64,000 bases of DNA from Gammaproteobacteria bacterium (GTDB lineage: Bacteria > Pseudomonadota > Gammaproteobacteria > Pseudomonadales > Pseudohongiellaceae): NCBI GenBank assembly GCA_051252515.1, contig JBPOFS010000004.1, positions 228,880-292,879 on the forward strand, given 5' to 3'. Position numbers and translations under genes: made by a program. Shown here piece by piece: positions 1 through 64,000 of this stretch (its first letter is position 1; each line of letters starts with the position of its first letter). The notes below the pieces were generated by a model that saw only the letters and a program-made list of their open reading frames with translations, was not told the origin of the DNA and did no database searches.

Positions 1-213
1 GTAGACCCAGACTACTACGCTAAACTTGAAGCTGGCCAAGAGGCATTAGATACAGCCCGTAACTTATCATCGGACATTAATGCCATTCGCCAGCAATTGC
101 TCAATTCTGCCCCTACCACTCCCACGACTACACCCCCCCCTGCTGCTCCAGTCCAGGAAGATCCTGAAGATATGACTTTGGACTTAAGCACGCCTGCCAC
201 TCCTGAAAATTAA
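1..213 (+). CDS. 3' end (70 codons) of an unidentified upstream gene; Pro/Thr-rich acidic C-terminal tail
   Basis: Frame 1 is open from base 1 to TAA 211-213 (VDPDYYAKLEAGQEALDTARNL...TPTTTPPPAAPVQEDPEDMTLDLSTPATPEN*). It is missing from the ORF track because it has no in-window start. Confidence 0.4.
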   Translation, partial: VDPDYYAKLEAGQEALDTARNLSSDINAIRQQLLNSAPTTPTTTPPPAAPVQEDPEDMTLDLSTPATPEN

Positions 214-236
214 GCCCCAAGCAAACCCAAGCATTC

Positions 237-266
237 ATTACACCCGTTTATGTAAACGGGTATAAT
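237..266 (+). promoter_or_regulatory. Candidate sigma70 promoter for pntAA (ATTACA-18 nt-TATAAT), overlapping a hairpin ACCCGTTTA/TAAACGGGT (242-261)
   Basis: A perfect TATAAT lies at 261-266, 39 nt upstream of the pntAA ATG. The -35 is weak. The 9-nt inverted repeat could also terminate the upstream gene. Confidence 0.3.
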
Positions 267-304
267 GCCTCCACTTTTTGAGACGGTGATGTAAGGATCT
301 ACCT

Positions 305-1438
305 ATGACAATAAGAATAAGCGTTGCAAAAGAAATAAGGGATGGAGAACAAAGGGTTGCACTAGTGCCCGATGTCGCCAAACGATTACTTACACTGGGT
401 GTCGCTATCAGCATAGAGAGTGGCGCAGGAGAGGCCGCTGGTCACGCCGATGCCGACTATGTTGGCGTCGAAATCGTGACGGACGTCGATGCCTTGTACG
501 CAAATGCAGACATAGTTTTGACCGTTAACCCACCAGAAGAAGCACAAATGGCCAAGCTGAAGCCTGGCTGTGTTTTGATTGGCTATTTAAACCCCTATTC
601 CGATATACAGCGCTTCAAGGCTTTGCAGGAGAAAAACATCTCCGCATTTTCTGTAGAGATGATTCCACGCATCTCACGCGCACAAGCAATGGACGCCCTA
701 TCCTCGCAAGCGTCGATCGCCGGCTATAAAGCGGTTCTTATCGCGAGTACCATGCTGGGTAAGTTTTTCCCTATGCTGACAACCGCCGCGGGCACAGTAC
801 GCCCTTCTAAAGTGTTGATCATTGGCGCAGGGGTTGCTGGACTGCAGGCCATTGCGACCGCACGCCGACTTGGCGCGATCGTAGAAGGCTACGATGTGCG
901 AGCTGCCGTTAAAGACCAGGTGGAATCCCTTGGTGCCAAATTCGTCGATATCGACATCAAAGCCGAGGGCGCTGGTGGCTATGCACGCGAACTCACCGAT
1001 GAAGAACGTGCACAACAACAAGCAATTCTTGCCAATCATGTGGCTGCCGCTGATGTCGTCATTACGACAGCCGCAATTCCCGGCCGCCCTTCTCCCAAAA
1101 TCATTACTACAGAAATGGTAGAACGCATGAAAGGCGGATCAGTGATTGTCGACCTCGCCGCCGAAGGTGGTGGCAACTGTGCGCTGACCAAAGCCGGTGA
1201 AACCGTATTGCACCAACGCGTCAAAATTTACGGGCCATTAAATGTCCCGAGCACTGTGAGTGGTCACGCGAGTGAATTGTACGCAAAGAACCTTCTCAAC
1301 CTAGTGAGCCTTATGATTAAGGACGAAGCGCTGAACATCGATTTGGAAGATCAAATCTTGAAAGACAGCCTCATCACCCATCAAGGTGAAATCGTGAATG
1401 CTCAAATTAAAGAAAAAATTGCAGGAGGTGCACAATGA
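305..1438 (+). CDS. pntAA: NAD(P) transhydrogenase subunit alpha part 1 (dI, NAD(H)-binding)
   Basis: 377 aa with the AlaDH/PNT fold and a Rossmann motif (VLIIGAGVAGLQA). It is followed by the small membrane alpha-2 subunit and the beta subunit, with an ATGA overlap to the next gene. Confidence 0.93.
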   Translation: MTIRISVAKEIRDGEQRVALVPDVAKRLLTLGVAISIESGAGEAAGHADADYVGVEIVTDVDALYANADIVLTVNPPEEAQMAKLKPGCVLIGYLNPYSDIQRFKALQEKNISAFSVEMIPRISRAQAMDALSSQASIAGYKAVLIASTMLGKFFPMLTTAAGTVRPSKVLIIGAGVAGLQAIATARRLGAIVEGYDVRAAVKDQVESLGAKFVDIDIKAEGAGGYARELTDEERAQQQAILANHVAAADVVITTAAIPGRPSPKIITTEMVERMKGGSVIVDLAAEGGGNCALTKAGETVLHQRVKIYGPLNVPSTVSGHASELYAKNLLNLVSLMIKDEALNIDLEDQILKDSLITHQGEIVNAQIKEKIAGGAQ

Positions 1439-1743
1439 TTGAAGGATTAGCAGCGCTTTATATATTTATGCTCGCCGCATTTACTGGCTACGAGATTATC
1501 AGCAAAGTCCCCGTCATTTTGCACACACCCTTGATGTCTGGCTCGAACTTCGTGCACGGCATTGTATTAGTTGGCGCGATGATCGCTCTTGGCATCGCCG
1601 AGAACACGACACAACAAGCGATCGGTTTTGTTGCCGTATTATTGGCAGCGGGCAATGCAGTTGGCGGCTATGTCGTTACAGAACGCATGTTAGAAATGTT
1701 CAAACCTAGTGATAAAAAAGCCGATAAACAGGAGGCAAAATAA
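1435..1743 (+). CDS. pntAB: NAD(P) transhydrogenase subunit alpha part 2 (membrane)
   Basis: 102 aa with three hydrophobic helices. It sits between pntAA and pntB, and its start overlaps the pntAA stop. Confidence 0.88.
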   Translation: MIEGLAALYIFMLAAFTGYEIISKVPVILHTPLMSGSNFVHGIVLVGAMIALGIAENTTQQAIGFVAVLLAAGNAVGGYVVTERMLEMFKPSDKKADKQEAK

Positions 1744-3174
1744 ATGGACCTCCTTATACAAGCGAGTTATTTTTTAGCAGCCGTTTTGTTCATTCTAGGA
1801 CTCAAGCAAATGAGTTCTCCTGTGACTGCAAGACGCGGCATTCAATGGGCAGGGGCCGGCATGGTCTTGGCAACACTTGTGACGTTCATGTCTCATGAGT
1901 TGACCGAAAACCCACAGGCCATGACTAACTACATCCTTATTATTGTCGCTATCGCCATTGGTGGCGGTTACGCCTACGTGTCTGGCAAGAAAGTCGCCAT
2001 GACCGATATGCCGCAGATGATCGCGATGTATAACGGCATGGGCGGCGGCGCGGCAGCGACCATTGCGGCAGTCGAGTTACTCAAGGCCCAAGGCGAAGTG
2101 GCATCAGGCACTGGTCCCACCACTATCGCGCAAGCGATGGGTGTCGACATCACCATCCTAGCCATCCTAGGCGCCATCATTGGCACCATTGCTTTTAGTG
2201 GCTCTATCATCGCGTGGGCAAAACTCGATGGTAGGCTTAACACTAACAAGCTGCTGCCTAAGCAACAGGTCATTAACCTGATTCTTGCGCTTGTGCTAGT
2301 AGGGTTTGCAGTGTCTGTTTACTTCACTAACGCATTAATGCCGATCATCGTGTTCTTTGGTCTTGCCTTGGTTTTAGGGGTGTTTATCACCGTACCAGTA
2401 GGCGGAGCGGACATGCCCGTAATCATCTCCCTATTCAATGCGCTCACAGGCTTAGCAGTAGGGTTTGAAGGCTATGTATTAGGCAATGCGGCGATGATTA
2501 TTGCAGGGACCGTCGTAGGCTCCGCAGGCAGCTTGCTCACACACTTGATGGCTAAGGCGATGAACCGCTCTGTCAGCAACGTCTTCTTTAGTGGCTTTGG
2601 CACAGCTGCAGCCGCTGAAGGTCAAAGCGATGCAAGTGGCGGCACCATGAAAGAGGTTCAAGCTCAAGACGTCGGCATTATGATGGCCTATGCGAACCAA
2701 GTCGTTATCATCCCAGGCTACGGAATGGCAGTAGCACAAGCGCAGCATAAAGTGTGGGAGCTGACCCAACTGCTCACGGAAAAAGGCGTGAAAGTGAAGT
2801 TCGCTATTCACCCAGTGGCAGGCCGCATGCCCGGTCATATGAACGTACTGCTTGCTGAAGCTGGCGTTCCTTACGACATGATTTACGACATGGAAGATAT
2901 CAACGCAGACTTCGGCAACACCACGGTTTCACTCGTGATTGGCGCCAACGATGTCGTAAACCCCTCGGCCAAGAAAGACCCAAGCAGCCCCTTATTTGGG
3001 ATGCCTATTTTGAACGCCGAAGAATCTGAAAACGTGATTGTGATTAAACGCGGTCGTGGCACTGGATTCTCTGGCGTTGAAAACCCATTATTCGTTCTCG
3101 ATAACACACGCATGTTGTTTGGTGACGGACAAAAAGCCGTGAACGAACTTATTCAAGCTGTTAAGGAACTCTAA
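1744..3174 (+). CDS. pntB: NAD(P) transhydrogenase subunit beta
   Basis: 476 aa. The N-terminal part is a polytopic membrane domain and the C-terminal part is the dIII NADP(H) domain (IIPGYGMAVAQAQH, HPVAGRMPGHMNVLLAEA, GANDVVNP). Confidence 0.95.
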   Translation: MDLLIQASYFLAAVLFILGLKQMSSPVTARRGIQWAGAGMVLATLVTFMSHELTENPQAMTNYILIIVAIAIGGGYAYVSGKKVAMTDMPQMIAMYNGMGGGAAATIAAVELLKAQGEVASGTGPTTIAQAMGVDITILAILGAIIGTIAFSGSIIAWAKLDGRLNTNKLLPKQQVINLILALVLVGFAVSVYFTNALMPIIVFFGLALVLGVFITVPVGGADMPVIISLFNALTGLAVGFEGYVLGNAAMIIAGTVVGSAGSLLTHLMAKAMNRSVSNVFFSGFGTAAAAEGQSDASGGTMKEVQAQDVGIMMAYANQVVIIPGYGMAVAQAQHKVWELTQLLTEKGVKVKFAIHPVAGRMPGHMNVLLAEAGVPYDMIYDMEDINADFGNTTVSLVIGANDVVNPSAKKDPSSPLFGMPILNAEESENVIVIKRGRGTGFSGVENPLFVLDNTRMLFGDGQKAVNELIQAVKEL

Positions 3175-3179
3175 GAAAA

Positions 3180-3671
3180 ATGAGCGAGACGATTGCAACA
3201 AACGAAGAGCAAGATGCTCCAACCGCTGGATTGCTGCGACGTCTCGCTGCACTGCTTTACGACGCCTTTCTTGTGGCGGCGATTTGGATGGCGCTTGGGT
3301 TTGGCATGCAGTTTATTGTCGGCCCAGACACCAACCAGCTGATCGACGGACAAGTACAAACAGACCCAATCATCGGAGCCATTCTCTTTATAGGAGAAGT
3401 CGCGAGTGCTGCTGGATTCTATATGTGGTTCTGGCTGCGTACAGGACAAACTCTAGGAATGATCGCTTGGAGAATTAAAGCGGTTAATGCTTCTGGTCAA
3501 CTCATGAGCCCTAAGCAGGCGATCTTGCGCTTTGTATTGGCATGGCCTTCGTTTTTCTGTCTCGGAGTCGGCTATCTGTGGATGTACATCGACAAACATG
3601 GCAATGCCATTCACGACATACTTTCTGGCACTCAGGTGGTAGTGGTTGCTAAAGGCGCCAGAAACTTCTGA
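3180..3671 (+). CDS. RDD-family membrane protein
   Basis: 163 aa. The N-terminal RRLAALLYD segment matches the RDD motif context. It has three hydrophobic helices. Confidence 0.65.
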   Translation: MSETIATNEEQDAPTAGLLRRLAALLYDAFLVAAIWMALGFGMQFIVGPDTNQLIDGQVQTDPIIGAILFIGEVASAAGFYMWFWLRTGQTLGMIAWRIKAVNASGQLMSPKQAILRFVLAWPSFFCLGVGYLWMYIDKHGNAIHDILSGTQVVVVAKGARNF

Positions 3672-4745
3672 TTACACCCTACGGATTAGCAACACTCCCG
3701 ATATGCCGCAAATGGCAATCGGAATCATCACCGCTATAATCGGGCTAAAACCATACAATAAACTGGCAGGGCCAAGTACTCTTTGGGCAATTGTGAAAGC
3801 AAGGCCAATTCCAATAGCCATGAAAACACGAGCCCCCATAGTCACAGAGCGCAGAGGTCCAAACACAAAAGAAATGGCTACTAGCACTAGCGAAGCCGTT
3901 GCCAATGGTTGCAAGAGCTTCTTCCAGAACGCTAAGAAATACGTATCGCTTTCCAACCCCTCTTCTCTGAAATACTCTGCAAACTGATACAAACCCGATA
4001 TCGATTGTCGCTCAGGCTCCACAAGCAAAACGCTTAACAATTCAGGAGACAAATCGACACGCCAGTCATAACTCTCGTATTGATTAACGGCGATCTCTCC
4101 ATTACCGAACTCTGTTTCTGATACCGAGTTTAGACGCCAAAAATACCCTTGCTCATCTTCTAGGTAAGTCGCACTGCTGGCAAAACTGCTAGTCCTCAGT
4201 CGGCGTTGCTCATTCAACGTGTAACGAGTCACACCTTGCAACTCAGAGCCACCAGGCAAGATGACATTGATATGAATAAACTCGTTGCCTATTTTTCGCC
4301 ATTCTCCACGTGATGAGTTCAATGCCAAACCACCACTTTGAATCATCGCCAGCTCACTTTGAGCGGTCTGCTGTAACCGAGGTGCCACGTACTCCCCTAA
4401 CAACAAACTAATAACCATGACCGCTACAGTAGGCTTCATGACCGCACCAACGATACGCCACGTGCTTACCCCAGCGGCTTGAATCACCACTAATTCATTA
4501 TGCGATGCCAACAAGCCCAAACCGATCAAAGCTCCTCCCAGTGCAGAGAAAGGCAGCATCTCGTATATACCGGTCGGCATTATTCGCAGCGTATAAATAA
4601 GTGCATCCGTCGCACTATAGCCATCGACACCTCGGCCTAACTCGTCCGTCAGCGTAAAAATAAAGTCCAGACTAAAGGTAAGCCCCATCACTACTAACAT
4701 CGACAACAGCACGCTATTGCGGATATGCGCATCTATTTTTCTCAT
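3672..4745 (-). CDS. lptG: LPS export ABC transporter permease LptG
   Basis: 357 aa YjgP/YjgQ-type permease. It lies immediately downstream of lptF with a 4-nt overlap, in the classic arrangement divergent from pepA. Confidence 0.85.
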   Translation of the reverse strand: MRKIDAHIRNSVLLSMLVVMGLTFSLDFIFTLTDELGRGVDGYSATDALIYTLRIMPTGIYEMLPFSALGGALIGLGLLASHNELVVIQAAGVSTWRIVGAVMKPTVAVMVISLLLGEYVAPRLQQTAQSELAMIQSGGLALNSSRGEWRKIGNEFIHINVILPGGSELQGVTRYTLNEQRRLRTSSFASSATYLEDEQGYFWRLNSVSETEFGNGEIAVNQYESYDWRVDLSPELLSVLLVEPERQSISGLYQFAEYFREEGLESDTYFLAFWKKLLQPLATASLVLVAISFVFGPLRSVTMGARVFMAIGIGLAFTIAQRVLGPASLLYGFSPIIAVMIPIAICGISGVLLIRRV

Positions 4746-5857
4746 GCGTTCACCCTCGCGGCCCGGCGCGCAGGACGTCTCAATTTAGGGCCATAAAGCA
4801 GAAACAAACCAAAGGCTAGGAATATGCCATGTACCCACCAAAGACCCACAGCAACAGGAACCGCCTCATCTTCAATCAATGTCATCGCCATTTGCAACGC
4901 CACATAGTAAAGCGCGAACAACACGCTTGCGGGCAATAATTTGCTAAAGCGACCACGCCGCGGCTCCACCTTGCTCAATGGCACGGCAACCAGTGTCAAA
5001 ATAGGAATCATGAGTATCACTGAAAGACGCCATTGCAACTCAGCTTGGTGCGCTGGATCGGGAGAGTTCCATAACGTGCTAGTCGGCATCGACTTCTCAC
5101 GCGTGACCTCTGTGATCCGCTCAGGCTCTGGCATTAGAATCGCTTGCTCATCGAACTGGGTCACAAGGTAATCCGCTTGCCCTGGCACCCCTTCATATAA
5201 CACCCCGTTCTCAAGCAGCATAAAGCGGCGACCGCTAGCCTCATCAATAATCGGGCGTGCCGTTTCCGACAAGATCACACGCAGTCCTTGCTCTTGTGCA
5301 AGCGCATCGGCACGGCGCCATGCGACAAAGGTATTATTGAGCAAGCGGCCATTGGCACCAGTATTGATCGACTCGGCATAGGTCGTGCGAAGCCCTCCGT
5401 CAAAGCGTTGGAACTGCCCAGCCACAATGAGATCAAGCTCTGTTAATTCATCTTGGCTCTCTAGTAAGCGCTCAGTGTTTTGTAATCCCATTGGCGCTAT
5501 TTGCAAGCTCATTACCCCCATGACAACGGACAGAAATGAGGCGCTAACAACAGTGCTAAGGGTTAAACGTTTTTGGCTATAGCCACATGCACTAAGCACC
5601 GTCATCTCGTTTTCAGAGTACATCCGGCCATAGGCTAATAGAATGCCTAAAAATAAGGCAAAGGGAATTATCACGAGAAGAAAGTCGGGTAAACGAAACA
5701 CCATGAGGCGCAACAGAATGTCGGAAGATATTTCGCCAGCCACCGCTTGACCCAAGTAGCCAAGAAATCGCGAAATCATAATGACAACTAAAAGGATGAG
5801 CGTAACGGCACTCATGACCTGGAATATCTGTCGAGTTAAATAGCGGAAAATAATCAC
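4742..5857 (-). CDS. lptF: LPS export ABC transporter permease LptF
   Basis: 371 aa with the typical LptF N-terminus (MIIFRYLTRQIF). It has a periplasmic beta-jellyroll insert between TM3 and TM4. Confidence 0.85.
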   Translation of the reverse strand: MIIFRYLTRQIFQVMSAVTLILLVVIMISRFLGYLGQAVAGEISSDILLRLMVFRLPDFLLVIIPFALFLGILLAYGRMYSENEMTVLSACGYSQKRLTLSTVVSASFLSVVMGVMSLQIAPMGLQNTERLLESQDELTELDLIVAGQFQRFDGGLRTTYAESINTGANGRLLNNTFVAWRRADALAQEQGLRVILSETARPIIDEASGRRFMLLENGVLYEGVPGQADYLVTQFDEQAILMPEPERITEVTREKSMPTSTLWNSPDPAHQAELQWRLSVILMIPILTLVAVPLSKVEPRRGRFSKLLPASVLFALYYVALQMAMTLIEDEAVPVAVGLWWVHGIFLAFGLFLLYGPKLRRPARRAARVNA

Positions 5858-5897
5858 TCTTAGATAATACCCTCGACACTAGTCAGTGCTGTATGAA

Positions 5898-6341
5898 TCA
5901 ATCAGTGTCTTGCTCTGAACTTTCCAACATTTCACGAAATGCCTTCGGGACTAAAGCGATTTTATGCTTATCGAAATCGAAGAAAACGACTCCGGTTTTA
6001 GCATTACAAACAACTCGATCTAACGCCGTGTTGGTAATTTGAAAATAGATATCACAACCATAGCGATTAAACCGACCAACGCCTACTTCTATATTCAACA
6101 CATCGTTGGCAAAAGACTCAGATTGATAATCTACGGCAAGGTCAGTCACGACCATCCCTAAACCAAAGATATTGGCCTCCGTAAACCCCAAACCTGCGAG
6201 AAACTGCAAGCGAGCCTCATGCACAATGCGCACCATCGAGACACTGTCTAGGTGTCGGGCATAGTTGAGGTCACTAATCCCTACTGCGCGCTGTAAGGAG
6301 AATAGGAACTGCTCGGGCATCGTGATCTTAACGCGTGACAT
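5898..6341 (-). CDS. Hotdog-fold acyl-CoA thioesterase (4HBT/YbgC-like)
   Basis: 147 aa. Its size and pattern (VNYARHLD-like N-terminal segment, VVTDLAVDYQSE, central helix) fit thioesterase-superfamily proteins. Confidence 0.55.
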   Translation of the reverse strand: MSRVKITMPEQFLFSLQRAVGISDLNYARHLDSVSMVRIVHEARLQFLAGLGFTEANIFGLGMVVTDLAVDYQSESFANDVLNIEVGVGRFNRYGCDIYFQITNTALDRVVCNAKTGVVFFDFDKHKIALVPKAFREMLESSEQDTD

Positions 6342-6626
6342 GATTTCACCGTGTATTTGCTATAACGCTTGCTACTGATGGACAGTGCCGCCCCCTTAAA
6401 CCACAAGGACACACCGTCAATTTGAGGCCGCCAATTCTAATCAGCACACGTATAGATGTACACCTCTTTAGGATTTACGGCTCTCGCAACATCAGTGAAA
6501 ACAGTCCTTAAGCCCTCGATAACCGCTAGCTATTGCGCAGGGGGGGGAAACTCCCTAGCATTGGACACATAGGTTGCAACATGCACCTCATTACTTACTT
6601 CCAATTTTCAAGAAGGGACTTGCCAC

Positions 6627-8114
6627 ATGAAATACGCATTGCTCAGCACGAACCCCGCCTCTAAAGCCACAGATTGCCTTGTCGTTGGTGTTTGGACAAA
6701 AGGCAAACTTACCGCACAGGCGAGTGATCTGGACAAAGCGACTGGCAAGGACATTAGCCGCATTGTGGCAACAGGGGATATCAGCGGCAAAATTGGTGAG
6801 GCCCTAATCGTGCATCCCTCTGCAGGCAAAGCAAAACGTCTGTTATTGGTCGGCTGTGGCGAAGAAAGAGCACTCGATGCCCGTGCCTATCGCAAGATCG
6901 TTACCGGCGCGATCAAGGCGCTTCTAAAAGCAAACGCCAAAAATGCAGTATTCACCCTAGCAGAACTGCCCGTCAAAGACCGTGATGCTTCATGGGCAGT
7001 CACTTTATTGGTACAAGAGTGTGAAAACGCCAACTATCAATATGACGCGACTAAGAGCAAGAAGAAGCCTGCCTACTCTCTGTCGACTGTAAGCCTTAGC
7101 ACGCCTAAAGGCGCCCAGAAAAAAGCCATGACAGAAGCCTTGAAAGCTGGCACCGCTATTGGCCTAGGCATGAACATTGCCAAAGAGCTTGGCAATCTAC
7201 CTGGCAATATCTGTACCCCCACGTATCTTGCCAACACCGCCAGCAAACTCGCGGGAAAATACAAATCTATTAGCACGAAGATCCTTTCTGAAAAACAGAT
7301 GGAACGCCTAGGCATGGGCTCTTTACTCTCGGTCAGCGCGGGCTCTAAAGAAGAAGCCAAACTGATCGTCATGGAATACAAAGGCAACGCCAAAGCCACT
7401 AGCCAGCCCTATGTGCTCGTCGGAAAAGGCATCACATTCGACACCGGCGGCATCAGCCTCAAAGGCGGCGCGGGAATGGACGAAATGAAATACGATATGT
7501 GTGGCGCCGCAAGTGTTATAGGCACGATGAACGCTGTGGCCGAGCTTGGCCTAAAAATCAATGTTGTTGCCGTAGTCGCTGCCGCCGAAAACATGCCGAG
7601 CAGCACTGCTACCAAGCCTGGCGATATCGTGACCAGCATGTCAGGTCAAACTATCGAAGTATTGAACACTGATGCAGAAGGACGTTTGGTATTGTGCGAC
7701 GCACTCACTTACGTAGAGCGCTTCAAACCGAAAACCGTTATCGATATCGCGACTCTCACAGGCGCCGCAGTCGCAACGTTCGGAGACCAAACTACGGCAT
7801 TACTGAGCACCCACCAGCCATTAGCGGACGAGCTGCTCAGCATCAGCCAAGACACTTTAGATTTTGCATGGCAGCTACCGCTGTGGGATGAGTACCAGCC
7901 ATTGCTAGAAAGTAATTTTGCAGACATCGCGAATATTGGTGGGCCAAGAGCAGGCACAATCACAGCGGCATGTTTCTTATCGCGCTTCACGAAAAAGTAT
8001 CATTGGGCGCATTTGGATATCGCGGGAACGGCGTGGATGTCAGGCGCACAAAAAGGCGCAACGGGCCGTCCAGTCCCATTATTAGTAGAGTACTTACGAC
8101 GTCAAAAAGCTTAA
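6627..8114 (+). CDS. pepA: Leucyl aminopeptidase (M17)
   Basis: 495 aa with the M17 signature NTDAEGRLVLCDAL and metal-ligand blocks (VGKGITFDTGGISLK, MKYDMCGAA). Confidence 0.95.
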   Translation: MKYALLSTNPASKATDCLVVGVWTKGKLTAQASDLDKATGKDISRIVATGDISGKIGEALIVHPSAGKAKRLLLVGCGEERALDARAYRKIVTGAIKALLKANAKNAVFTLAELPVKDRDASWAVTLLVQECENANYQYDATKSKKKPAYSLSTVSLSTPKGAQKKAMTEALKAGTAIGLGMNIAKELGNLPGNICTPTYLANTASKLAGKYKSISTKILSEKQMERLGMGSLLSVSAGSKEEAKLIVMEYKGNAKATSQPYVLVGKGITFDTGGISLKGGAGMDEMKYDMCGAASVIGTMNAVAELGLKINVVAVVAAAENMPSSTATKPGDIVTSMSGQTIEVLNTDAEGRLVLCDALTYVERFKPKTVIDIATLTGAAVATFGDQTTALLSTHQPLADELLSISQDTLDFAWQLPLWDEYQPLLESNFADIANIGGPRAGTITAACFLSRFTKKYHWAHLDIAGTAWMSGAQKGATGRPVPLLVEYLRRQKA

Positions 8115-8202
8115 TCGGCACTTCGTTGCGACCCCGGCTATCAATACGGGGGGCATCGTTGGGTATTGTGCCAGCCTTTGAGTCTAGCGTTAAGTTTAGG
8201 GT

Positions 8203-8245
8203 CACAGGACTCGCCGTGAACCCATCCTTGGGGGCTCAGCTGATG
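8203..8245 (-). repeat. Partial, inverted copy of the structured repeat family seen at 14994-15450
   Basis: The reverse complement reads ...CATCAGCTGAGCCCCCAAGGATGGGTTCACGGCGAGTCCTGTG. This matches the unit core GAGCCCCCACGGACGGGTTCACGGCGAGTCCTGCG. The internal small hairpin is deleted. Confidence 0.8.
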
Positions 8246-8336
8246 CGGCGCGCGATAAATGGCTGCCAAAAACCTGATAAATGCACTTTAGACTGAGTTT
8301 CACTAGATGAAACGATATTATCACAGATGAAACTCT

Positions 8337-8777
8337 CTAAGCCCTCTTAATAACTGAACCTACCATGTCATGTCTAGCAGCCAGCATCGCTGGCGAGTAT
8401 CTCCAAGGATCTTTATAGCCGAGAGCTGCCGCACAGGCTTCAGAGCAAAACCACTTCTTACTCCTGCCCTCGATAGGCCCAACGAAGCCAATCAGACCTT
8501 TTACGTCATAATCCTCACCTAGATGAAGCAGAAACCAATCCCGCGCAGCAGCCTCGTCTGTAAAAGGCAGATCCACCAGATCCCATCGATCAGGTGAGAG
8601 ATCGATCAGCTTAATCCGTACTCCCCCATCAAGCTTGCTCGAGGAAGCACATTCAGCCTCACCACTGTCCAATTGGTAACTGAGAACAAGTTCGCAATGA
8701 CTGTAGGAAGATCTAGTCCACCATTGCACCATCCGGTCGAACAAGCGTTTGCCTCCTTTGTAAAAAGCTAGTTGCAT
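8337..8777 (-). CDS. Phage-associated hypothetical protein, possibly a permuted papain-like (YiiX/NlpC-P60 superfamily) hydrolase
   Basis: 146 aa. A His-containing block (SYSHCELV) precedes a Cys block (WFCSEACA), as in permuted papain-fold enzymes. It lies 1 nt downstream of the tail-fibre-assembly-like gene. Confidence 0.4.
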   Translation of the reverse strand: MQLAFYKGGKRLFDRMVQWWTRSSYSHCELVLSYQLDSGEAECASSSKLDGGVRIKLIDLSPDRWDLVDLPFTDEAAARDWFLLHLGEDYDVKGLIGFVGPIEGRSKKWFCSEACAAALGYKDPWRYSPAMLAARHDMVGSVIKRA

Positions 8778-8778
8778 T

Positions 8779-9300
8779 TCAGTCTCCGAATACCAGTGGC
8801 CAGCCAGCCTTAATATCTATCGAGCGCGGATCAGTTGATGCGAGTACCTGGGCAATTAAACTTTCAGCGTAGGCAAACAATGCTGAATCTTGCGTTGCTG
8901 CTGATGTAAATATCTGTCCAGCAAGGGTAGGCGTCATATCTACTTTCGAGCCATCCATGGTTTTCCATTTCAGTCCAACCGGTATATTCACCCCCATCAT
9001 CACAAGCCCGATTTGCTGAGTTCTAGAAAAAGTGTCCGAATGGAACCACTTACCTGCTACCGGGAACCCGCCAAATTGATTCTTGTGGTCACGCAACTTC
9101 TTTATATCCTCCCAAATGCCATCGAGGTCTGAGTTCGATAACTGTGGTGGCAAGAAGTCACCTTCTTCAACATCACTGATGGTGTACTCGCCGATCACCG
9201 TGAATGGGAACGTGCTGCCATCACATAGTAAGGCCGCAGAGAGCACTGAAACCTGCTTGAATGGGCCGAATACGTTTTCTCCAGCGGTGACCTTTTTCAT
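8779..9300 (-). CDS. Phage tail-fibre-assembly-like protein (DUF4376-like)
   Basis: 173 aa. The block KWFHSDTFSRTQQIGLVMMG resembles the DUF4376 domain of tail-fibre accessory proteins. It has a TAATG overlap with the upstream fibre fragment. Confidence 0.45.
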   Translation of the reverse strand: MKKVTAGENVFGPFKQVSVLSAALLCDGSTFPFTVIGEYTISDVEEGDFLPPQLSNSDLDGIWEDIKKLRDHKNQFGGFPVAGKWFHSDTFSRTQQIGLVMMGVNIPVGLKWKTMDGSKVDMTPTLAGQIFTSAATQDSALFAYAESLIAQVLASTDPRSIDIKAGWPLVFGD

Positions 9301-9782
9301 TAGATGACCCTCTGCTTATTAACTACCGTCATATAGGGATTCGACTGCATGATTGAATTCATACCCCAGCGTGCGGAAGGACTAATTTTGTCGCCCGAGC
9401 CATTTCTTTGCACCACGTAATCCCCCATATCCCACCCGCCTCCCGCAAAGTAAGAATTGGGATATCCAGCTGATAACGTACCTCTTGTTTTTTCGCCTAA
9501 CAGTCCACTAGTGGGAAAATCATACAACCCATGGCTAGGAGTTAACTGAGCGCTAGAATAGTCATTACCAACGAGCCCCCCACCAAACTCTACTTTAGGA
9601 TCGCCACCTACAGAACTCACGGAAAATCCATGCAAGGTCGCAGATTTTACCAAGCCGCCAAGCCACTTCCCGTTCTTCCCGCCAAACGCAACCATTGAAG
9701 TAGCCCCTGACCTGCAAACCTCGGTGAAAGTACCGGCTACAGCTGTGCCTGATGAATTAGCAAATGGGCGCGTGACAATAGT
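9300..9782 (-). pseudogene. 5'-truncated phage tail-fibre gene (C-terminal about 160 codons only)
   Basis: The Gly/Ser-rich fibre-like sequence is open upstream of the listed ATG (9695) as far as a stop at 9783-9785 (...NSSGTAVAGTFTEV...). No plausible N-terminal shaft, baseplate genes or start context are present. Confidence 0.45.
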
Positions 9783-9956
9783 TCAAATAGCGCTGATCTA
9801 CACCCAATTATCTACGCCAAGACCTCGGTTTGGCCCGAATATACCTCGATATATCGACGGGCTGGCGCTTTGTAGGAATTTGTCCATATTGCATCCCGCT
9901 AACTTGGTGGTATAAAAATGTCTTGAACAAAAACCACCAACATGGAGTAAGTTAAA

Positions 9957-11276
9957 ATGATTAAGAAATGTATATTCGCTTTAGTCGCAAGCGTCAGCTG
10001 TATAGTAGGATCAGGTACAATTGCTAGTGAACTTTCGATTGAAGACCCTTCAGATAAATTTCCCGATACCTATGTTAAAGACCGGTACTTCGTAGGATTC
10101 GAATACCCAAACAGCGCTGAAGAAAGGATTGTTGATCTTCCGAATTTTGATCTCAAAGAAAAAGTACCTTTTGGTCAACACTCGTCAGGCCAGAGTGGGC
10201 AAGAGATTGCAGAGCGAATTGGCCTTAAAGGTGAGGTGTTATCGATCTATGACACTTTGAACACAATTTATATTTCGGCGACTAGAGAGGAAGCGCTTAG
10301 GTTAGAAAAAGACCCAAGAGTGCTTTATGTTGAACAAGACATTATCGCATCTGGCCAGGCTACTCAATATAGTCCGGGTTGGGGGCTAGACAGACTCGAC
10401 GAATCTGGCCCAGGGACTCCAGATTCAACTTACAACTACTCCTACACTGGAGCTGGACAGACAATCTACGTTTTAGACTCTGGCCTAAGTGTTTCTCTTT
10501 CCGGAGTGATCGCTGAGTTTGGTTCCCGTGCCTCTGTCGTTTACGACTATATGGGATTGAGTGGTAATGATTGTCATGGTCACGGGAGCTCAGTTGCAAG
10601 CGTTGCTGCTGGAGCAACTCACGGGGTGGCAAAAGGCGCAACAGTAGTAATTGCAAAAATTACCATTGATACAGTAGATGGTTGTACCAAAAGTTCGTAT
10701 ATAAGCACTTCAGTTGACGCACTTAACTGGTTAGCTACAAATGAAGATCCAGGAACCATTATTAATTGGAGTAACGGGCTAAGTGATCCACTAGGGGTTT
10801 GTTCACCAGTGTACAGTGTTGCCCTAGAAAATGCATTTGGTGCCACATACGCTGCGGACATGCTAAATGTGGTGGCTGCTGGTAACGATGGGTGTAACAC
10901 AGCTGACTACTCACCAACAGCGTTGGCAGATACATTTGTAGTTGGCGCTACGTCCGCTCCTACGACTACTTACGATCCCAAATGGTATTTTTCTCGCACT
11001 GGTACCAATATAGCTACTTTCGCCCCTGGAGAAAACGTTGCTGTAATGGATATGTATGGTAGTGGCACATCGAAGAATGGAACTTCGTTTTCCGCACCGT
11101 ATGTAGCTGGTATTATGGCCGTGGTCTGTGAGGCATCCGGGACAGATTGCGCGACTTTAAGTACTGCGACAAAATATGCTTCTTTTAAATCATCTGGGTC
11201 TACAGGTACAGTAACAGAAATAGGAGGAGGCACACTTATAGGTGCAACTTCACGATTTATTTGGCAACAATGGTAG
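9957..11276 (+). CDS. Secreted subtilisin-family (S8A, proteinase K-like) serine protease with I9 propeptide
   Basis: 439 aa with a signal peptide and an I9-like propeptide (TIYISATREEALRLEKDPRVLYVEQD). The catalytic triad blocks are IYVLDSGL (Asp), DCHGHGSSVASVAAG (His) and GTSFSAPYVAGIMA (Ser). A GGAG sits 9 nt upstream of the ATG. Confidence 0.9.
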   Translation: MIKKCIFALVASVSCIVGSGTIASELSIEDPSDKFPDTYVKDRYFVGFEYPNSAEERIVDLPNFDLKEKVPFGQHSSGQSGQEIAERIGLKGEVLSIYDTLNTIYISATREEALRLEKDPRVLYVEQDIIASGQATQYSPGWGLDRLDESGPGTPDSTYNYSYTGAGQTIYVLDSGLSVSLSGVIAEFGSRASVVYDYMGLSGNDCHGHGSSVASVAAGATHGVAKGATVVIAKITIDTVDGCTKSSYISTSVDALNWLATNEDPGTIINWSNGLSDPLGVCSPVYSVALENAFGATYAADMLNVVAAGNDGCNTADYSPTALADTFVVGATSAPTTTYDPKWYFSRTGTNIATFAPGENVAVMDMYGSGTSKNGTSFSAPYVAGIMAVVCEASGTDCATLSTATKYASFKSSGSTGTVTEIGGGTLIGATSRFIWQQW

Positions 11277-11332
11277 GCGAGTGATAAATTCTAGATTCGT
11301 TAAAAGGAAGTTAATTTAAAAGGAGATATATT

Positions 11333-11860
11333 TTGACAATCAAAAGCATTCTTTTTCTTGGAATTGTATCAATAGCTACAGTTACATCGTTTGCTGCCGA
11401 ATCACCTGAGTATTCCACAGGGAAGTTGTTGCTACCGGCTGTTGACGCAGATGGAAAGCCTGGTTTCTTTCAAGATGTAGTGATCGAGGCTGCTGGTGAA
11501 AATCTTTGGCGGGTCTCTGAGCTTTATGAAGGGATCCCAATTAAACAAATTGGCCAGGTTGAGTTGATTAAAAGCAGCTCAATGCCAGTGCAAGTCTTTC
11601 TGAAAATATCTGGCTCAATTACTGGTTGTAATGGGTTTGGTAGAGTTAGTACCGTGTTAGGTGGTAGTGCATTCAACTTAATTGCCTATTACGAAGTTGA
11701 TAAATTACCGCCTGGTGAAATTGTATGTGGACAATCCTTAACACCGTACAGCGAAACTATTCCTCTACCGGTTTACGGATTGGATGCTGGCACATACTCA
11801 TACGACGTAAATGGTGAGTTTTCTGGAACATTCACACTTGATAGCAAAAATACGCTGTAG
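11333..11860 (+). CDS. Small secreted protein of unknown function (two Cys, beta-rich)
   Basis: 175 aa with a TTG start 6 nt after a strong AAGGAGA. It has a signal peptide (ATVTSFAAE) and lies 57 nt downstream of the protease. A strong terminator follows. Confidence 0.65.
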   Translation: MTIKSILFLGIVSIATVTSFAAESPEYSTGKLLLPAVDADGKPGFFQDVVIEAAGENLWRVSELYEGIPIKQIGQVELIKSSSMPVQVFLKISGSITGCNGFGRVSTVLGGSAFNLIAYYEVDKLPPGEIVCGQSLTPYSETIPLPVYGLDAGTYSYDVNGEFSGTFTLDSKNTL

Positions 11861-11883
11861 CTAAAAAGTTGTGAAAAATTTAA

Positions 11884-11915
11884 GGGCCAGCATCAAATTG
11901 ATGTTGGCCCTTTTT
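11884..11915 (+). terminator. Rho-independent terminator of the protease module
   Basis: GGGCCAGCATCAA / TTGATGTTGGCCC stem (one G-T pair) followed by TTTTT. Confidence 0.85.
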
Positions 11916-11946
11916 CTTAACAATTAATTGTAAAGGCTACTCGACA

Positions 11947-11965
11947 GATGGGTTCACGGCGAGTC
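11947..11965 (+). repeat. Core fragment of the structured repeat family
   Basis: GATGGGTTCACGGCGAGTC is the exact reverse complement of 8208-8226, and it matches the core of the 14994-15450 units. Confidence 0.7.
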
Positions 11966-12311
11966 ACCGAGATGCTAGATACTGCGCTACCTAAGCCAGA
12001 CCCTTATAGTCCATTTGAAATGCATATCAGAGCAGATATGACTTTCCAAATACTTAAAGCCGTAGAGATGATTCCAGCGTAAAAGCAGCCCGACCGAGGT
12101 CCGAACGTGCTTCCCACTTGTATCTGTATCAATTTTTAGTCTGTAGTTTCATTCTCTGCAACTGTGTTTCATAATGCGTCACCATTAAACGGGCGGGGAT
12201 TGTTCGGTTTTTCTGTGAAGAAGGGCAATTTTTACAGCTACAAGCGCTATTTATTAGAGGTAAAACAAGGCAATAGATCAATTCTATTCGCTTTTTCCAC
12301 TGAACCGACGA

Positions 12312-13787
12312 TTGGGAAACTCCAGAACTATGATTAATTACAATGATTGGAAAACCAAAGATGTATCTGTTGCTAGCCTCTCACTAGATCCCTTGAATCC
12401 AAGAATAGCGGAAGCTGAGGAGAACCTCTCGCAGAGGAAATTAATCGAATACCTGCTTGAGTACGATCAGGTATATGAGCTAGCAAAGGGCATTGTTGAG
12501 AAAGGGTATTTCCCTACGGAAGCGTTGATTGGGGTCGTAATTGAAGATAAAAAAATAATTCTGGAAGGCAATAGGCGATTAACTGCTCTAAAGCTACTTG
12601 TCAATCCAGATTCTGCGCCGCAGAGTTATAAGAAAAAGTTTAGAAGCCTATCTGATCGCGTTGATCTATCCTTAATAAAGACAGTCAGAGTGGTGTTTGC
12701 ACCTAGTCGCGAAGCTGCTGCTCCCATGATTTTAGCCAAACACACCAGCACTCAGGTTAAGAGCTGGAGTCCAATAATGCAGGCTAAGTTTTATAAACAG
12801 CTGCTTGACGACGGGGTATCTGTAAAAGAACTTTCAGCTCAATATTCAATCACTCCCTCTCAAATAAAGTCGTTTCTTCAAGTCTATGTTATGTACATGG
12901 TTGCCTGTTCTTTAGATCTTCCAGAAGAGATAAAGGATCGGGTTCATGATAGCCGCGAATTTCCAGTTTCGACTCTGAATCGAATTATCTCACAACCAGG
13001 AACACAGAAATTCCTTGGCATTGAGTTTGATGAAGATAACCTACTTGTTGGGAAGGTAAAGCAAGAAGAGTTTAAAAAGGGCTATGCGAAAATTGTAACT
13101 GACATTGCCACAGGCACTGTTGACTCTCGTACTCACAACAAGGCAGATAGCATAAGTAAATATATCAGTGAGCTTGACGAGGACTCTAAACCGAACTTAA
13201 GACGAAAAGGTACATTTACATATCACTCATTGACTGGCGACCCTGAACCTCAGAAAGTTAAAGCAGCGACATCTGCCAAGAAATCGATAAAATCTACTCG
13301 CACAAGTCAATCTGTTATACCTATTGGAGTTAAATGCCAATTAAATGATCGACGAATAAACAATGTGTTTAATGAGTTGAAAAAACTTAAAGTTGCTACT
13401 CATCCAAACTCGAGTGGTATTATGCTCAGAGTCCTGTTGGAGATGTGTGTTGGCTACTATTTAGAACAAGCAGGACTCCTAAATGGGTTATTGGCTAAGC
13501 ATAGAACAGGGAATCGGCCAAAGGGCAATGATTGGGCACCAACTCTTAAACAGATGCTAGGCTATCTGTTAAGCTCAGATGTCCAAATTGACATTACTCC
13601 ACTGACGGTAAAAGCCATTGGAAGATTACTTAATGACACAAACATCTTCTCTGCAGATACTTTAGATTTCTATGTTCACAATCGTAGGTATAGTCCAACT
13701 GAAGAGCAGCTTCGTGCATTTTGGGACTCGCTGTCAGAGGTGTTTGATTTGATTCTAGTAGAGCCGGTATCTAAGAAAAATGAATAA
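12312..13787 (+). CDS. ParB/Srx-fold N-terminal domain + HTH + uncharacterised C-terminal domain protein
   Basis: 491 aa (TTG at 12312, alternative ATG at 12330). ParB-type boxes are LSLDPLNPRI and IILEGNRRLTALKLL. An HTH-like segment reads VSVKELSAQYSITPSQIKSFL. The C-terminal ~250 aa have no motif I recognise. It overlaps the Dam gene by 8 nt. Confidence 0.7.
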   Translation: MGNSRTMINYNDWKTKDVSVASLSLDPLNPRIAEAEENLSQRKLIEYLLEYDQVYELAKGIVEKGYFPTEALIGVVIEDKKIILEGNRRLTALKLLVNPDSAPQSYKKKFRSLSDRVDLSLIKTVRVVFAPSREAAAPMILAKHTSTQVKSWSPIMQAKFYKQLLDDGVSVKELSAQYSITPSQIKSFLQVYVMYMVACSLDLPEEIKDRVHDSREFPVSTLNRIISQPGTQKFLGIEFDEDNLLVGKVKQEEFKKGYAKIVTDIATGTVDSRTHNKADSISKYISELDEDSKPNLRRKGTFTYHSLTGDPEPQKVKAATSAKKSIKSTRTSQSVIPIGVKCQLNDRRINNVFNELKKLKVATHPNSSGIMLRVLLEMCVGYYLEQAGLLNGLLAKHRTGNRPKGNDWAPTLKQMLGYLLSSDVQIDITPLTVKAIGRLLNDTNIFSADTLDFYVHNRRYSPTEEQLRAFWDSLSEVFDLILVEPVSKKNE

Positions 13788-14664
13788 CTCGCACAATCGA
13801 TACGCAAGTCCTTTAAGGTACCCTGGCGGAAAATCCGTACTATATGAGTTCCTAGCCGAGGTCATCGAAGACAATGGTTTACAGGACGGGGTTTATGCAG
13901 AAGCATATGCAGGCGGAGCTGGTGCTGCGCTAAAATTGCTTTTTTCAGAGCATGTAGGTTCAATCGCAATTAATGATGCGGATTTATGTGTATATAGCTT
14001 TTGGAAGGCTGTACTAGACACTCCGGAAAAATTTATTAGGTTAATTGAGAAAACTCCCGTCACAATCGGGGAGTGGCACAAGCAACGCAAGATTTACGAC
14101 AACCCAAGTTCGCGATCTTGTCTCGCAGTGGGCTTTGCCACATTCTTCCTTAATCGATGCAACCGTTCTGGGATTTTAATGAATAGTGGCCCTATTGGTG
14201 GGTACGGACAAGAAGGTCGGTGGTTGCTAGATGCGAGATTCAATAAGGAAGATCTGATAAAAAGGATTGAAAAAATACAGTTGTATAGAGATCGCATTGC
14301 AGTGACCAACCTAGATGCAATCGACTTTCTCGAAGATATTGCTTCTAAAAACCCCCAAAGTTCTAAAGTGTTCGTATATCTGGACCCGCCCTACTACGTA
14401 AAGGGTAGCAGCCTATACATGAACCACTATCAACACGAAGACCACGTAAAGTTGGCAAAATTTATAGGCATTGAGAGTCGATTCAAGTGGGTAATGTCAT
14501 ACGACAATTGCAAGCAGATTAACGAGATTTACGAATCATATAGAAGAATTGCCTTCAATCTTTCATATAGCGCACATACTGCTAAAGTTGGAAGTGAGCT
14601 ACTTATATACAACGAAAGCCTCATAATTCGTGAAGAGACAGAGACTTTACCCGTTGCTTGTTGA
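13780..14664 (+). CDS. Dam-family (D12 class, alpha-type) N6-adenine DNA methyltransferase
   Basis: 294 aa. LRYPGGKS matches the Dam WAGGK block, AEAYAGGAGAA is the FxGxG AdoMet motif, and VYLDPPYY is the catalytic DPPY motif. Confidence 0.88.
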   Translation: MNNSHNRYASPLRYPGGKSVLYEFLAEVIEDNGLQDGVYAEAYAGGAGAALKLLFSEHVGSIAINDADLCVYSFWKAVLDTPEKFIRLIEKTPVTIGEWHKQRKIYDNPSSRSCLAVGFATFFLNRCNRSGILMNSGPIGGYGQEGRWLLDARFNKEDLIKRIEKIQLYRDRIAVTNLDAIDFLEDIASKNPQSSKVFVYLDPPYYVKGSSLYMNHYQHEDHVKLAKFIGIESRFKWVMSYDNCKQINEIYESYRRIAFNLSYSAHTAKVGSELLIYNESLIIREETETLPVAC

Positions 14665-14773
14665 GTTTCATGAGGTGCAACTCGGTTTCAATATAGTCAT
14701 CCAGAACTGTCCGGTTTCATCCCGAATAGTCCAGTTATCTTGGTTTCCAGTGTGAGTTTATCTAGTCTTGTTT

Positions 14774-14810
14774 CACTCAGCAGCCGCATCCCTGCGGCTG
14801 ATGGTCCTGG
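14774..14810 (-). repeat. Partial inverted copy of the structured repeat (small-hairpin part)
   Basis: CACTCAGCAGCCGCATCCCTGCGGCTGATGGTCCTGG is the reverse complement of the unit segment AGGACCATCAGCCGCAGGGATGCGGCTGCTGAG. Confidence 0.75.
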
Positions 14811-14993
14811 GCCCCTAAACTTAACGCTAAACTCGCACGATGTCGCACTCTTCAATATCGCTGAAACCCTAAAATCTATTCGAAGCCCTCTCACTTTGTC
14901 CTTAAGCTCAGCATCAATGCAGAGACTTATCAGTGAACTCACCCCTTAAATCTTCTCGTTAAACTAAAAGTCCGCATGCTTAAAGAAACCCGT

Positions 14994-15450
14994 CGCCAAA
15001 CTTCCCTCAAGTCCAGAGGCTGGTGCTGGATTCAGGATCGAAGGACCATCAGCCGCAAGGATGCGGCTGTTGAGCCCCCACGGACGGGTTCACAGCGAGT
15101 CCTGCGATTCTGAAGCCAGCACCAGACCCGCACTCCGCCAAACCTTCCACAAGTCCAGAGGCTGGCGCAGGCTTCAGAGTCGAAGGACCATCAGCCGCAG
15201 GGATGCGGCTGCTGAGCCCCCACGGACGGGTTCACGGCGAGTCCTGCGATTCTGAAGCCTGCACCAGACTCGCACTACGAAGCACACCCACTACCACCGA
15301 TCGCCAAACCTTCCACAAGTCCAGAGGCTGGTGTTGGATTCAGGATCGAAGGACCATCAGCCGCAAGGATGCGGCTGTTGAGCCCCCACGGACGGGTTCA
15401 CGGCGAGTCCTGCGATTCTGAAGCCAGCACCAGACTCGCACTACGAAGCA
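14994..15450 (+). repeat. Tandem array of three ~145-165 bp structured palindromic intergenic repeat units (REP/MITE-like)
   Basis: The units start near 14994, 15135 and 15302. Each has about 21-nt outer arms (CTGGTGCTGGATTCAGGATCG ... CGATTCTGAAGCCAGCACCAG). These enclose an 8-bp hairpin CAGCCGCA-AGGA-TGCGGCTG and the core GAGCCCCCACGGACGGGTTCACGGCGAGTCC. Confidence 0.9.
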
Positions 15451-15560
15451 CTCAAACTCATACGTAATTTCCCCATCAATCGGCAAGCCCCAAACACCCA
15501 AACTGCGTTATACTCAACGATCACTTTCAAACCCACTAGAAATCATAGTTGCAGCATTCA

Positions 15561-18380
15561 ATGGACAAGACTTACCAACCACATCAGATCGAAAGCCACT
15601 GGTACAAACAATGGGAAGAAAAAGGCTATTTCACGCCTCAAGGACAAGGTGATGCTTACTCCATCGTCATTCCCCCTCCCAATGTGACTGGCCGACTGCA
15701 TATGGGACATGGCTTCCAGAATGCCATTATGGATGCTCTCATTCGTTACAACCGAATGCTGGGCAAAAAAGCCCTTTGGCAGGTAGGTACCGACCATGCA
15801 GGTATCGCCACGCAAATGGTGGTTGAGCGCCAACTGGCCCGTGAGAACATCACTCGCCAAGACCTTGGTCGTGAAAAGTTCACTGAGAAAGTGTGGGAAT
15901 GGAAACAGGAATCCGGTGACATCATCACCCAACAGATTCGTCGTCTTGGTTCCTCTCTGGATTGGAGCCGCGAACGCTTCACCATGGACCCTGAGTTTTC
16001 AAAAGTCGTTGAAAAAGTCTTTATCGAGCTTTATGACGAAGATCTTATTTATCGCGGTAACCGCCTCGTTAACTGGGACCCTAAACTGCACACGGCCGTA
16101 TCTGACCTCGAGGTGATCTCCGAAGAAGAGGATGGTTTCCTTTGGCATTTCCGTTATCCACTGGCCGATGGGGCGTGCACCAAGAATGGCGACAATTACA
16201 TTACGATCGCCACTACCCGCCCAGAAACACTACTCGGTGATACCGCTGTCGCTGTAAGCCCTGACGACGAGCGCTATACAGATCTTATTGGCAAATTCGT
16301 CTTATTGCCCCTATGTGATCGCCGCATCCCTATTATTGCTGACGATTACGTAAACGCGGCCTTCGGAACGGGTTGCGTGAAGATCACCCCTGCTCATGAC
16401 TTTAACGATTATGAAGTGGGCAAACGTCACAACTTAGAGATGATCAACATCCTGACCGATGATGCGGCCATTAACGACAATGCGCCTGCGACTTACCGTG
16501 GGATGGATCGTTTCGATGCTCGAAAAAAAGTGGTAGCCGATATCGAAGCATTGGGCTTGTTAGAGAAAATTGATCCTCACAAACTCAAAGTGCCTCGCGG
16601 TGACCGCACCAATACCATCATCGAACCTTACCTCACTAACCAGTGGTATGTGGCTGTACAGTCCCTTGCGGACCCAGCCATCAAAGCGGTTGAAGATGGC
16701 GACATTCAGTTTGTCCCTAAAAACTGGGAAAACACCTATTTCGCGTGGATGCGTGACCTCCAAGATTGGTGCATTAGTCGTCAACTATGGTGGGGACACC
16801 GAATCCCTGCTTGGTACGACGATGCGGGCAAGATCTATGTTGGCTCCAGCGAAGAAAATGTTCGCGAAAAATATTCGCTCGCGCCAGACCTGCACATCAA
16901 ACAAGACGAAGACGTACTCGACACGTGGTTCTCGTCCGCCTTGTGGACATTTGCGACTCTCGATTGGCCCAATGATAAAGAGATGATGAAAACCTTCCAT
17001 CCAACGGATGTATTGGTCACAGGCTTCGACATCATTTTCTTCTGGGTCGCGCGAATGATCATGATGACCTTGAAGTTTACCGGCGAGATTCCTTTCAAGA
17101 CGGTCTACATCACTGGCCTCGTGAAAGATGAAAATGGCCAGAAGATGTCCAAGTCCAAAGGCAATGTGCTTGACCCGATCGACTTGATCGATGGCATCGA
17201 TCTTGAAGACCTAGTCACAAAACGCACTAGCGATTTGATGCAGCCTCAGCTCGAACAAAAAATTGCGAAGTACACTCGCAAAGCATTTCCCGAAGGCATC
17301 ACGGCTTATGGCACTGATGCACTGCGTTTCACCTTCTATTCATTGGCCTCAACGGGCCGTGATATTAAGTTCGACCTGAATCGCATGGAAGGTTTCCGCA
17401 ATTTCTGCAACAAAATTTGGAATGCCTCACGCTACGTGTTGATGAACACCGAAGAGAAAGGCATCGTATTCCATACAGCCAAGCAAGAAGCATTGCGTGA
17501 ACAGAACTATTTCAGCCTTGCAGATCGCTGGATCATGTCGCGCTTCCAGCGCACTGTTCAAGAGGTCCATGAGCACATGGCGAATTATCGCTTCGACCTC
17601 ATGTCACAAACTATCTATGATTTCTTCTGGAACGAATACTGTGATTGGTATCTTGAGCTTTCCAAGCCTGTTCTTTGGGACGAAGAAAACCACCCCGATC
17701 ACGCACAGACCACTCGTCTAACGCTCCTTTCAGTATTAGAGGCAAGCTTGCGTTTAACGCATCCTTTGATGCCGTTTATTACGGAAGAGATTTGGCAGCG
17801 CGTTTCACCCTTGCTAGACATGCGCGGCGAAGATGAAGAGAAAAGTTTGATGATGCAGTCCTATCCTCAAGTTGACCCCGCCTTGATCGATGAAAAGGCC
17901 GAGGCCGATATCGACTGGGTTAAAGGCATCATCGTGGGCATTCGTAATATTCGTGGTGAAATGGATATCGCACCAGGAAAAGCGATTCCCGTACTGCTGC
18001 GCAATGGCAACAACGAGGATCAGCGTCGCTTAGACGAGAATCGCTTGTTCTTAACGAAGCTGGCGAAACTCGAAGATATTACCTTCCTAGCCCCAGGCGA
18101 TGAAGCGCCGATGAGTGCGACTCAGCTCCACGGTGATGTAGAGATTCTTGTTCCGCTTGCAGGTTTAATCGATAAAGCGGCCGAAGCGACACGCCTCGAA
18201 AAAGAGATTGGCAAGCTAGAGAAAAATCTTTTAGGGATTACCGCCAAACTCTCCAATGCCAAGTTCGTCGATAATGCGCCTGAAGAAATTGTCGCCACTG
18301 AGCGCGAACGCCAACGTAGCAATGAAAGTGCGATTGCAGCACTGAAAGAAAAACTCGCTATGATCCACGCGATGGAATAA
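15561..18380 (+). CDS. valS: Valine--tRNA ligase
   Basis: Class I synthetase with HIGH ([12 protein letters not shown]) and KMSKS (KMSKSKGN) motifs and a C-terminal coiled coil. I prefer the ATG at 15561 (MDKTYQP...) over the TTG at 15549. Confidence 0.96.
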
Positions 18381-18605
18381 CGGAGTCGTAAGAAAATTCA
18401 GTGACACCCACCGTATGACCCTCTCTTGTAAATGCGTCTATTTAGGCGCTTTATGAGAGAGGCACCTCCCCTCTTCCCGAACCTCGTAACGGCTTGCAAA
18501 ATTGCGCAAGGTCGTGGGATAGTAGCTGCAAGCTATTGCCTCGTATAGACGCTTCCAATACCGCTATACGCATCAAAAATAACAATAATTGGGAAATCAG
18601 CCACA

Positions 18606-19439
18606 ATGAGCCATTTGCTACGCAAGGCAAGTCGTTTAGGCATTTTCACCCGTTTTAGCCTAGCCGCCACTCTCTTAAGCGCCTCTGTTTCAGTCATCTC
18701 TGCTGATGCCATCCCTCGAACGGCCGATGGCAAAGCTGACTTTAATGGTCTATGGCAAACCATTGGCAATCACCACTGGGGAATAGAACCTCACAATGCC
18801 CGAATAGGCCCAGATTCGCAGTGGGCCGCTATTGGTGCGACACCCGCCGGCACAGGAATCGTTGAGGGAGGACAAATCCCCTACACTCCTGAAGCACGGG
18901 CCCAGCAGCAAGACAATCAAACTAATTGGCTAACCCGCGACCCGGTAGTGAAGTGTTATATGCCAGGCGTTCCACGAGCCAACTACATGCCTTTCCCATT
19001 TCAAATTGTGCAATCTAACGAGCACATCGTAATGGCCTACGAATTCGCCAGCGCCAACCGCATTGTGTATATGGACCGTCCTGACTTTGAAGCCCCCATT
19101 CCCAGCTGGATGGGGCACTCTCTGGGACACTGGGAGGGCGACACACTAGTGATAGATGTCACGGAACAGATGCCAGATAGTTGGCTCGATCGTTCAGGAA
19201 ACCATCATAGTGAACAATTGAAAGTCACGGAGCGCTACACTTATTTAAGCCATGATGTCATCGAATATGAAGTCACATTAGATGACCCTAATGTGTATAC
19301 ACGCCCTTGGAAGATGACCTTGCCACTTTATCGAAGGCTAGACCAGCAGGCTCAACTTCTAGAGTTTAAGTGCGTGGAATTTTCTGAAGAATTACTCTAC
19401 GGACATGTAGTGAAAGGCGCTCAAGCGCAAGAGGAATAA
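18606..19439 (+). CDS. Secreted protein of unknown function (paralog A)
   Basis: 277 aa with a signal peptide. It shares conserved blocks with the next ORF (DGKADFNGLWQ / DGQPDLQGVWA; GHWEGDTLVID / GYFEGDSLYIE; RPWKMTL / SPWTAVI; EFKCVE / EYACHE). Confidence 0.7.
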   Translation: MSHLLRKASRLGIFTRFSLAATLLSASVSVISADAIPRTADGKADFNGLWQTIGNHHWGIEPHNARIGPDSQWAAIGATPAGTGIVEGGQIPYTPEARAQQQDNQTNWLTRDPVVKCYMPGVPRANYMPFPFQIVQSNEHIVMAYEFASANRIVYMDRPDFEAPIPSWMGHSLGHWEGDTLVIDVTEQMPDSWLDRSGNHHSEQLKVTERYTYLSHDVIEYEVTLDDPNVYTRPWKMTLPLYRRLDQQAQLLEFKCVEFSEELLYGHVVKGAQAQEE

Positions 19440-19470
19440 AAGGGTTTGCGGATATACTGACGAGGAAATA

Positions 19471-20487
19471 GTGATGAACATTCAACATCCGGCTAGGACA
19501 ACACTCCACTTAGTGGTGTTTGCAGCCATGCTAGCCTTAGCACCGAATCTCTTAGCACAGAACGCTTCCCACTATAGCGTCGAGCGCACTATCGATGGGC
19601 AACCGGATCTTCAAGGTGTATGGGCTAACAACAGCACCACCCCCCTGCAACGGCCCGAATTTTTCCAGGATCGCGCCACTCTCACCGAAGATGAGTACCA
19701 AAGACTTCTTGCTCGCGCCTCTGAAATCGAATCTGGTGGTGGCGACGCTTTGTTTGGCGATGGATTTCTTAATGCCGTCATAACCGGAGAAGTACAGTCC
19801 TATGACCCTTCCACTGGAAATTACGACCAAAGTTGGATGGCCAGTCGTAATATAGAGCGTCGAACGTCCTTGATAGTGGATCCACCTAATGGACGCTTAC
19901 CCGAAATGCGTCCCGAGGCTCGTGCGCGTATGGCACAGCAAGCTCAGGCCCGCCGTGATGGACCCTCGGACTCTTACACTTCCCGTCCGCTACAAGAGCG
20001 TTGCATCACTTATGGAATGCCCTATATGCTCGCCGGTTATAACAGTTATTATCAGGTCGTTCAAAGCGCCACCCATGTGGCCATTATCCAAGAAATGATT
20101 CATGATGTGCGGCTTATCCCATTAGACAATAGCCCCCATGCTGATGAAAATATCCGCTTATGGCACGGTGACTCTCGCGGATATTTTGAAGGCGATTCAC
20201 TCTATATTGAAACACGCAACTTTTCAGATGCTAGCGAGTTTATGGGGGCACACGGCAATCGTATTTTTAAAGAAAAGTTCACACGGACCTCTGATGATAT
20301 TTTGCGCTATGAGTTCATGATGGAAGACGATGAGACTTGGGTAAGCCCATGGACCGCCGTCATCCACTACACTCATAGCGAGGACCCTATTTATGAATAT
20401 GCGTGTCACGAGGGCAATTACGCTTTAGAAGGTATTTTATCTGGGGCACGCGCCGAAGAACGCATGGCCGCTGAACAATCACAGTAG
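19471..20487 (+). CDS. Secreted protein of unknown function (paralog B)
   Basis: 338 aa with a signal peptide. It is colinear with 18606-19439 and carries an extra ~60-aa insert near the N-terminus. Confidence 0.7.
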   Translation: MMNIQHPARTTLHLVVFAAMLALAPNLLAQNASHYSVERTIDGQPDLQGVWANNSTTPLQRPEFFQDRATLTEDEYQRLLARASEIESGGGDALFGDGFLNAVITGEVQSYDPSTGNYDQSWMASRNIERRTSLIVDPPNGRLPEMRPEARARMAQQAQARRDGPSDSYTSRPLQERCITYGMPYMLAGYNSYYQVVQSATHVAIIQEMIHDVRLIPLDNSPHADENIRLWHGDSRGYFEGDSLYIETRNFSDASEFMGAHGNRIFKEKFTRTSDDILRYEFMMEDDETWVSPWTAVIHYTHSEDPIYEYACHEGNYALEGILSGARAEERMAAEQSQ

Positions 20488-20643
20488 GACACAATTCGTA
20501 CCTTGATGGTGTTGCTAGAGTGATGACGAATAAGTATGGTTCCCCCAGTATCGCGAATACCGTAGAAGCCCAGCTGCTGTCATTTCTATCCACCAACGCC
20601 CGCTAGAGCGCGAGCGCAACAAACCTGTAAATAGAGACATAAT

Positions 20644-21243
20644 GTGAATTGGATAGAGATTTCATCAGCCGCCATGACGCTTTTTTTAGTGATGGATCCA
20701 TTAGGCAACGTCCCAATTTTTAACGCTGTCTTATCAAAACTTGATAAGAACCGGCGCTCACGAGTCGTGGCGCGCGAACTCCTCATTGCGCTGTTTATCC
20801 TGCTAGGGTTTCTTTTGGCCGGAAACACGATTCTCGCGTTCCTTGGACTTTCGCAATCTTCTCTGAACATCGCCGGAGGCGTATTGCTGTTTATCATTTC
20901 CCTAAGAATGATTTTCCCAAGCCATCACTCGGGTGACGAAGAAAAGATCGACGAAGAACCCTTTATCGTGCCTCTAGCCGTGCCTTTAACGGCAGGGCCC
21001 TCAACCATTGCGGTCCTATTACTCTTAAGCTCAAACCAACCCGAACGGTTACTGGATTGGGGGATCGCGCTCATTCTCGCCTGGCTCGGGGCCACGGTGA
21101 TTCTTTTGAGCTCCCCACAACTACTCAGTTTGATTGGCAATCGTGGCTCTCGGGCGCTAGAGCGCCTTATGGGGATGATTCTTGTACTGCTAGCGACGCA
21201 AATGTTGTTGAACGGTATTCGTGACTTTGTAGAAAGCCTCTAG
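20644..21243 (+). CDS. MarC-family (UPF0056) integral membrane protein
   Basis: 199 aa with a GTG start. The LVMDPLGNVPIF N-terminal motif is typical of MarC/YhgN proteins. It has six hydrophobic segments. Confidence 0.8.
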   Translation: MNWIEISSAAMTLFLVMDPLGNVPIFNAVLSKLDKNRRSRVVARELLIALFILLGFLLAGNTILAFLGLSQSSLNIAGGVLLFIISLRMIFPSHHSGDEEKIDEEPFIVPLAVPLTAGPSTIAVLLLLSSNQPERLLDWGIALILAWLGATVILLSSPQLLSLIGNRGSRALERLMGMILVLLATQMLLNGIRDFVESL

Positions 21244-21247
21244 GCAG

Positions 21248-21820
21248 GTGGGTGTTTTAATGAGTTCCGCCGCAATTTCGATGGATCACATCACGATCAC
21301 TGCACTTAAGCAGTCGCACCTGCCAGCGCTACTCGCCCATTTACAGCGCCACTTTGCAGAGTCAGGCGACAATGGCTTTCATTTCATGCCCTTCGCACCC
21401 GATGACCCCATCGGTCCCAATGGGGTCGGCATCGACAAAATCTCCCTCCCTATCGGCATGCCACAATGGCAACGTTGGTTTATAGCCATTGATTCACAAA
21501 CCGGAAACGTCTGCGGTCATGTAGACCTAAAAGCTGATGGTTTGCGCACCGCAGCGCATCGCTGTGCACTTGGCATAGGGATGGAGTCTGCTTATCGAGG
21601 CATTGGCTTAGGAAAGGCCCTGATGACTACTGCCATCGACTTTGTGCGCAATGAAGACTCAATTGAATGGCTAGACTTAATGGTGTTTGCTCATAACAAA
21701 AATGCTCAGGCCCTATACAAGTCCTGCGGCTTTACCGAGATTGGCACCGTGATCGACCGCTTCCGAATTGGTGAGCTTAAAATAGACGATGTGATGATGA
21801 CGCTTAGAGTGACGCAATAA
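21248..21820 (+). CDS. GNAT-family N-acetyltransferase
   Basis: 190 aa with the acetyl-CoA motif A (YRGIGLGKALM) and C-terminal NAQALYKSCGF. The exact start is uncertain (GTG 21248 or internal ATGs). Confidence 0.7.
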   Translation: MGVLMSSAAISMDHITITALKQSHLPALLAHLQRHFAESGDNGFHFMPFAPDDPIGPNGVGIDKISLPIGMPQWQRWFIAIDSQTGNVCGHVDLKADGLRTAAHRCALGIGMESAYRGIGLGKALMTTAIDFVRNEDSIEWLDLMVFAHNKNAQALYKSCGFTEIGTVIDRFRIGELKIDDVMMTLRVTQ

Positions 21821-21919
21821 TCCCGTCATTATCCTGAAATTCTAGAGGTCGATCACAGTTTTAGAAACGTTGCTGGGCAAAACTCTATAGCTCTCTTTTG
21901 ACGCGACCAGAGCACGGCT

Positions 21920-22237
21920 ATGCGCAGCTTAATGTTAGTCCTACTTTTATTCTTTGCCTTCATTAAAGGCTTATCGTCTTTAAGCACGCAACCGCCCCTA
22001 ACTCAGGAAAGCGCGATTGCACCTAGTGTATCTTTGTCCGAGACAATAACTCAAAACCCTGTTGTCAGAAGCATTATTCCAGAGCCGGTGAGTTCGCAGT
22101 TTGTTTGTGATGGGAGAGAGCATTGCTCGCAAATGACATCAAAAGCCGAGGCACAATTTTTTGTTCGCAACTGTCCTAACGTGAAAATGGATGGAGACAA
22201 TGATGGTGACGCCTGTGAAAACGACACTCGGTTCTAG
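21920..22237 (+). CDS. Excalibur calcium-binding domain protein (secreted)
   Basis: 105 aa with a signal peptide. The C-terminal segment C..M.S..EAQFF...CPNVKMDGDNDGDACEN matches the Excalibur DxDxDGxxCE signature. Confidence 0.7.
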   Translation: MRSLMLVLLLFFAFIKGLSSLSTQPPLTQESAIAPSVSLSETITQNPVVRSIIPEPVSSQFVCDGREHCSQMTSKAEAQFFVRNCPNVKMDGDNDGDACENDTRF

Positions 22238-22259
22238 GCAACGAGTGTCGATACGTTTT

Positions 22260-22481
22260 TTATCCTTCCGCGACTAGAGATACGTTAAGCGTTTCTCCTT
22301 GAAACACAATGACATCGCCACCCACGATTTTCCGGCGTTTACGAGTCTCTACTTCTCCATTGACCTGCACAGCCCCTTCACCAATCATCAACTTTGCAGA
22401 ACCACCGTTCTCGGCAAGCCCTTCAAACTTCAAAATTTTATAAAGCTCAACGGGTTCTTTGTTTATCTCTACTTCACGCAT
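22260..22481 (-). CDS. ybcJ: RNA-binding S4-domain protein YbcJ
   Basis: 73 aa. The ELYKILKFEGLAENGGSAKLMIGEGAVQVNGEVETRKRRKI pattern is typical of YbcJ. Confidence 0.8.
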   Translation of the reverse strand: MREVEINKEPVELYKILKFEGLAENGGSAKLMIGEGAVQVNGEVETRKRRKIVGGDVIVFQGETLNVSLVAEG

Positions 22482-22526
22482 ACATCGTATCCTTTAGGAT
22501 CCATTTCATTAATTCACGTCTTACAT

Positions 22527-23315
22527 TTATGTGAGCGGACTGTCATTGCTTAGATTACCTACCAAGGAAAACATAACGCCCTGAGGATCGACACCATTAA
22601 TAATATAATCGCCGCCAGGCACTTCCGATGGCCCATTCACTACTTTGCCACCTAACGCCTCGATTTTATCAACAGCACTATTGATATCAGTCACGCGGAA
22701 ATAGAATGACCAAAGCGGAGGCGATTGATCGTGAGATTGCATAATGCCCCCAAAACCCTGACCGTCACGCTCGATAAATCTGTAAACTCCCATTGGCCCC
22801 ATGTCCATCTCAAGGCCCATCGTCCAGTCAAACTGCGCGCTGTAAAACTCCATGGCGTTATCCATGTTTTTCGCGGCAAGCTCATTCCATCCGCAATGCC
22901 CCACTTTGTTAACGGCGAAGGCATCACTAATATCGTCTGTGGCCCCACGCATCACATAGAATGGGATGCCATCTGGGTCTAGCAACATTGCGAATCGTCC
23001 CACTTCGGGTATTTCAGTCGGGGGCATTAGCAATTTTCCGCCTGCGCTCAAGATTCTCTCAATGCTCGCGTCCACATCATCGACAGCAATATAGCCTACC
23101 CATATTGGCTTACCACCGGCCTCTACCGCCTCTGCTGGCAGCTCCATGATCCCACCGATGGGATAATCCCCCGCAAATGCTAAGCGGTAATCCATATCGG
23201 GCATCTCAGCATCCACGATCTCCCAACCCAAAATAGCCCGGTAGAATGCTTGTGCCCCTTTGACGTCTGAGGTCATTAACTCATACCAAATAAAATCCCC
23301 GTGCCTATTACGCAT
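22527..23315 (-). CDS. Two-domain VOC (glyoxalase/bleomycin-resistance) family protein
   Basis: It contains a duplicated VOC module (FIWYELMTSD...GGIMELP and CGWNELAAKN...GGIMQSH). I prefer the ATG at 23315, which has AGGAGG 10 nt upstream, over 23339. Confidence 0.8.
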   Translation of the reverse strand: MRNRHGDFIWYELMTSDVKGAQAFYRAILGWEIVDAEMPDMDYRLAFAGDYPIGGIMELPAEAVEAGGKPIWVGYIAVDDVDASIERILSAGGKLLMPPTEIPEVGRFAMLLDPDGIPFYVMRGATDDISDAFAVNKVGHCGWNELAAKNMDNAMEFYSAQFDWTMGLEMDMGPMGVYRFIERDGQGFGGIMQSHDQSPPLWSFYFRVTDINSAVDKIEALGGKVVNGPSEVPGGDYIINGVDPQGVMFSLVGNLSNDSPLT

Positions 23316-23518
23316 TCTAAAGTGCCTCCTGGTTTGCACTAAGCTACTTGTCTGGCGCCACTATAACGCGTCTGCCAAATATCCGACAACGCTGCTTTTG
23401 CGGGCACGTGAAGTTTTACAGTTTGTAATGTTTCCACCCTTTGCTGGAGCAAACTCCTATCGCAAGGTATATTAGCTGCCAAGCAGCATCTCTAATAATA
23501 ATAGGAATTGATCACAAA

Positions 23519-25525
23519 ATGCGTCAACAGATTCTCTCTACACTCTTGTTGGCGGCCTGTTTTGCGCTGTTCAGCTCAGTCTCCCTCGCACAAACCCCGT
23601 TTTCCACTGAAATAGAACCACATTGGCTAGAAGACGTCTTGCCCGATGCAGAGACTTTCTCAGAGAAAGAGCTAGGAGAAGCCCCGGTCTATCGCGGCTA
23701 TCGCAGCAATCCCGACACAGGTGAACAAGAGCAAGTAGGCTTTGTGTTCATGAATCGTGATTACCCTCCAATGCCCGTAGGCTATGCCGCTCCTATCGAT
23801 GTCCTTGTGGGCATGAGTATGGAGGGCATCGTTACAGACATAAAAGTCCTCGACTACTACGAATCCTATTTGTACTCTCGAGGCGACTTTATTGATAACA
23901 ACGCCTTCCTATCGCAGTTTCGCGAAAAGCCTATTACTGATGGATTTCGCATTCGCCGCGACATCGATGGATTGAGTGCAGCCTCTGCCACTAGCTTGGC
24001 TATCTCTCGCAGCGTTGGCGAAACAGCACGTCGTGTCGCGCGTGTTTATCTTGGCTTTGGCGAAGGCACTGAAGCAGAGCAGAACTCCAACGAAGCCGCC
24101 ATTCAACAACTAGAACAATACTCATGGAATAGCCTGATTGACCAAGGGATCGTTGTGCAATTGGAATCGATCAATGCCGAAGGTTTGCCCTTGACCTTAT
24201 CTTTTACTTACTTGGGGCGACCCGCCTTAGGAGAGTATTTAATTGGTCGCGATGCCTACAACACAACCGCTTCCGATGCCTCTTTTCGTGCAGAGGGTGA
24301 GTTGATGTTAATAGCGCCTAGCGGCCTTGGTGCTGGCGCAAGCTTTCGTCAATTCCCCATGTCAGTTAAACAAGGTGATCTTACTCGCTATGTGGCCGGC
24401 AATCGCTATAGCAGTGCAGGAGATGGAACGACAGGCGCGATAGCTGGCAACGCCGCTTATGGCGTCGCACTGACTATGCACCCAGATTTCGATATCACCC
24501 AGCCATTCACTCTGATTTACCATCCGCCAGGTTCAGACCAAGATGTGTCTGTTGATTACACTTTAGGCGGCGTTGGCCTAACGCTCGCACGCAATGAATT
24601 TGTGTTATCTGAAGAGGAGCTACTCGCTGCTCGTTTAGAAAATGCATCACTCCTAACTCGCTTGCGTCTCGATCCACCTTGGGGCGCCGTCCCCATGATT
24701 GACGTTGTGCTTCTATTCGCCCTGCTCGCACTCGTCATGACGGCATTCTTAACGAAGAAAGAATCATTGCGCTGGGCTGCATTAACAGCAACCCTCTTTT
24801 ATTTAGGGTTCTATAAAAACGGTTTCCTGTCAGTCTCACACATTACCAGTGTGATTAAGCTAGGACCTGAAGCACTCACCAGTAATTTGACCACGCTGAT
24901 CGTTGCGACGTTTACCATTATCACAACCTTAATATGGGGCCGAGTCTTCTGTTCCTCTCTCTGTCCTTTCGGTGCAGTACAGGATTTCATCGCACGCTTC
25001 TCTCCAAAGAAATGGCGCATCAAAGTCCCGCAGAAAGTTCACGATAATGCTTTGTATATTAAGTACGGAATTTTGGCGCTTATTCTGCTCACCGCAATGG
25101 TCAACGCCAACCTGAGCATCTTCCAATACTTCGAGCCTTTCGGCACATTATTCTTCTTCAGCCCATCTATTTTGTTGTGGGTAATTCTCATCGCAATCTT
25201 AGCAGCCTGCTTCGTGATCGAACGTTTCTATTGTCGCTATGTGTGCCCACTTGGGGCAGCACTTGGCATTGTGTCGATGGTAAGCCCCCTAAGAATCAAA
25301 CGCGTCCCACAGTGCACGATGTGCAAGGTGTGCGAACAAGCCTGTCCTACTGGTGCAATTCGTTCAGAGAAAATCGATTTCAAAGAATGCGTGCGCTGTG
25401 ATGTTTGTGAAGGAAAGTTGATCGAACTTGCAGGAACATGCAGACACTCGATGGATGAAATCGGTCGCCGTAAAGAGAAACAAGTCGTAAAAGTGATAGA
25501 TTTGGGGGCTGCCACACCCGCCTGA
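23519..25525 (+). CDS. NosR/NirI-like membrane flavo-iron-sulfur protein (periplasmic FMN_bind domain, polytopic CX3CP domain, C-terminal 2x[4Fe-4S] ferredoxin)
   Basis: The signal peptide starts at MRQQILSTLLLAAC. The FMN_bind-like block is DIDGLSAASATSLAISRS. Membrane CX3CP motifs are CSSLCPFG and CRYVCPLG. Ferredoxin motifs are CTMCKVCEQACP and CVRCDVCEGK. Confidence 0.65.
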   Translation: MRQQILSTLLLAACFALFSSVSLAQTPFSTEIEPHWLEDVLPDAETFSEKELGEAPVYRGYRSNPDTGEQEQVGFVFMNRDYPPMPVGYAAPIDVLVGMSMEGIVTDIKVLDYYESYLYSRGDFIDNNAFLSQFREKPITDGFRIRRDIDGLSAASATSLAISRSVGETARRVARVYLGFGEGTEAEQNSNEAAIQQLEQYSWNSLIDQGIVVQLESINAEGLPLTLSFTYLGRPALGEYLIGRDAYNTTASDASFRAEGELMLIAPSGLGAGASFRQFPMSVKQGDLTRYVAGNRYSSAGDGTTGAIAGNAAYGVALTMHPDFDITQPFTLIYHPPGSDQDVSVDYTLGGVGLTLARNEFVLSEEELLAARLENASLLTRLRLDPPWGAVPMIDVVLLFALLALVMTAFLTKKESLRWAALTATLFYLGFYKNGFLSVSHITSVIKLGPEALTSNLTTLIVATFTIITTLIWGRVFCSSLCPFGAVQDFIARFSPKKWRIKVPQKVHDNALYIKYGILALILLTAMVNANLSIFQYFEPFGTLFFFSPSILLWVILIAILAACFVIERFYCRYVCPLGAALGIVSMVSPLRIKRVPQCTMCKVCEQACPTGAIRSEKIDFKECVRCDVCEGKLIELAGTCRHSMDEIGRRKEKQVVKVIDLGAATPA

Positions 25526-25577
25526 GTACCGTAGTAGCTCCATTCCCCAACTACTGATAAGTTGCAAGGAGCCCAAT

Positions 25578-26939
25578 GTGAAACCATTACTCATTATCCA
25601 TGGCTGGAGTGACGAGGCGAGCTCCTTTGTCGGTCTTGCTAAGGCAATTGAAGGCGCAAGTTCTCGCGAGGTTTCTTCGTTATTTTTAGGCAACTATGTG
25701 TCTTTAGATGACGATGTCCAAATGATCGATTTGGTCAAAGCATTGGCGCGCGCTTGGGCCAAAGAAGGCTTACCCACCGACACCAAATCGATCGATGTCA
25801 TCATTCATTCCACCGGTGGACTCATCGTGCGGGATTGGATGTACAGCGAATATACCTGCAAAAATTTACGCCCCCCTATTAATAACCTCATCATGTTAGC
25901 CCCCGCCAATTTTGGCTCCCCCCTTGCCCACAAGGGGCGCGCAATCTACGGCCGCGTTATAAAAGGCTTTAATGCCAGCAAACGCTTTCAAACAGGCTCT
26001 CATATTCTTGCTGCTTTAGAGATGGGCAGCACGTATAGCTGGGACCTAGCGCAACGAGACCGCTTTGAAGATAATCCTATGAACGCCACGGGCGTACGCA
26101 CAACTGTGATCGTCGGCAATACGGGGTATAGCGGCATTAGCTCGCTCGCCAACGAATTGGGATCCGATGGCACTGTCTATGCGGCCACCGCCAATTTAAA
26201 TTGTGCGTCCATTGAGATTAGTTTTCCTGAAAAAGGAAGAAAACCAAAAGTCGGCACCATCCGCGAATCTAAAGGGGATACCGCCTATTTGGTGATGGAT
26301 GGTTTTGATCACTCTTCCATTGCTTATAAAGACTCTAAGCATAAAGACAATATGGTTTTATTAGGTTTCGTCCTCAAGGCCTTAGCTATTAAGAATACGC
26401 AAGATTTTAGACACTGGATAAAAGAGTGCGACTCTCATACGACAGCCATTTTGGCTCAGTATGAAGGCGCACAAGATGCACACAAGCACGGTTACCAAAA
26501 TACCGTATTTAGAGTTCGCGATGATCACGGCATTGATGTACACGACTATGTCATCGAGTTCTATAACGATGCCAGTACAGGCAATAACGATAAACTTGCC
26601 GAACTCGTCAATAAAAAGGCCGTTGTAAAGGTCCATGCCTTTAAAGGCAATGCATCATTTCGCAGTTTCATGATTGATTGTTCGGCGCTGTACCGCATCC
26701 TGAAGACCCAGGAGAAAACGCTAAATATCAGTCTTTCCGCTATGCCAGACCTCAATGATTCACGTAACCTAGTAGGGTATCGAAGCTTTGGAAACGACGA
26801 CATCAGTCAGGTGAGTTTGAGTGAGCAAGCCGCTCATAATTTTTTCCAACCCAATCGAACCTTGTTTGTAGATATAAGGCTAAGCCGCGAACAAAAAGAA
26901 GCACTATTCTGGATCAAAAACCTTGATGCAGTAGATTAA
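25578..26939 (+). CDS. Alpha/beta-hydrolase (lipase/esterase-like) with ~230-aa uncharacterised C-terminal extension
   Basis: 453 aa with a GTG start 6 nt after AAGGAG. It starts LLIIHGWSD, has the nucleophile elbow IIHSTGGL, and has no signal peptide. Confidence 0.65.
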   Translation: MKPLLIIHGWSDEASSFVGLAKAIEGASSREVSSLFLGNYVSLDDDVQMIDLVKALARAWAKEGLPTDTKSIDVIIHSTGGLIVRDWMYSEYTCKNLRPPINNLIMLAPANFGSPLAHKGRAIYGRVIKGFNASKRFQTGSHILAALEMGSTYSWDLAQRDRFEDNPMNATGVRTTVIVGNTGYSGISSLANELGSDGTVYAATANLNCASIEISFPEKGRKPKVGTIRESKGDTAYLVMDGFDHSSIAYKDSKHKDNMVLLGFVLKALAIKNTQDFRHWIKECDSHTTAILAQYEGAQDAHKHGYQNTVFRVRDDHGIDVHDYVIEFYNDASTGNNDKLAELVNKKAVVKVHAFKGNASFRSFMIDCSALYRILKTQEKTLNISLSAMPDLNDSRNLVGYRSFGNDDISQVSLSEQAAHNFFQPNRTLFVDIRLSREQKEALFWIKNLDAVD

Positions 26940-26966
26940 ACTAACGCTAAACATTAGGAGCAAAGA

Positions 26967-27557
26967 ATGAAGTCTTACATTAACAAAATAGGCCTTTCGC
27001 TATTAGGAGCACTCCTATCATTGAATGCCTATGCCGCTGAACCTGCGTGGAGCACTCTCATTGATGGCGCTTCAGGATTAGAAAATTTCACTATCGTGGG
27101 CGCTGCAAACTGGAGCGCAAGCAATGGCGCGCTACAAGCCACAGAAGGGCCTGGGACATCGTTTTTGGTCACGAAAAACTCTTATGCCAATTTTCAGTTA
27201 CATATTGAGTTCTGGGTTAGCGACGATGCCAATAGCGGTATCTATATGCGCTGTCAGGACACCTCTGGGATTACCGATCGCAACTGCTATGAAGCCAACA
27301 TTTACGATCAACGTGCAGATCTAAGCTTTGGCACTGGTGGAATTGTTCACGTCGGCCCCGTGTCTGAGCCCTTTCCCAAAGCGGGCGGCCAGTGGAACAC
27401 CTATGACATTACTCTCAGTGGCAGTACTCTTGCGGTGACGTTAAATGGCGAAGAAACTGTTAGGGTGTCTGATGAACAGTTCGCAGAAGGCCCAATCGCA
27501 CTACAGTGGGCCCGCGGAACAGTGCGCTTTCGCAATATGCGCATAATGCCTTTGTAA
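26967..27557 (+). CDS. DUF1080 (3-keto-disaccharide hydrolase-like, concanavalin-like) secreted protein
   Basis: 196 aa with a signal peptide. It has the typical DUF1080 layout: W..L..G..L..F...G...W....G.L, then NFQLHIEFWV..DANSGIYMR, and ends GPIALQ...VRFRNMRI. Confidence 0.72.
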   Translation: MKSYINKIGLSLLGALLSLNAYAAEPAWSTLIDGASGLENFTIVGAANWSASNGALQATEGPGTSFLVTKNSYANFQLHIEFWVSDDANSGIYMRCQDTSGITDRNCYEANIYDQRADLSFGTGGIVHVGPVSEPFPKAGGQWNTYDITLSGSTLAVTLNGEETVRVSDEQFAEGPIALQWARGTVRFRNMRIMPL

Positions 27558-27784
27558 ACAAACATTGGAGAGTTGAGGCGCAGACGATTGACGTATATCA
27601 AGTTAAGGTCAGTCTGCGCACGCTTCATTGCCCCTGCACACCAGCAAACAAACAACTTTTTCACTACTATTCAATAGCTTAAACAAACCCTCCTCGCTCC
27701 AATGCGACAATATGCCACAGGCCAGCCGCTCTTCTATCTTGGTAAACTGTTACCTTAAGTTACTACTTAGGTAAGGAAACAGAT

Positions 27785-29908
27785 ATGAAGAACTTCGTCC
27801 GAATGACGTTACCAGCATGCATAATCGCCGCGAATGCCGCTTATGCACAACCACAAAATGTCGAAGAAATTTTGGTCATTGGTGTTCAAGACACCCATAC
27901 GGTACGCACTGACGATACGATGGTTGCACCAGCCGATACTGCCGAACTTCTAAAGAGAATGCCCGGAGCAAACGTCAACAAGAACGGTGAACTGACCGGA
28001 ATTGCACAGTACCGTGGCATGTATGGCGATCGTATCAACGTTTCTATCAACGGTAGTCACATTAACTCTGGTGGCCCCAATGCAATGGATGCCCCACTGC
28101 ATTACGCCCCTGTTGCACTCATTGAATCTCTCTCGATCAGCCGCGGTATTGTACCGGTCAGTATGGGGCAAGAGACCATTGGGGGGCATATGACGGCCGA
28201 AACCTATAGTGGAGAATTCGGAACGTCCGACTCTTTTGGTTTTGCAGGACGCGCCTATTTCGGTGGACAGTCGATCAACGAAGGACAAGTGGGTAGCGCC
28301 CTGCTTTCACTTGCCAATCGCAATCACATATTCCGTACCTTCTTAATGCATGAAAAAGGCGACAACTCCGAGTTCTCTGGCGGAACAATCCTGTCTTCTG
28401 AATATGACCGTGACCGTTGGGATCTAGGTTATAGCTATCAGCGTGGCAGTCATGAGTTCACAGTTGATTTTGCTCGCAACAATACACTTAAAGCTGGCAC
28501 GGCAGCGCTGCCGATGGATATTCTCGCGCTAGATAGCGATCTGTTCCGAACCAAGTATGAATACAGTGGCGCGGACTACCGCATCACCGCTCGATACTCT
28601 AACGATGACATTTTGCACATCATGAGCAACAACCAGTTGCGCCGTCCTCCGCAAACGGCAGCAGGGACACCCGACGGTATGCGCTTTAGAGACGCCCTTA
28701 CCACAAGTGATAGCCAAGGCTTTTCCGTTAAGATTGAACGTGATGTAGACAATGGTGTTTGGAAGGCAGGTTTTGACGGCAACCTCGCTAAACACAATGC
28801 CTTGATCATGAACCCTAATGCGGCGGCATTCTATATCGACAACTTCAAAGACATCGAACGAGATGTTTTAGGGGTCTATGTCGAGCGTGAAATGTCAGTG
28901 GCAGATAATATGGGTCTTGAGTACGGTGTGCGTTATAACCGTGTCACTTCCGACTCGGGTCAAGTGGCAGCTAATCTCAACCCTATGAATGCCACTACTG
29001 GCATGCCTGTCATGATGAACGATATGGCCCAGGCACTATTGAGCCGATTCAACAACAGTGACCTTTCCCAGACCGATGGCAATCTCGATTGGTTTACTCG
29101 TTTAAGCATTGAGAGCGGATACGACACCACTTGGTATGTCGGTGCGGCTAGAAAATCACGCGCCCCTTCTTATCAAGAGCGGTATTTGTGGATGCCGATG
29201 ACCTCAACAGGCGGGCTGGCTGACGGTAAAAACTACACGGGCAACCCTGATCTAAAACCAGAAGTTTCACACGAAATCGAAGTTGGTTTTGATTACGATG
29301 GTGACACCTTGTCGATCTATCCACGTGCCTATTACCGCGATGTCAGCGACTTCATTCAAGGTGTTCCAAGCACGGACATGATGTCGGTTAACTTCGCATT
29401 GATGATGGCCAATATGGGGATGGGAGCACCAGACCCACTACAGTTTGCGAACGTAGATGCTAAGTATTACGGCTTTGATGTGGAAGCCTCACTGCAGTTT
29501 AGTGACAGCATTGACCTGCGCTCTGTGGCTAGCATTGTGCGCGGCAAACGCAAAGACATCTCCGATGATCTTTACCGCATTTCACCAGACAATTTATTGT
29601 TAGCTGTGGATTATCACCGCAACAACTGGTCCACTAGTTTTGAAACAGTTTTCTATGCCTCACAGAATCACGTTTCGCAAACAAATCTAGAGGCCGAAAC
29701 TGACGGGTACACAGTGGTTAACCTCACCGGACGTTGGAATGTGAGCCCAGATTTAGAGCTAGGTGCGGGAATTAACAATCTTCTAGATGAAGAGTATGAG
29801 GACCATTTGTCTGGATACAATCGTGCTTATAACCCAGATATCGCTACCGGCGATCGCCTACCCGGTTTGGGACGCAGTTTGTATGCGCGTATGATGTGGT
29901 ACTTCTAA
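27785..29908 (+). CDS. TonB-dependent outer-membrane receptor
   Basis: 707 aa with a signal peptide, a TonB-box-like EEILVIG, a plug domain, a long beta-barrel and a C-terminal aromatic residue (RMMWYF). Confidence 0.9.
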   Translation: MKNFVRMTLPACIIAANAAYAQPQNVEEILVIGVQDTHTVRTDDTMVAPADTAELLKRMPGANVNKNGELTGIAQYRGMYGDRINVSINGSHINSGGPNAMDAPLHYAPVALIESLSISRGIVPVSMGQETIGGHMTAETYSGEFGTSDSFGFAGRAYFGGQSINEGQVGSALLSLANRNHIFRTFLMHEKGDNSEFSGGTILSSEYDRDRWDLGYSYQRGSHEFTVDFARNNTLKAGTAALPMDILALDSDLFRTKYEYSGADYRITARYSNDDILHIMSNNQLRRPPQTAAGTPDGMRFRDALTTSDSQGFSVKIERDVDNGVWKAGFDGNLAKHNALIMNPNAAAFYIDNFKDIERDVLGVYVEREMSVADNMGLEYGVRYNRVTSDSGQVAANLNPMNATTGMPVMMNDMAQALLSRFNNSDLSQTDGNLDWFTRLSIESGYDTTWYVGAARKSRAPSYQERYLWMPMTSTGGLADGKNYTGNPDLKPEVSHEIEVGFDYDGDTLSIYPRAYYRDVSDFIQGVPSTDMMSVNFALMMANMGMGAPDPLQFANVDAKYYGFDVEASLQFSDSIDLRSVASIVRGKRKDISDDLYRISPDNLLLAVDYHRNNWSTSFETVFYASQNHVSQTNLEAETDGYTVVNLTGRWNVSPDLELGAGINNLLDEEYEDHLSGYNRAYNPDIATGDRLPGLGRSLYARMMWYF

Positions 29909-29931
29909 TTACACAGACTTATCTCAACAAT

Positions 29932-29960
29932 AAAAAAAGGGCCTTTCGGCCCTTTTTTTA
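29932..29960. terminator. Bidirectional rho-independent terminator between convergent genes
   Basis: AAAAAAAGGGCC-TTTC-GGCCCTTTTTTT, with A- and T-tracts on both sides. Confidence 0.85.
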
Positions 29961-29977
29961 TGCAACTGCGTTCAAAC

Positions 29978-31147
29978 CTAATTGGCTGGTTCTAAACGTA
30001 CTATCGGTGTTGATGCCCCTGAACGATCCTCGATGGCAACATAAATGAAACCATCCGGTCCTTGACGAACGTCACGGATACGGCCGATATACGGCAGTAG
30101 AGTTTCTTCGGTAAGCACCTTAGTGCCGTCTTCGCTTAGCGTTAGACGCGCCAATTGCTCACCCGCGAGCCCACCGGCAATGATATTGCCGTTCCAGGCA
30201 GGAAAGCGTGAGCCACTGTAAACAATCAGCCCAGACGCCGCGATCGAAGGAACCCAGAAATGAACCGGATTCTCCATCCCCTCACGGGCAATCGATTCGT
30301 GAATCGGCGTGCCAGGACCATAGTTCAAACCACGCCCAACCACAGGCCAGCCATAATTTTTGGTAGGCGTGATCAAGTTAAGCTCGTCGCCACCTTGAGG
30401 ACCGTGTTCGGTCATCCACAAATTGCCATTCGAAGGATCGAACGCTAGGCCTTGTGGGCTGCGATGACCATAGCTCCATATTTCTGGCTTGATCCCCATT
30501 TGACCAACATAGGGGTTATCAGCAGGAACACTGCCGTCAGCATTCAAACGAACAACCACGCCTTGGTGATTAGATCGATCCTGCGCGGGGTGAGCCTCTA
30601 GGTCGCCATTTGGCGGAGCCATACGATCGCCCAATGTCACGAACAGATAACCATCCGCGTCGAATGCTATGCGCCCACCATAATGGCCAGCACCGTTAGC
30701 ATCAGCAGCGAAGATTTCTTCTACGTCTACTAGGCTGTCATTAACAAAACGTCCGCGCACAACAGCGGTGGTAGAGGTACCAAGCTCTGCAAGAGGTTTG
30801 GCGAAGCTGAGGTAGAGGTATTGATTATTAGCAAAGTCTGGGTGGGGCAACACATCGAAAAGCCCTGCTTGTCCGCCAGTGGTGAACACTTCGGGTACGC
30901 CAGGCACTGCCGCTCCTAACAATTGCCCGTCGCGAATAATGCGTAATCTTCCTGCCCGCTCTGTCACTAGCATGTCACCACCAGGTAACCAAGCCATTGA
31001 CCAAGGTACTTGCAGCCCGTCAGCGACGGTCACTATACGAAAGTCGTGCAAGACAGATTTCTGCACCTCAGGTTGGGCCTGCACTGGTAACACACTGGCC
31101 ACAGCAAGACTTAACGCGGCTGCTGTCAGTATTAATGGACGTAACAT
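29978..31147 (-). CDS. PQQ-dependent soluble sugar (glucose/sorbosone) dehydrogenase, YliI-like
   Basis: It has a signal peptide and beta-propeller blocks (PWSMAWLPGGDMLVTERAGRLR, GLFDVLPHPDF, HYGGRIAFD, SYGHRSPQGLAFD, EHGPQGGDELN). The start is placed at the ATG 6 nt after AGGAGA. The ORF track start at 31204 is probably too long. Confidence 0.8.
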   Translation of the reverse strand: MLRPLILTAAALSLAVASVLPVQAQPEVQKSVLHDFRIVTVADGLQVPWSMAWLPGGDMLVTERAGRLRIIRDGQLLGAAVPGVPEVFTTGGQAGLFDVLPHPDFANNQYLYLSFAKPLAELGTSTTAVVRGRFVNDSLVDVEEIFAADANGAGHYGGRIAFDADGYLFVTLGDRMAPPNGDLEAHPAQDRSNHQGVVVRLNADGSVPADNPYVGQMGIKPEIWSYGHRSPQGLAFDPSNGNLWMTEHGPQGGDELNLITPTKNYGWPVVGRGLNYGPGTPIHESIAREGMENPVHFWVPSIAASGLIVYSGSRFPAWNGNIIAGGLAGEQLARLTLSEDGTKVLTEETLLPYIGRIRDVRQGPDGFIYVAIEDRSGASTPIVRLEPAN

Positions 31148-31290
31148 AATCATTCTCCTATTTTTCTTGAATTGTAAGAGTTCTGACCGCATATAAGGCG
31201 ACATCTTTGGGCTATATTCCGGCGCCTAGCTTGCATTCAATAACGTCAAACGTGTGCTCAGAAGACCGGATAGTTAAGAAAAACGTTTCC

Positions 31291-32394
31291 ATGCCATGGA
31301 CCGGCTTCAAATTCGAATCGCAAACAGAAAAGGTAAATGCTTTGAAAAGTTTATTTGATCAAATACAAATAGGGGATCTGACCCTTCCAAACCGCATCAT
31401 TATGGCTCCTTTAACTCGCTGCAGAGCTAGTGCAGGGCGAGTGCCCAATGCTCTTATGGCAAAGTATTACACACAAAGAGCTAACGCAGGACTAATTATC
31501 AGCGAAGCCACCTCAGTCACGCCTATGGGCGTGGGTTATCCCAATACCCCAGGTATTTGGTCAGATGAGCAAGTTGAAGGTTGGAAATTAGTCACCGACG
31601 CCGTGCATAAAGCGGGCGGCCAGATTGTCTTACAGCTTTGGCATGTCGGACGTATTTCAGACCCAATGTATTTGGATGGTCAATCGACAGTGGCCCCTAG
31701 CGCCATCGCGGCCAAAGGGCATGTGAGTTTAGTTCGCCCTGAGAAGGCCTACAGCACCCCTAGAGCATTAACTACAGATGAGATAGCGCAAGTGATCGAG
31801 GACTACCGCAAGGGAGCCGAGAACGCCAAGAAAGCAGGTTTTGATGGTGTAGAACTCCATGGTGCCAATGGTTACTTACTCGACCAGTTCCTACAGACCT
31901 CAACCAATAAGCGTGACGATCAATATGGCGGCAGTTTAGAGAATCGAGCACGCTTAATGCTGGCGGCGACAGATGCCGCTATTTCTGTGTGGGGAGCAAG
32001 CCGTGTTGGGGTCCATTTAGCGCCTCGAGCCGATGCCCATGACATGGGTGACGACAATCTTGTAGAGACTTTCACTTATGTCGCCTCTGAGCTGGGTAAG
32101 CGAAAAATCGCTTTCATTTGTACCCGAGAAAATTTCAATGCTCCAGCGCTTACACCGGCCCTCAAAAAAGCGTTCGGCGGCACGGTCATCATCAATGAGC
32201 AGATGACTAAGGAGCAAGCCATAGAGTTGATAGAGAAAGGGGATGGAGATGCTGTCGCATTCGGGCGCTTGTATATCGCTAATCCCGACTTGGTTGAACG
32301 TCTGCGCACTGACGCGCAACTCAACCCGTTGAATGCGGATACTATCTATGCCGAAGGCGAGACCGGTTATACCGACTACCCTGCTCTAGCGTAA
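31291..32394 (+). CDS. Old Yellow Enzyme-family NADH:flavin oxidoreductase (N-ethylmaleimide/alkene reductase type)
   Basis: OYE blocks are PNRIIMAPLTRCRA, QLWHVGR, GFDGVELHGANGYLLDQF and RLYIANPDL. The start is uncertain (31291 ATG is preferred over 31207). Confidence 0.85.
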   Translation: MPWTGFKFESQTEKVNALKSLFDQIQIGDLTLPNRIIMAPLTRCRASAGRVPNALMAKYYTQRANAGLIISEATSVTPMGVGYPNTPGIWSDEQVEGWKLVTDAVHKAGGQIVLQLWHVGRISDPMYLDGQSTVAPSAIAAKGHVSLVRPEKAYSTPRALTTDEIAQVIEDYRKGAENAKKAGFDGVELHGANGYLLDQFLQTSTNKRDDQYGGSLENRARLMLAATDAAISVWGASRVGVHLAPRADAHDMGDDNLVETFTYVASELGKRKIAFICTRENFNAPALTPALKKAFGGTVIINEQMTKEQAIELIEKGDGDAVAFGRLYIANPDLVERLRTDAQLNPLNADTIYAEGETGYTDYPALA

Positions 32395-32413
32395 CTGTGG
32401 CGGCACAAGGGGC

Positions 32414-34339
32414 TTAGTGATGAGCCTTTTGTGCCGTCTCAATCGGAATCGGAGGTATCGGACAGTCTAAAGTAGCGCCGATCGCTCTGAAAACTTCGAG
32501 CTCTTGCGCACTAGCAACGCCATCAGCTGCGATGACAATTGCACAGGCCTTTAAAAACGCAGGTTTTTGCAAAGGCTTCATACTCTTAAGCGCATCGAGC
32601 GCTGTGTTGATTTGCGTAATACTCATAGTGTCGCGCGCCGGTAACTTCACGACATCAATATTCAAAGTTTCGAGCGCTTGCTGATAGATAGATTCTTCAT
32701 CAGCACTAGTAGATTGTCCGGCCATTGACACGAATGCCAAGATCATCTGACATTCCTTCGCAAGATGCTTCAAAGAGTGGTGTGCGGTGTGATGAAGTCT
32801 GTTCTTGGGTTGGAACACAGCCTCCAATTGATGCAAGACTACTCGTTGCAGAACCCATTCCCACAAACTTGTACGCCCATCACTTTGTATCAACACTTGC
32901 AGGTTTTCTTTGAACTTTGAAAATTGTTCAGGGCTTAATTGACGCAGCGCTGGCAAGCACACATTGACCAAGGGCAAGCGGTACTCTGTTTGCAATTGAA
33001 TCTGCTTGGATTCCAACTCAACAAGCGCCTTAAACACAGCGACATCGGCCGATTGCTCCAGCGCAGTAAGCTGTTGCTCACGCAATGCTTCCGACTCGTC
33101 TAATAGCAATAAGTAAATGACTGCCCTGGCGCTAAATGGGTCTCGAGCAGCTTCAACGAAGGCATCAGGGATAGCCGCCAAAATAGTTTTGGCCTGCTCA
33201 AGATTGGCCTCTTGTAGCTTACCGGTCTTAGCTAAGAGCGAATCGATAAGAACCAATGCACTCAAGGCACTCATGGCTTGTTCTGGAGATGCAGCACTGG
33301 CCTTCGCGCTAGATGGCGCCGATGCCACTTTAATATCTCTATTGGGCAAATCAAAACTTCCATCCCATTGCGGCTGAAGCTGTTTAATGCGCTTTTCTAG
33401 CGGTGGATGCGTGGCGAAAAGTGAGTTGATTGAGGAGCGCACTCCGTTCCCAAACAACGAGTGACTAATCTCCGCTGCGCCTGGGTTATCCAAGATAGAG
33501 CCTGTTTCATTTGCGCCGATACGCTTTAATGCATCAGCTATGCCATCAGGGTTGCGTGTGTATTGCACGGCAGAGGCATCGGCTAGAAATTCGCGCTGAC
33601 GGCTTACTGCGGATTTGATCAAATTTCCAAAAAACGTCCCGGCGAAGCCTATGACCACAAGGCCAATTCCGACTACCGCAAGGTTATTACCATTTTTAGA
33701 ACGACGAGAATACATAGTAGTCCGCATCAAGTAATAGCCAATGATGCCCAGCACCATGATCCCGTGCAAAATCCCTATCAGGCGGATATTGATGCGCATA
33801 TCCCCGTGTAAAATATGGCTGAACTCGTGTGCGATAACGCCTTGTAGCTCGTCACGACTTAAGCTTCTAATCGCGCCACGGGTAATGCCTATTACCGCAT
33901 CGCTTGTACTATAGCCTGCAGCAAAAGCGTTGATCGCGCTCTCTTCCAAAATGTAGACAGGCGGCACCGGCATTCCCGATGCGATCGCCATCTCTTCCAC
34001 GACATTGAGAATGCGTTGTTCGTCCAAATCCTCACTGCCCGAGACAACGAGACGTCCCTGCATCATTTCGGCAATGCGGGCACCACCACCAGACAAACTG
34101 ATCATCTTGTAAAGTGAGCCAAACCCTACAACCGCAAGGACAGCCACACTGACATAAGCAAACAGACGCCAGTCAATGCTCTGAAACATCGGGACATCGA
34201 TCGTTTCAGCAAAGGCGCCTAATGCGAAGAGTATTAAAAGATTGGTAATAGCGATAAGGCTGATAAGAGATAAAACGAACAAGCCCACAAGCCTGACCGT
34301 GTTCTTACGGGCAATGTCCTGTGATCGGAAAAAATCCAT
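32414..34339 (-). CDS. M48-family Zn metallopeptidase with long C-terminal (TerB-like) extension
   Basis: 641 aa with N-terminal TM helices and the HExxH motif in VIAHEFSHILHGD. The C-terminal end AIVIAADGVASAQELEVFRAI is TerB-like. It is paired with an upstream lemA. Confidence 0.78.
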   Translation of the reverse strand: MDFFRSQDIARKNTVRLVGLFVLSLISLIAITNLLILFALGAFAETIDVPMFQSIDWRLFAYVSVAVLAVVGFGSLYKMISLSGGGARIAEMMQGRLVVSGSEDLDEQRILNVVEEMAIASGMPVPPVYILEESAINAFAAGYSTSDAVIGITRGAIRSLSRDELQGVIAHEFSHILHGDMRINIRLIGILHGIMVLGIIGYYLMRTTMYSRRSKNGNNLAVVGIGLVVIGFAGTFFGNLIKSAVSRQREFLADASAVQYTRNPDGIADALKRIGANETGSILDNPGAAEISHSLFGNGVRSSINSLFATHPPLEKRIKQLQPQWDGSFDLPNRDIKVASAPSSAKASAASPEQAMSALSALVLIDSLLAKTGKLQEANLEQAKTILAAIPDAFVEAARDPFSARAVIYLLLLDESEALREQQLTALEQSADVAVFKALVELESKQIQLQTEYRLPLVNVCLPALRQLSPEQFSKFKENLQVLIQSDGRTSLWEWVLQRVVLHQLEAVFQPKNRLHHTAHHSLKHLAKECQMILAFVSMAGQSTSADEESIYQQALETLNIDVVKLPARDTMSITQINTALDALKSMKPLQKPAFLKACAIVIAADGVASAQELEVFRAIGATLDCPIPPIPIETAQKAHH

Positions 34340-34362
34340 GTTCGCTCTCTCTTATCGCATAA

Positions 34363-34959
34363 TTAGAATGATACTTTTGGTGCTTCTTGAATTTGCTCGC
34401 TGTCGGCAAATTGTAAAAGCGAAGCGTCTTGAGCATGACCAAACATTCCTGCGAATACAACAGGAGGAAAGGACTGCTTATAGGTGTTGTACATCATCAC
34501 TTGATCGTTGAAGGACTGTCTCGCAAATGCGACTTTGTTCTCGGTACTGGTCAACTCTTCACTGACCTGCATCATGTTCTGATTCGCCTTGAGGTCAGGA
34601 TAGGCTTCCATCACAACGTTTAAACGTCCCATGGCCGCGCCTAACGCCCCTTCTTGACCAGCAAGGTCTGACATAGCTGCCGCATTGCCTGGGTTGGCCG
34701 CAGCCGCTGCTAGGCCATTGGCTGCCGCGTTACGAGCCGAGATAACGGCTTCTAAAGTTTCGCGCTCATGCCCCATATACGCTTTAGCGGTTTCAACAAG
34801 ATTGGGAATTAAGTCATAACGACGTTTAAGCTGCACTTCGATCTGCGCGAAGGCATTCTGATAGCGATTTCGAAGACTAACGAGTTGATTGTAAATCGCA
34901 ATAGCGTAAAAAAAGATAGCGGCTATTAGGGCTAGTACAACGATCATTGTAATACTCAT
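34363..34959 (-). CDS. lemA: LemA-family membrane protein
   Basis: 198 aa with one N-terminal TM helix and typical LemA blocks (YNQLV.LRN......AQIEVQLKRRYDLIPNLVETAK, EAYPDLKAN). Confidence 0.85.
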   Translation of the reverse strand: MSITMIVVLALIAAIFFYAIAIYNQLVSLRNRYQNAFAQIEVQLKRRYDLIPNLVETAKAYMGHERETLEAVISARNAAANGLAAAAANPGNAAAMSDLAGQEGALGAAMGRLNVVMEAYPDLKANQNMMQVSEELTSTENKVAFARQSFNDQVMMYNTYKQSFPPVVFAGMFGHAQDASLLQFADSEQIQEAPKVSF

Positions 34960-35021
34960 GACGCCTCCTTATTGACGAAGAAGACGCGAGCGAGAGTCAT
35001 CTCTCACTCGCGCAGTTTTGT

Positions 35022-37217
35022 TTATGGCAATGCAAGCGCAACGATACGCGCCGCTTCACCAAGCGAGCTCACAGACATCACTATAAATTGTTTGCCATTA
35101 ACCATATACGTCATTGGCACACCAGTGACAGTCCCTGGCATCATTAATTTAGCAACGATGTCGCCTGTAGTCTTATCAAACGCCCATAGTGCATTCTCAC
35201 CACCTGGGCCTTCGCCGGCAAACAATAACGTCTTAGTCAGTACTAGACCAGAGCGTGTTGGCTTGCCTGTGCGACCAATATCGACGCCTTTCAGCAATGG
35301 GTGATTCTTGATTGAATCCGGAGTATCACCATTGGGAATTACCCACTTGTGATCGCCCGAGCTCATATCGATAGCTGTAATACGGCCATAGGGCGGCTTC
35401 ACTAGCGGAATACCATCAAGAGAAGGCGTTCGGCTTCCGCCTTGGATGTAGTCCACGCTAGAGGCATTAGGCTCGTTTGTCAGAGACAACACACTAGTGG
35501 CCGTGCGTGAAGGCACATATAGCAACCCTGTTTCTGGATCATAGGCGGCGCCTTCCCAGTTGGATCCACCCGTAGATGAAGGCAGGTGCAATGTGCCCTG
35601 AGAGCCATCTTTTGGGTCTTCAAACAATGAAGGAGGCGTGAACACCGAGGTGCTAAAGCGGAAACGTGATGCAGTCTCTTTAGCTAGCGCCAGAATCTCC
35701 GGAGTAAAGTCGACTAGGTCCTCTTCCTGAAACCCCTGTCGGTCATAAGGCAGTGGCTTCGTTGGGAAAGGCTGCGTTGCAGCAGTCCACTCTCCAGGCA
35801 CATCAGTTTGCGGAACAGCTCGCTCCTCAACGGGGAACAATGGTTCGCCTGTCGCTGGGTCAAACATAAACAAATGCGATTGCTTCAAGGTTTGAATCAA
35901 TGCGCGCTTGCCGCTTGGCAGAGTCGCTAAGATAGGGGCCGACGGTGTATCCCAGTCCCAAATGTCATGGTGTGTCGTCTGGAAGTGCCAGCGCATTTCA
36001 CCCGTCTTATAATCGACAGCTACAGTTGAGCTTGCGTAAAGATTATTGCCTGGACGGTCGCCGCCGTAGCGATCGCCAGTGGCGGATTCGACCGGAAGGT
36101 AAACCACACCTAGCTCTTTGTCCGCTGACATTGGCGCCCAAACACCGGCGTTACCAGTGAACTCAGCGCCGGCCAACCATGTCTCAGAGCCTGGCTCACC
36201 CGATTCTGGAATCGTTTTGAAGGTCCATAGTAATTCACCCGTGGTCGCATCAAAACCGCGTACATCGCCCTTTACATTGCTGGACGATACTGGACGCATA
36301 CCCACTAAGTGTGCCGCACCGGTAATCACCACGCCGTCTATCGCCATTGGCATAAACGACATACCGATATCAATCCCGTCACGCCCTGGTCCAAGACGAA
36401 GCCCTTTCTGCAGATCAACCCAACCAGCATCACCAAAGGTTTCAATCTCACGGCCAGTATCCGCATCCAAGGCTACTAAGAAATAGCCTGGAGTGATCAC
36501 AAAGATCACATCGCGACCATTATCGTTGTAATACGTTAGCCCCTTACCGGACCCTTTCCGTGGAGCCGCATCAAAACGTGCGCCTTCATCGGGACGCCAC
36601 ATCCACTGAATCTGACCAGACTCAGCGTTGAGCGACACCACATTTCGCGTCGCGCCTGCAGTTGTGTAAATATTGCCATTCACCATCAAAGGCGTTGTTA
36701 CACTAAATGCCTCTGGTGAAGGGCCATATGAACCAGTATCAAACATCCACGCGATTTCAAGGTTGCGAACATTGCTAGCATCAATTTGATCTAAAGGAGC
36801 ATAGCGATTTGCATGCTCTGTCCCGTTGAAGTGAGTCCACTCAACAGTGTTAGTGTTAATTTCTTGAGCAGCGGCCGGCGTAATCGTTAAGGCTTCTAGC
36901 TGTGCACTGCTTAGCTGGCCCCCAGGCACAGGGACGTTACCTGCTGACAAAATAAAAGCGGTGACGTCAAGGTATTGATCATTAGTAAGTGAACCAGGTG
37001 TTTCGGCAGGCATAGTCGTACGAATGAGGTTGTAGAGCTCCCCACCACTGCGACCAAGCCAGTTTCCACGTAACCGGGCATCCATCTCCACCGGGACGTG
37101 ACATCGAGAACATTCGGCCTGAAACACTTCTTGGCCTCTAGAAACGTTAGCATCTTGCGCGTTGGCGCTAGCAATGCCACAAAGGCTCAGAAGTAGGAAT
37201 ATTGATAATCTTGACAC
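35022..37217 (-). CDS. PQQ-dependent dehydrogenase (quinohaemoprotein) with N-terminal c-type cytochrome domain
   Basis: The haem motif AECSRCH and the distal TTMPAE lie in the first ~120 aa and are followed by an 8-bladed PQQ propeller. The start is placed at GTG 37217, 6 nt after AAGGAGA, giving signal peptide SRLSIFLLLSLCGIASANA. The ORF track start at 37355 is likely too long. Confidence 0.78.
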   Translation of the reverse strand: MSRLSIFLLLSLCGIASANAQDANVSRGQEVFQAECSRCHVPVEMDARLRGNWLGRSGGELYNLIRTTMPAETPGSLTNDQYLDVTAFILSAGNVPVPGGQLSSAQLEALTITPAAAQEINTNTVEWTHFNGTEHANRYAPLDQIDASNVRNLEIAWMFDTGSYGPSPEAFSVTTPLMVNGNIYTTAGATRNVVSLNAESGQIQWMWRPDEGARFDAAPRKGSGKGLTYYNDNGRDVIFVITPGYFLVALDADTGREIETFGDAGWVDLQKGLRLGPGRDGIDIGMSFMPMAIDGVVITGAAHLVGMRPVSSSNVKGDVRGFDATTGELLWTFKTIPESGEPGSETWLAGAEFTGNAGVWAPMSADKELGVVYLPVESATGDRYGGDRPGNNLYASSTVAVDYKTGEMRWHFQTTHHDIWDWDTPSAPILATLPSGKRALIQTLKQSHLFMFDPATGEPLFPVEERAVPQTDVPGEWTAATQPFPTKPLPYDRQGFQEEDLVDFTPEILALAKETASRFRFSTSVFTPPSLFEDPKDGSQGTLHLPSSTGGSNWEGAAYDPETGLLYVPSRTATSVLSLTNEPNASSVDYIQGGSRTPSLDGIPLVKPPYGRITAIDMSSGDHKWVIPNGDTPDSIKNHPLLKGVDIGRTGKPTRSGLVLTKTLLFAGEGPGGENALWAFDKTTGDIVAKLMMPGTVTGVPMTYMVNGKQFIVMSVSSLGEAARIVALALP

Positions 37218-37381
37218 ACACACTCTCCTTACTTGTCTATTTCTTGTAAAACTTTTGCAGGGGCGGGATATTACTGGGTTTCTGCTCTTACGAACAGGCG
37301 ATAATGTAGGGCTAATCCTAAAAACTAGCCCTCTCAACGCTAAAAGCAATGGCATCCCCCCAAGCGGGTAAGGAGGTTATG

Positions 37382-37930
37382 TCACTCTTTCATTTCACAG
37401 CGTGGATCGCTGTTTTGCATACCGTGTATTTGCTCACGGCTTATGGGAAGTGGGGCACACCCGTGGTCAGTGCCACAGATAAGATCCCACTCAGGACGTG
37501 CAAGCTGGTGACAACCAAAACAATTGCCGCCAAACTGATTAACAACTTCTGTGGTTCCGCGTACGGCTATTTTGCTACCAGTTGCCGAAAGACTCAACTC
37601 AAAAAATTCCCAGTCGTTGGTTTCCGGATTCCAACCCTCCTGATGCTTCACCATCACTTCGGCGGGGATTAACGACACCATGGAGCCAGCAGGATACTTC
37701 CCACCAGTGCTTGAACTGGCCACCGCAACAGTGGAATCTAGGTCGCCAAGTAAGTTCGAGACGAAGAAATCCCCCACTTGGGTCATCGCGCCAAGGCAAT
37801 CAAACGAGGCATCCGTAATCTCTAACTGCTTACTCGTATCCGCGGTAAACGCTTGTCCTGCGATTAATAATGCTGAGCCCACTAAAATAGACTTCTTAAC
37901 AAACGAAAGCCGCATAATCTGTTTCCTCAT
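37382..37930 (-). CDS. Secreted mono-haem c-type cytochrome, cytochrome P460 / c'-beta-like
   Basis: 182 aa with a signal peptide and a single CxxCH (NCFGCH) about 40 aa from the C-terminus, preceded by a WEFFEL block. The size and layout resemble the P460 family. Confidence 0.45.
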   Translation of the reverse strand: MRKQIMRLSFVKKSILVGSALLIAGQAFTADTSKQLEITDASFDCLGAMTQVGDFFVSNLLGDLDSTVAVASSSTGGKYPAGSMVSLIPAEVMVKHQEGWNPETNDWEFFELSLSATGSKIAVRGTTEVVNQFGGNCFGCHQLARPEWDLICGTDHGCAPLPISREQIHGMQNSDPRCEMKE

Positions 37931-38157
37931 TGTTCTTGATATAAGCGAAATGTCACAAGCAATAATACAAGTAATAATAATTGTAGCTTGTTAGCATAAC
38001 AACCATAATCACTTTGAGTGATAACTCGAATTCGTCGCCATCAATTAAAATACACCTCTTTGCCGTGACCCACAAACAGCGCCACACCTCGCTAATTGGA
38101 CTTTTAGGTCATTTTCGAGTAGTATTTCGCCCCTAATTTACTACCAAGAATGAGCTA

Positions 38158-38499
38158 ATGAGCACTCTCCCACCCTGCCCCAAATGCGCAAGTGAATTCA
38201 CTTATGAAAGCAGCGCCATATTCATTTGCCCTGAATGCGCCCACGAGTGGTCCGCAGAAGATATGCTAGCGGCAACTGACGAAACCCCATCGATCACCGA
38301 TGCTAATGGCAATCCGCTCGAAGATGGCGACACGATTACAGTCATCAAGGACCTGAAAGTGAAAGGCACCTCACTAGTCGTCAAAGTTGGCACTAAAGTG
38401 AAAAACATTCGCTTAGTCGACGGCGATCACGATATAGATTGCAAGATCGACGGCATTGGTGCCATGAAACTAAAGTCAGAATTTGTGAAAAAAATTTAG
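38158..38499 (+). CDS. phnA: Zinc-ribbon protein PhnA/YjdM
   Basis: 113 aa with an N-terminal CPKC...CPEC zinc ribbon and a C-terminal SH3-like block ([15 protein letters not shown]...[16 protein letters not shown]). Confidence 0.88.
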
Positions 38500-38515
38500 A
38501 CAAAGCTGTCGGCAA

Positions 38516-39211
38516 ATGCCCGCTTATAGAACTCGCCTAGATCGTTTCATTGCTACTGCACTGCAAATTAATCGCAAGGCAGTAAAACCGCTGCTAGCCG
38601 CCAAACGAGTTTACGTTGACGGCTCAGTTGCGAGCGACTGCGATACTCTCATCACACGCTTTTCTTGCATACGTGTCGATGAGCAGACCCTGCAGAACCA
38701 CCAAGCCCACCACTTAATGCTCTTCAAGCCTGCTGGGATTCTCAGCGCCACCAAAGATGACTCTCAAACTACCGTAATGTCCTTGTTGCCGCCACAGGTT
38801 TACCAAGGACTGCATATCGTCGGTCGTTTAGACAAAAACTCCACAGGGCTTTTGCTATTGAGCAATGATGGCGAATGGTCAAACTCGCTAATGAGCCCCG
38901 GACAACATGTCGAAAAGGTTTACTTAGTGCGCGTGCAGCATGAGATCAATCAAGAATGCGTCGATGCATTTGCCAATGGCATTCATTTCCCGTTTGAGGA
39001 TATAACGACCCTCCCCGCACAACTGGAAATATTGGAACCGACCCTTGCGAAAGTCACGCTCACCGAGGGACGTTATCATCAGATTAAAAGAATGTTTGGA
39101 CGCTTTCGCAATCCTGTACTAGAGCTGCATCGCTTATCAATCGGCAAAATCACACTAGACCCCCTGTTAAAAACTGGACAGTTTCGCGCACTCACAAGTG
39201 AAGAAATTTAG
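38516..39211 (+). CDS. rsuA: 16S rRNA pseudouridine(516) synthase
   Basis: 231 aa with an S4 domain, the catalytic block GRLDKNSTGLLLLSNDG and TEGRYHQIKRMF. It is colinear with E. coli RsuA. Confidence 0.85.
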   Translation: MPAYRTRLDRFIATALQINRKAVKPLLAAKRVYVDGSVASDCDTLITRFSCIRVDEQTLQNHQAHHLMLFKPAGILSATKDDSQTTVMSLLPPQVYQGLHIVGRLDKNSTGLLLLSNDGEWSNSLMSPGQHVEKVYLVRVQHEINQECVDAFANGIHFPFEDITTLPAQLEILEPTLAKVTLTEGRYHQIKRMFGRFRNPVLELHRLSIGKITLDPLLKTGQFRALTSEEI

Positions 39212-39390
39212 AAGTTTGTACAATGTGCGGCTTCTGGCGCCTTGCCTGAACCTAACGCTACCGGCGCAGGAGCGTCGTAAGGGTTAATAGCCTCTGCTTG
39301 TCGATAATCCACTAGAAGCAACAGCACTATGAACCCAACACAGCAATATCCTACCAATGGGCGCGCTGGAAGATTGTAGAGCCGACTCAT
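39208..39390 (-). CDS. Small single-TM protein, translationally coupled to yeeE
   Basis: 60 aa. Its ATG overlaps the YeeE TGA (ATGA). It has one hydrophobic helix (LVGYCCVGFIVLLLLV). No known family is recognised. Confidence 0.45.
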   Translation of the reverse strand: MSRLYNLPARPLVGYCCVGFIVLLLLVDYRQAEAINPYDAPAPVALGSGKAPEAAHCTNF

Positions 39391-40523
39391 ACCGTTACCA
39401 CTGGTCGCGTTAATGAAAGCAGAAGCTTAGGACGCAAGCGAATCCCTACCATCGAACCGCCAAACGCACAGACGAACCACGCCCAGCCATGAAGACTTCC
39501 TGTTGAGATACCGCTAAAGAATGCGCCAACATTACAACCAAAGGCCACCCTTGCACTATATCCCAACACAACACCCGCCACGATAATGACAAGCCAACTC
39601 AATGGCGTAATAGGCGCTACCTGTTGCGCCGGCTCTTTTCGCCATCGCAACACGATAAAGGCACCTAAAATCAACCCAATATTGGTCAATGACGTCACAT
39701 CCGTTAACAATGACTGTTGGAGACGCTGAGCATGCGCTGGCGCCCCCCAAAACACATCACTGGATAGATCCACACCCGTGGCGGCGACGACTTTCGCGCC
39801 CCATAACCCGAGCCCGTACACGACCCCCCACGATTGCCCCGCAATGACCAAATTCAGCACAGCCAATCCGGCTAATAAAGATGCGGCTAGCAACAAACGT
39901 CTACCAGGCATGCGCTTGCCAGGCAGCGCGCGCCAACGCACCAACGCGCCGACCAGAGCCAATCCAAGCAATGTAACAAGCAAGCCAGGGGCGTTGCCAA
40001 ACAGACCTTGCAGCGTATAGGTCGGCAAAGAACCTAGAGAGGTCCACCATGCCAAATGCAGGCTGCCTAGAAAACTACCAAGAACAAACCCAATGAGAGC
40101 GATAGCGGCAATGACATTACCACTGCCCGCATTAACGAGCGTTCCTGAGCCGCATCCCATCACGATCTGCATACACACACCAAAGATGAAAGCCGCCCCT
40201 AACATCGCTAGACCGATAGGAGCATAGGCTCCATCGAGCTCATCGGGAAATGCAGCAAGAAGTGGGAATATACAAAGGGCGGTAAGGGCGATCGCGAGCA
40301 ACTGTGCACTAAGACCACGACCATCTCGGTCAGTCACTATGGCTCGCCAAGGACCCGTGAACCCAAACCGAAGGCCTTCCAGCACAAAGCCAAAACCAAG
40401 CCCTACAAGCATTAAAAAGGCTGAACGAGGGCCGGCTACTGCGAATGTAGCGAACACCAGCAGCATGCTAAACAACACTAAACCTAGGCGTCGTTGAGCA
40501 ATACCGGTTTTTGGCTTGCCCAT
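39387..40523 (-). CDS. yeeE: YeeE/YedE-family sulfur-compound (thiosulfate) transporter
   Basis: 378 aa polytopic protein. The two conserved Cys motifs are MGCGSGTL and FGCNVGAF. Confidence 0.8.
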   Translation of the reverse strand: MGKPKTGIAQRRLGLVLFSMLLVFATFAVAGPRSAFLMLVGLGFGFVLEGLRFGFTGPWRAIVTDRDGRGLSAQLLAIALTALCIFPLLAAFPDELDGAYAPIGLAMLGAAFIFGVCMQIVMGCGSGTLVNAGSGNVIAAIALIGFVLGSFLGSLHLAWWTSLGSLPTYTLQGLFGNAPGLLVTLLGLALVGALVRWRALPGKRMPGRRLLLAASLLAGLAVLNLVIAGQSWGVVYGLGLWGAKVVAATGVDLSSDVFWGAPAHAQRLQQSLLTDVTSLTNIGLILGAFIVLRWRKEPAQQVAPITPLSWLVIIVAGVVLGYSARVAFGCNVGAFFSGISTGSLHGWAWFVCAFGGSMVGIRLRPKLLLSLTRPVVTV

Positions 40524-40526
40524 GAA

Positions 40527-41477
40527 TTAAGCTCCAAGCAAATTTCCGACCCAATCAGTCGTCATTTTCCAATAGTGCTTTAGTCGGTTTGGTTCATTGT
40601 CCATTGGTCTATCGGCCATGCTCCATTCCGTCATGCTTTCGGCATACAGTTTCGTATTAGGGATACCCTGAAGTTCACTCATGATGAACCAATTAATCGC
40701 CGCAAGGTGACCCGTGTTACAGAAAGAGATAGTGACTGCGGCAGGCTGTTGCGTCTGAGCAGCCAGTATTGAACTCACTTGAGCAGGCGGCTTTACCCGG
40801 CTGCCCTCGAACAGACTAGTAAAACTAAGATTTCCTGCGCCTTTAATAGTGCCAGGACGAGCACTAGAGGATTGCAAACCTTCATAGAAATCAGATGTCC
40901 GCGCATCAATCAGGCGCGTGCTATCGTTCTCCAATAGCGTTTCGATCTCTTGCGTCTTTACTCGCCATTGATCACTCCACTGCGGCTGAAAACCTGAGGC
41001 GGCAACCATGTTTGCCTGAGTACTTACGGGCAGATTAGCGCCAGCCCAACCTTCAAACCCACCATTGAGAAGCGCGAGATTTTTAATGCCAAGGGATTTT
41101 AGTGTCCAATAGGTTCTTGCCGCCGCGCCAAAATCGGCCGAGTTTGATCCAGCATGAACGATCACAACAGGAGTGTCCGCATTCACACCTAATTTCTGCA
41201 CCACTGAGCTTAATATCTCTAGAGAGCTTACGGCACCAGGGTTTTCTCGCGGACCACGAAATTGCGCATAGGGCGCCGAGATCGCGCCAGGAATGTGCCC
41301 AGCGTCGTAATCCCCAGTGACATGAAGAATGCGAACATCCGGAGTGGCTGCCAAAATATTGGCCAATTGTGCGGGCTCTAATAACACCGTCCATCCTTGC
41401 GGAGCGGCAGCAGCAGAAAGCGGAAGGGAGAGAAAGGTAACCAAAATCGATAGACATAACCGTGTCAACATACTCAT
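40527..41477 (-). CDS. Periplasmic two-domain rhodanese (thiosulfate/3-mercaptopyruvate sulfurtransferase-like)
   Basis: 316 aa with a signal peptide and two rhodanese modules. The active-site loop CNTGHLAA is in the second module. Confidence 0.7.
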   Translation of the reverse strand: MSMLTRLCLSILVTFLSLPLSAAAAPQGWTVLLEPAQLANILAATPDVRILHVTGDYDAGHIPGAISAPYAQFRGPRENPGAVSSLEILSSVVQKLGVNADTPVVIVHAGSNSADFGAAARTYWTLKSLGIKNLALLNGGFEGWAGANLPVSTQANMVAASGFQPQWSDQWRVKTQEIETLLENDSTRLIDARTSDFYEGLQSSSARPGTIKGAGNLSFTSLFEGSRVKPPAQVSSILAAQTQQPAAVTISFCNTGHLAAINWFIMSELQGIPNTKLYAESMTEWSMADRPMDNEPNRLKHYWKMTTDWVGNLLGA

Positions 41478-41710
41478 ACAACCACTTCCTCAATTTGCGA
41501 TTTCTAATCTGATAATAAAGTGCGCTATTTGTACTCCGACATTGCTCTAAGTGCAAGTTTTCAGTAGGAATTACGATTTTTTATTAACGTGAATTCCTAG
41601 TAACAACGTATCCCATAAACATCAAATATCTTTGCCAATAGATCATTTGTGAGATTACACTTCGCGCTCCCGTGTATTAGCATTGCCTTTAAAAACAGAG
41701 TTCTTAGAGC

Positions 41711-42199
41711 ATGATTAGTTCCGCCTCTGCAGCCGATGCTGCACAAATATGCACAATCTATAACCACTACATCGACACAAGCGTCATTAGTTTTGAGACT
41801 GTTGCAGTAACGCCGACTGAGATGAAGAAACGCATGTCGCAAAGCCAGCAACGTCAATTGCCATGGCTCGTAGCGAAAAACGGCGACACAGTACTTGGCT
41901 ATGCCTATGCCTCACAATGGAAAGCCCGGCAGGCTTATTATAATAGCGTCGAGATCACGGTCTATCTCGCACCAGAGACACACGCTAAAGGAGTGGGTAG
42001 CGCGTTATACCAAGCGCTATTTGAGGAATTAGAGGCACTTGATGTCCACGCGGTGTTGGCTTGTATCGCCTTGCCCAATGCACAAAGTGTCGCCTTGCAT
42101 GAAAAGTTTGGAATGCGCAAAGTAGCCCACTTCGAGCAAGTGGGGTTTAAGTTCGATCGTTGGCTCGATGTAGGCTACTGGCAAGTTAATTTAAAATAA
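41711..42199 (+). CDS. GNAT acetyltransferase, phosphinothricin N-acetyltransferase-like
   Basis: 162 aa with a PAT-type N-terminus (A..ADAAQICTIYNHYI..SVISFE) and motif A (KGVGSALYQALF). Confidence 0.72.
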   Translation: MISSASAADAAQICTIYNHYIDTSVISFETVAVTPTEMKKRMSQSQQRQLPWLVAKNGDTVLGYAYASQWKARQAYYNSVEITVYLAPETHAKGVGSALYQALFEELEALDVHAVLACIALPNAQSVALHEKFGMRKVAHFEQVGFKFDRWLDVGYWQVNLK

Positions 42200-42205
42200 C
42201 ATCGC

Positions 42206-43363
42206 CTATTCGGCAGTTTTGAGTGTCGATGTCATATTCTTCGGTTTACGAATGCGCCCAAGCCACCGTGCAAATCGACGCCACGCAAGGGCAAACCCAG
42301 TCCACACCATCAGAATCGATGTGAACGAAACGATTCCTGCGACCGTTTGCCCAATCACTCCCAATGCTTCACCGGTATGCAGGAAACGAACCCAAGAACG
42401 AGCTTGTCGACCACCACTGAGCTGTGAAAATGGCACCCAAGACACCTCTTCTCCCGTGTAGGCATTGAGGCTCAATGAATGTCGTTTTTGTGGTTGCCCA
42501 CCATTGCCTTCGTCTATAGAAATATCAACAGTGCGCGCATCAGCATCTGGAACAGTGATTGTCATCGTTTGCCACGCTGTAGAGTATTGTTGTGCATTCG
42601 CGAGCGCGTCTGCCAACGGTAGCACTTGTCCATTCACCGGGACTTCCACGCGGACATCTTGCTCTGTACTAGCACCACGCTGCGGAGGCTCTTCCCCAGC
42701 TAAACGATAAACAAGCGCATTGGCCCATGAATAATTAAACACCACTGCCGTGGCAACGATCACGACAAGAGGAATGGCGGACCAAAAACCAAATACATGA
42801 TGCCAATTGAAATCGCGCGCTTGCCCAGAAGTAGCATTGGGATGAAACCAAAGACGCAACCGCATGGTGCTCTTACGATAGATCGCCGGTAACCAGAGGT
42901 AAATGCCACTCACTATGAGAAACAGGAACATTAAGTTCGAGATCCCTGTGACGGCACGAGCATTCGCCCGGCCTTCACCAGAGACATTGAACCAACGATG
43001 CCATGCCGTTACTGTCGAGAAGAACGAATCTACTGCATCGCTATGAGGCTCATAAACCTCACCTGAGTAAGGATTAACCACCACTTGGCCTGAGCGCCCT
43101 TGGCGCAGCACGACAGGGGCACGAGGGTCTTGCGCGATCGTGACACTTTGCGGTGTAAAGGTATCACTGCTTGCCTGCTCGATCAGAGACTCGATAGGCA
43201 TGGCGCTACGCCCGTCGCTATCGGCGAAATAGGCTTGATCTTCCCATGCCAGAATTTGACGCTCATAAGTTAAAATTACGCCAGTGACAGACATCATCAG
43301 CACCACTACCCCAGCCGCTACACCGCAAATCAAATGTAGCCAAAATACTGCTTTCCTGATCAT
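42206..43363 (-). CDS. PepSY-associated TM helix protein (PiuB-like)
   Basis: It starts at MIRKAVFWLHLICGVAAGVVVLMMSVTG, the typical family N-terminus. It has four TM helices flanking periplasmic PepSY-like regions. The ORF track start at 43423 is probably too long. Confidence 0.78.
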   Translation of the reverse strand: MIRKAVFWLHLICGVAAGVVVLMMSVTGVILTYERQILAWEDQAYFADSDGRSAMPIESLIEQASSDTFTPQSVTIAQDPRAPVVLRQGRSGQVVVNPYSGEVYEPHSDAVDSFFSTVTAWHRWFNVSGEGRANARAVTGISNLMFLFLIVSGIYLWLPAIYRKSTMRLRLWFHPNATSGQARDFNWHHVFGFWSAIPLVVIVATAVVFNYSWANALVYRLAGEEPPQRGASTEQDVRVEVPVNGQVLPLADALANAQQYSTAWQTMTITVPDADARTVDISIDEGNGGQPQKRHSLSLNAYTGEEVSWVPFSQLSGGRQARSWVRFLHTGEALGVIGQTVAGIVSFTSILMVWTGFALAWRRFARWLGRIRKPKNMTSTLKTAE

Positions 43364-43384
43364 CGCCTCAATACCACTTTGCAA

Positions 43385-43413
43385 ATAATTCGCAATGATA
43401 ATTATTCTTATTA
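43385..43413. promoter_or_regulatory. Fur-box-like operator in the divergent promoter region
   Basis: AATAATTCGCAATGATAATTATTCTTATT contains AATGATAAT plus TATT repeats. The best 19-mer matches 13 of 19 positions of GATAATGATAATCATTATC. Confidence 0.4.
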
Positions 43414-43521
43414 CGTTTTGCAAGAAAGGTAGGTCTTTTCAGTTAGCCATTGCTCGTGGTGTACTAGAGAGGTCTATCTATGAAAAACCACGAACATGAC
43501 CACATTGTATAGAGGCCAAGC

Positions 43522-45546
43522 ATGACCGTCGGAGCAAAAACACTGAGAACCTTAGGCATGCTAATACTAGGCCTTTGTCCTTTAATAACGTTTGCAGAGG
43601 TTGATAGACTGGAGATACAGAGCCGAGAAACATTAGGCGATGTCGACAGCCCAATCCAATACGAGAAAATCACTGGCAAAGCTTTTTATACGCTGCAATC
43701 GAACACTCCCGCAAACCAACGAATCACCGATATTTCTCTTGCCCCACGCAATGCACAAGGCTTGGTTGAGTTCTCGACAGACTTCGAGCTGCTGCTTCCC
43801 ACTAAAGGCCCGCGCAGCGATACCCTGCTTTATTCCGTCAATAACCGTGGCAATAGCAGCCTGGCCCCTGAGCGCACACTGGATGACCCGCTCAGTCGTC
43901 GGGGGTACACCTATCTCGTCACTGGCTGGATAAACGAGCTCGAGCCTCGCGCTGGACGTCTGCGTTTAGACGCACCCATAGTCACTAGGGGCGACACCCC
44001 TGTCACCGGCCTTGTGCGTTACGAGATCATCGTCAATCGTCCTGAAAATAATGTAAATATCGCTGGAGACTATCATTTAGCGTATGCCCCGAGTGATAGA
44101 GGAATGGGCGAAGCCACGCTCAGCAAACGCATCAACCAGCTAGACCCCAGAGAAGACATCCCTCGAGACCAATATAGCTTTTCTATCGTGCCTGTAGAGG
44201 GAGCCACCCAAGTGAACGTCCAGCTAGTATTAGAGGGTGGCCTCGAACCTGGAGTGATTTACGAACTCATTTATGAGGCGAAAGACCCCGTGCTTGCTGG
44301 TGCGGGTCTTGCCGCCATCCGTGACATAGTCTCGTTATTGCGCCATGGCACTAGCAATCACACACTGGCAACCCAGCTAGAAACGCTCAATATTCCGGAA
44401 ATCGAATATACAGTCGCATGGGGAAACTCTCAAAGCGGACGACTCTTACGTCAGTTTATCTATCAAGGATTTAATGAAGACCTGAACGGACAACGCGTAT
44501 TCGACGGCGTCGTTCCTGTCATTGCGGGGGCAGGCTTTGGCATGTTCAATACTCGTTTTGCGATGCCGACACGCACGAATGGTCAACATGAAAATCTACT
44601 TTACCCTAACGATTACTTCCCCTTTACCTATGGCGACAGTACAGACCCATACAGTGGTCGTATCGACGGCATTCTGCATCAATCGCGCCTGAGCAACACC
44701 GAACCGAAAGTGATGCACATTCAAACGTCTAATGAATACTGGGTAAGAGGTGGCTCTCTCGCCCACACAGACCCAATGGGGACTCATGACGCCGACATCC
44801 CAGACAATGTCCGATTTTACACTATTGGCGGCTCTGCACACAGCTCTGGCGATGGAGCTCCTAGCCTCAACAGAGGCCTAGGGCAGTTATTAAACAATCA
44901 CAATGTGTGGAGCCCCATTGCCAACTCACTTCTTGTGGCCATGGTGGAATGGGTTAGCGACGACACCCCGCCCCCTGCTAGTCGTTACCCCAAAATTGAA
45001 AATCATACTCTCGTCCCCGCCCACCTTGATGATAGCGCCATCAATCCGGCTGCATGGCGAGCTATTCCTGGATACGCTCATCCCAAAGCTATATATCAAG
45101 TGGGGAACGCTGATTTTGGCGATGAATTCCTAAGCAAAGGCATCATCTCGCGCCAAGCCATGTTTACCAACGAGTGGTATCAAGCGCTAGTACCTTCCGT
45201 CAATCGCGATAACAATGACATTTCAAGCAATACCATTCTTCCGCCTCTGACGGCAGCTCCCCTTGGCACCTTTGTGCCTTGGAATTTACGTCGACCAGAG
45301 ACGGGGGCCAGTACAGAGCTCGCGCGCCTAGCCGGTGGCTATATCCCCTTTGCTAGAACCATTGCGCAAGCACAACATAACCGTGACCCAAGGCCAGCGT
45401 TAATGAAACGTTATAGTGATGCTCAGGAATACTTAATCCAGTACGAACGCGCTACTGAGGAGTTGATTGCACAAGGGTATCTATTGCCTGAGTTCAAGGC
45501 ATTTCTGCTCGAACTGGCGCAGCGTAATCTGGGAGTTTTGCAATAA
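43522..45546 (+). CDS. Secreted alpha/beta-hydrolase-domain protein of unknown specificity
   Basis: 674 aa with a signal peptide and a GxSxG-like nucleophile block (VAWGNSQSGRLLRQFIYQGFNED). The function is not assignable. Confidence 0.55.
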   Translation: MTVGAKTLRTLGMLILGLCPLITFAEVDRLEIQSRETLGDVDSPIQYEKITGKAFYTLQSNTPANQRITDISLAPRNAQGLVEFSTDFELLLPTKGPRSDTLLYSVNNRGNSSLAPERTLDDPLSRRGYTYLVTGWINELEPRAGRLRLDAPIVTRGDTPVTGLVRYEIIVNRPENNVNIAGDYHLAYAPSDRGMGEATLSKRINQLDPREDIPRDQYSFSIVPVEGATQVNVQLVLEGGLEPGVIYELIYEAKDPVLAGAGLAAIRDIVSLLRHGTSNHTLATQLETLNIPEIEYTVAWGNSQSGRLLRQFIYQGFNEDLNGQRVFDGVVPVIAGAGFGMFNTRFAMPTRTNGQHENLLYPNDYFPFTYGDSTDPYSGRIDGILHQSRLSNTEPKVMHIQTSNEYWVRGGSLAHTDPMGTHDADIPDNVRFYTIGGSAHSSGDGAPSLNRGLGQLLNNHNVWSPIANSLLVAMVEWVSDDTPPPASRYPKIENHTLVPAHLDDSAINPAAWRAIPGYAHPKAIYQVGNADFGDEFLSKGIISRQAMFTNEWYQALVPSVNRDNNDISSNTILPPLTAAPLGTFVPWNLRRPETGASTELARLAGGYIPFARTIAQAQHNRDPRPALMKRYSDAQEYLIQYERATEELIAQGYLLPEFKAFLLELAQRNLGVLQ

Positions 45547-45577
45547 AAGTGCCGAAATGGCACAGGAGGATTCAGCG

Positions 45578-45805
45578 CTATTTTCTAGCCACCGATTTTT
45601 CTAGAAGTGGTTCGAGCAGGGTTTCGATTCCGTTAACTTTTATTTCATGCATAAGCGCTAACTGCTTACCAAGCTTTGTCGCAGGGAATCCCTGCTTGCT
45701 GAACCACACAAGATAAGGTTCCGGCAATTCTAGCAACTTAAGCCCTCGGTATTTTCCATAAGGCATCGTTTGATTGATTGCGTCTAAAAGCACTTGTTCA
45801 TTCAT
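45578..45805 (-). CDS. DUF3820-family protein
   Basis: 75 aa. The block MPYGKYRGLKLLELPEPYLVWF is characteristic. Confidence 0.7.
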   Translation of the reverse strand: MNEQVLLDAINQTMPYGKYRGLKLLELPEPYLVWFSKQGFPATKLGKQLALMHEIKVNGIETLLEPLLEKSVARK

Positions 45806-45814
45806 AACAAACCA

Positions 45815-46069
45815 TTAGCGTTGCAGCTGTGTTTCTCGCTCTAACTCCAATATGGAGTCCGCGACATCATCTAGCTTGCTAGTTAAAATCGTTTGAGCAT
45901 CGTAAAGGCCTCGATTGTAAAAAAACGCGCCAACTTGCTCCGAAAAAAAATCTAAAAGAAACTCCGCATCGAACTGTCCAATCTCTTGATCCATTTCTTT
46001 TTCAAAGTAACGCTGTACTTTCGCGACAATGAGGGCTTTTTCCGCATCAGTAAATTTTATGTCCGCCAT
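45815..46069 (-). CDS. DUF2164-family protein
   Basis: It starts at MADIKFTDAEK and carries the blocks IGQFDAEFLLDFF and GAFFYNRGLYDAQ. The longer form starting at 46156 is unlikely. Confidence 0.65.
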   Translation of the reverse strand: MADIKFTDAEKALIVAKVQRYFEKEMDQEIGQFDAEFLLDFFSEQVGAFFYNRGLYDAQTILTSKLDDVADSILELERETQLQR

Positions 46070-46160
46070 GTCCGTAATCGATTCCTTGCTTGTATTTGCA
46101 ATACCTACTTCAGTAGGTTGTGACGCGATCGCTCTGACTGCGTCACAACAACTCATCTAA

Positions 46161-46574
46161 TTAACGATGAAACTCACCTGCACGCTCAGGTTGGTATGTC
46201 ACTTCCTCAACGCGCACTTTCAGCATGCCAACACCTGGTTTTGGCCACTGAATTGAATCACCCTCTGAAAGCCCAATCATCGCACTGCCAACAGGGGCCA
46301 GAATAGAGATTTTACTTCCTGATGTGTCGACATCCTTTGGGTACACTAATGTCATGCAAAACTCTTCGTCTGAAGACTCCACTTTGAAACGCACAGTCGA
46401 ATTCATAGTCACCAATGTCGGCGGCACCGCATGGGGATCGACTAGTTTCGCTCTAGACAGCTCCTCTTCTAGGCTTTCCGCTACCTTGCTTGAGCTTAAT
46501 GGCAACCCATCGATGATCTTTTCGAGTCTTTCAGCATCTAGGGTTGATATCATGACATTCGGTTTCTTGTTCAT
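46161..46574 (-). CDS. rnk: Regulator of nucleoside diphosphate kinase (GreA/GreB C-terminal-like)
   Basis: It has the Rnk-like N-terminus (ISTLDAERLEKII) and the C-terminal Gre-type block (ISILAPVGSAMIGLSEGDSIQWP). Confidence 0.75.
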   Translation of the reverse strand: MNKKPNVMISTLDAERLEKIIDGLPLSSSKVAESLEEELSRAKLVDPHAVPPTLVTMNSTVRFKVESSDEEFCMTLVYPKDVDTSGSKISILAPVGSAMIGLSEGDSIQWPKPGVGMLKVRVEEVTYQPERAGEFHR

Positions 46575-46723
46575 TCCTACTCTCGTTAATTTAAAAAATG
46601 AAGTGCGCTGGTCGATTACTCGCCACACCAATATGCGACGAAATAATAATCGACGAACTTAGCTCGATAATGGCATTGCCATTCACTGGAAGTCAATTGA
46701 AATACTTGAAGAAAAAGCTCTGT

Positions 46724-47038
46724 CTACGCGCTCAATCGTAACCCAATAATTCCGATCATAATCGCGAAGATACTGAGCATACGTGGCGCACTAGCAGGCT
46801 CTCCTAGAAACGCGACACCTATAATGGCTGTGCCTACAGCGCCTATCCCTACCCACACTGCGTAAGCCGTGCCCACGGGTAAAGAACGCATTGCGATACT
46901 TAATAGATACAAGCTAGCACCCATAGCCGCAAGCGTTAAAAGACTTGGCCAAAAACGTGTAAAGCTTTCGGTATATTTCAAGCCAACAGCCCACACAACC
47001 TCTAGCAAACCAGCCACTAAAACGATAACCCAGATCAT
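46724..47038 (-). CDS. sugE: SMR-family guanidinium exporter (SugE/Gdx)
   Basis: 104 aa with four TM helices and the conserved Glu in [13 protein letters not shown]. It is preceded by a guanidine-II riboswitch. Confidence 0.9.
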
Positions 47039-47054
47039 ACGATATCCTGTATTG

Positions 47055-47098
47055 TCGGGTCGTCCCGCTAATTAACTACAGTACAAGGGTCGTCCCCT
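47055..47098 (-). promoter_or_regulatory. Guanidine-II (mini-ykkC) riboswitch
   Basis: The minus strand reads uuaGGGG-ACGA-CCCUug, then an 18-nt linker, then CGGG-ACGA-CCCG, about 16 nt before the sugE ATG. The SD (AGGA) lies just 3' of hairpin 2. There are two tandem hairpins with ACGR loops. Confidence 0.75.
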
Positions 47099-47286
47099 AA
47101 CTAGAGGGCGTACGTTAACATAGAGTGACCGCGGTTGGTCAAGAGGCTAAAGCGTACTTCAGAATCGTTTCCATCGCGGCAATACCGCGTCCAAACACCG
47201 ACATCAATATTAAGAGAGCGAAGGAACCAGGCCTTTTTCTAAAAAGGTTAAAATGCCCCCTTTCACTCTACTCCCCTATAAATCAC

Positions 47287-48792
47287 TTACAGAGTTTTCA
47301 ACGTGGGTTTTACCACCTTGCCCATTGCGTTACGCGGCAAACTCTCGACAACACGTAACGTTTTTGGAATCTTATAGGCGGACATTCTAGTTTCGCACCA
47401 ATATTTGAGAGCCTTAAGCTCCAACTCTTGGTCAGCTTTTAACACTACGAATGCTGTGACGGCTTCACCCCACGTATCATCAGGCATACCAATGACGGCA
47501 CACTCTTCAATTGCAGGATGCATCAGCAAGGTTCCCTCTATCTCAAGCGCCGACAATTTGTAGCCACCAGATTTTATAATATCGACTGAGGAACGCCCCA
47601 TTATGCGGTAGTAGCCCGTTTCACGTACGGCCACATCCCCGGTACAAAACCAATCGCCAATAAAGCTTTCTTTTGTGGCAGTCGGGTTGTCCCAATACTC
47701 CAAGAATACATTGTCACCCTTAACACGAATCTCACCGGGCACGTCATCCATTTCTATGAGTTTACCGTCGTCATCAAAAAGTCCAATTTCCACTCCTGGC
47801 AAAGGCATGCCTACAGCACCAGCACGACGATCTCCATGATAGGGATTAGAGATCCCCATACCGATCTCGGTCATGCCGTAACGCTCCAACAAGGTTTGCC
47901 CTGTCAATTCGCGCCAATGGTTATACAACTTTACGGGGCAAGCAGCGGAGCCACTAATATTAAGGCGCATCGCTTTAAAGCCCGCACAAATTTGCTGACG
48001 TTTTTGTTCACTCAGGGTATCTAAATGGCCAATGATTTTCACATACACAGTCGGAACGGCCATAAAAACTGTGTAGTCGCGATCAGCCACTTGGGTAAGA
48101 ATTCGCGACATATCAAACTTAGGAAATAGCACAATGCGCGCGCCAATCCACAGTCCGCAACATAGAACATTAATTATGCCGTGAATATGATGTAACGGCA
48201 GAAAAAGCGGAATCGAGTCATCACTCTGCCACTTCCAAGCCTCTAGTAAAGTCGTTATTTGAGCGCGAATATTGGCATGGGTTGTGACAACGCCTTTAGG
48301 CTTATTCGTCGTACCACTTGTAAACAACATCATGGCACGTCGTTCGATCTTCAGCTCCGGCATCACCGTCATTTTATCACTCAACAACTCTGGCACTGTT
48401 GCGACTTCTATATTCAATGACTTACACAGCACGTGCAGGGGAGCAAGAGACTCAGGGTTTGAGCTGATACTCAACACTAAACGCGTGACCTTGGCACTAC
48501 TCAGAACATGTTCAATTTCAGGCATTGCGGCGGCCGTATTGAGCGGTACAGCGATACCACCGGCACGCCATATTCCCAAAAGAGTTGTCACATAATCCAC
48601 ACTGGCTGGCATAAAGAACGCGACACGCTCCTCTTTAAGATCACGAGCTTTACCTAAGAGTCCGCTAGCAAAACGATCGATACGTTGACGCAGTTCGGTG
48701 TAAGACCACATCGCGGCACCATCATGCAATGCTATCGAATTGTTGCTGTAATTAATCGCGGGGAAAGGCCGCATGTTTGACGTTGTATCCAT
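47287..48792 (-). CDS. AMP-dependent acyl-CoA synthetase/ligase (possibly malonyl-CoA synthetase)
   Basis: ANL-superfamily motifs are MLFTSGTTNKPKGV, GYYRIMGRSSDIIKSGGYK-type and a C-terminal PRNAMGKV. The ATG at 48792 avoids overlap with madM. The substrate is inferred only from the madLM neighbours. Confidence 0.8.
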   Translation of the reverse strand: MDTTSNMRPFPAINYSNNSIALHDGAAMWSYTELRQRIDRFASGLLGKARDLKEERVAFFMPASVDYVTTLLGIWRAGGIAVPLNTAAAMPEIEHVLSSAKVTRLVLSISSNPESLAPLHVLCKSLNIEVATVPELLSDKMTVMPELKIERRAMMLFTSGTTNKPKGVVTTHANIRAQITTLLEAWKWQSDDSIPLFLPLHHIHGIINVLCCGLWIGARIVLFPKFDMSRILTQVADRDYTVFMAVPTVYVKIIGHLDTLSEQKRQQICAGFKAMRLNISGSAACPVKLYNHWRELTGQTLLERYGMTEIGMGISNPYHGDRRAGAVGMPLPGVEIGLFDDDGKLIEMDDVPGEIRVKGDNVFLEYWDNPTATKESFIGDWFCTGDVAVRETGYYRIMGRSSVDIIKSGGYKLSALEIEGTLLMHPAIEECAVIGMPDDTWGEAVTAFVVLKADQELELKALKYWCETRMSAYKIPKTLRVVESLPRNAMGKVVKPTLKTL

Positions 48793-48820
48793 AAATAAAA
48801 ATCCAAATAACTGACTAATT

Positions 48821-49579
48821 CTAGGTGAATGCTCGTACACCAAAATATAATACCGACGGTCCCAATAAACAGCCGATACCCGTGTAAAAGGTTGCTGTCA
48901 TTGCCCCGTACGGAACAAGCCGCGGGTCCGTTGCTGCCAACCCCCCTGCGACACCACTTGTAGTCCCCATCAAACCACCAAAGACCATGGCAGATTGTGG
49001 ATTATTGAGGCCAATTCTGTGAGCCACCATCGGGGTCACAACCATCACCAAAATTGACTTTACCACGCCCGCTGCCACACTTAAGGCAATCACATCAGAA
49101 CTTGCCCCAATTGCGGTGCCGGTCACAGGCCCAACAATATAGGTCACAGCACCCGCGCCAATAGTGGTAATGCTTTCCGCATCGGTATAGCCAAACAATA
49201 CCGCCACAAGCGCACCAATTAGAAACGAGACGAAGACACCCGCAAAAATTGAGACTATGCCCGCTAGCCCTGCTTTTCGCAGCTCGCTTAAATGGACACC
49301 GAAGGCAGTGGCCACAATGCCAAAATCGCGCATCATGCCTCCTCCCATTATCCCTATACCTGCGAGCACGCTGATATCGGCCACTCCTCGACGCCCTTCG
49401 GTTTCAAGCCCCGCAAAATAAGCAGCTACCAAGCCAAGTAAAATTGCGATTGCAGATCCGTGAATACGACCATAGGTCAAGTGATTGGAAATCATATAGG
49501 AGAAATAAATAGCGATCCCCACAACAGTAAAGGCAACGATCAACGCATTCGCTCTCAACACTTCGCTCAAGGTTTCCAT
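48821..49579 (-). CDS. madM: Malonate transporter subunit MadM
   Basis: 252 aa polytopic membrane protein. It is adjacent to and overlaps by 1 nt the small MadL-like gene. The composition and length are typical of MadM. Confidence 0.7.
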   Translation of the reverse strand: METLSEVLRANALIVAFTVVGIAIYFSYMISNHLTYGRIHGSAIAILLGLVAAYFAGLETEGRRGVADISVLAGIGIMGGGMMRDFGIVATAFGVHLSELRKAGLAGIVSIFAGVFVSFLIGALVAVLFGYTDAESITTIGAGAVTYIVGPVTGTAIGASSDVIALSVAAGVVKSILVMVVTPMVAHRIGLNNPQSAMVFGGLMGTTSGVAGGLAATDPRLVPYGAMTATFYTGIGCLLGPSVLYFGVRAFT

Positions 49580-49992
49580 CAGACGTCCTGCTTATTGGCG
49601 AAGGTGCTCACTTCATCAAGCGGTGGTAATGGCTCGCAAGGCTCCCCTATTCGACTTATCAGCGGCACCAATAGAAAACTGACCACCACGGCAAGGACGC
49701 CCACGATTAACGCCAGCATCCCGCCATCAACCGCAGCAACAACGTTTTGGCTTGCAGCCATAGCCACGACTATGGGGATATACATTGCCCCCCAAAACCT
49801 AATGCCTTCACCCGAAGGTCCCGTCACCAACGCTTTCATTCGCGTAGAGCCACTAAGCAACACCAAGAGCAGCATCGCGATGCCAACACCTCCGACATTA
49901 GCTTGCACCCCTAAAAGCTGTCCTAGCAACTCTCCTACGTATAACCCGGTTACGAGGCATGCGGCCAATAAAGCAACGCCATAGATGATCAT
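49579..49992 (-). CDS. madL: Malonate transporter subunit MadL
   Basis: It starts at MIIYGVALLAACLVTGLYVGELLG, with AAGGAAA 7 nt upstream. It is about 137 aa with four hydrophobic helices. The long form starting at 50106 is unlikely. Confidence 0.68.
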   Translation of the reverse strand: MIIYGVALLAACLVTGLYVGELLGQLLGVQANVGGVGIAMLLLVLLSGSTRMKALVTGPSGEGIRFWGAMYIPIVVAMAASQNVVAAVDGGMLALIVGVLAVVVSFLLVPLISRIGEPCEPLPPLDEVSTFANKQDV

Positions 49993-50117
49993 GCTATTTT
50001 CCTTATTGTTATATACGAAACCATCCAAAACAGTATAACGAAGCAATAGAGGCGTGTCAGAGAAGTTGTTTCCTTTTATACTAGCGTTGAAACGCTCATC
50101 ATTCACAGAGACCTCCT

Positions 50118-50468
50118 ATGAACGACTACATCGAGTATCTAAAGGAAGTGTTCTCAGGGTTAGGGGTTATAAGCGCAAAACGCATGTTTGGCGGCCATGG
50201 TTTGTATCATGACTCTTTGATGTTTGCGCTCATAGCCGACGACGTTGTTTACCTTAAAGCCGATACACAGAACGCCGACCACTTTGAGGAGCTAGGGCTA
50301 GAGAAATTCCAATACGAAAAAAGTGGCAAATTGATGTCGATATCGTATTATCAAGCCCCTGACGAACTATTTGATGACCCAGAATTAGCGGCACAATGGG
50401 CTAGAAGATCATGGGAAGCCGCTTTACGTGGCGACCAAAAAAAGCGAAAGCCAACGCATTTTAAGTAA
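50118..50468 (+). CDS. TfoX N-terminal domain protein
   Basis: 116 aa. The block AKRMFGGHGLYHDSLMFALIADDVVYLKAD is typical of TfoX_N. Confidence 0.72.
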   Translation: MNDYIEYLKEVFSGLGVISAKRMFGGHGLYHDSLMFALIADDVVYLKADTQNADHFEELGLEKFQYEKSGKLMSISYYQAPDELFDDPELAAQWARRSWEAALRGDQKKRKPTHFK

Positions 50469-50496
50469 CCCACCAACAAGTATTTAGAGACTAAAA

Positions 50497-50871
50497 ATGG
50501 ACGCAATATTTAAGGCACACCCCGTAATGTTTAGAGCAAACCCGCTGGGCTTTCTTCTTGCCTTTTTGTTAATTTTTGTGGGCGTGGGGATTTTTATTTT
50601 CATCTATTGGTTTATGCAAGTGCGAACAACAACACTCAGCATTTCCCAAGACCATGTATTGTATTCTCAAGGGATATTCAGCCGATCCAATGCCGAGATC
50701 GACTTAGACGGCATTCGCACTGTGCGAGTCAATCAAAGCTTAATCAATCGGATTTTCGATACAGGAACAGTTGAGTTTTACACGGCAGGAGATTCACCGG
50801 AGATCATTGCGCGCAATTTATCTGCGCCCAATAAAATCCGTGAACTTATTAAGAGCAACCAATCGGCTTAA
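50497..50871 (+). CDS. Bacterial PH-domain (bPH_2/YdbS-like) membrane protein
   Basis: 124 aa with two N-terminal TM helices followed by a YdbS-type beta-rich domain ([18 protein letters not shown]). Confidence 0.6.
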
Positions 50872-51866
50872 CGTCGCAGCTCTTTGGGCATGCTGAAAAC
50901 AATATTTTCCTCAACACCATTGAGCTCTTCCGGGGCTTGATTACAAATCTGCTGAAGCCTTTGTACCACTTGCTGCACAAGCACTTCAGGTGCAGAGGCC
51001 CCTGCGGTGACGCCAAAACGTGTTTTATTTTCAAACCACTGCGGCTGAACATCATCAACACTGTCAATAAGGTATGACTCGCACCCTAAACGTTCGGCCA
51101 ACTCTTTTAATCGATTTGAATTAGAACTATTGGGCGAGCCCACTACTAGCAACAATTCACACTCTAGCGCGAGTTGTTTTACCGCATCTTGTCGGTTCTG
51201 AGTGGCGTAGCAAATATCTTTCTTGCGCGGCCCTTCAATCTTTGGAAACCGAGCGCGCAGCGCGTCAATAATGCGTGAGGTGTCGTCCATGGACAATGTC
51301 GTTTGCGTGACATAAGACAGTTTTGCTGGGTCGTTTACTTCTAGTTTCTCAACATCCTCTACCGACTCAACAAGATAAATCTTACCGCCAACACTATCGT
51401 CATACTGCCCCATAGTGCCTTCTACTTCAGGGTGAAACTCATGGCCGATCAAGACGCATTCACGCCCGGCATTACTAAACCCTATGACTTCCAAATGCAC
51501 TTTCGTCACTAAAGGACACGTAGCATCAAAGACTTTAAAACCACGATGCTCGGCATCTTCCTTAACAGATTGGGATACGCCGTGGGCACTAAACACCACG
51601 ATGGAGGAGCGCCCTTTTGCATCGACTGACGGAATATCATTAAGCTCATCAACAAAGATGGCACCACGACGCCGAAGCGTATCGACAACAAATTTGTTAT
51701 GCACCACTTCATGTCGGACATAGATAGGAGCACCGTATATATCGAGTGCACGATTCACAATATCAATAGCACGATCAACGCCAGCACAAAACCCACGTGG
51801 ATTTGCCAGCTTTACCTGGGCCGTCCTCTGTTCACCGTTTGGATCAACATGCTGCACAGCACTCAT
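50868..51866 (-). CDS. ispH: 4-hydroxy-3-methylbut-2-enyl diphosphate reductase
   Basis: 332 aa with the blocks [38 protein letters not shown] and a third Cys in ICYATQNRQ. Confidence 0.95.
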
Positions 51867-52378
51867 TAACGAATCTCCATTACCTGCACATCCGCAGGAA
51901 TCACCGACATTAACTTAGCTTTGAATAAAATCTCTCGACCCGCCAATGGATGATTAAAATCCATCACCAAGGTATCTTCATCAATCGATTTCACAACGCC
52001 AGGTATCTCAAACCCTCCAGCATCAGCAAAGGAGAGCATGGTGCCCTCCACTACTGGGTCAGTAGAGTTTGCGAGTAAGCGCGCAAACTTTTGCCGCGGA
52101 AACACCTGTACGTTACCAGGGTTGACCGCTCCAAACCCTTCGTCTTCTGACAATAACACTTCAACAGAGTCGCCGGCGGCACAACCCAACAGAGTCGATT
52201 CAAAACCAGGCAAAAGACTGCCATCGCCCATAACAAAACTGGCAGGCGACTTGTCAAAGTTGCTGTCGACCAACGTCCCGTCTGTCAACTCCAACGAAAA
52301 GAACAATGTGACCTTGCTTCCCGCTGCTACCAATGCCTTCGCATTGGCTGCAGACGCTTGCGTTTCTAACTCAGGCAT
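51866..52378 (-). CDS. fkpB: FKBP-type peptidyl-prolyl cis-trans isomerase (FkpB/SlpA type)
   Basis: It starts at MPELETQ... (ATG 52378), overlapping the ileS stop by 8 nt. The FKBP core plus IF insert is present ([30 protein letters not shown]). The ORF track start at 52564 lies inside ileS. Confidence 0.8.
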
Positions 52379-55196
52379 AAAGACGCGACTCTCCCTCACC
52401 TGTGATGTTTTCAACACAACGAGCACACAATTCTGGATGCTCGCTTTGTGAACCCACATCGGCTCGATGGTGCCAGCAACGGACACACTTAACGCCTTCA
52501 GAAGCCTTGATTTGAACACGTAAGCCATCCACCTCAGTGGCGGCGGCTGCATCACCCTGCGCAATCGGCTGTATCTGCGCCTGGGACACCATCAATGCGA
52601 ATCGCAACTCATCTTCGAGACGTGACAACAATACCGCTAGCTCATCACTGCAAAACAGTGTGACTTCGGCGCTTAGTGCGGAACCAATGAGTTTCTCACT
52701 GCGTTGTTTTTCTAACTCTTTATTAACGGCCGTCTTCACCAACATCACTTGGCCCCAGTAGGCATCGTTCATGTCCGTGGCTTCTGGCAACAATGCCAAT
52801 CCATCCGAGAACTGAGATAGCAAGACTGACTCGCTACGCTCACCAGGGATGCTGGACCAAATCTCTTCAGCAGTGAAGCTCAATATCGGTGCCACCAATC
52901 GACTTAATATCTCGACGATATGGTAGAGCGCCGTTTGCGTTGAACGTCGCGCCAAACTATCTTCGCGCGTTGTGTATTGACGGTCTTTGATCACATCAAG
53001 ATAGAAGCTTCCTAACTCGATAACACAGAAATTATGCACTTTTTGATACACACCCAAGAAGTGGTAGTTATCATAATCTTCCTGCACTTCTTGTTGTAAT
53101 AATTGCGTTCGACGAGTGATCCAATAATCAAGGGCCAGCATATTTTCTGGCGCAACCAAGTTCACTTTTGGGTCAAAGCCTGACAGGTTTGATAATAAAA
53201 AACGTGCCGTATTACGTATGCGACGATAAGAATCTGCCACTCGCTTGAGGATCTCGCTCGATGCCGTCATCTCGCCACGATAATCTGTCGATGCAACCCA
53301 GAGACGTAATATATCTGCGCCGTACTCTTTAAACACTTCCTGTGGAGAGATGGTATTGCCGATAGATTTCGACATTTTTCGCCCAGTAGAGTCCACGGTA
53401 AAGCCGTGCGTTAGCACTTGCTTGTAAGGGGCTTGCCCGGTCATGGCGATAGACGTCTTAAGTGACGACTGGAACCAGCCTCGGTGCTGATCCGAGCCTT
53501 CAAGGTAAAGATCTGCAGGGAACGAAAGCTCCTCGCGCTGTCTTAATACTGAATAGTGAGTCACTCCCGAGTCAAACCACACATCGAGGGTATCCGTTAC
53601 CTTGCTGTACTGCGCAGCCTCATCCCCAAGGATGTCCTCTGCGCTCATTTCAAACCAAGCTTCGATACCTTTCTCTTCGATGCGCAGCGCGATCTCTTCC
53701 ACTAACTCTGTCGTGCGCGGGTGCAATTGCTGAGTTTCCTTATGCACGAACAAGGTGATTGGAACACCCCACGTACGCTGACGAGAAACACACCAATCAG
53801 GGCTGCCTTTAAGCATTAGCTCTATACGCGCCTTGCCCCAATCGGGTATCCATTGCACGTTATCAACAGCCTCTAATGCCGAATCAAGAAGAGAATTCTC
53901 GGTCATGCTGATAAACCACTGCGGCGTCGCTCTGTAGATCAACGGCGTTTTTGTACGCCAGCAATGCGCATAACTGTGGACTATTTTATTCAATGCTAGC
54001 AAAGCCTTACGCTGCTTCAGCACATCAATGACACGCTCATCAGTTTTATAAACATGCTCACCTGCAAACTCACCACCGGCAGCAGTGAAGAGACCATCAT
54101 CATCGATTAGGTTCAGAGTACCAAGGCCATAAGCACGTCCAACGTTGAAGTCGTCTACGCCGTGATCGGGAGCGGTATGCACCGCACCTGTGCCCGCGTC
54201 GGTCGTCACGTGATCCCCTAAGATGACAGGCACGTGTCGGGCCACAAACGGATGCTCTAATGACAATAACTCTAATGTGGCGCCCTTTGCAGTGCCAAGC
54301 ACTTCGTAAGACTCACAGCCATAACGGGTCATGATGCCCTCGACCATATCCGCCGCGACTACAATCGCTTCAGGGCCGTTTTCAAATTCGCAGTTCACTA
54401 TTGCGTAGTCTAGTTCCGCGTGCAGGCTTACCGCCTGATTTGATGGCAGTGTCCAAGGCGTTGTCGTCCAGATGACCACTGACAAATTACGCTCACCTAG
54501 ATCTGCGGGTACTTTCCCGAAAGGTGCGAGGAACTTTTCTTTGTCTACAACGGCAAAACGAACATCAATTGCGAAGGAGGTTTTATCTTGATACTCAACT
54601 TCAGCCTCAGCCAATGCGGAGCCACCGACAACACTCCAGTACACAGGCTTAAAGCCTTTCACCAAATGACCGTTGGCCGCTATTTGCCCTAAGGCACGAA
54701 CAGTATCGGCCTCAGTTTTGAAATTCATGGTCAAATAAGGATTATCCCATTCGCCCAACACGCCAAGGCGAACGAAGTCTTTCTTTTGGATCTCAACTTG
54801 TTTGCTAGCGTAAGTACGACACGCACTACGGAACTCAGCGAAGGAAACTTTTTTCCCTGCCTTGCCGATTTTCTTTTCTACGTTGTGCTCGATTGGCAAA
54901 CCATGACAATCCCAACCTGGCACATATGGGGCATCAAAACCCGCCAAGGTTTTCGACTTCACGATCATGTCTTTCAACGATTTATTGACGGCATGACCCA
55001 AATGCAGAGGACCATTGGCATAGGGAGGCCCATCATGAAGAATAAAACGTGGCCGTCCTTTACTGGTTTTTCGTATCAAGCCATAGAGATCGATATCCTG
55101 CCAGTGCTCCAACATTTTCGGTTCACGTTGCGCAAGGCTCGCCTTCATCGGGAAAGCCGTTTGCGGCAAGTTCAAGGTGCTTTTATAATCAGTCAT
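52371..55196 (-). CDS. ileS: Isoleucine--tRNA ligase
   Basis: 941 aa with HIGH ([12 protein letters not shown]), KMSKS (KMSKSIGN) and a C-terminal Zn-binding CxxC..CxxC (CVRCWH...CARC). Confidence 0.96.
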
Positions 55197-55257
55197 TACT
55201 CTTACCTATATTCTGTGTACTGCATTAACAGTGTTTTCTAATACCCTTAGCGCTTTG

Positions 55258-56229
55258 CTATAAGGGCATGTCTTTGGCAAAAAATTCACGTACCGATTGC
55301 ACGTCAATAGCGATACAAGTTTGTAGTGCTTCTAATGACTCAAACTTTCGCTCCTCCCTAATTTTCTGCCGAAAAATCACTGTAATTTGCTCCCCGTAAA
55401 TATCACTGTCGAAATCTAATAAATGGACTTCCAAAATAGCTTTTTTGCCCTCAGATACCGTTGGCCGATAACCGATATTCGCCGCCCCTTTCAAAAACCG
55501 CTCTGCCATGTCGACATTGTCTACTTTGACATCACAGGCGTACACCCCGTGCAAAGGCAAGCTCTTGCGATTCAACCTCACGTTACAAGTTGGAAAACCA
55601 AGATCACGGCCAAGTTGTTGGCCCATGACAACGGTGCCCGAAATACCATAGGGGCGATTCAATAAGAGCTCAACAAGCTCAAAGTCGCCAGCCTGTAACT
55701 GCTCTCGCACGTAGGTACTGCTAATACGAATCCCGTCATGTTCGCAGCTGGTCGATTCGATAAGCTCAAAACCAAAACGCTCACTGTACGCTTTTAGCAT
55801 CCCAAAATCGCCTTGGCGCTGATGCCCAAAGCGAAAATCATTCCCGATAATTAGTGCCGAAATCCCCAAACCATCGACTAGTATCCTTTCAACATAGTCC
55901 TGCGCACTTAGATTGCGTAAGGCTTCATCAAAGTTCAGCTTGTAGACAACGTCCACCCCCAAGTCCTGCAGAAGCGCGAGTTTTTCCTCTAGCTCACTAA
56001 GACGCGCAGGGCACTCTTGAGGGCTTTGGGCAAAAAACTCTTCTGGGTGGGGTTCGATGAGAATCACCACAGAGGGTAACTGCAGTTCGGCGGCTTTATT
56101 ACGTAATTGCTGCACAATGAGCTGATGCCCAGTATGTACGCCATCGAATTTACCGATAGTCGCTACACAGCCTTTATGCTGAGCAAGGAAACCACTCGTT
56201 TCCTCTATGATTTGCATAGTCGGTGCCAC
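55258..56229 (-). CDS. ribF: Bifunctional riboflavin kinase / FMN adenylyltransferase
   Basis: It has the blocks ATIGKFDGVHTGHQ and PTCN plus a C-terminal riboflavin kinase block. The start is either GTG 56229 or ATG 56217. Confidence 0.92.
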   Translation of the reverse strand: MAPTMQIIEETSGFLAQHKGCVATIGKFDGVHTGHQLIVQQLRNKAAELQLPSVVILIEPHPEEFFAQSPQECPARLSELEEKLALLQDLGVDVVYKLNFDEALRNLSAQDYVERILVDGLGISALIIGNDFRFGHQRQGDFGMLKAYSERFGFELIESTSCEHDGIRISSTYVREQLQAGDFELVELLLNRPYGISGTVVMGQQLGRDLGFPTCNVRLNRKSLPLHGVYACDVKVDNVDMAERFLKGAANIGYRPTVSEGKKAILEVHLLDFDSDIYGEQITVIFRQKIREERKFESLEALQTCIAIDVQSVREFFAKDMPL

Positions 56230-56293
56230 AAAGTTTGCCTAGGGAAATAAAAGGGCGAGATTATACCCTGTTAGCTGTGTCAGCCCCAAAAAC

Positions 56294-56542
56294 TTATTCC
56301 TTGGGCCGAACTCTCTGCGTGCCTCTCCTGAACAACAACCGCGCTAATGCTAATAGGCATACAATCATAATCGTCTGCCCGACGATGACATTCACAACTG
56401 AGATGGTTTCGGGTCGTGTAGAGATAAAGATCATATTCACGAGCGTTCCCATTGCAGTGGCCGCAAACACTCCGGCAAATAACAACTGAAATATTCCTAC
56501 GAGCCTATCCATTTTCCCCTCCTGGGGTTCCAGCATGCCCAT
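56294..56542 (-). CDS. Small two-TM membrane protein, unknown function
   Basis: 82 aa with two hydrophobic helices. It lies 6 nt downstream of the oxidoreductase gene. Confidence 0.4.
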   Translation of the reverse strand: MGMLEPQEGKMDRLVGIFQLLFAGVFAATAMGTLVNMIFISTRPETISVVNVIVGQTIMIVCLLALARLLFRRGTQRVRPKE

Positions 56543-56548
56543 GGCGCG

Positions 56549-57574
56549 CTAGGCAACACTCAATACTAATTTACCGATCATTGATCCGGATTCGAGTTTA
56601 GCATGCGCTTTGAGAAGATTCGCCGCCTCTAGAGCACCAAAATGCTCGATTCGAGTATGCCTTAATTGCCCTGCATCAAAAAGCTGTGCAGCCCGCGTCA
56701 ACAAAGCCCCCTGCTCGCCCATATCCGCTGTCTGAAAACGGGCGCGAGTGAACATGAACTCCCAAGTAATGGCGACACTCTTAGGCTTAAAAAGATTGAT
56801 ATTGACGGGCTGATTCGCTTCCGTGTCGACGATCAAGCACAGCTTTCCTTGTGGGCGAATAATGTCGGCCATACTCCGCCAGTACTGGGCTGTCCCCACA
56901 AGGCAAAGGATATAATCAACACCTTCGATCCCGCATCGCTTGCACTCATCTTCCAACTCTTCTTTGTGGTTGAGCACCTCGTCCGCGCCCATATCACGAC
57001 ACCATTGCTCACTCTCAGGCCGAGAGGCAGTCGCAATCACTGTTAGCCCCGCGACTTTCTTTGCTAGCTGAATAGCAATAGACCCTACACCCCCTCCAGC
57101 GCCAATGATCAAAATAGAACGGCCTTGGTTCGCCTGCGGGTCGGCCTGCAAGCCCATTCTTTCAAACATCGCCTCCCATGCCGTAATAGTGGTTAAGGGC
57201 ATAGCGGCCGCATCTTCGAAACTTAGAGTTTTAGGTTTAGTGCCTACAAGACGCTCATCGACAAGGTGGTATTCACTATTGCAGCCAGCCTGGGTGACGT
57301 CCCCCGCGTAGTAGACTTCATCGCCAGGCTTAAACAAGCTGCACTGCTCGCCAACACTTTCCACGACCCCTGCGCAGTCCCATCCCAAGACTCTAGGAAA
57401 GTCCAGACGGCTTCCTGCTGTCATCCGAATCTTAGTATCCACTGGGTTGACCGAAACCGCGCGGACGCGCACGAGTAATTGCCGTGCGCCTGCCACAGGC
57501 ATAGGAACTTCAACATCCTGTAAGGCATTCGCATCGATCACGGGTAATGAATTATGTACGCCTACTGCTCTCAT
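56549..57574 (-). CDS. Zinc-binding alcohol dehydrogenase / quinone oxidoreductase (MDR) family protein
   Basis: 341 aa with a GroES-like N-terminal domain and a Rossmann motif (ILIIGAGGGVGSIAIQLAK). Confidence 0.85.
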   Translation of the reverse strand: MRAVGVHNSLPVIDANALQDVEVPMPVAGARQLLVRVRAVSVNPVDTKIRMTAGSRLDFPRVLGWDCAGVVESVGEQCSLFKPGDEVYYAGDVTQAGCNSEYHLVDERLVGTKPKTLSFEDAAAMPLTTITAWEAMFERMGLQADPQANQGRSILIIGAGGGVGSIAIQLAKKVAGLTVIATASRPESEQWCRDMGADEVLNHKEELEDECKRCGIEGVDYILCLVGTAQYWRSMADIIRPQGKLCLIVDTEANQPVNINLFKPKSVAITWEFMFTRARFQTADMGEQGALLTRAAQLFDAGQLRHTRIEHFGALEAANLLKAHAKLESGSMIGKLVLSVA

Positions 57575-57751
57575 AACGCTCCTCGTTTCTTATTATTAGA
57601 GGCTCAACGCACTGAAGTGGCACGTTAGCCTAAGCGATTCTCACTCCATTATTACACTGCCTAGCCCCAAGCGACACTCCAGCCTCGCTAGCCTTGTTGC
57701 AAATACGACTGCTATGATGCCCAACACACGTATAACAAGGATCGTGACTCA

Positions 57752-58138
57752 ATGCTGGGCAAGTTACTATTTACCATCATCATCATATTGCTCGGAATTC
57801 TGTGGATTCGTCGGAACAGAGAGCAAGAACGCCAAGAAGCGAGCAAAGCTGCCAAACGTACTCCAGAGATCTCTGCATCCCCGCCCGCCTTAAATGATTA
57901 CCGCTTTGCGGCGTATCTATTCCTAGCCCTGATGATCGGCTCTGGCTCATACCTTTATTACCAGCGCTGGCAAGATGACCACCGGTTAGTCACAGTCCTG
58001 CTTCATCGCGACGGCGCCCAATCTCCTGTCACTTATCAAGTACAAAAAAGTGAGCTAGAAGAGCGGGCCTTCACCACGATCGATGGAATTCGAGTCACCG
58101 TTGCGGCAAGCGAGCGCATGGAAGTGATTGGCCTTTAG
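57752..58138 (+). CDS. Membrane protein, unknown function
   Basis: 128 aa with two TM helices separated by a charged linker. No motif is recognised. Confidence 0.45.
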   Translation: MLGKLLFTIIIILLGILWIRRNREQERQEASKAAKRTPEISASPPALNDYRFAAYLFLALMIGSGSYLYYQRWQDDHRLVTVLLHRDGAQSPVTYQVQKSELEERAFTTIDGIRVTVAASERMEVIGL

Positions 58139-58168
58139 CTATTAGGCGACAAAATTCGTGAGAACGCT

Positions 58169-60382
58169 ATGAGCAAAAACCAGCACAGCAATGTCGAAAA
58201 ACTCCCCATCGGCGGCGGCTTGAAAGCCGTAAAGTATGTGCTATCGATCGCAAACGATGTGGGACCTCGACGCCTTGCCGAGGCCGTGCGCTCAAAGAAT
58301 ACTTGTAAAGCTTGTGCATTTGGCACTGGCGGTCAACGTGGCGGCCTGCACAATGAACACAATACAGGCATTGAAATTTGCAATAAAAACATTCAAGCCC
58401 AATCAGGCGATATGCGCGCAGCCATCCCCAGCGCCATTTTTGCCGACAATAGCATTGCGGAACTTCAACAACTCACCGGTCGCGAACTCGAAGCTCTAGG
58501 GCGCCTAGCACACCCTTTGTACAAAGCCCCAGGGGCCGAGCATTACCGTGTCATCACATACGATGAAGCCATCGCACTGATTAGCACCAAGATGCGGGCA
58601 AGCAAGCCGTCGCGCAGTTTCTTTTACAGCTCCGGGCGCTCCTCTAACGAGGCGGCCTTTATACTGCAGCTATTCGCACGGTTATTTGGCAGCAACCATG
58701 TCAACAATTGCTCCTATTATTGCCACCAAGCCTCTGGCGTTGGTTTGCACGCCAGTATTGGCACTGGCACTGCCACCGTCCAATATCAAGATTTAGAGAA
58801 AGCCGACACTATTTTAGTGATCGGGGCGAATCCCGCTTCCAACCACCCGCGGTTCCTGAAAGTCTTAATCGAATGCCGAAGACGCGGCGGCAATGTCATC
58901 GTCATTAATCCTGCCAAGGAACCGGGCTTGGTTCGTTTCGCCTCACCTAGCAATTTCCGCTCAATGATTGTCGGTGGCGCTAAGATCGCTTCGCATTATT
59001 TACAGCCGCACGTAGGTGGCGATCTCGCACTGCTACAGGCAATTGCTAAGGCCATATTGGAAGACGGCGGCAGCGATGCGGCCTTTATCAGCGCCCACAC
59101 GAATCATTTTGCCCAATACCAATCTCATATCGAGACCCTGCAATGGCCAACCCTCGTCGCACAAAGCGGCGTCGAAGAAACACTCATTCGAGAGGTTGCA
59201 CAACTACTGACTCACTCTACGCGCAGTGTTTTTAGTTGGGGTATGGGGGTCACTCATCACAGCAATGGTGTGGACAATATAGAGGCAATTAGCAACCTCG
59301 CACTGCTGCTCGGCATGATCGCAAAACCTGGTAGCGGTCTATTACCACTGCGCGGACACAGCAATGTGCAAGGGGTCGGCTCGATGGGAGTGACCCCCGC
59401 GCTTAAGACACAAGTATTAGACGGCTTAGAGAAAAGCCTTGGCATCACACTACCAAAAACAGCAGGCATGGATACACTTGCCTGTATGCGTGCGGCACAC
59501 CAAGGCGAGATCGACATGGCGTTTCTCTTGGGCGGCAATCTCTATGCCGCTACTCCTGACTCGACATTCGCGGATGCAGCTCTAGCCGCCATCCCCTTCA
59601 AGGTGCAAATTAACTCTACCTTGAATCTAAGCCATGTTTACGGCATAGGAGAAGAAAGTATTGTGCTCCCCATTCGAGTGCGCGATGAAGAGCAGCAAGG
59701 CACCACTCAGGAGTCAATGTTTAGCTTTGTGCGCCTTAGTGACGGAGGGTTTGAACGCATAGAAGGGCTGCGCTCTGAAGTGTCGCTCATTAGCAGTATT
59801 GCCGCTGACGTCATCGACAAAGAGACTCTCGACTTTAATGTGTTCAGTAGCCACAGAGAAATTCGTAGCGCTATCGCAAAGGTAATACCCGGTTATGAAG
59901 CCATCGATAATATTGATGAGACTAAAGAAGAGTTTCATATCCAAGGGCGATTGCTCAATCAACCGAAGTTCAACACTCCCGATGGCCGGGCAAATTTCCG
60001 CCTTCCGTCATGTCCTCAGCCCTTGTCTCGCAATACACACCCAGGACAATATACCCTTAGCAGTGTCCGCAGTGAAGGTCAGTTCAATACCATTGTGTAC
60101 ACCGACAATGATGTCTACAGAGGGCAAACAGCCCGTAATATCGTACTAATGCATCCCTTGGATATCGAGAAAGAAGGTTTCAAAGAAGGGATGAAAGTCC
60201 GCTTAGACAATGCCACTGGCAGCATGCGCGCACTCACTCTACATGCATTCGACATCCGCCAAGGAAACCTTTTGACTTATTTCCCCGAAGCCAATGTTCT
60301 TATACCCCTAGACGCCGACCCCCGTAGCCACACACCGTCATTCAAGGCAGTGCAAATCAAAATCACGGCAGACCGAACCTAA
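58169..60382 (+). CDS. FdhF/YdeP-family molybdopterin oxidoreductase
   Basis: 737 aa with the YdeP-type N-terminus (GGGLKAVKYVL...KNTCKACAFG). The molybdopterin-binding blocks and the C-terminal barrel are present. There is no in-frame TGA. Confidence 0.8.
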   Translation: MSKNQHSNVEKLPIGGGLKAVKYVLSIANDVGPRRLAEAVRSKNTCKACAFGTGGQRGGLHNEHNTGIEICNKNIQAQSGDMRAAIPSAIFADNSIAELQQLTGRELEALGRLAHPLYKAPGAEHYRVITYDEAIALISTKMRASKPSRSFFYSSGRSSNEAAFILQLFARLFGSNHVNNCSYYCHQASGVGLHASIGTGTATVQYQDLEKADTILVIGANPASNHPRFLKVLIECRRRGGNVIVINPAKEPGLVRFASPSNFRSMIVGGAKIASHYLQPHVGGDLALLQAIAKAILEDGGSDAAFISAHTNHFAQYQSHIETLQWPTLVAQSGVEETLIREVAQLLTHSTRSVFSWGMGVTHHSNGVDNIEAISNLALLLGMIAKPGSGLLPLRGHSNVQGVGSMGVTPALKTQVLDGLEKSLGITLPKTAGMDTLACMRAAHQGEIDMAFLLGGNLYAATPDSTFADAALAAIPFKVQINSTLNLSHVYGIGEESIVLPIRVRDEEQQGTTQESMFSFVRLSDGGFERIEGLRSEVSLISSIAADVIDKETLDFNVFSSHREIRSAIAKVIPGYEAIDNIDETKEEFHIQGRLLNQPKFNTPDGRANFRLPSCPQPLSRNTHPGQYTLSSVRSEGQFNTIVYTDNDVYRGQTARNIVLMHPLDIEKEGFKEGMKVRLDNATGSMRALTLHAFDIRQGNLLTYFPEANVLIPLDADPRSHTPSFKAVQIKITADRT

Positions 60383-60486
60383 AACCGCACAGCAATGGCA
60401 TTGCCTGTTTTGCCTCTCGGTTTGTCGATTTTCCCCATGCTCCCGACGCTAAGCTGCTAGAATCGTGGGCAAATCAATTTGTAACT

Positions 60487-61227
60487 ATGAGCATCATGCA
60501 CCTGTTTCGAAAACTCATTTTCGTACTGCTGCTTTTTCCCGCCACACTCCATGCGTCGGAAGAACTCGTCACTATCGCAGACGGCAGCACTATAAAAGTC
60601 TTCGTCTTCTATCCGAAAAATTACGGAGAAGGCCCTTGGCCACTAACGGTCCTGATGTCTGGCGGCACAGCAAACGAATATGTCGTGCGCGCGCAATTCT
60701 GGCTGGGCCATGAACTGGCGAACCAAGGCTGGGCTATTGCTGTGCCTGTCTCCCCAAACGACGATGGTTTTTTCGGGACTAGCGGTGAGCGCATTCCCGA
60801 GGTCATCGCAAGCCTACAAGAATCCTCTGATATTCAACCAGGAAAAGCACTTTTAGTCGGCGTGTCCAATGGCGGCAGCTCGGCACTGGAAATCGCCAGC
60901 CGCCATCCCGACAACTATTACGGTGTTGTCGCCGTACCTGGCATTGTGAAAGACGAGAGCAAAATTGGCCAATTCAACGGTTTGCCCGTTTACGTGCGCA
61001 TCGGTGAGAATGACTTTCTGCGTTGGAACAAAGAACTGCCTAAATTGATTAGACAGCTTACAGACGCAGGGGCAAAGGTGAATGCCAAACTCGAGCCCAA
61101 TGCCAACCACGTCTTTCCTATTAACTGGAACGAACTACAACCTTGGCTCGATAGCATCCGCGAAGAAGCAGACACTATCGGCGACAAGGCTGTGCCTATT
61201 CAAGAACGACTTTCTTCGATCCAATAG
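60487..61227 (+). CDS. Secreted alpha/beta hydrolase (esterase/peptidase S9-like)
   Basis: 246 aa with a signal peptide, the nucleophile elbow LVGVSNGGS and a C-terminal His block (NANHVF). Confidence 0.6.
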   Translation: MSIMHLFRKLIFVLLLFPATLHASEELVTIADGSTIKVFVFYPKNYGEGPWPLTVLMSGGTANEYVVRAQFWLGHELANQGWAIAVPVSPNDDGFFGTSGERIPEVIASLQESSDIQPGKALLVGVSNGGSSALEIASRHPDNYYGVVAVPGIVKDESKIGQFNGLPVYVRIGENDFLRWNKELPKLIRQLTDAGAKVNAKLEPNANHVFPINWNELQPWLDSIREEADTIGDKAVPIQERLSSIQ

Positions 61228-61559
61228 TCAACGACTACTCCATCTTTGATTTCAATCGACAGCTGACTTTCTTGGCTTTTCTCAACATCGATATGAAATA
61301 AGAGAAACAAACCGACCTCTGTTTCGACTTCGCTTCTGTTGCTGTAGTGCCACAGCTGGGAGCCATCTTCATATTGAGTCATGCGGCTTGGCTCCCCGAA
61401 ACTACTGCGAACCCACGACACACTCGTCTGTCCACGCTGGATTCGCGACACCTCGTGCTCACTCCATCGAGCGCTTTGTGTGTGCGTATCTGAATCCACT
61501 GTAAACAGACATCCGGTAAGTAAAAGCATTCCTGCGAGCATTATCAGTCTCTTTATCAT
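61200..61559 (-). CDS. Lipoprotein with BamE/SmpA_OmlA-like domain
   Basis: 119 aa with the lipobox LLLTGC. The block IQRGQTSVSWVRSSFGEPS resembles the BamE fold signature. It overlaps the 3' end of the convergent hydrolase gene by 28 nt. Confidence 0.5.
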   Translation of the reverse strand: MIKRLIMLAGMLLLTGCLFTVDSDTHTQSARWSEHEVSRIQRGQTSVSWVRSSFGEPSRMTQYEDGSQLWHYSNRSEVETEVGLFLLFHIDVEKSQESQLSIEIKDGVVVDYWIEESRS

Positions 61560-61762
61560 TGTGCCTGCCTCTTTATCATTATTGTTAATGGTTCTCTCTA
61601 GCCCAAATCTCTAGAGCTCCATGCCATATTAATCAGCCCAGATGAATCAAGACTGAATCAACACGGCATACTAAAGTTTTCCCATTGCGACGCTTTTCCT
61701 CTATTATCGCCAGCACTTAAACAAATCAATTCGAATCGTCAACTAGGAGTAACAACGACATC

Positions 61763-62131
61763 ATGTACACATTGGTAAAAGTCATTCATATGAGTTTCGC
61801 AATGATCTCAGTGCTGGGCTTCATATTTCGAGGCATCCTAAAGATCAAAGAATCCCCTATTGTCGACAAGAAGCTCGTAAAAGTGTTGCCACACGTTGTG
61901 GACACAGTGCTACTTGTAAGCGCGATCACTCTAGTCGTGATGTCTGGGCAATATCCCTGGGTTGCCCCTTGGGTAGGTGCGAAAATTGTTGGACTTATTG
62001 TCTATATCGGCTTGGGCGTTGTAGTGATGCGTACTGCAAAAACTCCAAAAGCACGCATGACTGCATTCGTGCTTGCTCTGATCACAGTCGCCTATATATT
62101 TATGGTAGCGGGAACAAAGACGATTTTTTAA
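61763..62131 (+). CDS. SirB2/YchQ-family membrane protein
   Basis: 122 aa with four TM helices. The N-terminus K.IH...A.IS..GF..RG is typical of SirB-family proteins. Confidence 0.55.
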   Translation: MYTLVKVIHMSFAMISVLGFIFRGILKIKESPIVDKKLVKVLPHVVDTVLLVSAITLVVMSGQYPWVAPWVGAKIVGLIVYIGLGVVVMRTAKTPKARMTAFVLALITVAYIFMVAGTKTIF

Positions 62132-62149
62132 ACCGTCCGGTTTTAATTC

Positions 62150-62177
62150 TTGACTTCCACCGTATTCGGAATACAAT
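62150..62177 (+). promoter_or_regulatory. Near-consensus sigma70 promoter (TTGACT-16 nt-TACAAT)
   Basis: TTGACT lies at 62150-62155 and TACAAT at 62172-62177. The site is 19 nt after the sirB2 stop and upstream of a 36-codon ORF and a strong terminator. Confidence 0.5.
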
Positions 62178-62344
62178 TCTCGCCCTTAATTTAATTTTTA
62201 AAAGTTTTGAACACATGTTTACTCAAATTAGTCATCGCAAATCCCACACACAGCGCACAGTTAACACTGCGGCCATGCTGTCGTGCGCGCCTAGCGTTAA
62301 GACCTGGGAGGTCGACTTAGAGTAAACTTCTAATTCAAAAATAT

Positions 62345-62388
62345 TTGTTTTAAGAAAAGGCCTCTAAGTTCTCGTCGAATTTAGAGGC
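62345..62388 (+). terminator. Rho-independent terminator
   Basis: AGGCCTCTAA-13 nt loop-TTAGAGGCCT followed by TTTTTATTT, with an A-tract upstream. Confidence 0.85.
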
Positions 62389-62446
62389 CTTTTTATTTGC
62401 CTAAAAAAAAGTACTGCCCAGAAAGAGGCCAAGTACAGGGGGACCT

Positions 62447-63694
62447 ATGCCTGAAATAAACACAGAGAATGAAAAACACACAATAATACTCGCACTAAAG
62501 CGCAATATTCGTGTGATTTATGCAATGGCATTTTTCCATGCTTTTATGCTAATCGCGCCAGTGCTTGTGCCGTTTTTTGAGTCTAAAGGTTTAACCATAG
62601 CGCAAATATTCTACTTACAAGCAATATTTGCCGGCACCATAATGTTACTTGAGGCCCCTTCTGGTTACTTGGCAGATAGGTTCGGACGACGCAGCGTATT
62701 ATTAGTTGGCAGCGTTGCCCACGGCTTAGGGTCATTGTGCTTGGTTTTTGCAGACGGGTTTTTCGGATTGGTATTATTCGAATTTGTATTAGGCATTGCT
62801 GCCAGCATGATGTCAGGGGCTGACTTGGCGCTACTCTATGACTCAGAGCACGCATTGAATGATACCGAAGATGAGCACAGCAATAGCATCGCTCACCTAA
62901 CCTCCACTAAAGCCTTAGCGGCGGGATCAGGGGCGTTACTCGGAGGCGCACTCGCCCTATGGTCGTTTGACGCCATTGTCCTTGCACAAGCTGCGCTCGC
63001 GTGGATTTGTCTTGTCTTAGCACTGATGATTACTGAGCCACCAAACACCCCAGAACCCGGTACCGAAACTGCACTGAATTTCGAGGGCATTTTCAAGCAC
63101 ATTTTTAAAGGGGATAAGTTACTAAGACAGGTATTCTTTGCCATTCCTTTATACAACCTCAGCACCTTTCAAGTGGTGTGGTTGATTCAACCCTATTGGC
63201 AAGAGAGAGGCTTGTCATTGTTAATGTTTGGGGTCTTGTGGTTTGCGCAAAACTTAACCGTTGGCTTTGCCAGTCACTTCGGAGCTGCAGTGGAGAAACA
63301 CAAAGGCGCTGTTTTTGCACTTTTGTTGATGGGGGTTTTACCAATTGCAGCTCACTTTGGCATGGCATGGTTCAACGGGTGGTATGGAATCACCTTATGT
63401 TTCATCGTGTTTTTCTGCCGAGGACTCTATCAAGTCACTCTGGTCAATGCACTGAATAAACGAGTTCCTGGTAGTGTAAGAGCAACCGTCAATTCGTTAA
63501 CAAGCCTAACATTTAGGTTTGGGTTTGTTTTAACGGGCCCATTATTAGGCCATATCGCACAGACCAAGGGGCTATCCACAGCATTGAACATGCTAGGCTT
63601 TAGTTCTTTACTGATGTTTCTGCTAATTATGCTGCCCTTGGTTAGAGCAGTTAAAAAAATGCAGGCCAATACGGTTCTGACAAAGCCGCTCTAA
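62447..63694 (+). CDS. MFS transporter
   Basis: 415 aa with about 12 TM helices and the MFS loop 2-3 motif (GYLADRFGRRSVLL). Confidence 0.82.
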   Translation: MPEINTENEKHTIILALKRNIRVIYAMAFFHAFMLIAPVLVPFFESKGLTIAQIFYLQAIFAGTIMLLEAPSGYLADRFGRRSVLLVGSVAHGLGSLCLVFADGFFGLVLFEFVLGIAASMMSGADLALLYDSEHALNDTEDEHSNSIAHLTSTKALAAGSGALLGGALALWSFDAIVLAQAALAWICLVLALMITEPPNTPEPGTETALNFEGIFKHIFKGDKLLRQVFFAIPLYNLSTFQVVWLIQPYWQERGLSLLMFGVLWFAQNLTVGFASHFGAAVEKHKGAVFALLLMGVLPIAAHFGMAWFNGWYGITLCFIVFFCRGLYQVTLVNALNKRVPGSVRATVNSLTSLTFRFGFVLTGPLLGHIAQTKGLSTALNMLGFSSLLMFLLIMLPLVRAVKKMQANTVLTKPL

Positions 63695-63730
63695 CCCTAG
63701 CCGTGCACCATTGTTGTGCACGGCTAGGGT
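63694..63730. promoter_or_regulatory. Perfect 15-bp-arm palindrome containing an NtrC-like site; alternatively a terminator hairpin
   Basis: The arms are ACCCTAGCCGTGCAC and GTGCACGGCTAGGGT, separated by CATTGTT. The inner 17-mer TGCACCATTGTTGTGCA differs at one defined position from TGCACCA-N3-TGGTGCA. No T-tract follows. Confidence 0.4.
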
Positions 63731-63952
63731 CGTCATAGAGCAGCTGCACGGGGTTGGTGCTTTACTAGGCACCATGGTAAAATTCGCGCGCTATTCAAGT
63801 ACCATCTCGCCATACACTCTACGTCTTGCAGCCTCATTTTGTGAGACTCGTTAAATTGTGAACGTACGGCGAGATTGTGCACCGAAGCGAAGCATGCACG
63901 ATGCATCACTTCGCTCAAAACGCATGCCTATTAACGCTGCTGGAGAAAATCC

Positions 63953-64000
63953 ATGAAACTTATTACCGCAATTATTAAACCTTTTAAATCTGATGATGTA
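63953..64000 (+). CDS. glnK: Nitrogen regulatory protein P-II (5' end only, 16 codons)
   Basis: MKLITAIIKPFKSDDV matches the canonical P-II N-terminus. A GGAGA sits 6 nt upstream. The gene is truncated by the window end, so the glnB versus glnK assignment is uncertain. Confidence 0.7.
   Translation, partial: MKLITAIIKPFKSDDV

Follow-up and report, generated by a model that had tools for sequence, protein, structure and literature searches.

In the 64,000-nt stretch of DNA analyzed here (the window), a small islet between pepA and valS carries two genes, A and B. Gene A (12330-13787, + strand) encodes a protein of 485 amino acids from a conserved ATG, as set by the open reading frame listing and by comparison with homologs, and gene B (13780-14664, + strand) encodes one of 294 amino acids. 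A preliminary description of this DNA had placed the A reading frame correctly on the plus strand, but it began the protein at a TTG at 12312, which gave 491 amino acids. The N termini of all A homologs align as MI(D/N)Y.KW, and a database protein from an independent public dataset (P0001), 99% identical to A, is also 485 amino acids long; both the homologs and P0001 begin at the ATG, and the true start of A is therefore the ATG at 12330. The in-frame TTG extension (12312-12329, + strand) is probably left untranslated. The low GC content ascribed earlier to the pair holds up: A has 0.405 and B 0.423, whereas pepA has 0.511, valS 0.490, and the rest of the window, island excluded, 0.489. At third codon positions (GC3), the values are 0.36 and 0.42 for A and B, versus 0.54/0.55.

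A and B lie on the same strand and overlap by 8 nt (ATGAATAA), with the B ATG at 13780, 8 nt within A (junction ...AAGAAAAATGAATAACTC...). The overlap had been described correctly, but calling the two genes co-translated overstated the case, as the junction in the examined homologous loci varies, with gaps of between 2 and 56 nt. For the copy studied here, the overlap makes translational coupling of A and B plausible. A strong terminator-like hairpin (11882-11912, + strand; 14-bp stem with 7 GC pairs, T-run) stands at the end of the upstream gene (11333-11860), and the A-B pair would therefore be a separate transcription unit. We found no convincing σ70 promoter upstream of A, and the cassette and its surroundings contain no tRNA and no match to an Rfam family.

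The island is framed by repeats. On the left, an inverted repeat copy (8167-8240; inverted repeats I1, I2, I4, and I7) lies just 3′ of pepA, whose stop is at 8114, and a core 19-mer matches at 8205-8223 on the minus strand. This 19-mer occurs five times, only around the island, against 0.02 occurrences expected. On the right, the cassette has a 3′ tail (14665-14775, + strand): a blastn comparison of window positions 12329-14775 with the Pseudohongiella prophage copy (L001/L086) gave 66% identity and nothing beyond, so that similarity ends at 14775, directly before the right-border repeat block (14776-15458). That block, in which a repeat search defined the families D1, D2, and I1-I12, begins with a partial copy in inverted orientation (14776-14847), after which come three tandem units of ∼157 nt (14994-15458). 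Open reading frames at 8337-9300 match DUF4376 and PHROGs for the phage tail and for other phage functions, which bears out the “phage debris” reported near the pair. Phage genes in the island amount to only three remnants from a tail region, with no integrase, and no tRNA was found within the window.

Gene B is predicted by PADLOC, Pfam, and its motifs to encode an α-class D12 N6-adenine DNA methyltransferase. Motif I (AYAGGAGA) and motif IV (DPPY) are both intact, and the Dam/D12 hallmarks noticed earlier are confirmed by Pfam PF02086 MethyltransfD12 (59.8 bits; cut-off, 22), along with a match to the PDB adenine methyltransferase 7m6b_B (E = 3.4e-13). Against TIGR00571 (dam), B scores 53.5 bits, under the cut-off of 114.85. 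By these sequence scores, B is a member of the D12 class outside the Dam ortholog group, and GATC specificity therefore should not be assumed.

The two proteins match a known defense family together and nearly end to end. A matches PADLOC PD-Lambda-5_A (PDLC03998) with an E value of 1.4e-68, its residues 15-481 covering profile positions 4-463 of 466, and PD-Lambda-5_A models account for 24 of the 25 PADLOC matches listed for A (26 in all). B matches PD-Lambda-5_B (PDLC04018) with an E value of 6.6e-116 (residues 7-288 on profile positions 3-280 of 291). In addition, A matches PHROG 9592 along its full length, and all family-invariant residues are retained in the window copy. We are therefore very confident, from profiles built from that family rather than from a pairwise alignment with its founder, that the A-B pair is PD-λ-5, a two-gene anti-phage system, present here as an intact copy that was acquired horizontally. 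The preliminary description had called the module undescribed and held that no defense type has an effector made of a ParB fold, an HTH, and an unnamed domain; both statements were mistaken, as PD-λ-5 was described by Vassallo et al. in 2022 and has dedicated PADLOC models. Its guess of a defense or R-M-like module, with the methyltransferase labeling self DNA and the ParB-like protein sensing or attacking DNA that lacks the mark, fared better, given the phage protection shown experimentally for the E. coli founder of PD-λ-5, with the mechanism a matter of inference.

Vassallo et al. (PMC9519451) selected PD-λ-5 (“ParB/HEPN, methyltransferase”) from E. coli ECOR7 and validated it as broadly protective against phages; the founder protected E. 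coli against 9 of 10 phages, and its cloning required a Δmrr host. This last requirement implies an active founder methyltransferase whose marks differ from those of Dam. The founder ECOR7 proteins are RCQ13837.1 and RCQ13838.1. A computational survey of 2013 (PMC3710099) had already cataloged ParB-HEPN fusions, along with operons that combine an HEPN gene with genes for a ParB nuclease and a DNA methylase. In the searchable literature on PD-λ-5 we found only surveys and no biochemical mechanism. R-M-like self/non-self discrimination is the most likely function. A search with a Kosakonia plasmid homolog (blastn against 5,426 E. coli genomes) returned only Dam-like methyltransferases beside OLD/AAA “ATP-dependent nuclease” genes, which are not PD-λ-5.

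The preliminary description would have been refuted had homologs of A mostly lacked a neighboring methyltransferase, but almost all have a D12 methyltransferase beside them: among related loci with enough downstream sequence, 72 of 75 have one directly 3′ of A on the same strand. No parA or ParA-like neighbor was found in the window or in the loci whose neighbors were examined. The order A then B is seen in Proteobacteria, Acidobacteriota, Planctomycetota, Actinobacteria, Bacteroidota, and one archaeal MAG, and the PD-λ-5 A family comprises 2,032 clusters at 50% identity (E ≤ 1e-3). The cassette is carried by a Mu-like prophage, by the temperate Marinobacter phage AS1 next to an integrase, by a conjugative plasmid next to a recombinase, and in chromosomal islets. 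This carriage on phages and plasmids, together with the low GC and GC3, indicates that the cassette is mobile.

Several candidate variants were set aside. A conserved third gene after B was considered, and the ∼175-aa downstream open reading frames in two loci proved mutually unrelated and were found nowhere else. An apparently split A in Actinobacteria (L074) is in fact a full-length A (505 aa) and a methyltransferase, then a second ParB-like paralog without the C-terminal domain. Hits in P2-like phages (Wphi gp98 and others) have only the ParB N-terminal part in common with A and have different partners, so they do not count as PD-λ-5. Separately, one locus (L058) is a decayed copy in which A is broken by an IS, and in another (L063) a shorter relative of A adjoins 5-hmdU DNA kinase and MazG_C hypermodification genes.

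The AF2 model of A (pLDDT 90.4) divides the protein into a ParB/Srx N-domain (residues ∼1-125), a ParB-type HTH/helical domain (∼127-230), a small α/β domain (231-302), a disordered linker (∼303-335), and an all-helical C-terminal domain (341-475). The ParB N-terminal boxes that had been read in the sequence are real: D20, N23, and R25 (LDPxNPR) and E79-G80-N81-R82-R83 are invariant across 64 homologs, the ParB-box residues except D20 are also invariant in the set at 22-37% identity, and the boxes are the most conserved residues of the A family. Likewise, the HTH-like stretch aligns in profile alignments to the parS-binding HTH of Thermus Spo0J. In such alignments, GNRRLAALKL of A also falls on GERRLRASKL of 4umk, and R127 on the box III arginine. 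Foldseek matched the N-terminal half to KorB, ParB, and Noc at E values of 7e-6 to 1e-4, with KorB at the top, and sulfiredoxin was also among the matches to A. Judged by profile and model, the N-terminal domain is a member of the ParB/Srx superfamily. However, its box II has N81 where GERR has the catalytic glutamate, and box III (ENxQR) is degenerate, with R127 kept and with L and A124 in place of E and N. Because the E and N of box III bind and hydrolyze CTP in ParB, the nucleotide dependence of A is uncertain.

The C-terminal domain is harder to place. It is modeled confidently (pLDDT 93.8, pTM 0.88), and R367 and H450 are invariant down to 22-37% identity, like the ParB boxes, which would be expected of a catalytic domain rather than a mere dimerization domain. 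Structure prediction and Foldseek, proposed earlier for this half of A, gave a confident helical fold but no significant structural neighbor in PDB or BFVD (best E values, 1.8 and 0.87), and a profile search of the domain against PDB sequences gave no match. HEPN proteins rank 2, 3, and 22 by description in Foldseek, with non-significant scores (E = 1.8 to 6.3; probability ≤ 0.16), and the proteins at ranks 1 and 8 are HEPN proteins as well. Of 25 C-terminal domains, 5 matched DUF4145, a family of the HEPN clan (lowest E value, 7.7e-4); the hits listed individually are below the gathering score and cover the first long helix only. The earlier view that the last ∼250 residues hold no nameable motif was therefore nearly right, apart from this sub-threshold resemblance. 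The canonical HEPN Rx4-6H motif is absent from the A family alignment: the consensus around H450 is S-x-D-x-L-D-x-F-V-H-N, with no R at −4 to −6, and R367 is in a different helix from H450. Nor did a profile search link the domain to HEPN, as the best 150 hits listed all share the A architecture, and Pfam gave only sporadic HTH calls on 33 divergent A members. The HEPN assignment suggested by fold and profile is weak.

How might such a pair work? B, as an active N6-adenine DNA methyltransferase, would modify a short site wherever it occurs in the host genome. A would bind DNA through its ParB-type HTH, with the ParB/Srx domain acting as a nucleotide-dependent switch, and methylation of the site by B would keep A off host DNA, or inactive on it. 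On unmethylated incoming phage DNA, A would engage and probably oligomerize, and engaged A would activate its helical C-terminal domain, with R367/H450, as the effector, most plausibly an HEPN-like nuclease, that stops the infection. There is precedent in proteins of the GmrSD/BrxU/SspE type, whose C-terminal nuclease is under the control of a ParB/Srx NTPase domain (DUF262). We propose this scheme of methylation, ParB sensing, and effector activation tentatively, each step being inferred, and give the whole of it a little under an even chance. The overall explanation of the pair as PD-λ-5 we consider highly probable. A more specific version is unlikely in this form but worth stating: A may be a new type of restriction effector, a methylation-sensitive, nucleotide-gated ParB-type clamp that loads on unmethylated foreign DNA much as ParB does at parS and, through its accumulation, switches on an unclassified helical catalytic domain (an R367/H450 dyad rather than a canonical HEPN), in an R-M-like system without a classical endonuclease fold.

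A Type II-like R-M system would assign the parts differently: the ParB/Srx domain of A would be a nickase or endonuclease, an activity reported for ParB/Srx proteins such as Osa, the HTH would recognize the site, the C-terminal domain would dimerize or regulate, and B would protect host sites. Nicking of DNA by ParB/Srx proteins has been described, with ATP as an inhibitory switch (Maindola 2014, cited by PMC12839542), and Anantharaman 2013 counts ParB among four R-M endoDNase folds (PMC3710099). The most conserved block of A, EGNRR of box II with D20/N23/R25, and the near-universal methyltransferase linkage (72 of 75 loci) agree with such a role. However, the closest structural neighbors of the N-terminal half are the non-nucleolytic clamps and repressors KorB, ParB, and Noc, we identified in A no cluster of metal-binding acidic residues of the kind usual in DNases, and a purely structural role for the C-terminal domain would hardly account for R367/H450 being as invariant as the ParB boxes. 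We regard this arrangement as a minority possibility, rather unlikely but the most serious competitor to effector activation through the C-terminal domain.

Alternatively, A would not oppose unmodified DNA but could serve the methyltransferase as a loading cofactor or regulator, either a KorB-like operon repressor or a ParB-type activator that enables B to work on dsDNA, and the pair would be a mobile-element epigenetic or anti-restriction cassette. The best structural hit of A is to KorB, which represses transcription, the cassette rides on phages and plasmids, a shorter A relative lies beside hypermodification genes in L063, and ParB homologs activate phage thymine dioxygenases on dsDNA (PMC13229309). 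Yet the 5mYOX-associated ParBs of that study have no DNA-binding domain and carry the ParB dimerization C-terminal domain, whereas A possesses an HTH, and its C-terminal domain is of another kind, with the conserved R/H pair. Moreover, cloning of the homologous E. coli operon by itself gave protection from 9 of 10 unrelated phages, which a modification-only cassette would not do, and we regard a regulatory role for A as very improbable. That the pair is a decaying, non-functional remnant in a degraded island seems more improbable still: the island does hold only phage tail-region remnants without an integrase or a tRNA, and decayed copies such as L058 exist, but here both open reading frames are full length and matched by their profiles end to end, every family-invariant residue and the methyltransferase motifs are intact, and a 99%-identical copy (P0001) occurs in an independent public dataset. 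A partition protein can be dismissed, as there is no ParA in the window or the loci examined, methyltransferase linkage is near-universal, and the C-terminal domain differs.

The locus should thus be annotated as PD-λ-5, and it adds to the family a copy that lies in a small islet between pepA and valS and whose host is not an enterobacterium. It shares with the ECOR7 system operon size (about 2.35-2.46 kb) and gene order, a ParB N-domain in A and a D12 methyltransferase in B, a DUF4145/HEPN signal that is weak and falls on the C-terminal domain's first long helix, and, among family copies, carriage on mobile elements. In contrast, this copy sits in a degraded islet, not in a prophage, of a different host with ∼49% GC, and the cassette most closely related to it comes from a Pseudohongiella MAG.

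The same domain logic, an N-terminal nucleotide-binding ParB/Srx sensor joined to a C-terminal effector in a decision that depends on DNA modification, is found in GmrSD, BrxU, and SspE. In those proteins the motif is DGQQR and the nuclease is of the HNH/DUF1524 type; their targets are modified DNA, or they sense phosphorothioate. A instead has EGNRR and an all-helical C-terminal domain without HNH, DUF262 and DUF1524 are absent by Pfam, and the cognate methyltransferase implies an attack on unmodified DNA. Searches of Pfam, NCBIfam, PDB sequences, and Foldseek gave no cognate endonuclease with a recognized nuclease fold (PD-(D/E)xK, HNH, GIY-YIG, or PLD), and the pair falls outside classical Type II R-M. 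The theme of ParB, methylase, and a helical putative RNase is shared with the HEPN R-M-linked systems of Anantharaman et al. Lactococcal AbiR (AbiRi-iii with the LlaKR2I methylase), a phage defense system with a ParB-like subunit that is toxic without DNA methylase (PMC13064643), is similar by description only, and it differs in having three genes, a methylase borrowed from an R-M system, and an SF2 helicase/endonuclease effector.

The chromosomal and plasmid ParB/Spo0J, Noc, and KorB clamps share with A the fold of the N-domain and HTH, the NPR of box I, the G-x-R-R of box II, and the box III arginine. Unlike them, A has no ParA partner in the loci examined and no ParB-type C-terminal dimerization domain, and it carries extra α/β and helical domains and a methyltransferase partner. 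A ParB/KorB-like sensor half with degenerate CTP motifs, joined to an orphan-fold C-terminal domain with an invariant R/H pair, offers concrete residues to mutate. If a clamp-type mechanism proves true, ParB-fold biology would extend into R-M-like immunity.

The two plus-strand ORFs reported in the preliminary description lie where it placed them, and they are a real feature, a further member of the already described PD-λ-5 family. Gene A (12330-13787, + strand) encodes 485 aa from its ATG, and gene B (ORF2; 13780-14664, + strand, 294 aa) starts 8 nt inside it, as had been described (junction AAAAATGAATAACTC). The first gene had been read from a TTG (12312-13787, 491 aa); its frame and end hold but its start does not. 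Because P0001, a database protein with 99% identity to A, is 485 aa long and every aligned homologue begins MI(D/N)Y.KW, the true start is the ATG at 12330. A strong terminator hairpin (11882-11912) follows the upstream gene and sets A and B apart as a transcription unit of their own. The low GC content first noticed in ORF1 by comparison with pepA is confirmed and extends to both genes (A, 0.405; B, 0.423); pepA and valS, the housekeeping genes on either side, have 0.51 and 0.49. GC3 values are 0.36 and 0.42 in A and B, against 0.54 and 0.55 in those two.

Pfam and NCBIfam searches found no family for ORF1 and nothing beyond a generic D12 methyltransferase domain for ORF2. In the PADLOC library, ORF1 matches PD-Lambda-5_A over its full length (E 1.4e-68; of the 25 PADLOC models listed for it, 24 are PD-Lambda-5_A), and ORF2 likewise matches PD-Lambda-5_B (E 6.6e-116). 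Judged by these profiles, the locus belongs to PD-λ-5, agreeing with it on every criterion tested. PD-λ-5 was recovered by Vassallo et al. 2022 in a functional selection and is labelled there 'ParB/HEPN, methyltransferase' (PMC9519451). The founder, a two-gene locus of about 2.46 kb in E. coli ECOR7 (RCQ13837.1/RCQ13838.1), is reported there to have changed plating for all but one of ten phages and to have required a Δmrr host for cloning; its HHpred table gives ParBc 96% probability (residues 6-89) and DUF4145 just 36% (residues 388-418). The statement that no such defence type was known was therefore wrong, since PD-λ-5 had been published and has PADLOC models, while the accompanying functional guess, that the methyltransferase marks self DNA and the ParB-like protein senses or attacks unmethylated DNA, agrees with the published one. 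The literature searched contained no study of how PD-λ-5 works.

The methyltransferase is an obligate partner of A. A scan of a genome collection with a 64-sequence alignment gave 80 loci spread over many phyla. They are the top 80 among at least 533 relatives, and those further away may therefore differ. We searched them by tblastn with ORF2, counting loci with at least 900 nt after gene A. Among these best 80, a D12 methyltransferase lies directly 3' of A on the same strand at 72 of the 75 loci with such room, the neighbourhood that the preliminary description had proposed to look for. The A genes of the three exceptions are truncated; they include one cut by an IS element (L058) and a shorter ParB-like gene (L063). 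No third gene is conserved among the related loci compared.

The cassette is also mobile. Among these 80 best loci, its nearest relative, at 70-72% amino-acid identity, sits in a Pseudohongiella MAG, inside a Mu-like prophage that also carries GemA, Mor and DUF3164 genes. Other copies occur in the temperate Marinobacter phage AS1 (adjoining its integrase), in a conjugative Kosakonia plasmid (adjoining a recombinase), and in small chromosomal islets, one of which has a PIN toxin-antitoxin pair as its neighbour. The window resembles the Pseudohongiella copy only at 12318-14775, so the unit that moves consists of the two genes and about 110 bp more.

Some related loci are built differently. In Mycobacterium kyogaense (L074, 8001-12560; also L077-L079), A (505 aa) and the methyltransferase are followed by a 350-aa ParB-like paralogue, which has the LDxxNPR and EGNRR boxes of A without its C-terminal domain, and by a 354-aa protein with no Pfam match; this actinobacterial variant may be a four-gene subtype. 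On E. coli chromosomes, in an ICE and an integrase-flanked islet (L084, 2930-5579; L085, 2924-5636), Dam-like methyltransferases related to the Kosakonia B protein accompany an 'ATP-dependent nuclease'/AAA ATPase gene of about 575 aa in place of the ParB-like gene, so that one methyltransferase lineage appears to combine with alternative effectors. At L063 (7902-11779, Acidobacteria MAG), the shorter relative of A has 370 aa, no C-terminal domain match and no methyltransferase. It lies near thymidine-hypermodification genes (5-hmdU DNA kinase helical domain, MazG_C), a setting reminiscent of the thymine dioxygenases that depend on ParB and were reported in 2026 (PMC13229309).

The island between pepA and valS has other contents. 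The phage debris mentioned in the preliminary description is there: three adjacent minus-strand ORFs at 8337-9695 encode a 146-aa phrog_1128 protein, a 173-aa DUF4376/tail homologue and a 131-aa protein with no family match, and those within 8337-9300 match phage PHROGs, including tail-protein families, and DUF4376. Genes for integrase, capsid and terminase are all missing from the island, which makes this the remnant of a prophage and not an intact one. At 9957-11860, a 439-aa subtilase-family S8 protease with a predicted signal-like N-terminus is followed by a 175-aa protein with a hydrophobic N-terminus; with a GC3 of 0.34, against 0.47-0.51 in the tail remnants, this unit appears to have been acquired separately from them. 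A repeat of ~157 nt with internal inverted repeats brackets the island, with inverted partial copies just after pepA (8167-8240) and at 14776-14847, a 22-nt fragment just upstream of the A-B operon (11944-11965), and three tandem copies before valS (14994-15458). Its 19-nt core occurs five times in the 64 kb, always around the island (0.02 expected), and the homology to the Pseudohongiella relative reaches up to the repeat and no further (14775/14776). The repeat may be an element of REP/MITE type, or else a hot spot for insertion. Elsewhere, a Guanidine-II (mini-ykkC) riboswitch on the minus strand (47055-47101; 35 bits, gathering score 32) is the sole Rfam family to reach threshold in the window.

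The AlphaFold2 model of A is confident (pLDDT 90.4) and comprises a ParB/Srx N-domain, a helical HTH domain, a small α/β domain (residues 231-302), a disordered linker (about 303-335) and an all-helical C-terminal domain (341-475). The ParB boxes and HTH-like stretch first seen by eye are borne out. In Foldseek searches the first ~280 residues match KorB, ParB-CDP, Noc and Spo0J (E 7e-6 to 1e-4), and a profile of residues 1-235 aligned to Spo0J sequences places EGNRRLAALKL opposite AGERRLRASKL (box II), R127 opposite the arginine of ENIQR (box III), and the HTH on the parS-binding HTH. In A, an invariant asparagine takes the place of the glutamate that is catalytic in GERR, and other residues stand where box III has E and N. 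CTP binding and hydrolysis by ParB need these residues. Canonical CTPase activity of A therefore cannot be assumed, and on membership criteria we rejected A as a ParB-CTPase partition protein.

For the C-terminal half, the modelling and structure search proposed at the outset gave a confident all-helical fold (pLDDT 93.8, pTM 0.88 for the domain alone) but no significant structural neighbour in PDB or BFVD. HEPN recurs by description among the top non-significant matches (5yep_C, 7bxo_G, 8xeh_D), as do 2jpu and 1wwp, which we take to be HEPN proteins. DUF4145 is weakly matched by 5 of 25 family members, the individually examined matches being below threshold and confined to the first long helix. 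The family consensus here, LDxFVHN, lacks the canonical Rx4-6H motif of HEPN proteins. A is not demonstrably a HEPN protein, and its assignment to that superfamily is at best tentative. With the domain as query, a profile search reached 2,032 clusters (50% identity) at E <= 1e-3, and each of the best 150 either has the architecture of A or is a fragment of it. In the set of homologues at 22-37% identity, the N-terminal half keeps N23, R25, E79-R83, H138 and W146 invariant, and the C-terminal domain keeps R367 and H450, a pair that argues for catalysis.

The comparisons show that A-B belongs to the PD-λ-5 family, that its methyltransferase partner is obligate and that the cassette is mobile, and phage protection has been shown by others for the E. 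coli homologue (PMC9519451). We propose that B would mark host DNA, and that A would read DNA through its HTH and ParB/Srx module, being held inactive by methylation. On unmethylated DNA, A would switch on an effector, most likely the C-terminal domain with its R/H pair. By analogy, the model follows the logic of GmrSD, BrxU and SspE, in which a ParB/Srx sensor is coupled to a C-terminal nuclease. It is possible, though we consider it unlikely, that the ParB/Srx domain of A is itself a nickase. That A is a cofactor or regulator of a modifying enzyme has a precedent in the ParB-dependent phage thymine dioxygenases (PMC13229309), but the defence phenotype of the cloned E. coli operon disfavours it, and we regard it as quite improbable. 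Least probable, and very much so, is that the pair is a dead remnant. The interest lies in how the family works more than in this one locus.

Among known systems, we rejected A-B as a classical Type II restriction-modification system on membership criteria, and B as a Dam orthologue on its TIGR00571 score (53.5, cut-off 114.85). A 2013 catalogue (PMC3710099) already lists ParB-HEPN fusions, as well as operons in which a HEPN gene accompanies a ParB nuclease and a DNA methylase. AbiR, a defence system that depends on a methylase, includes a ParB-like subunit (PMC13064643).
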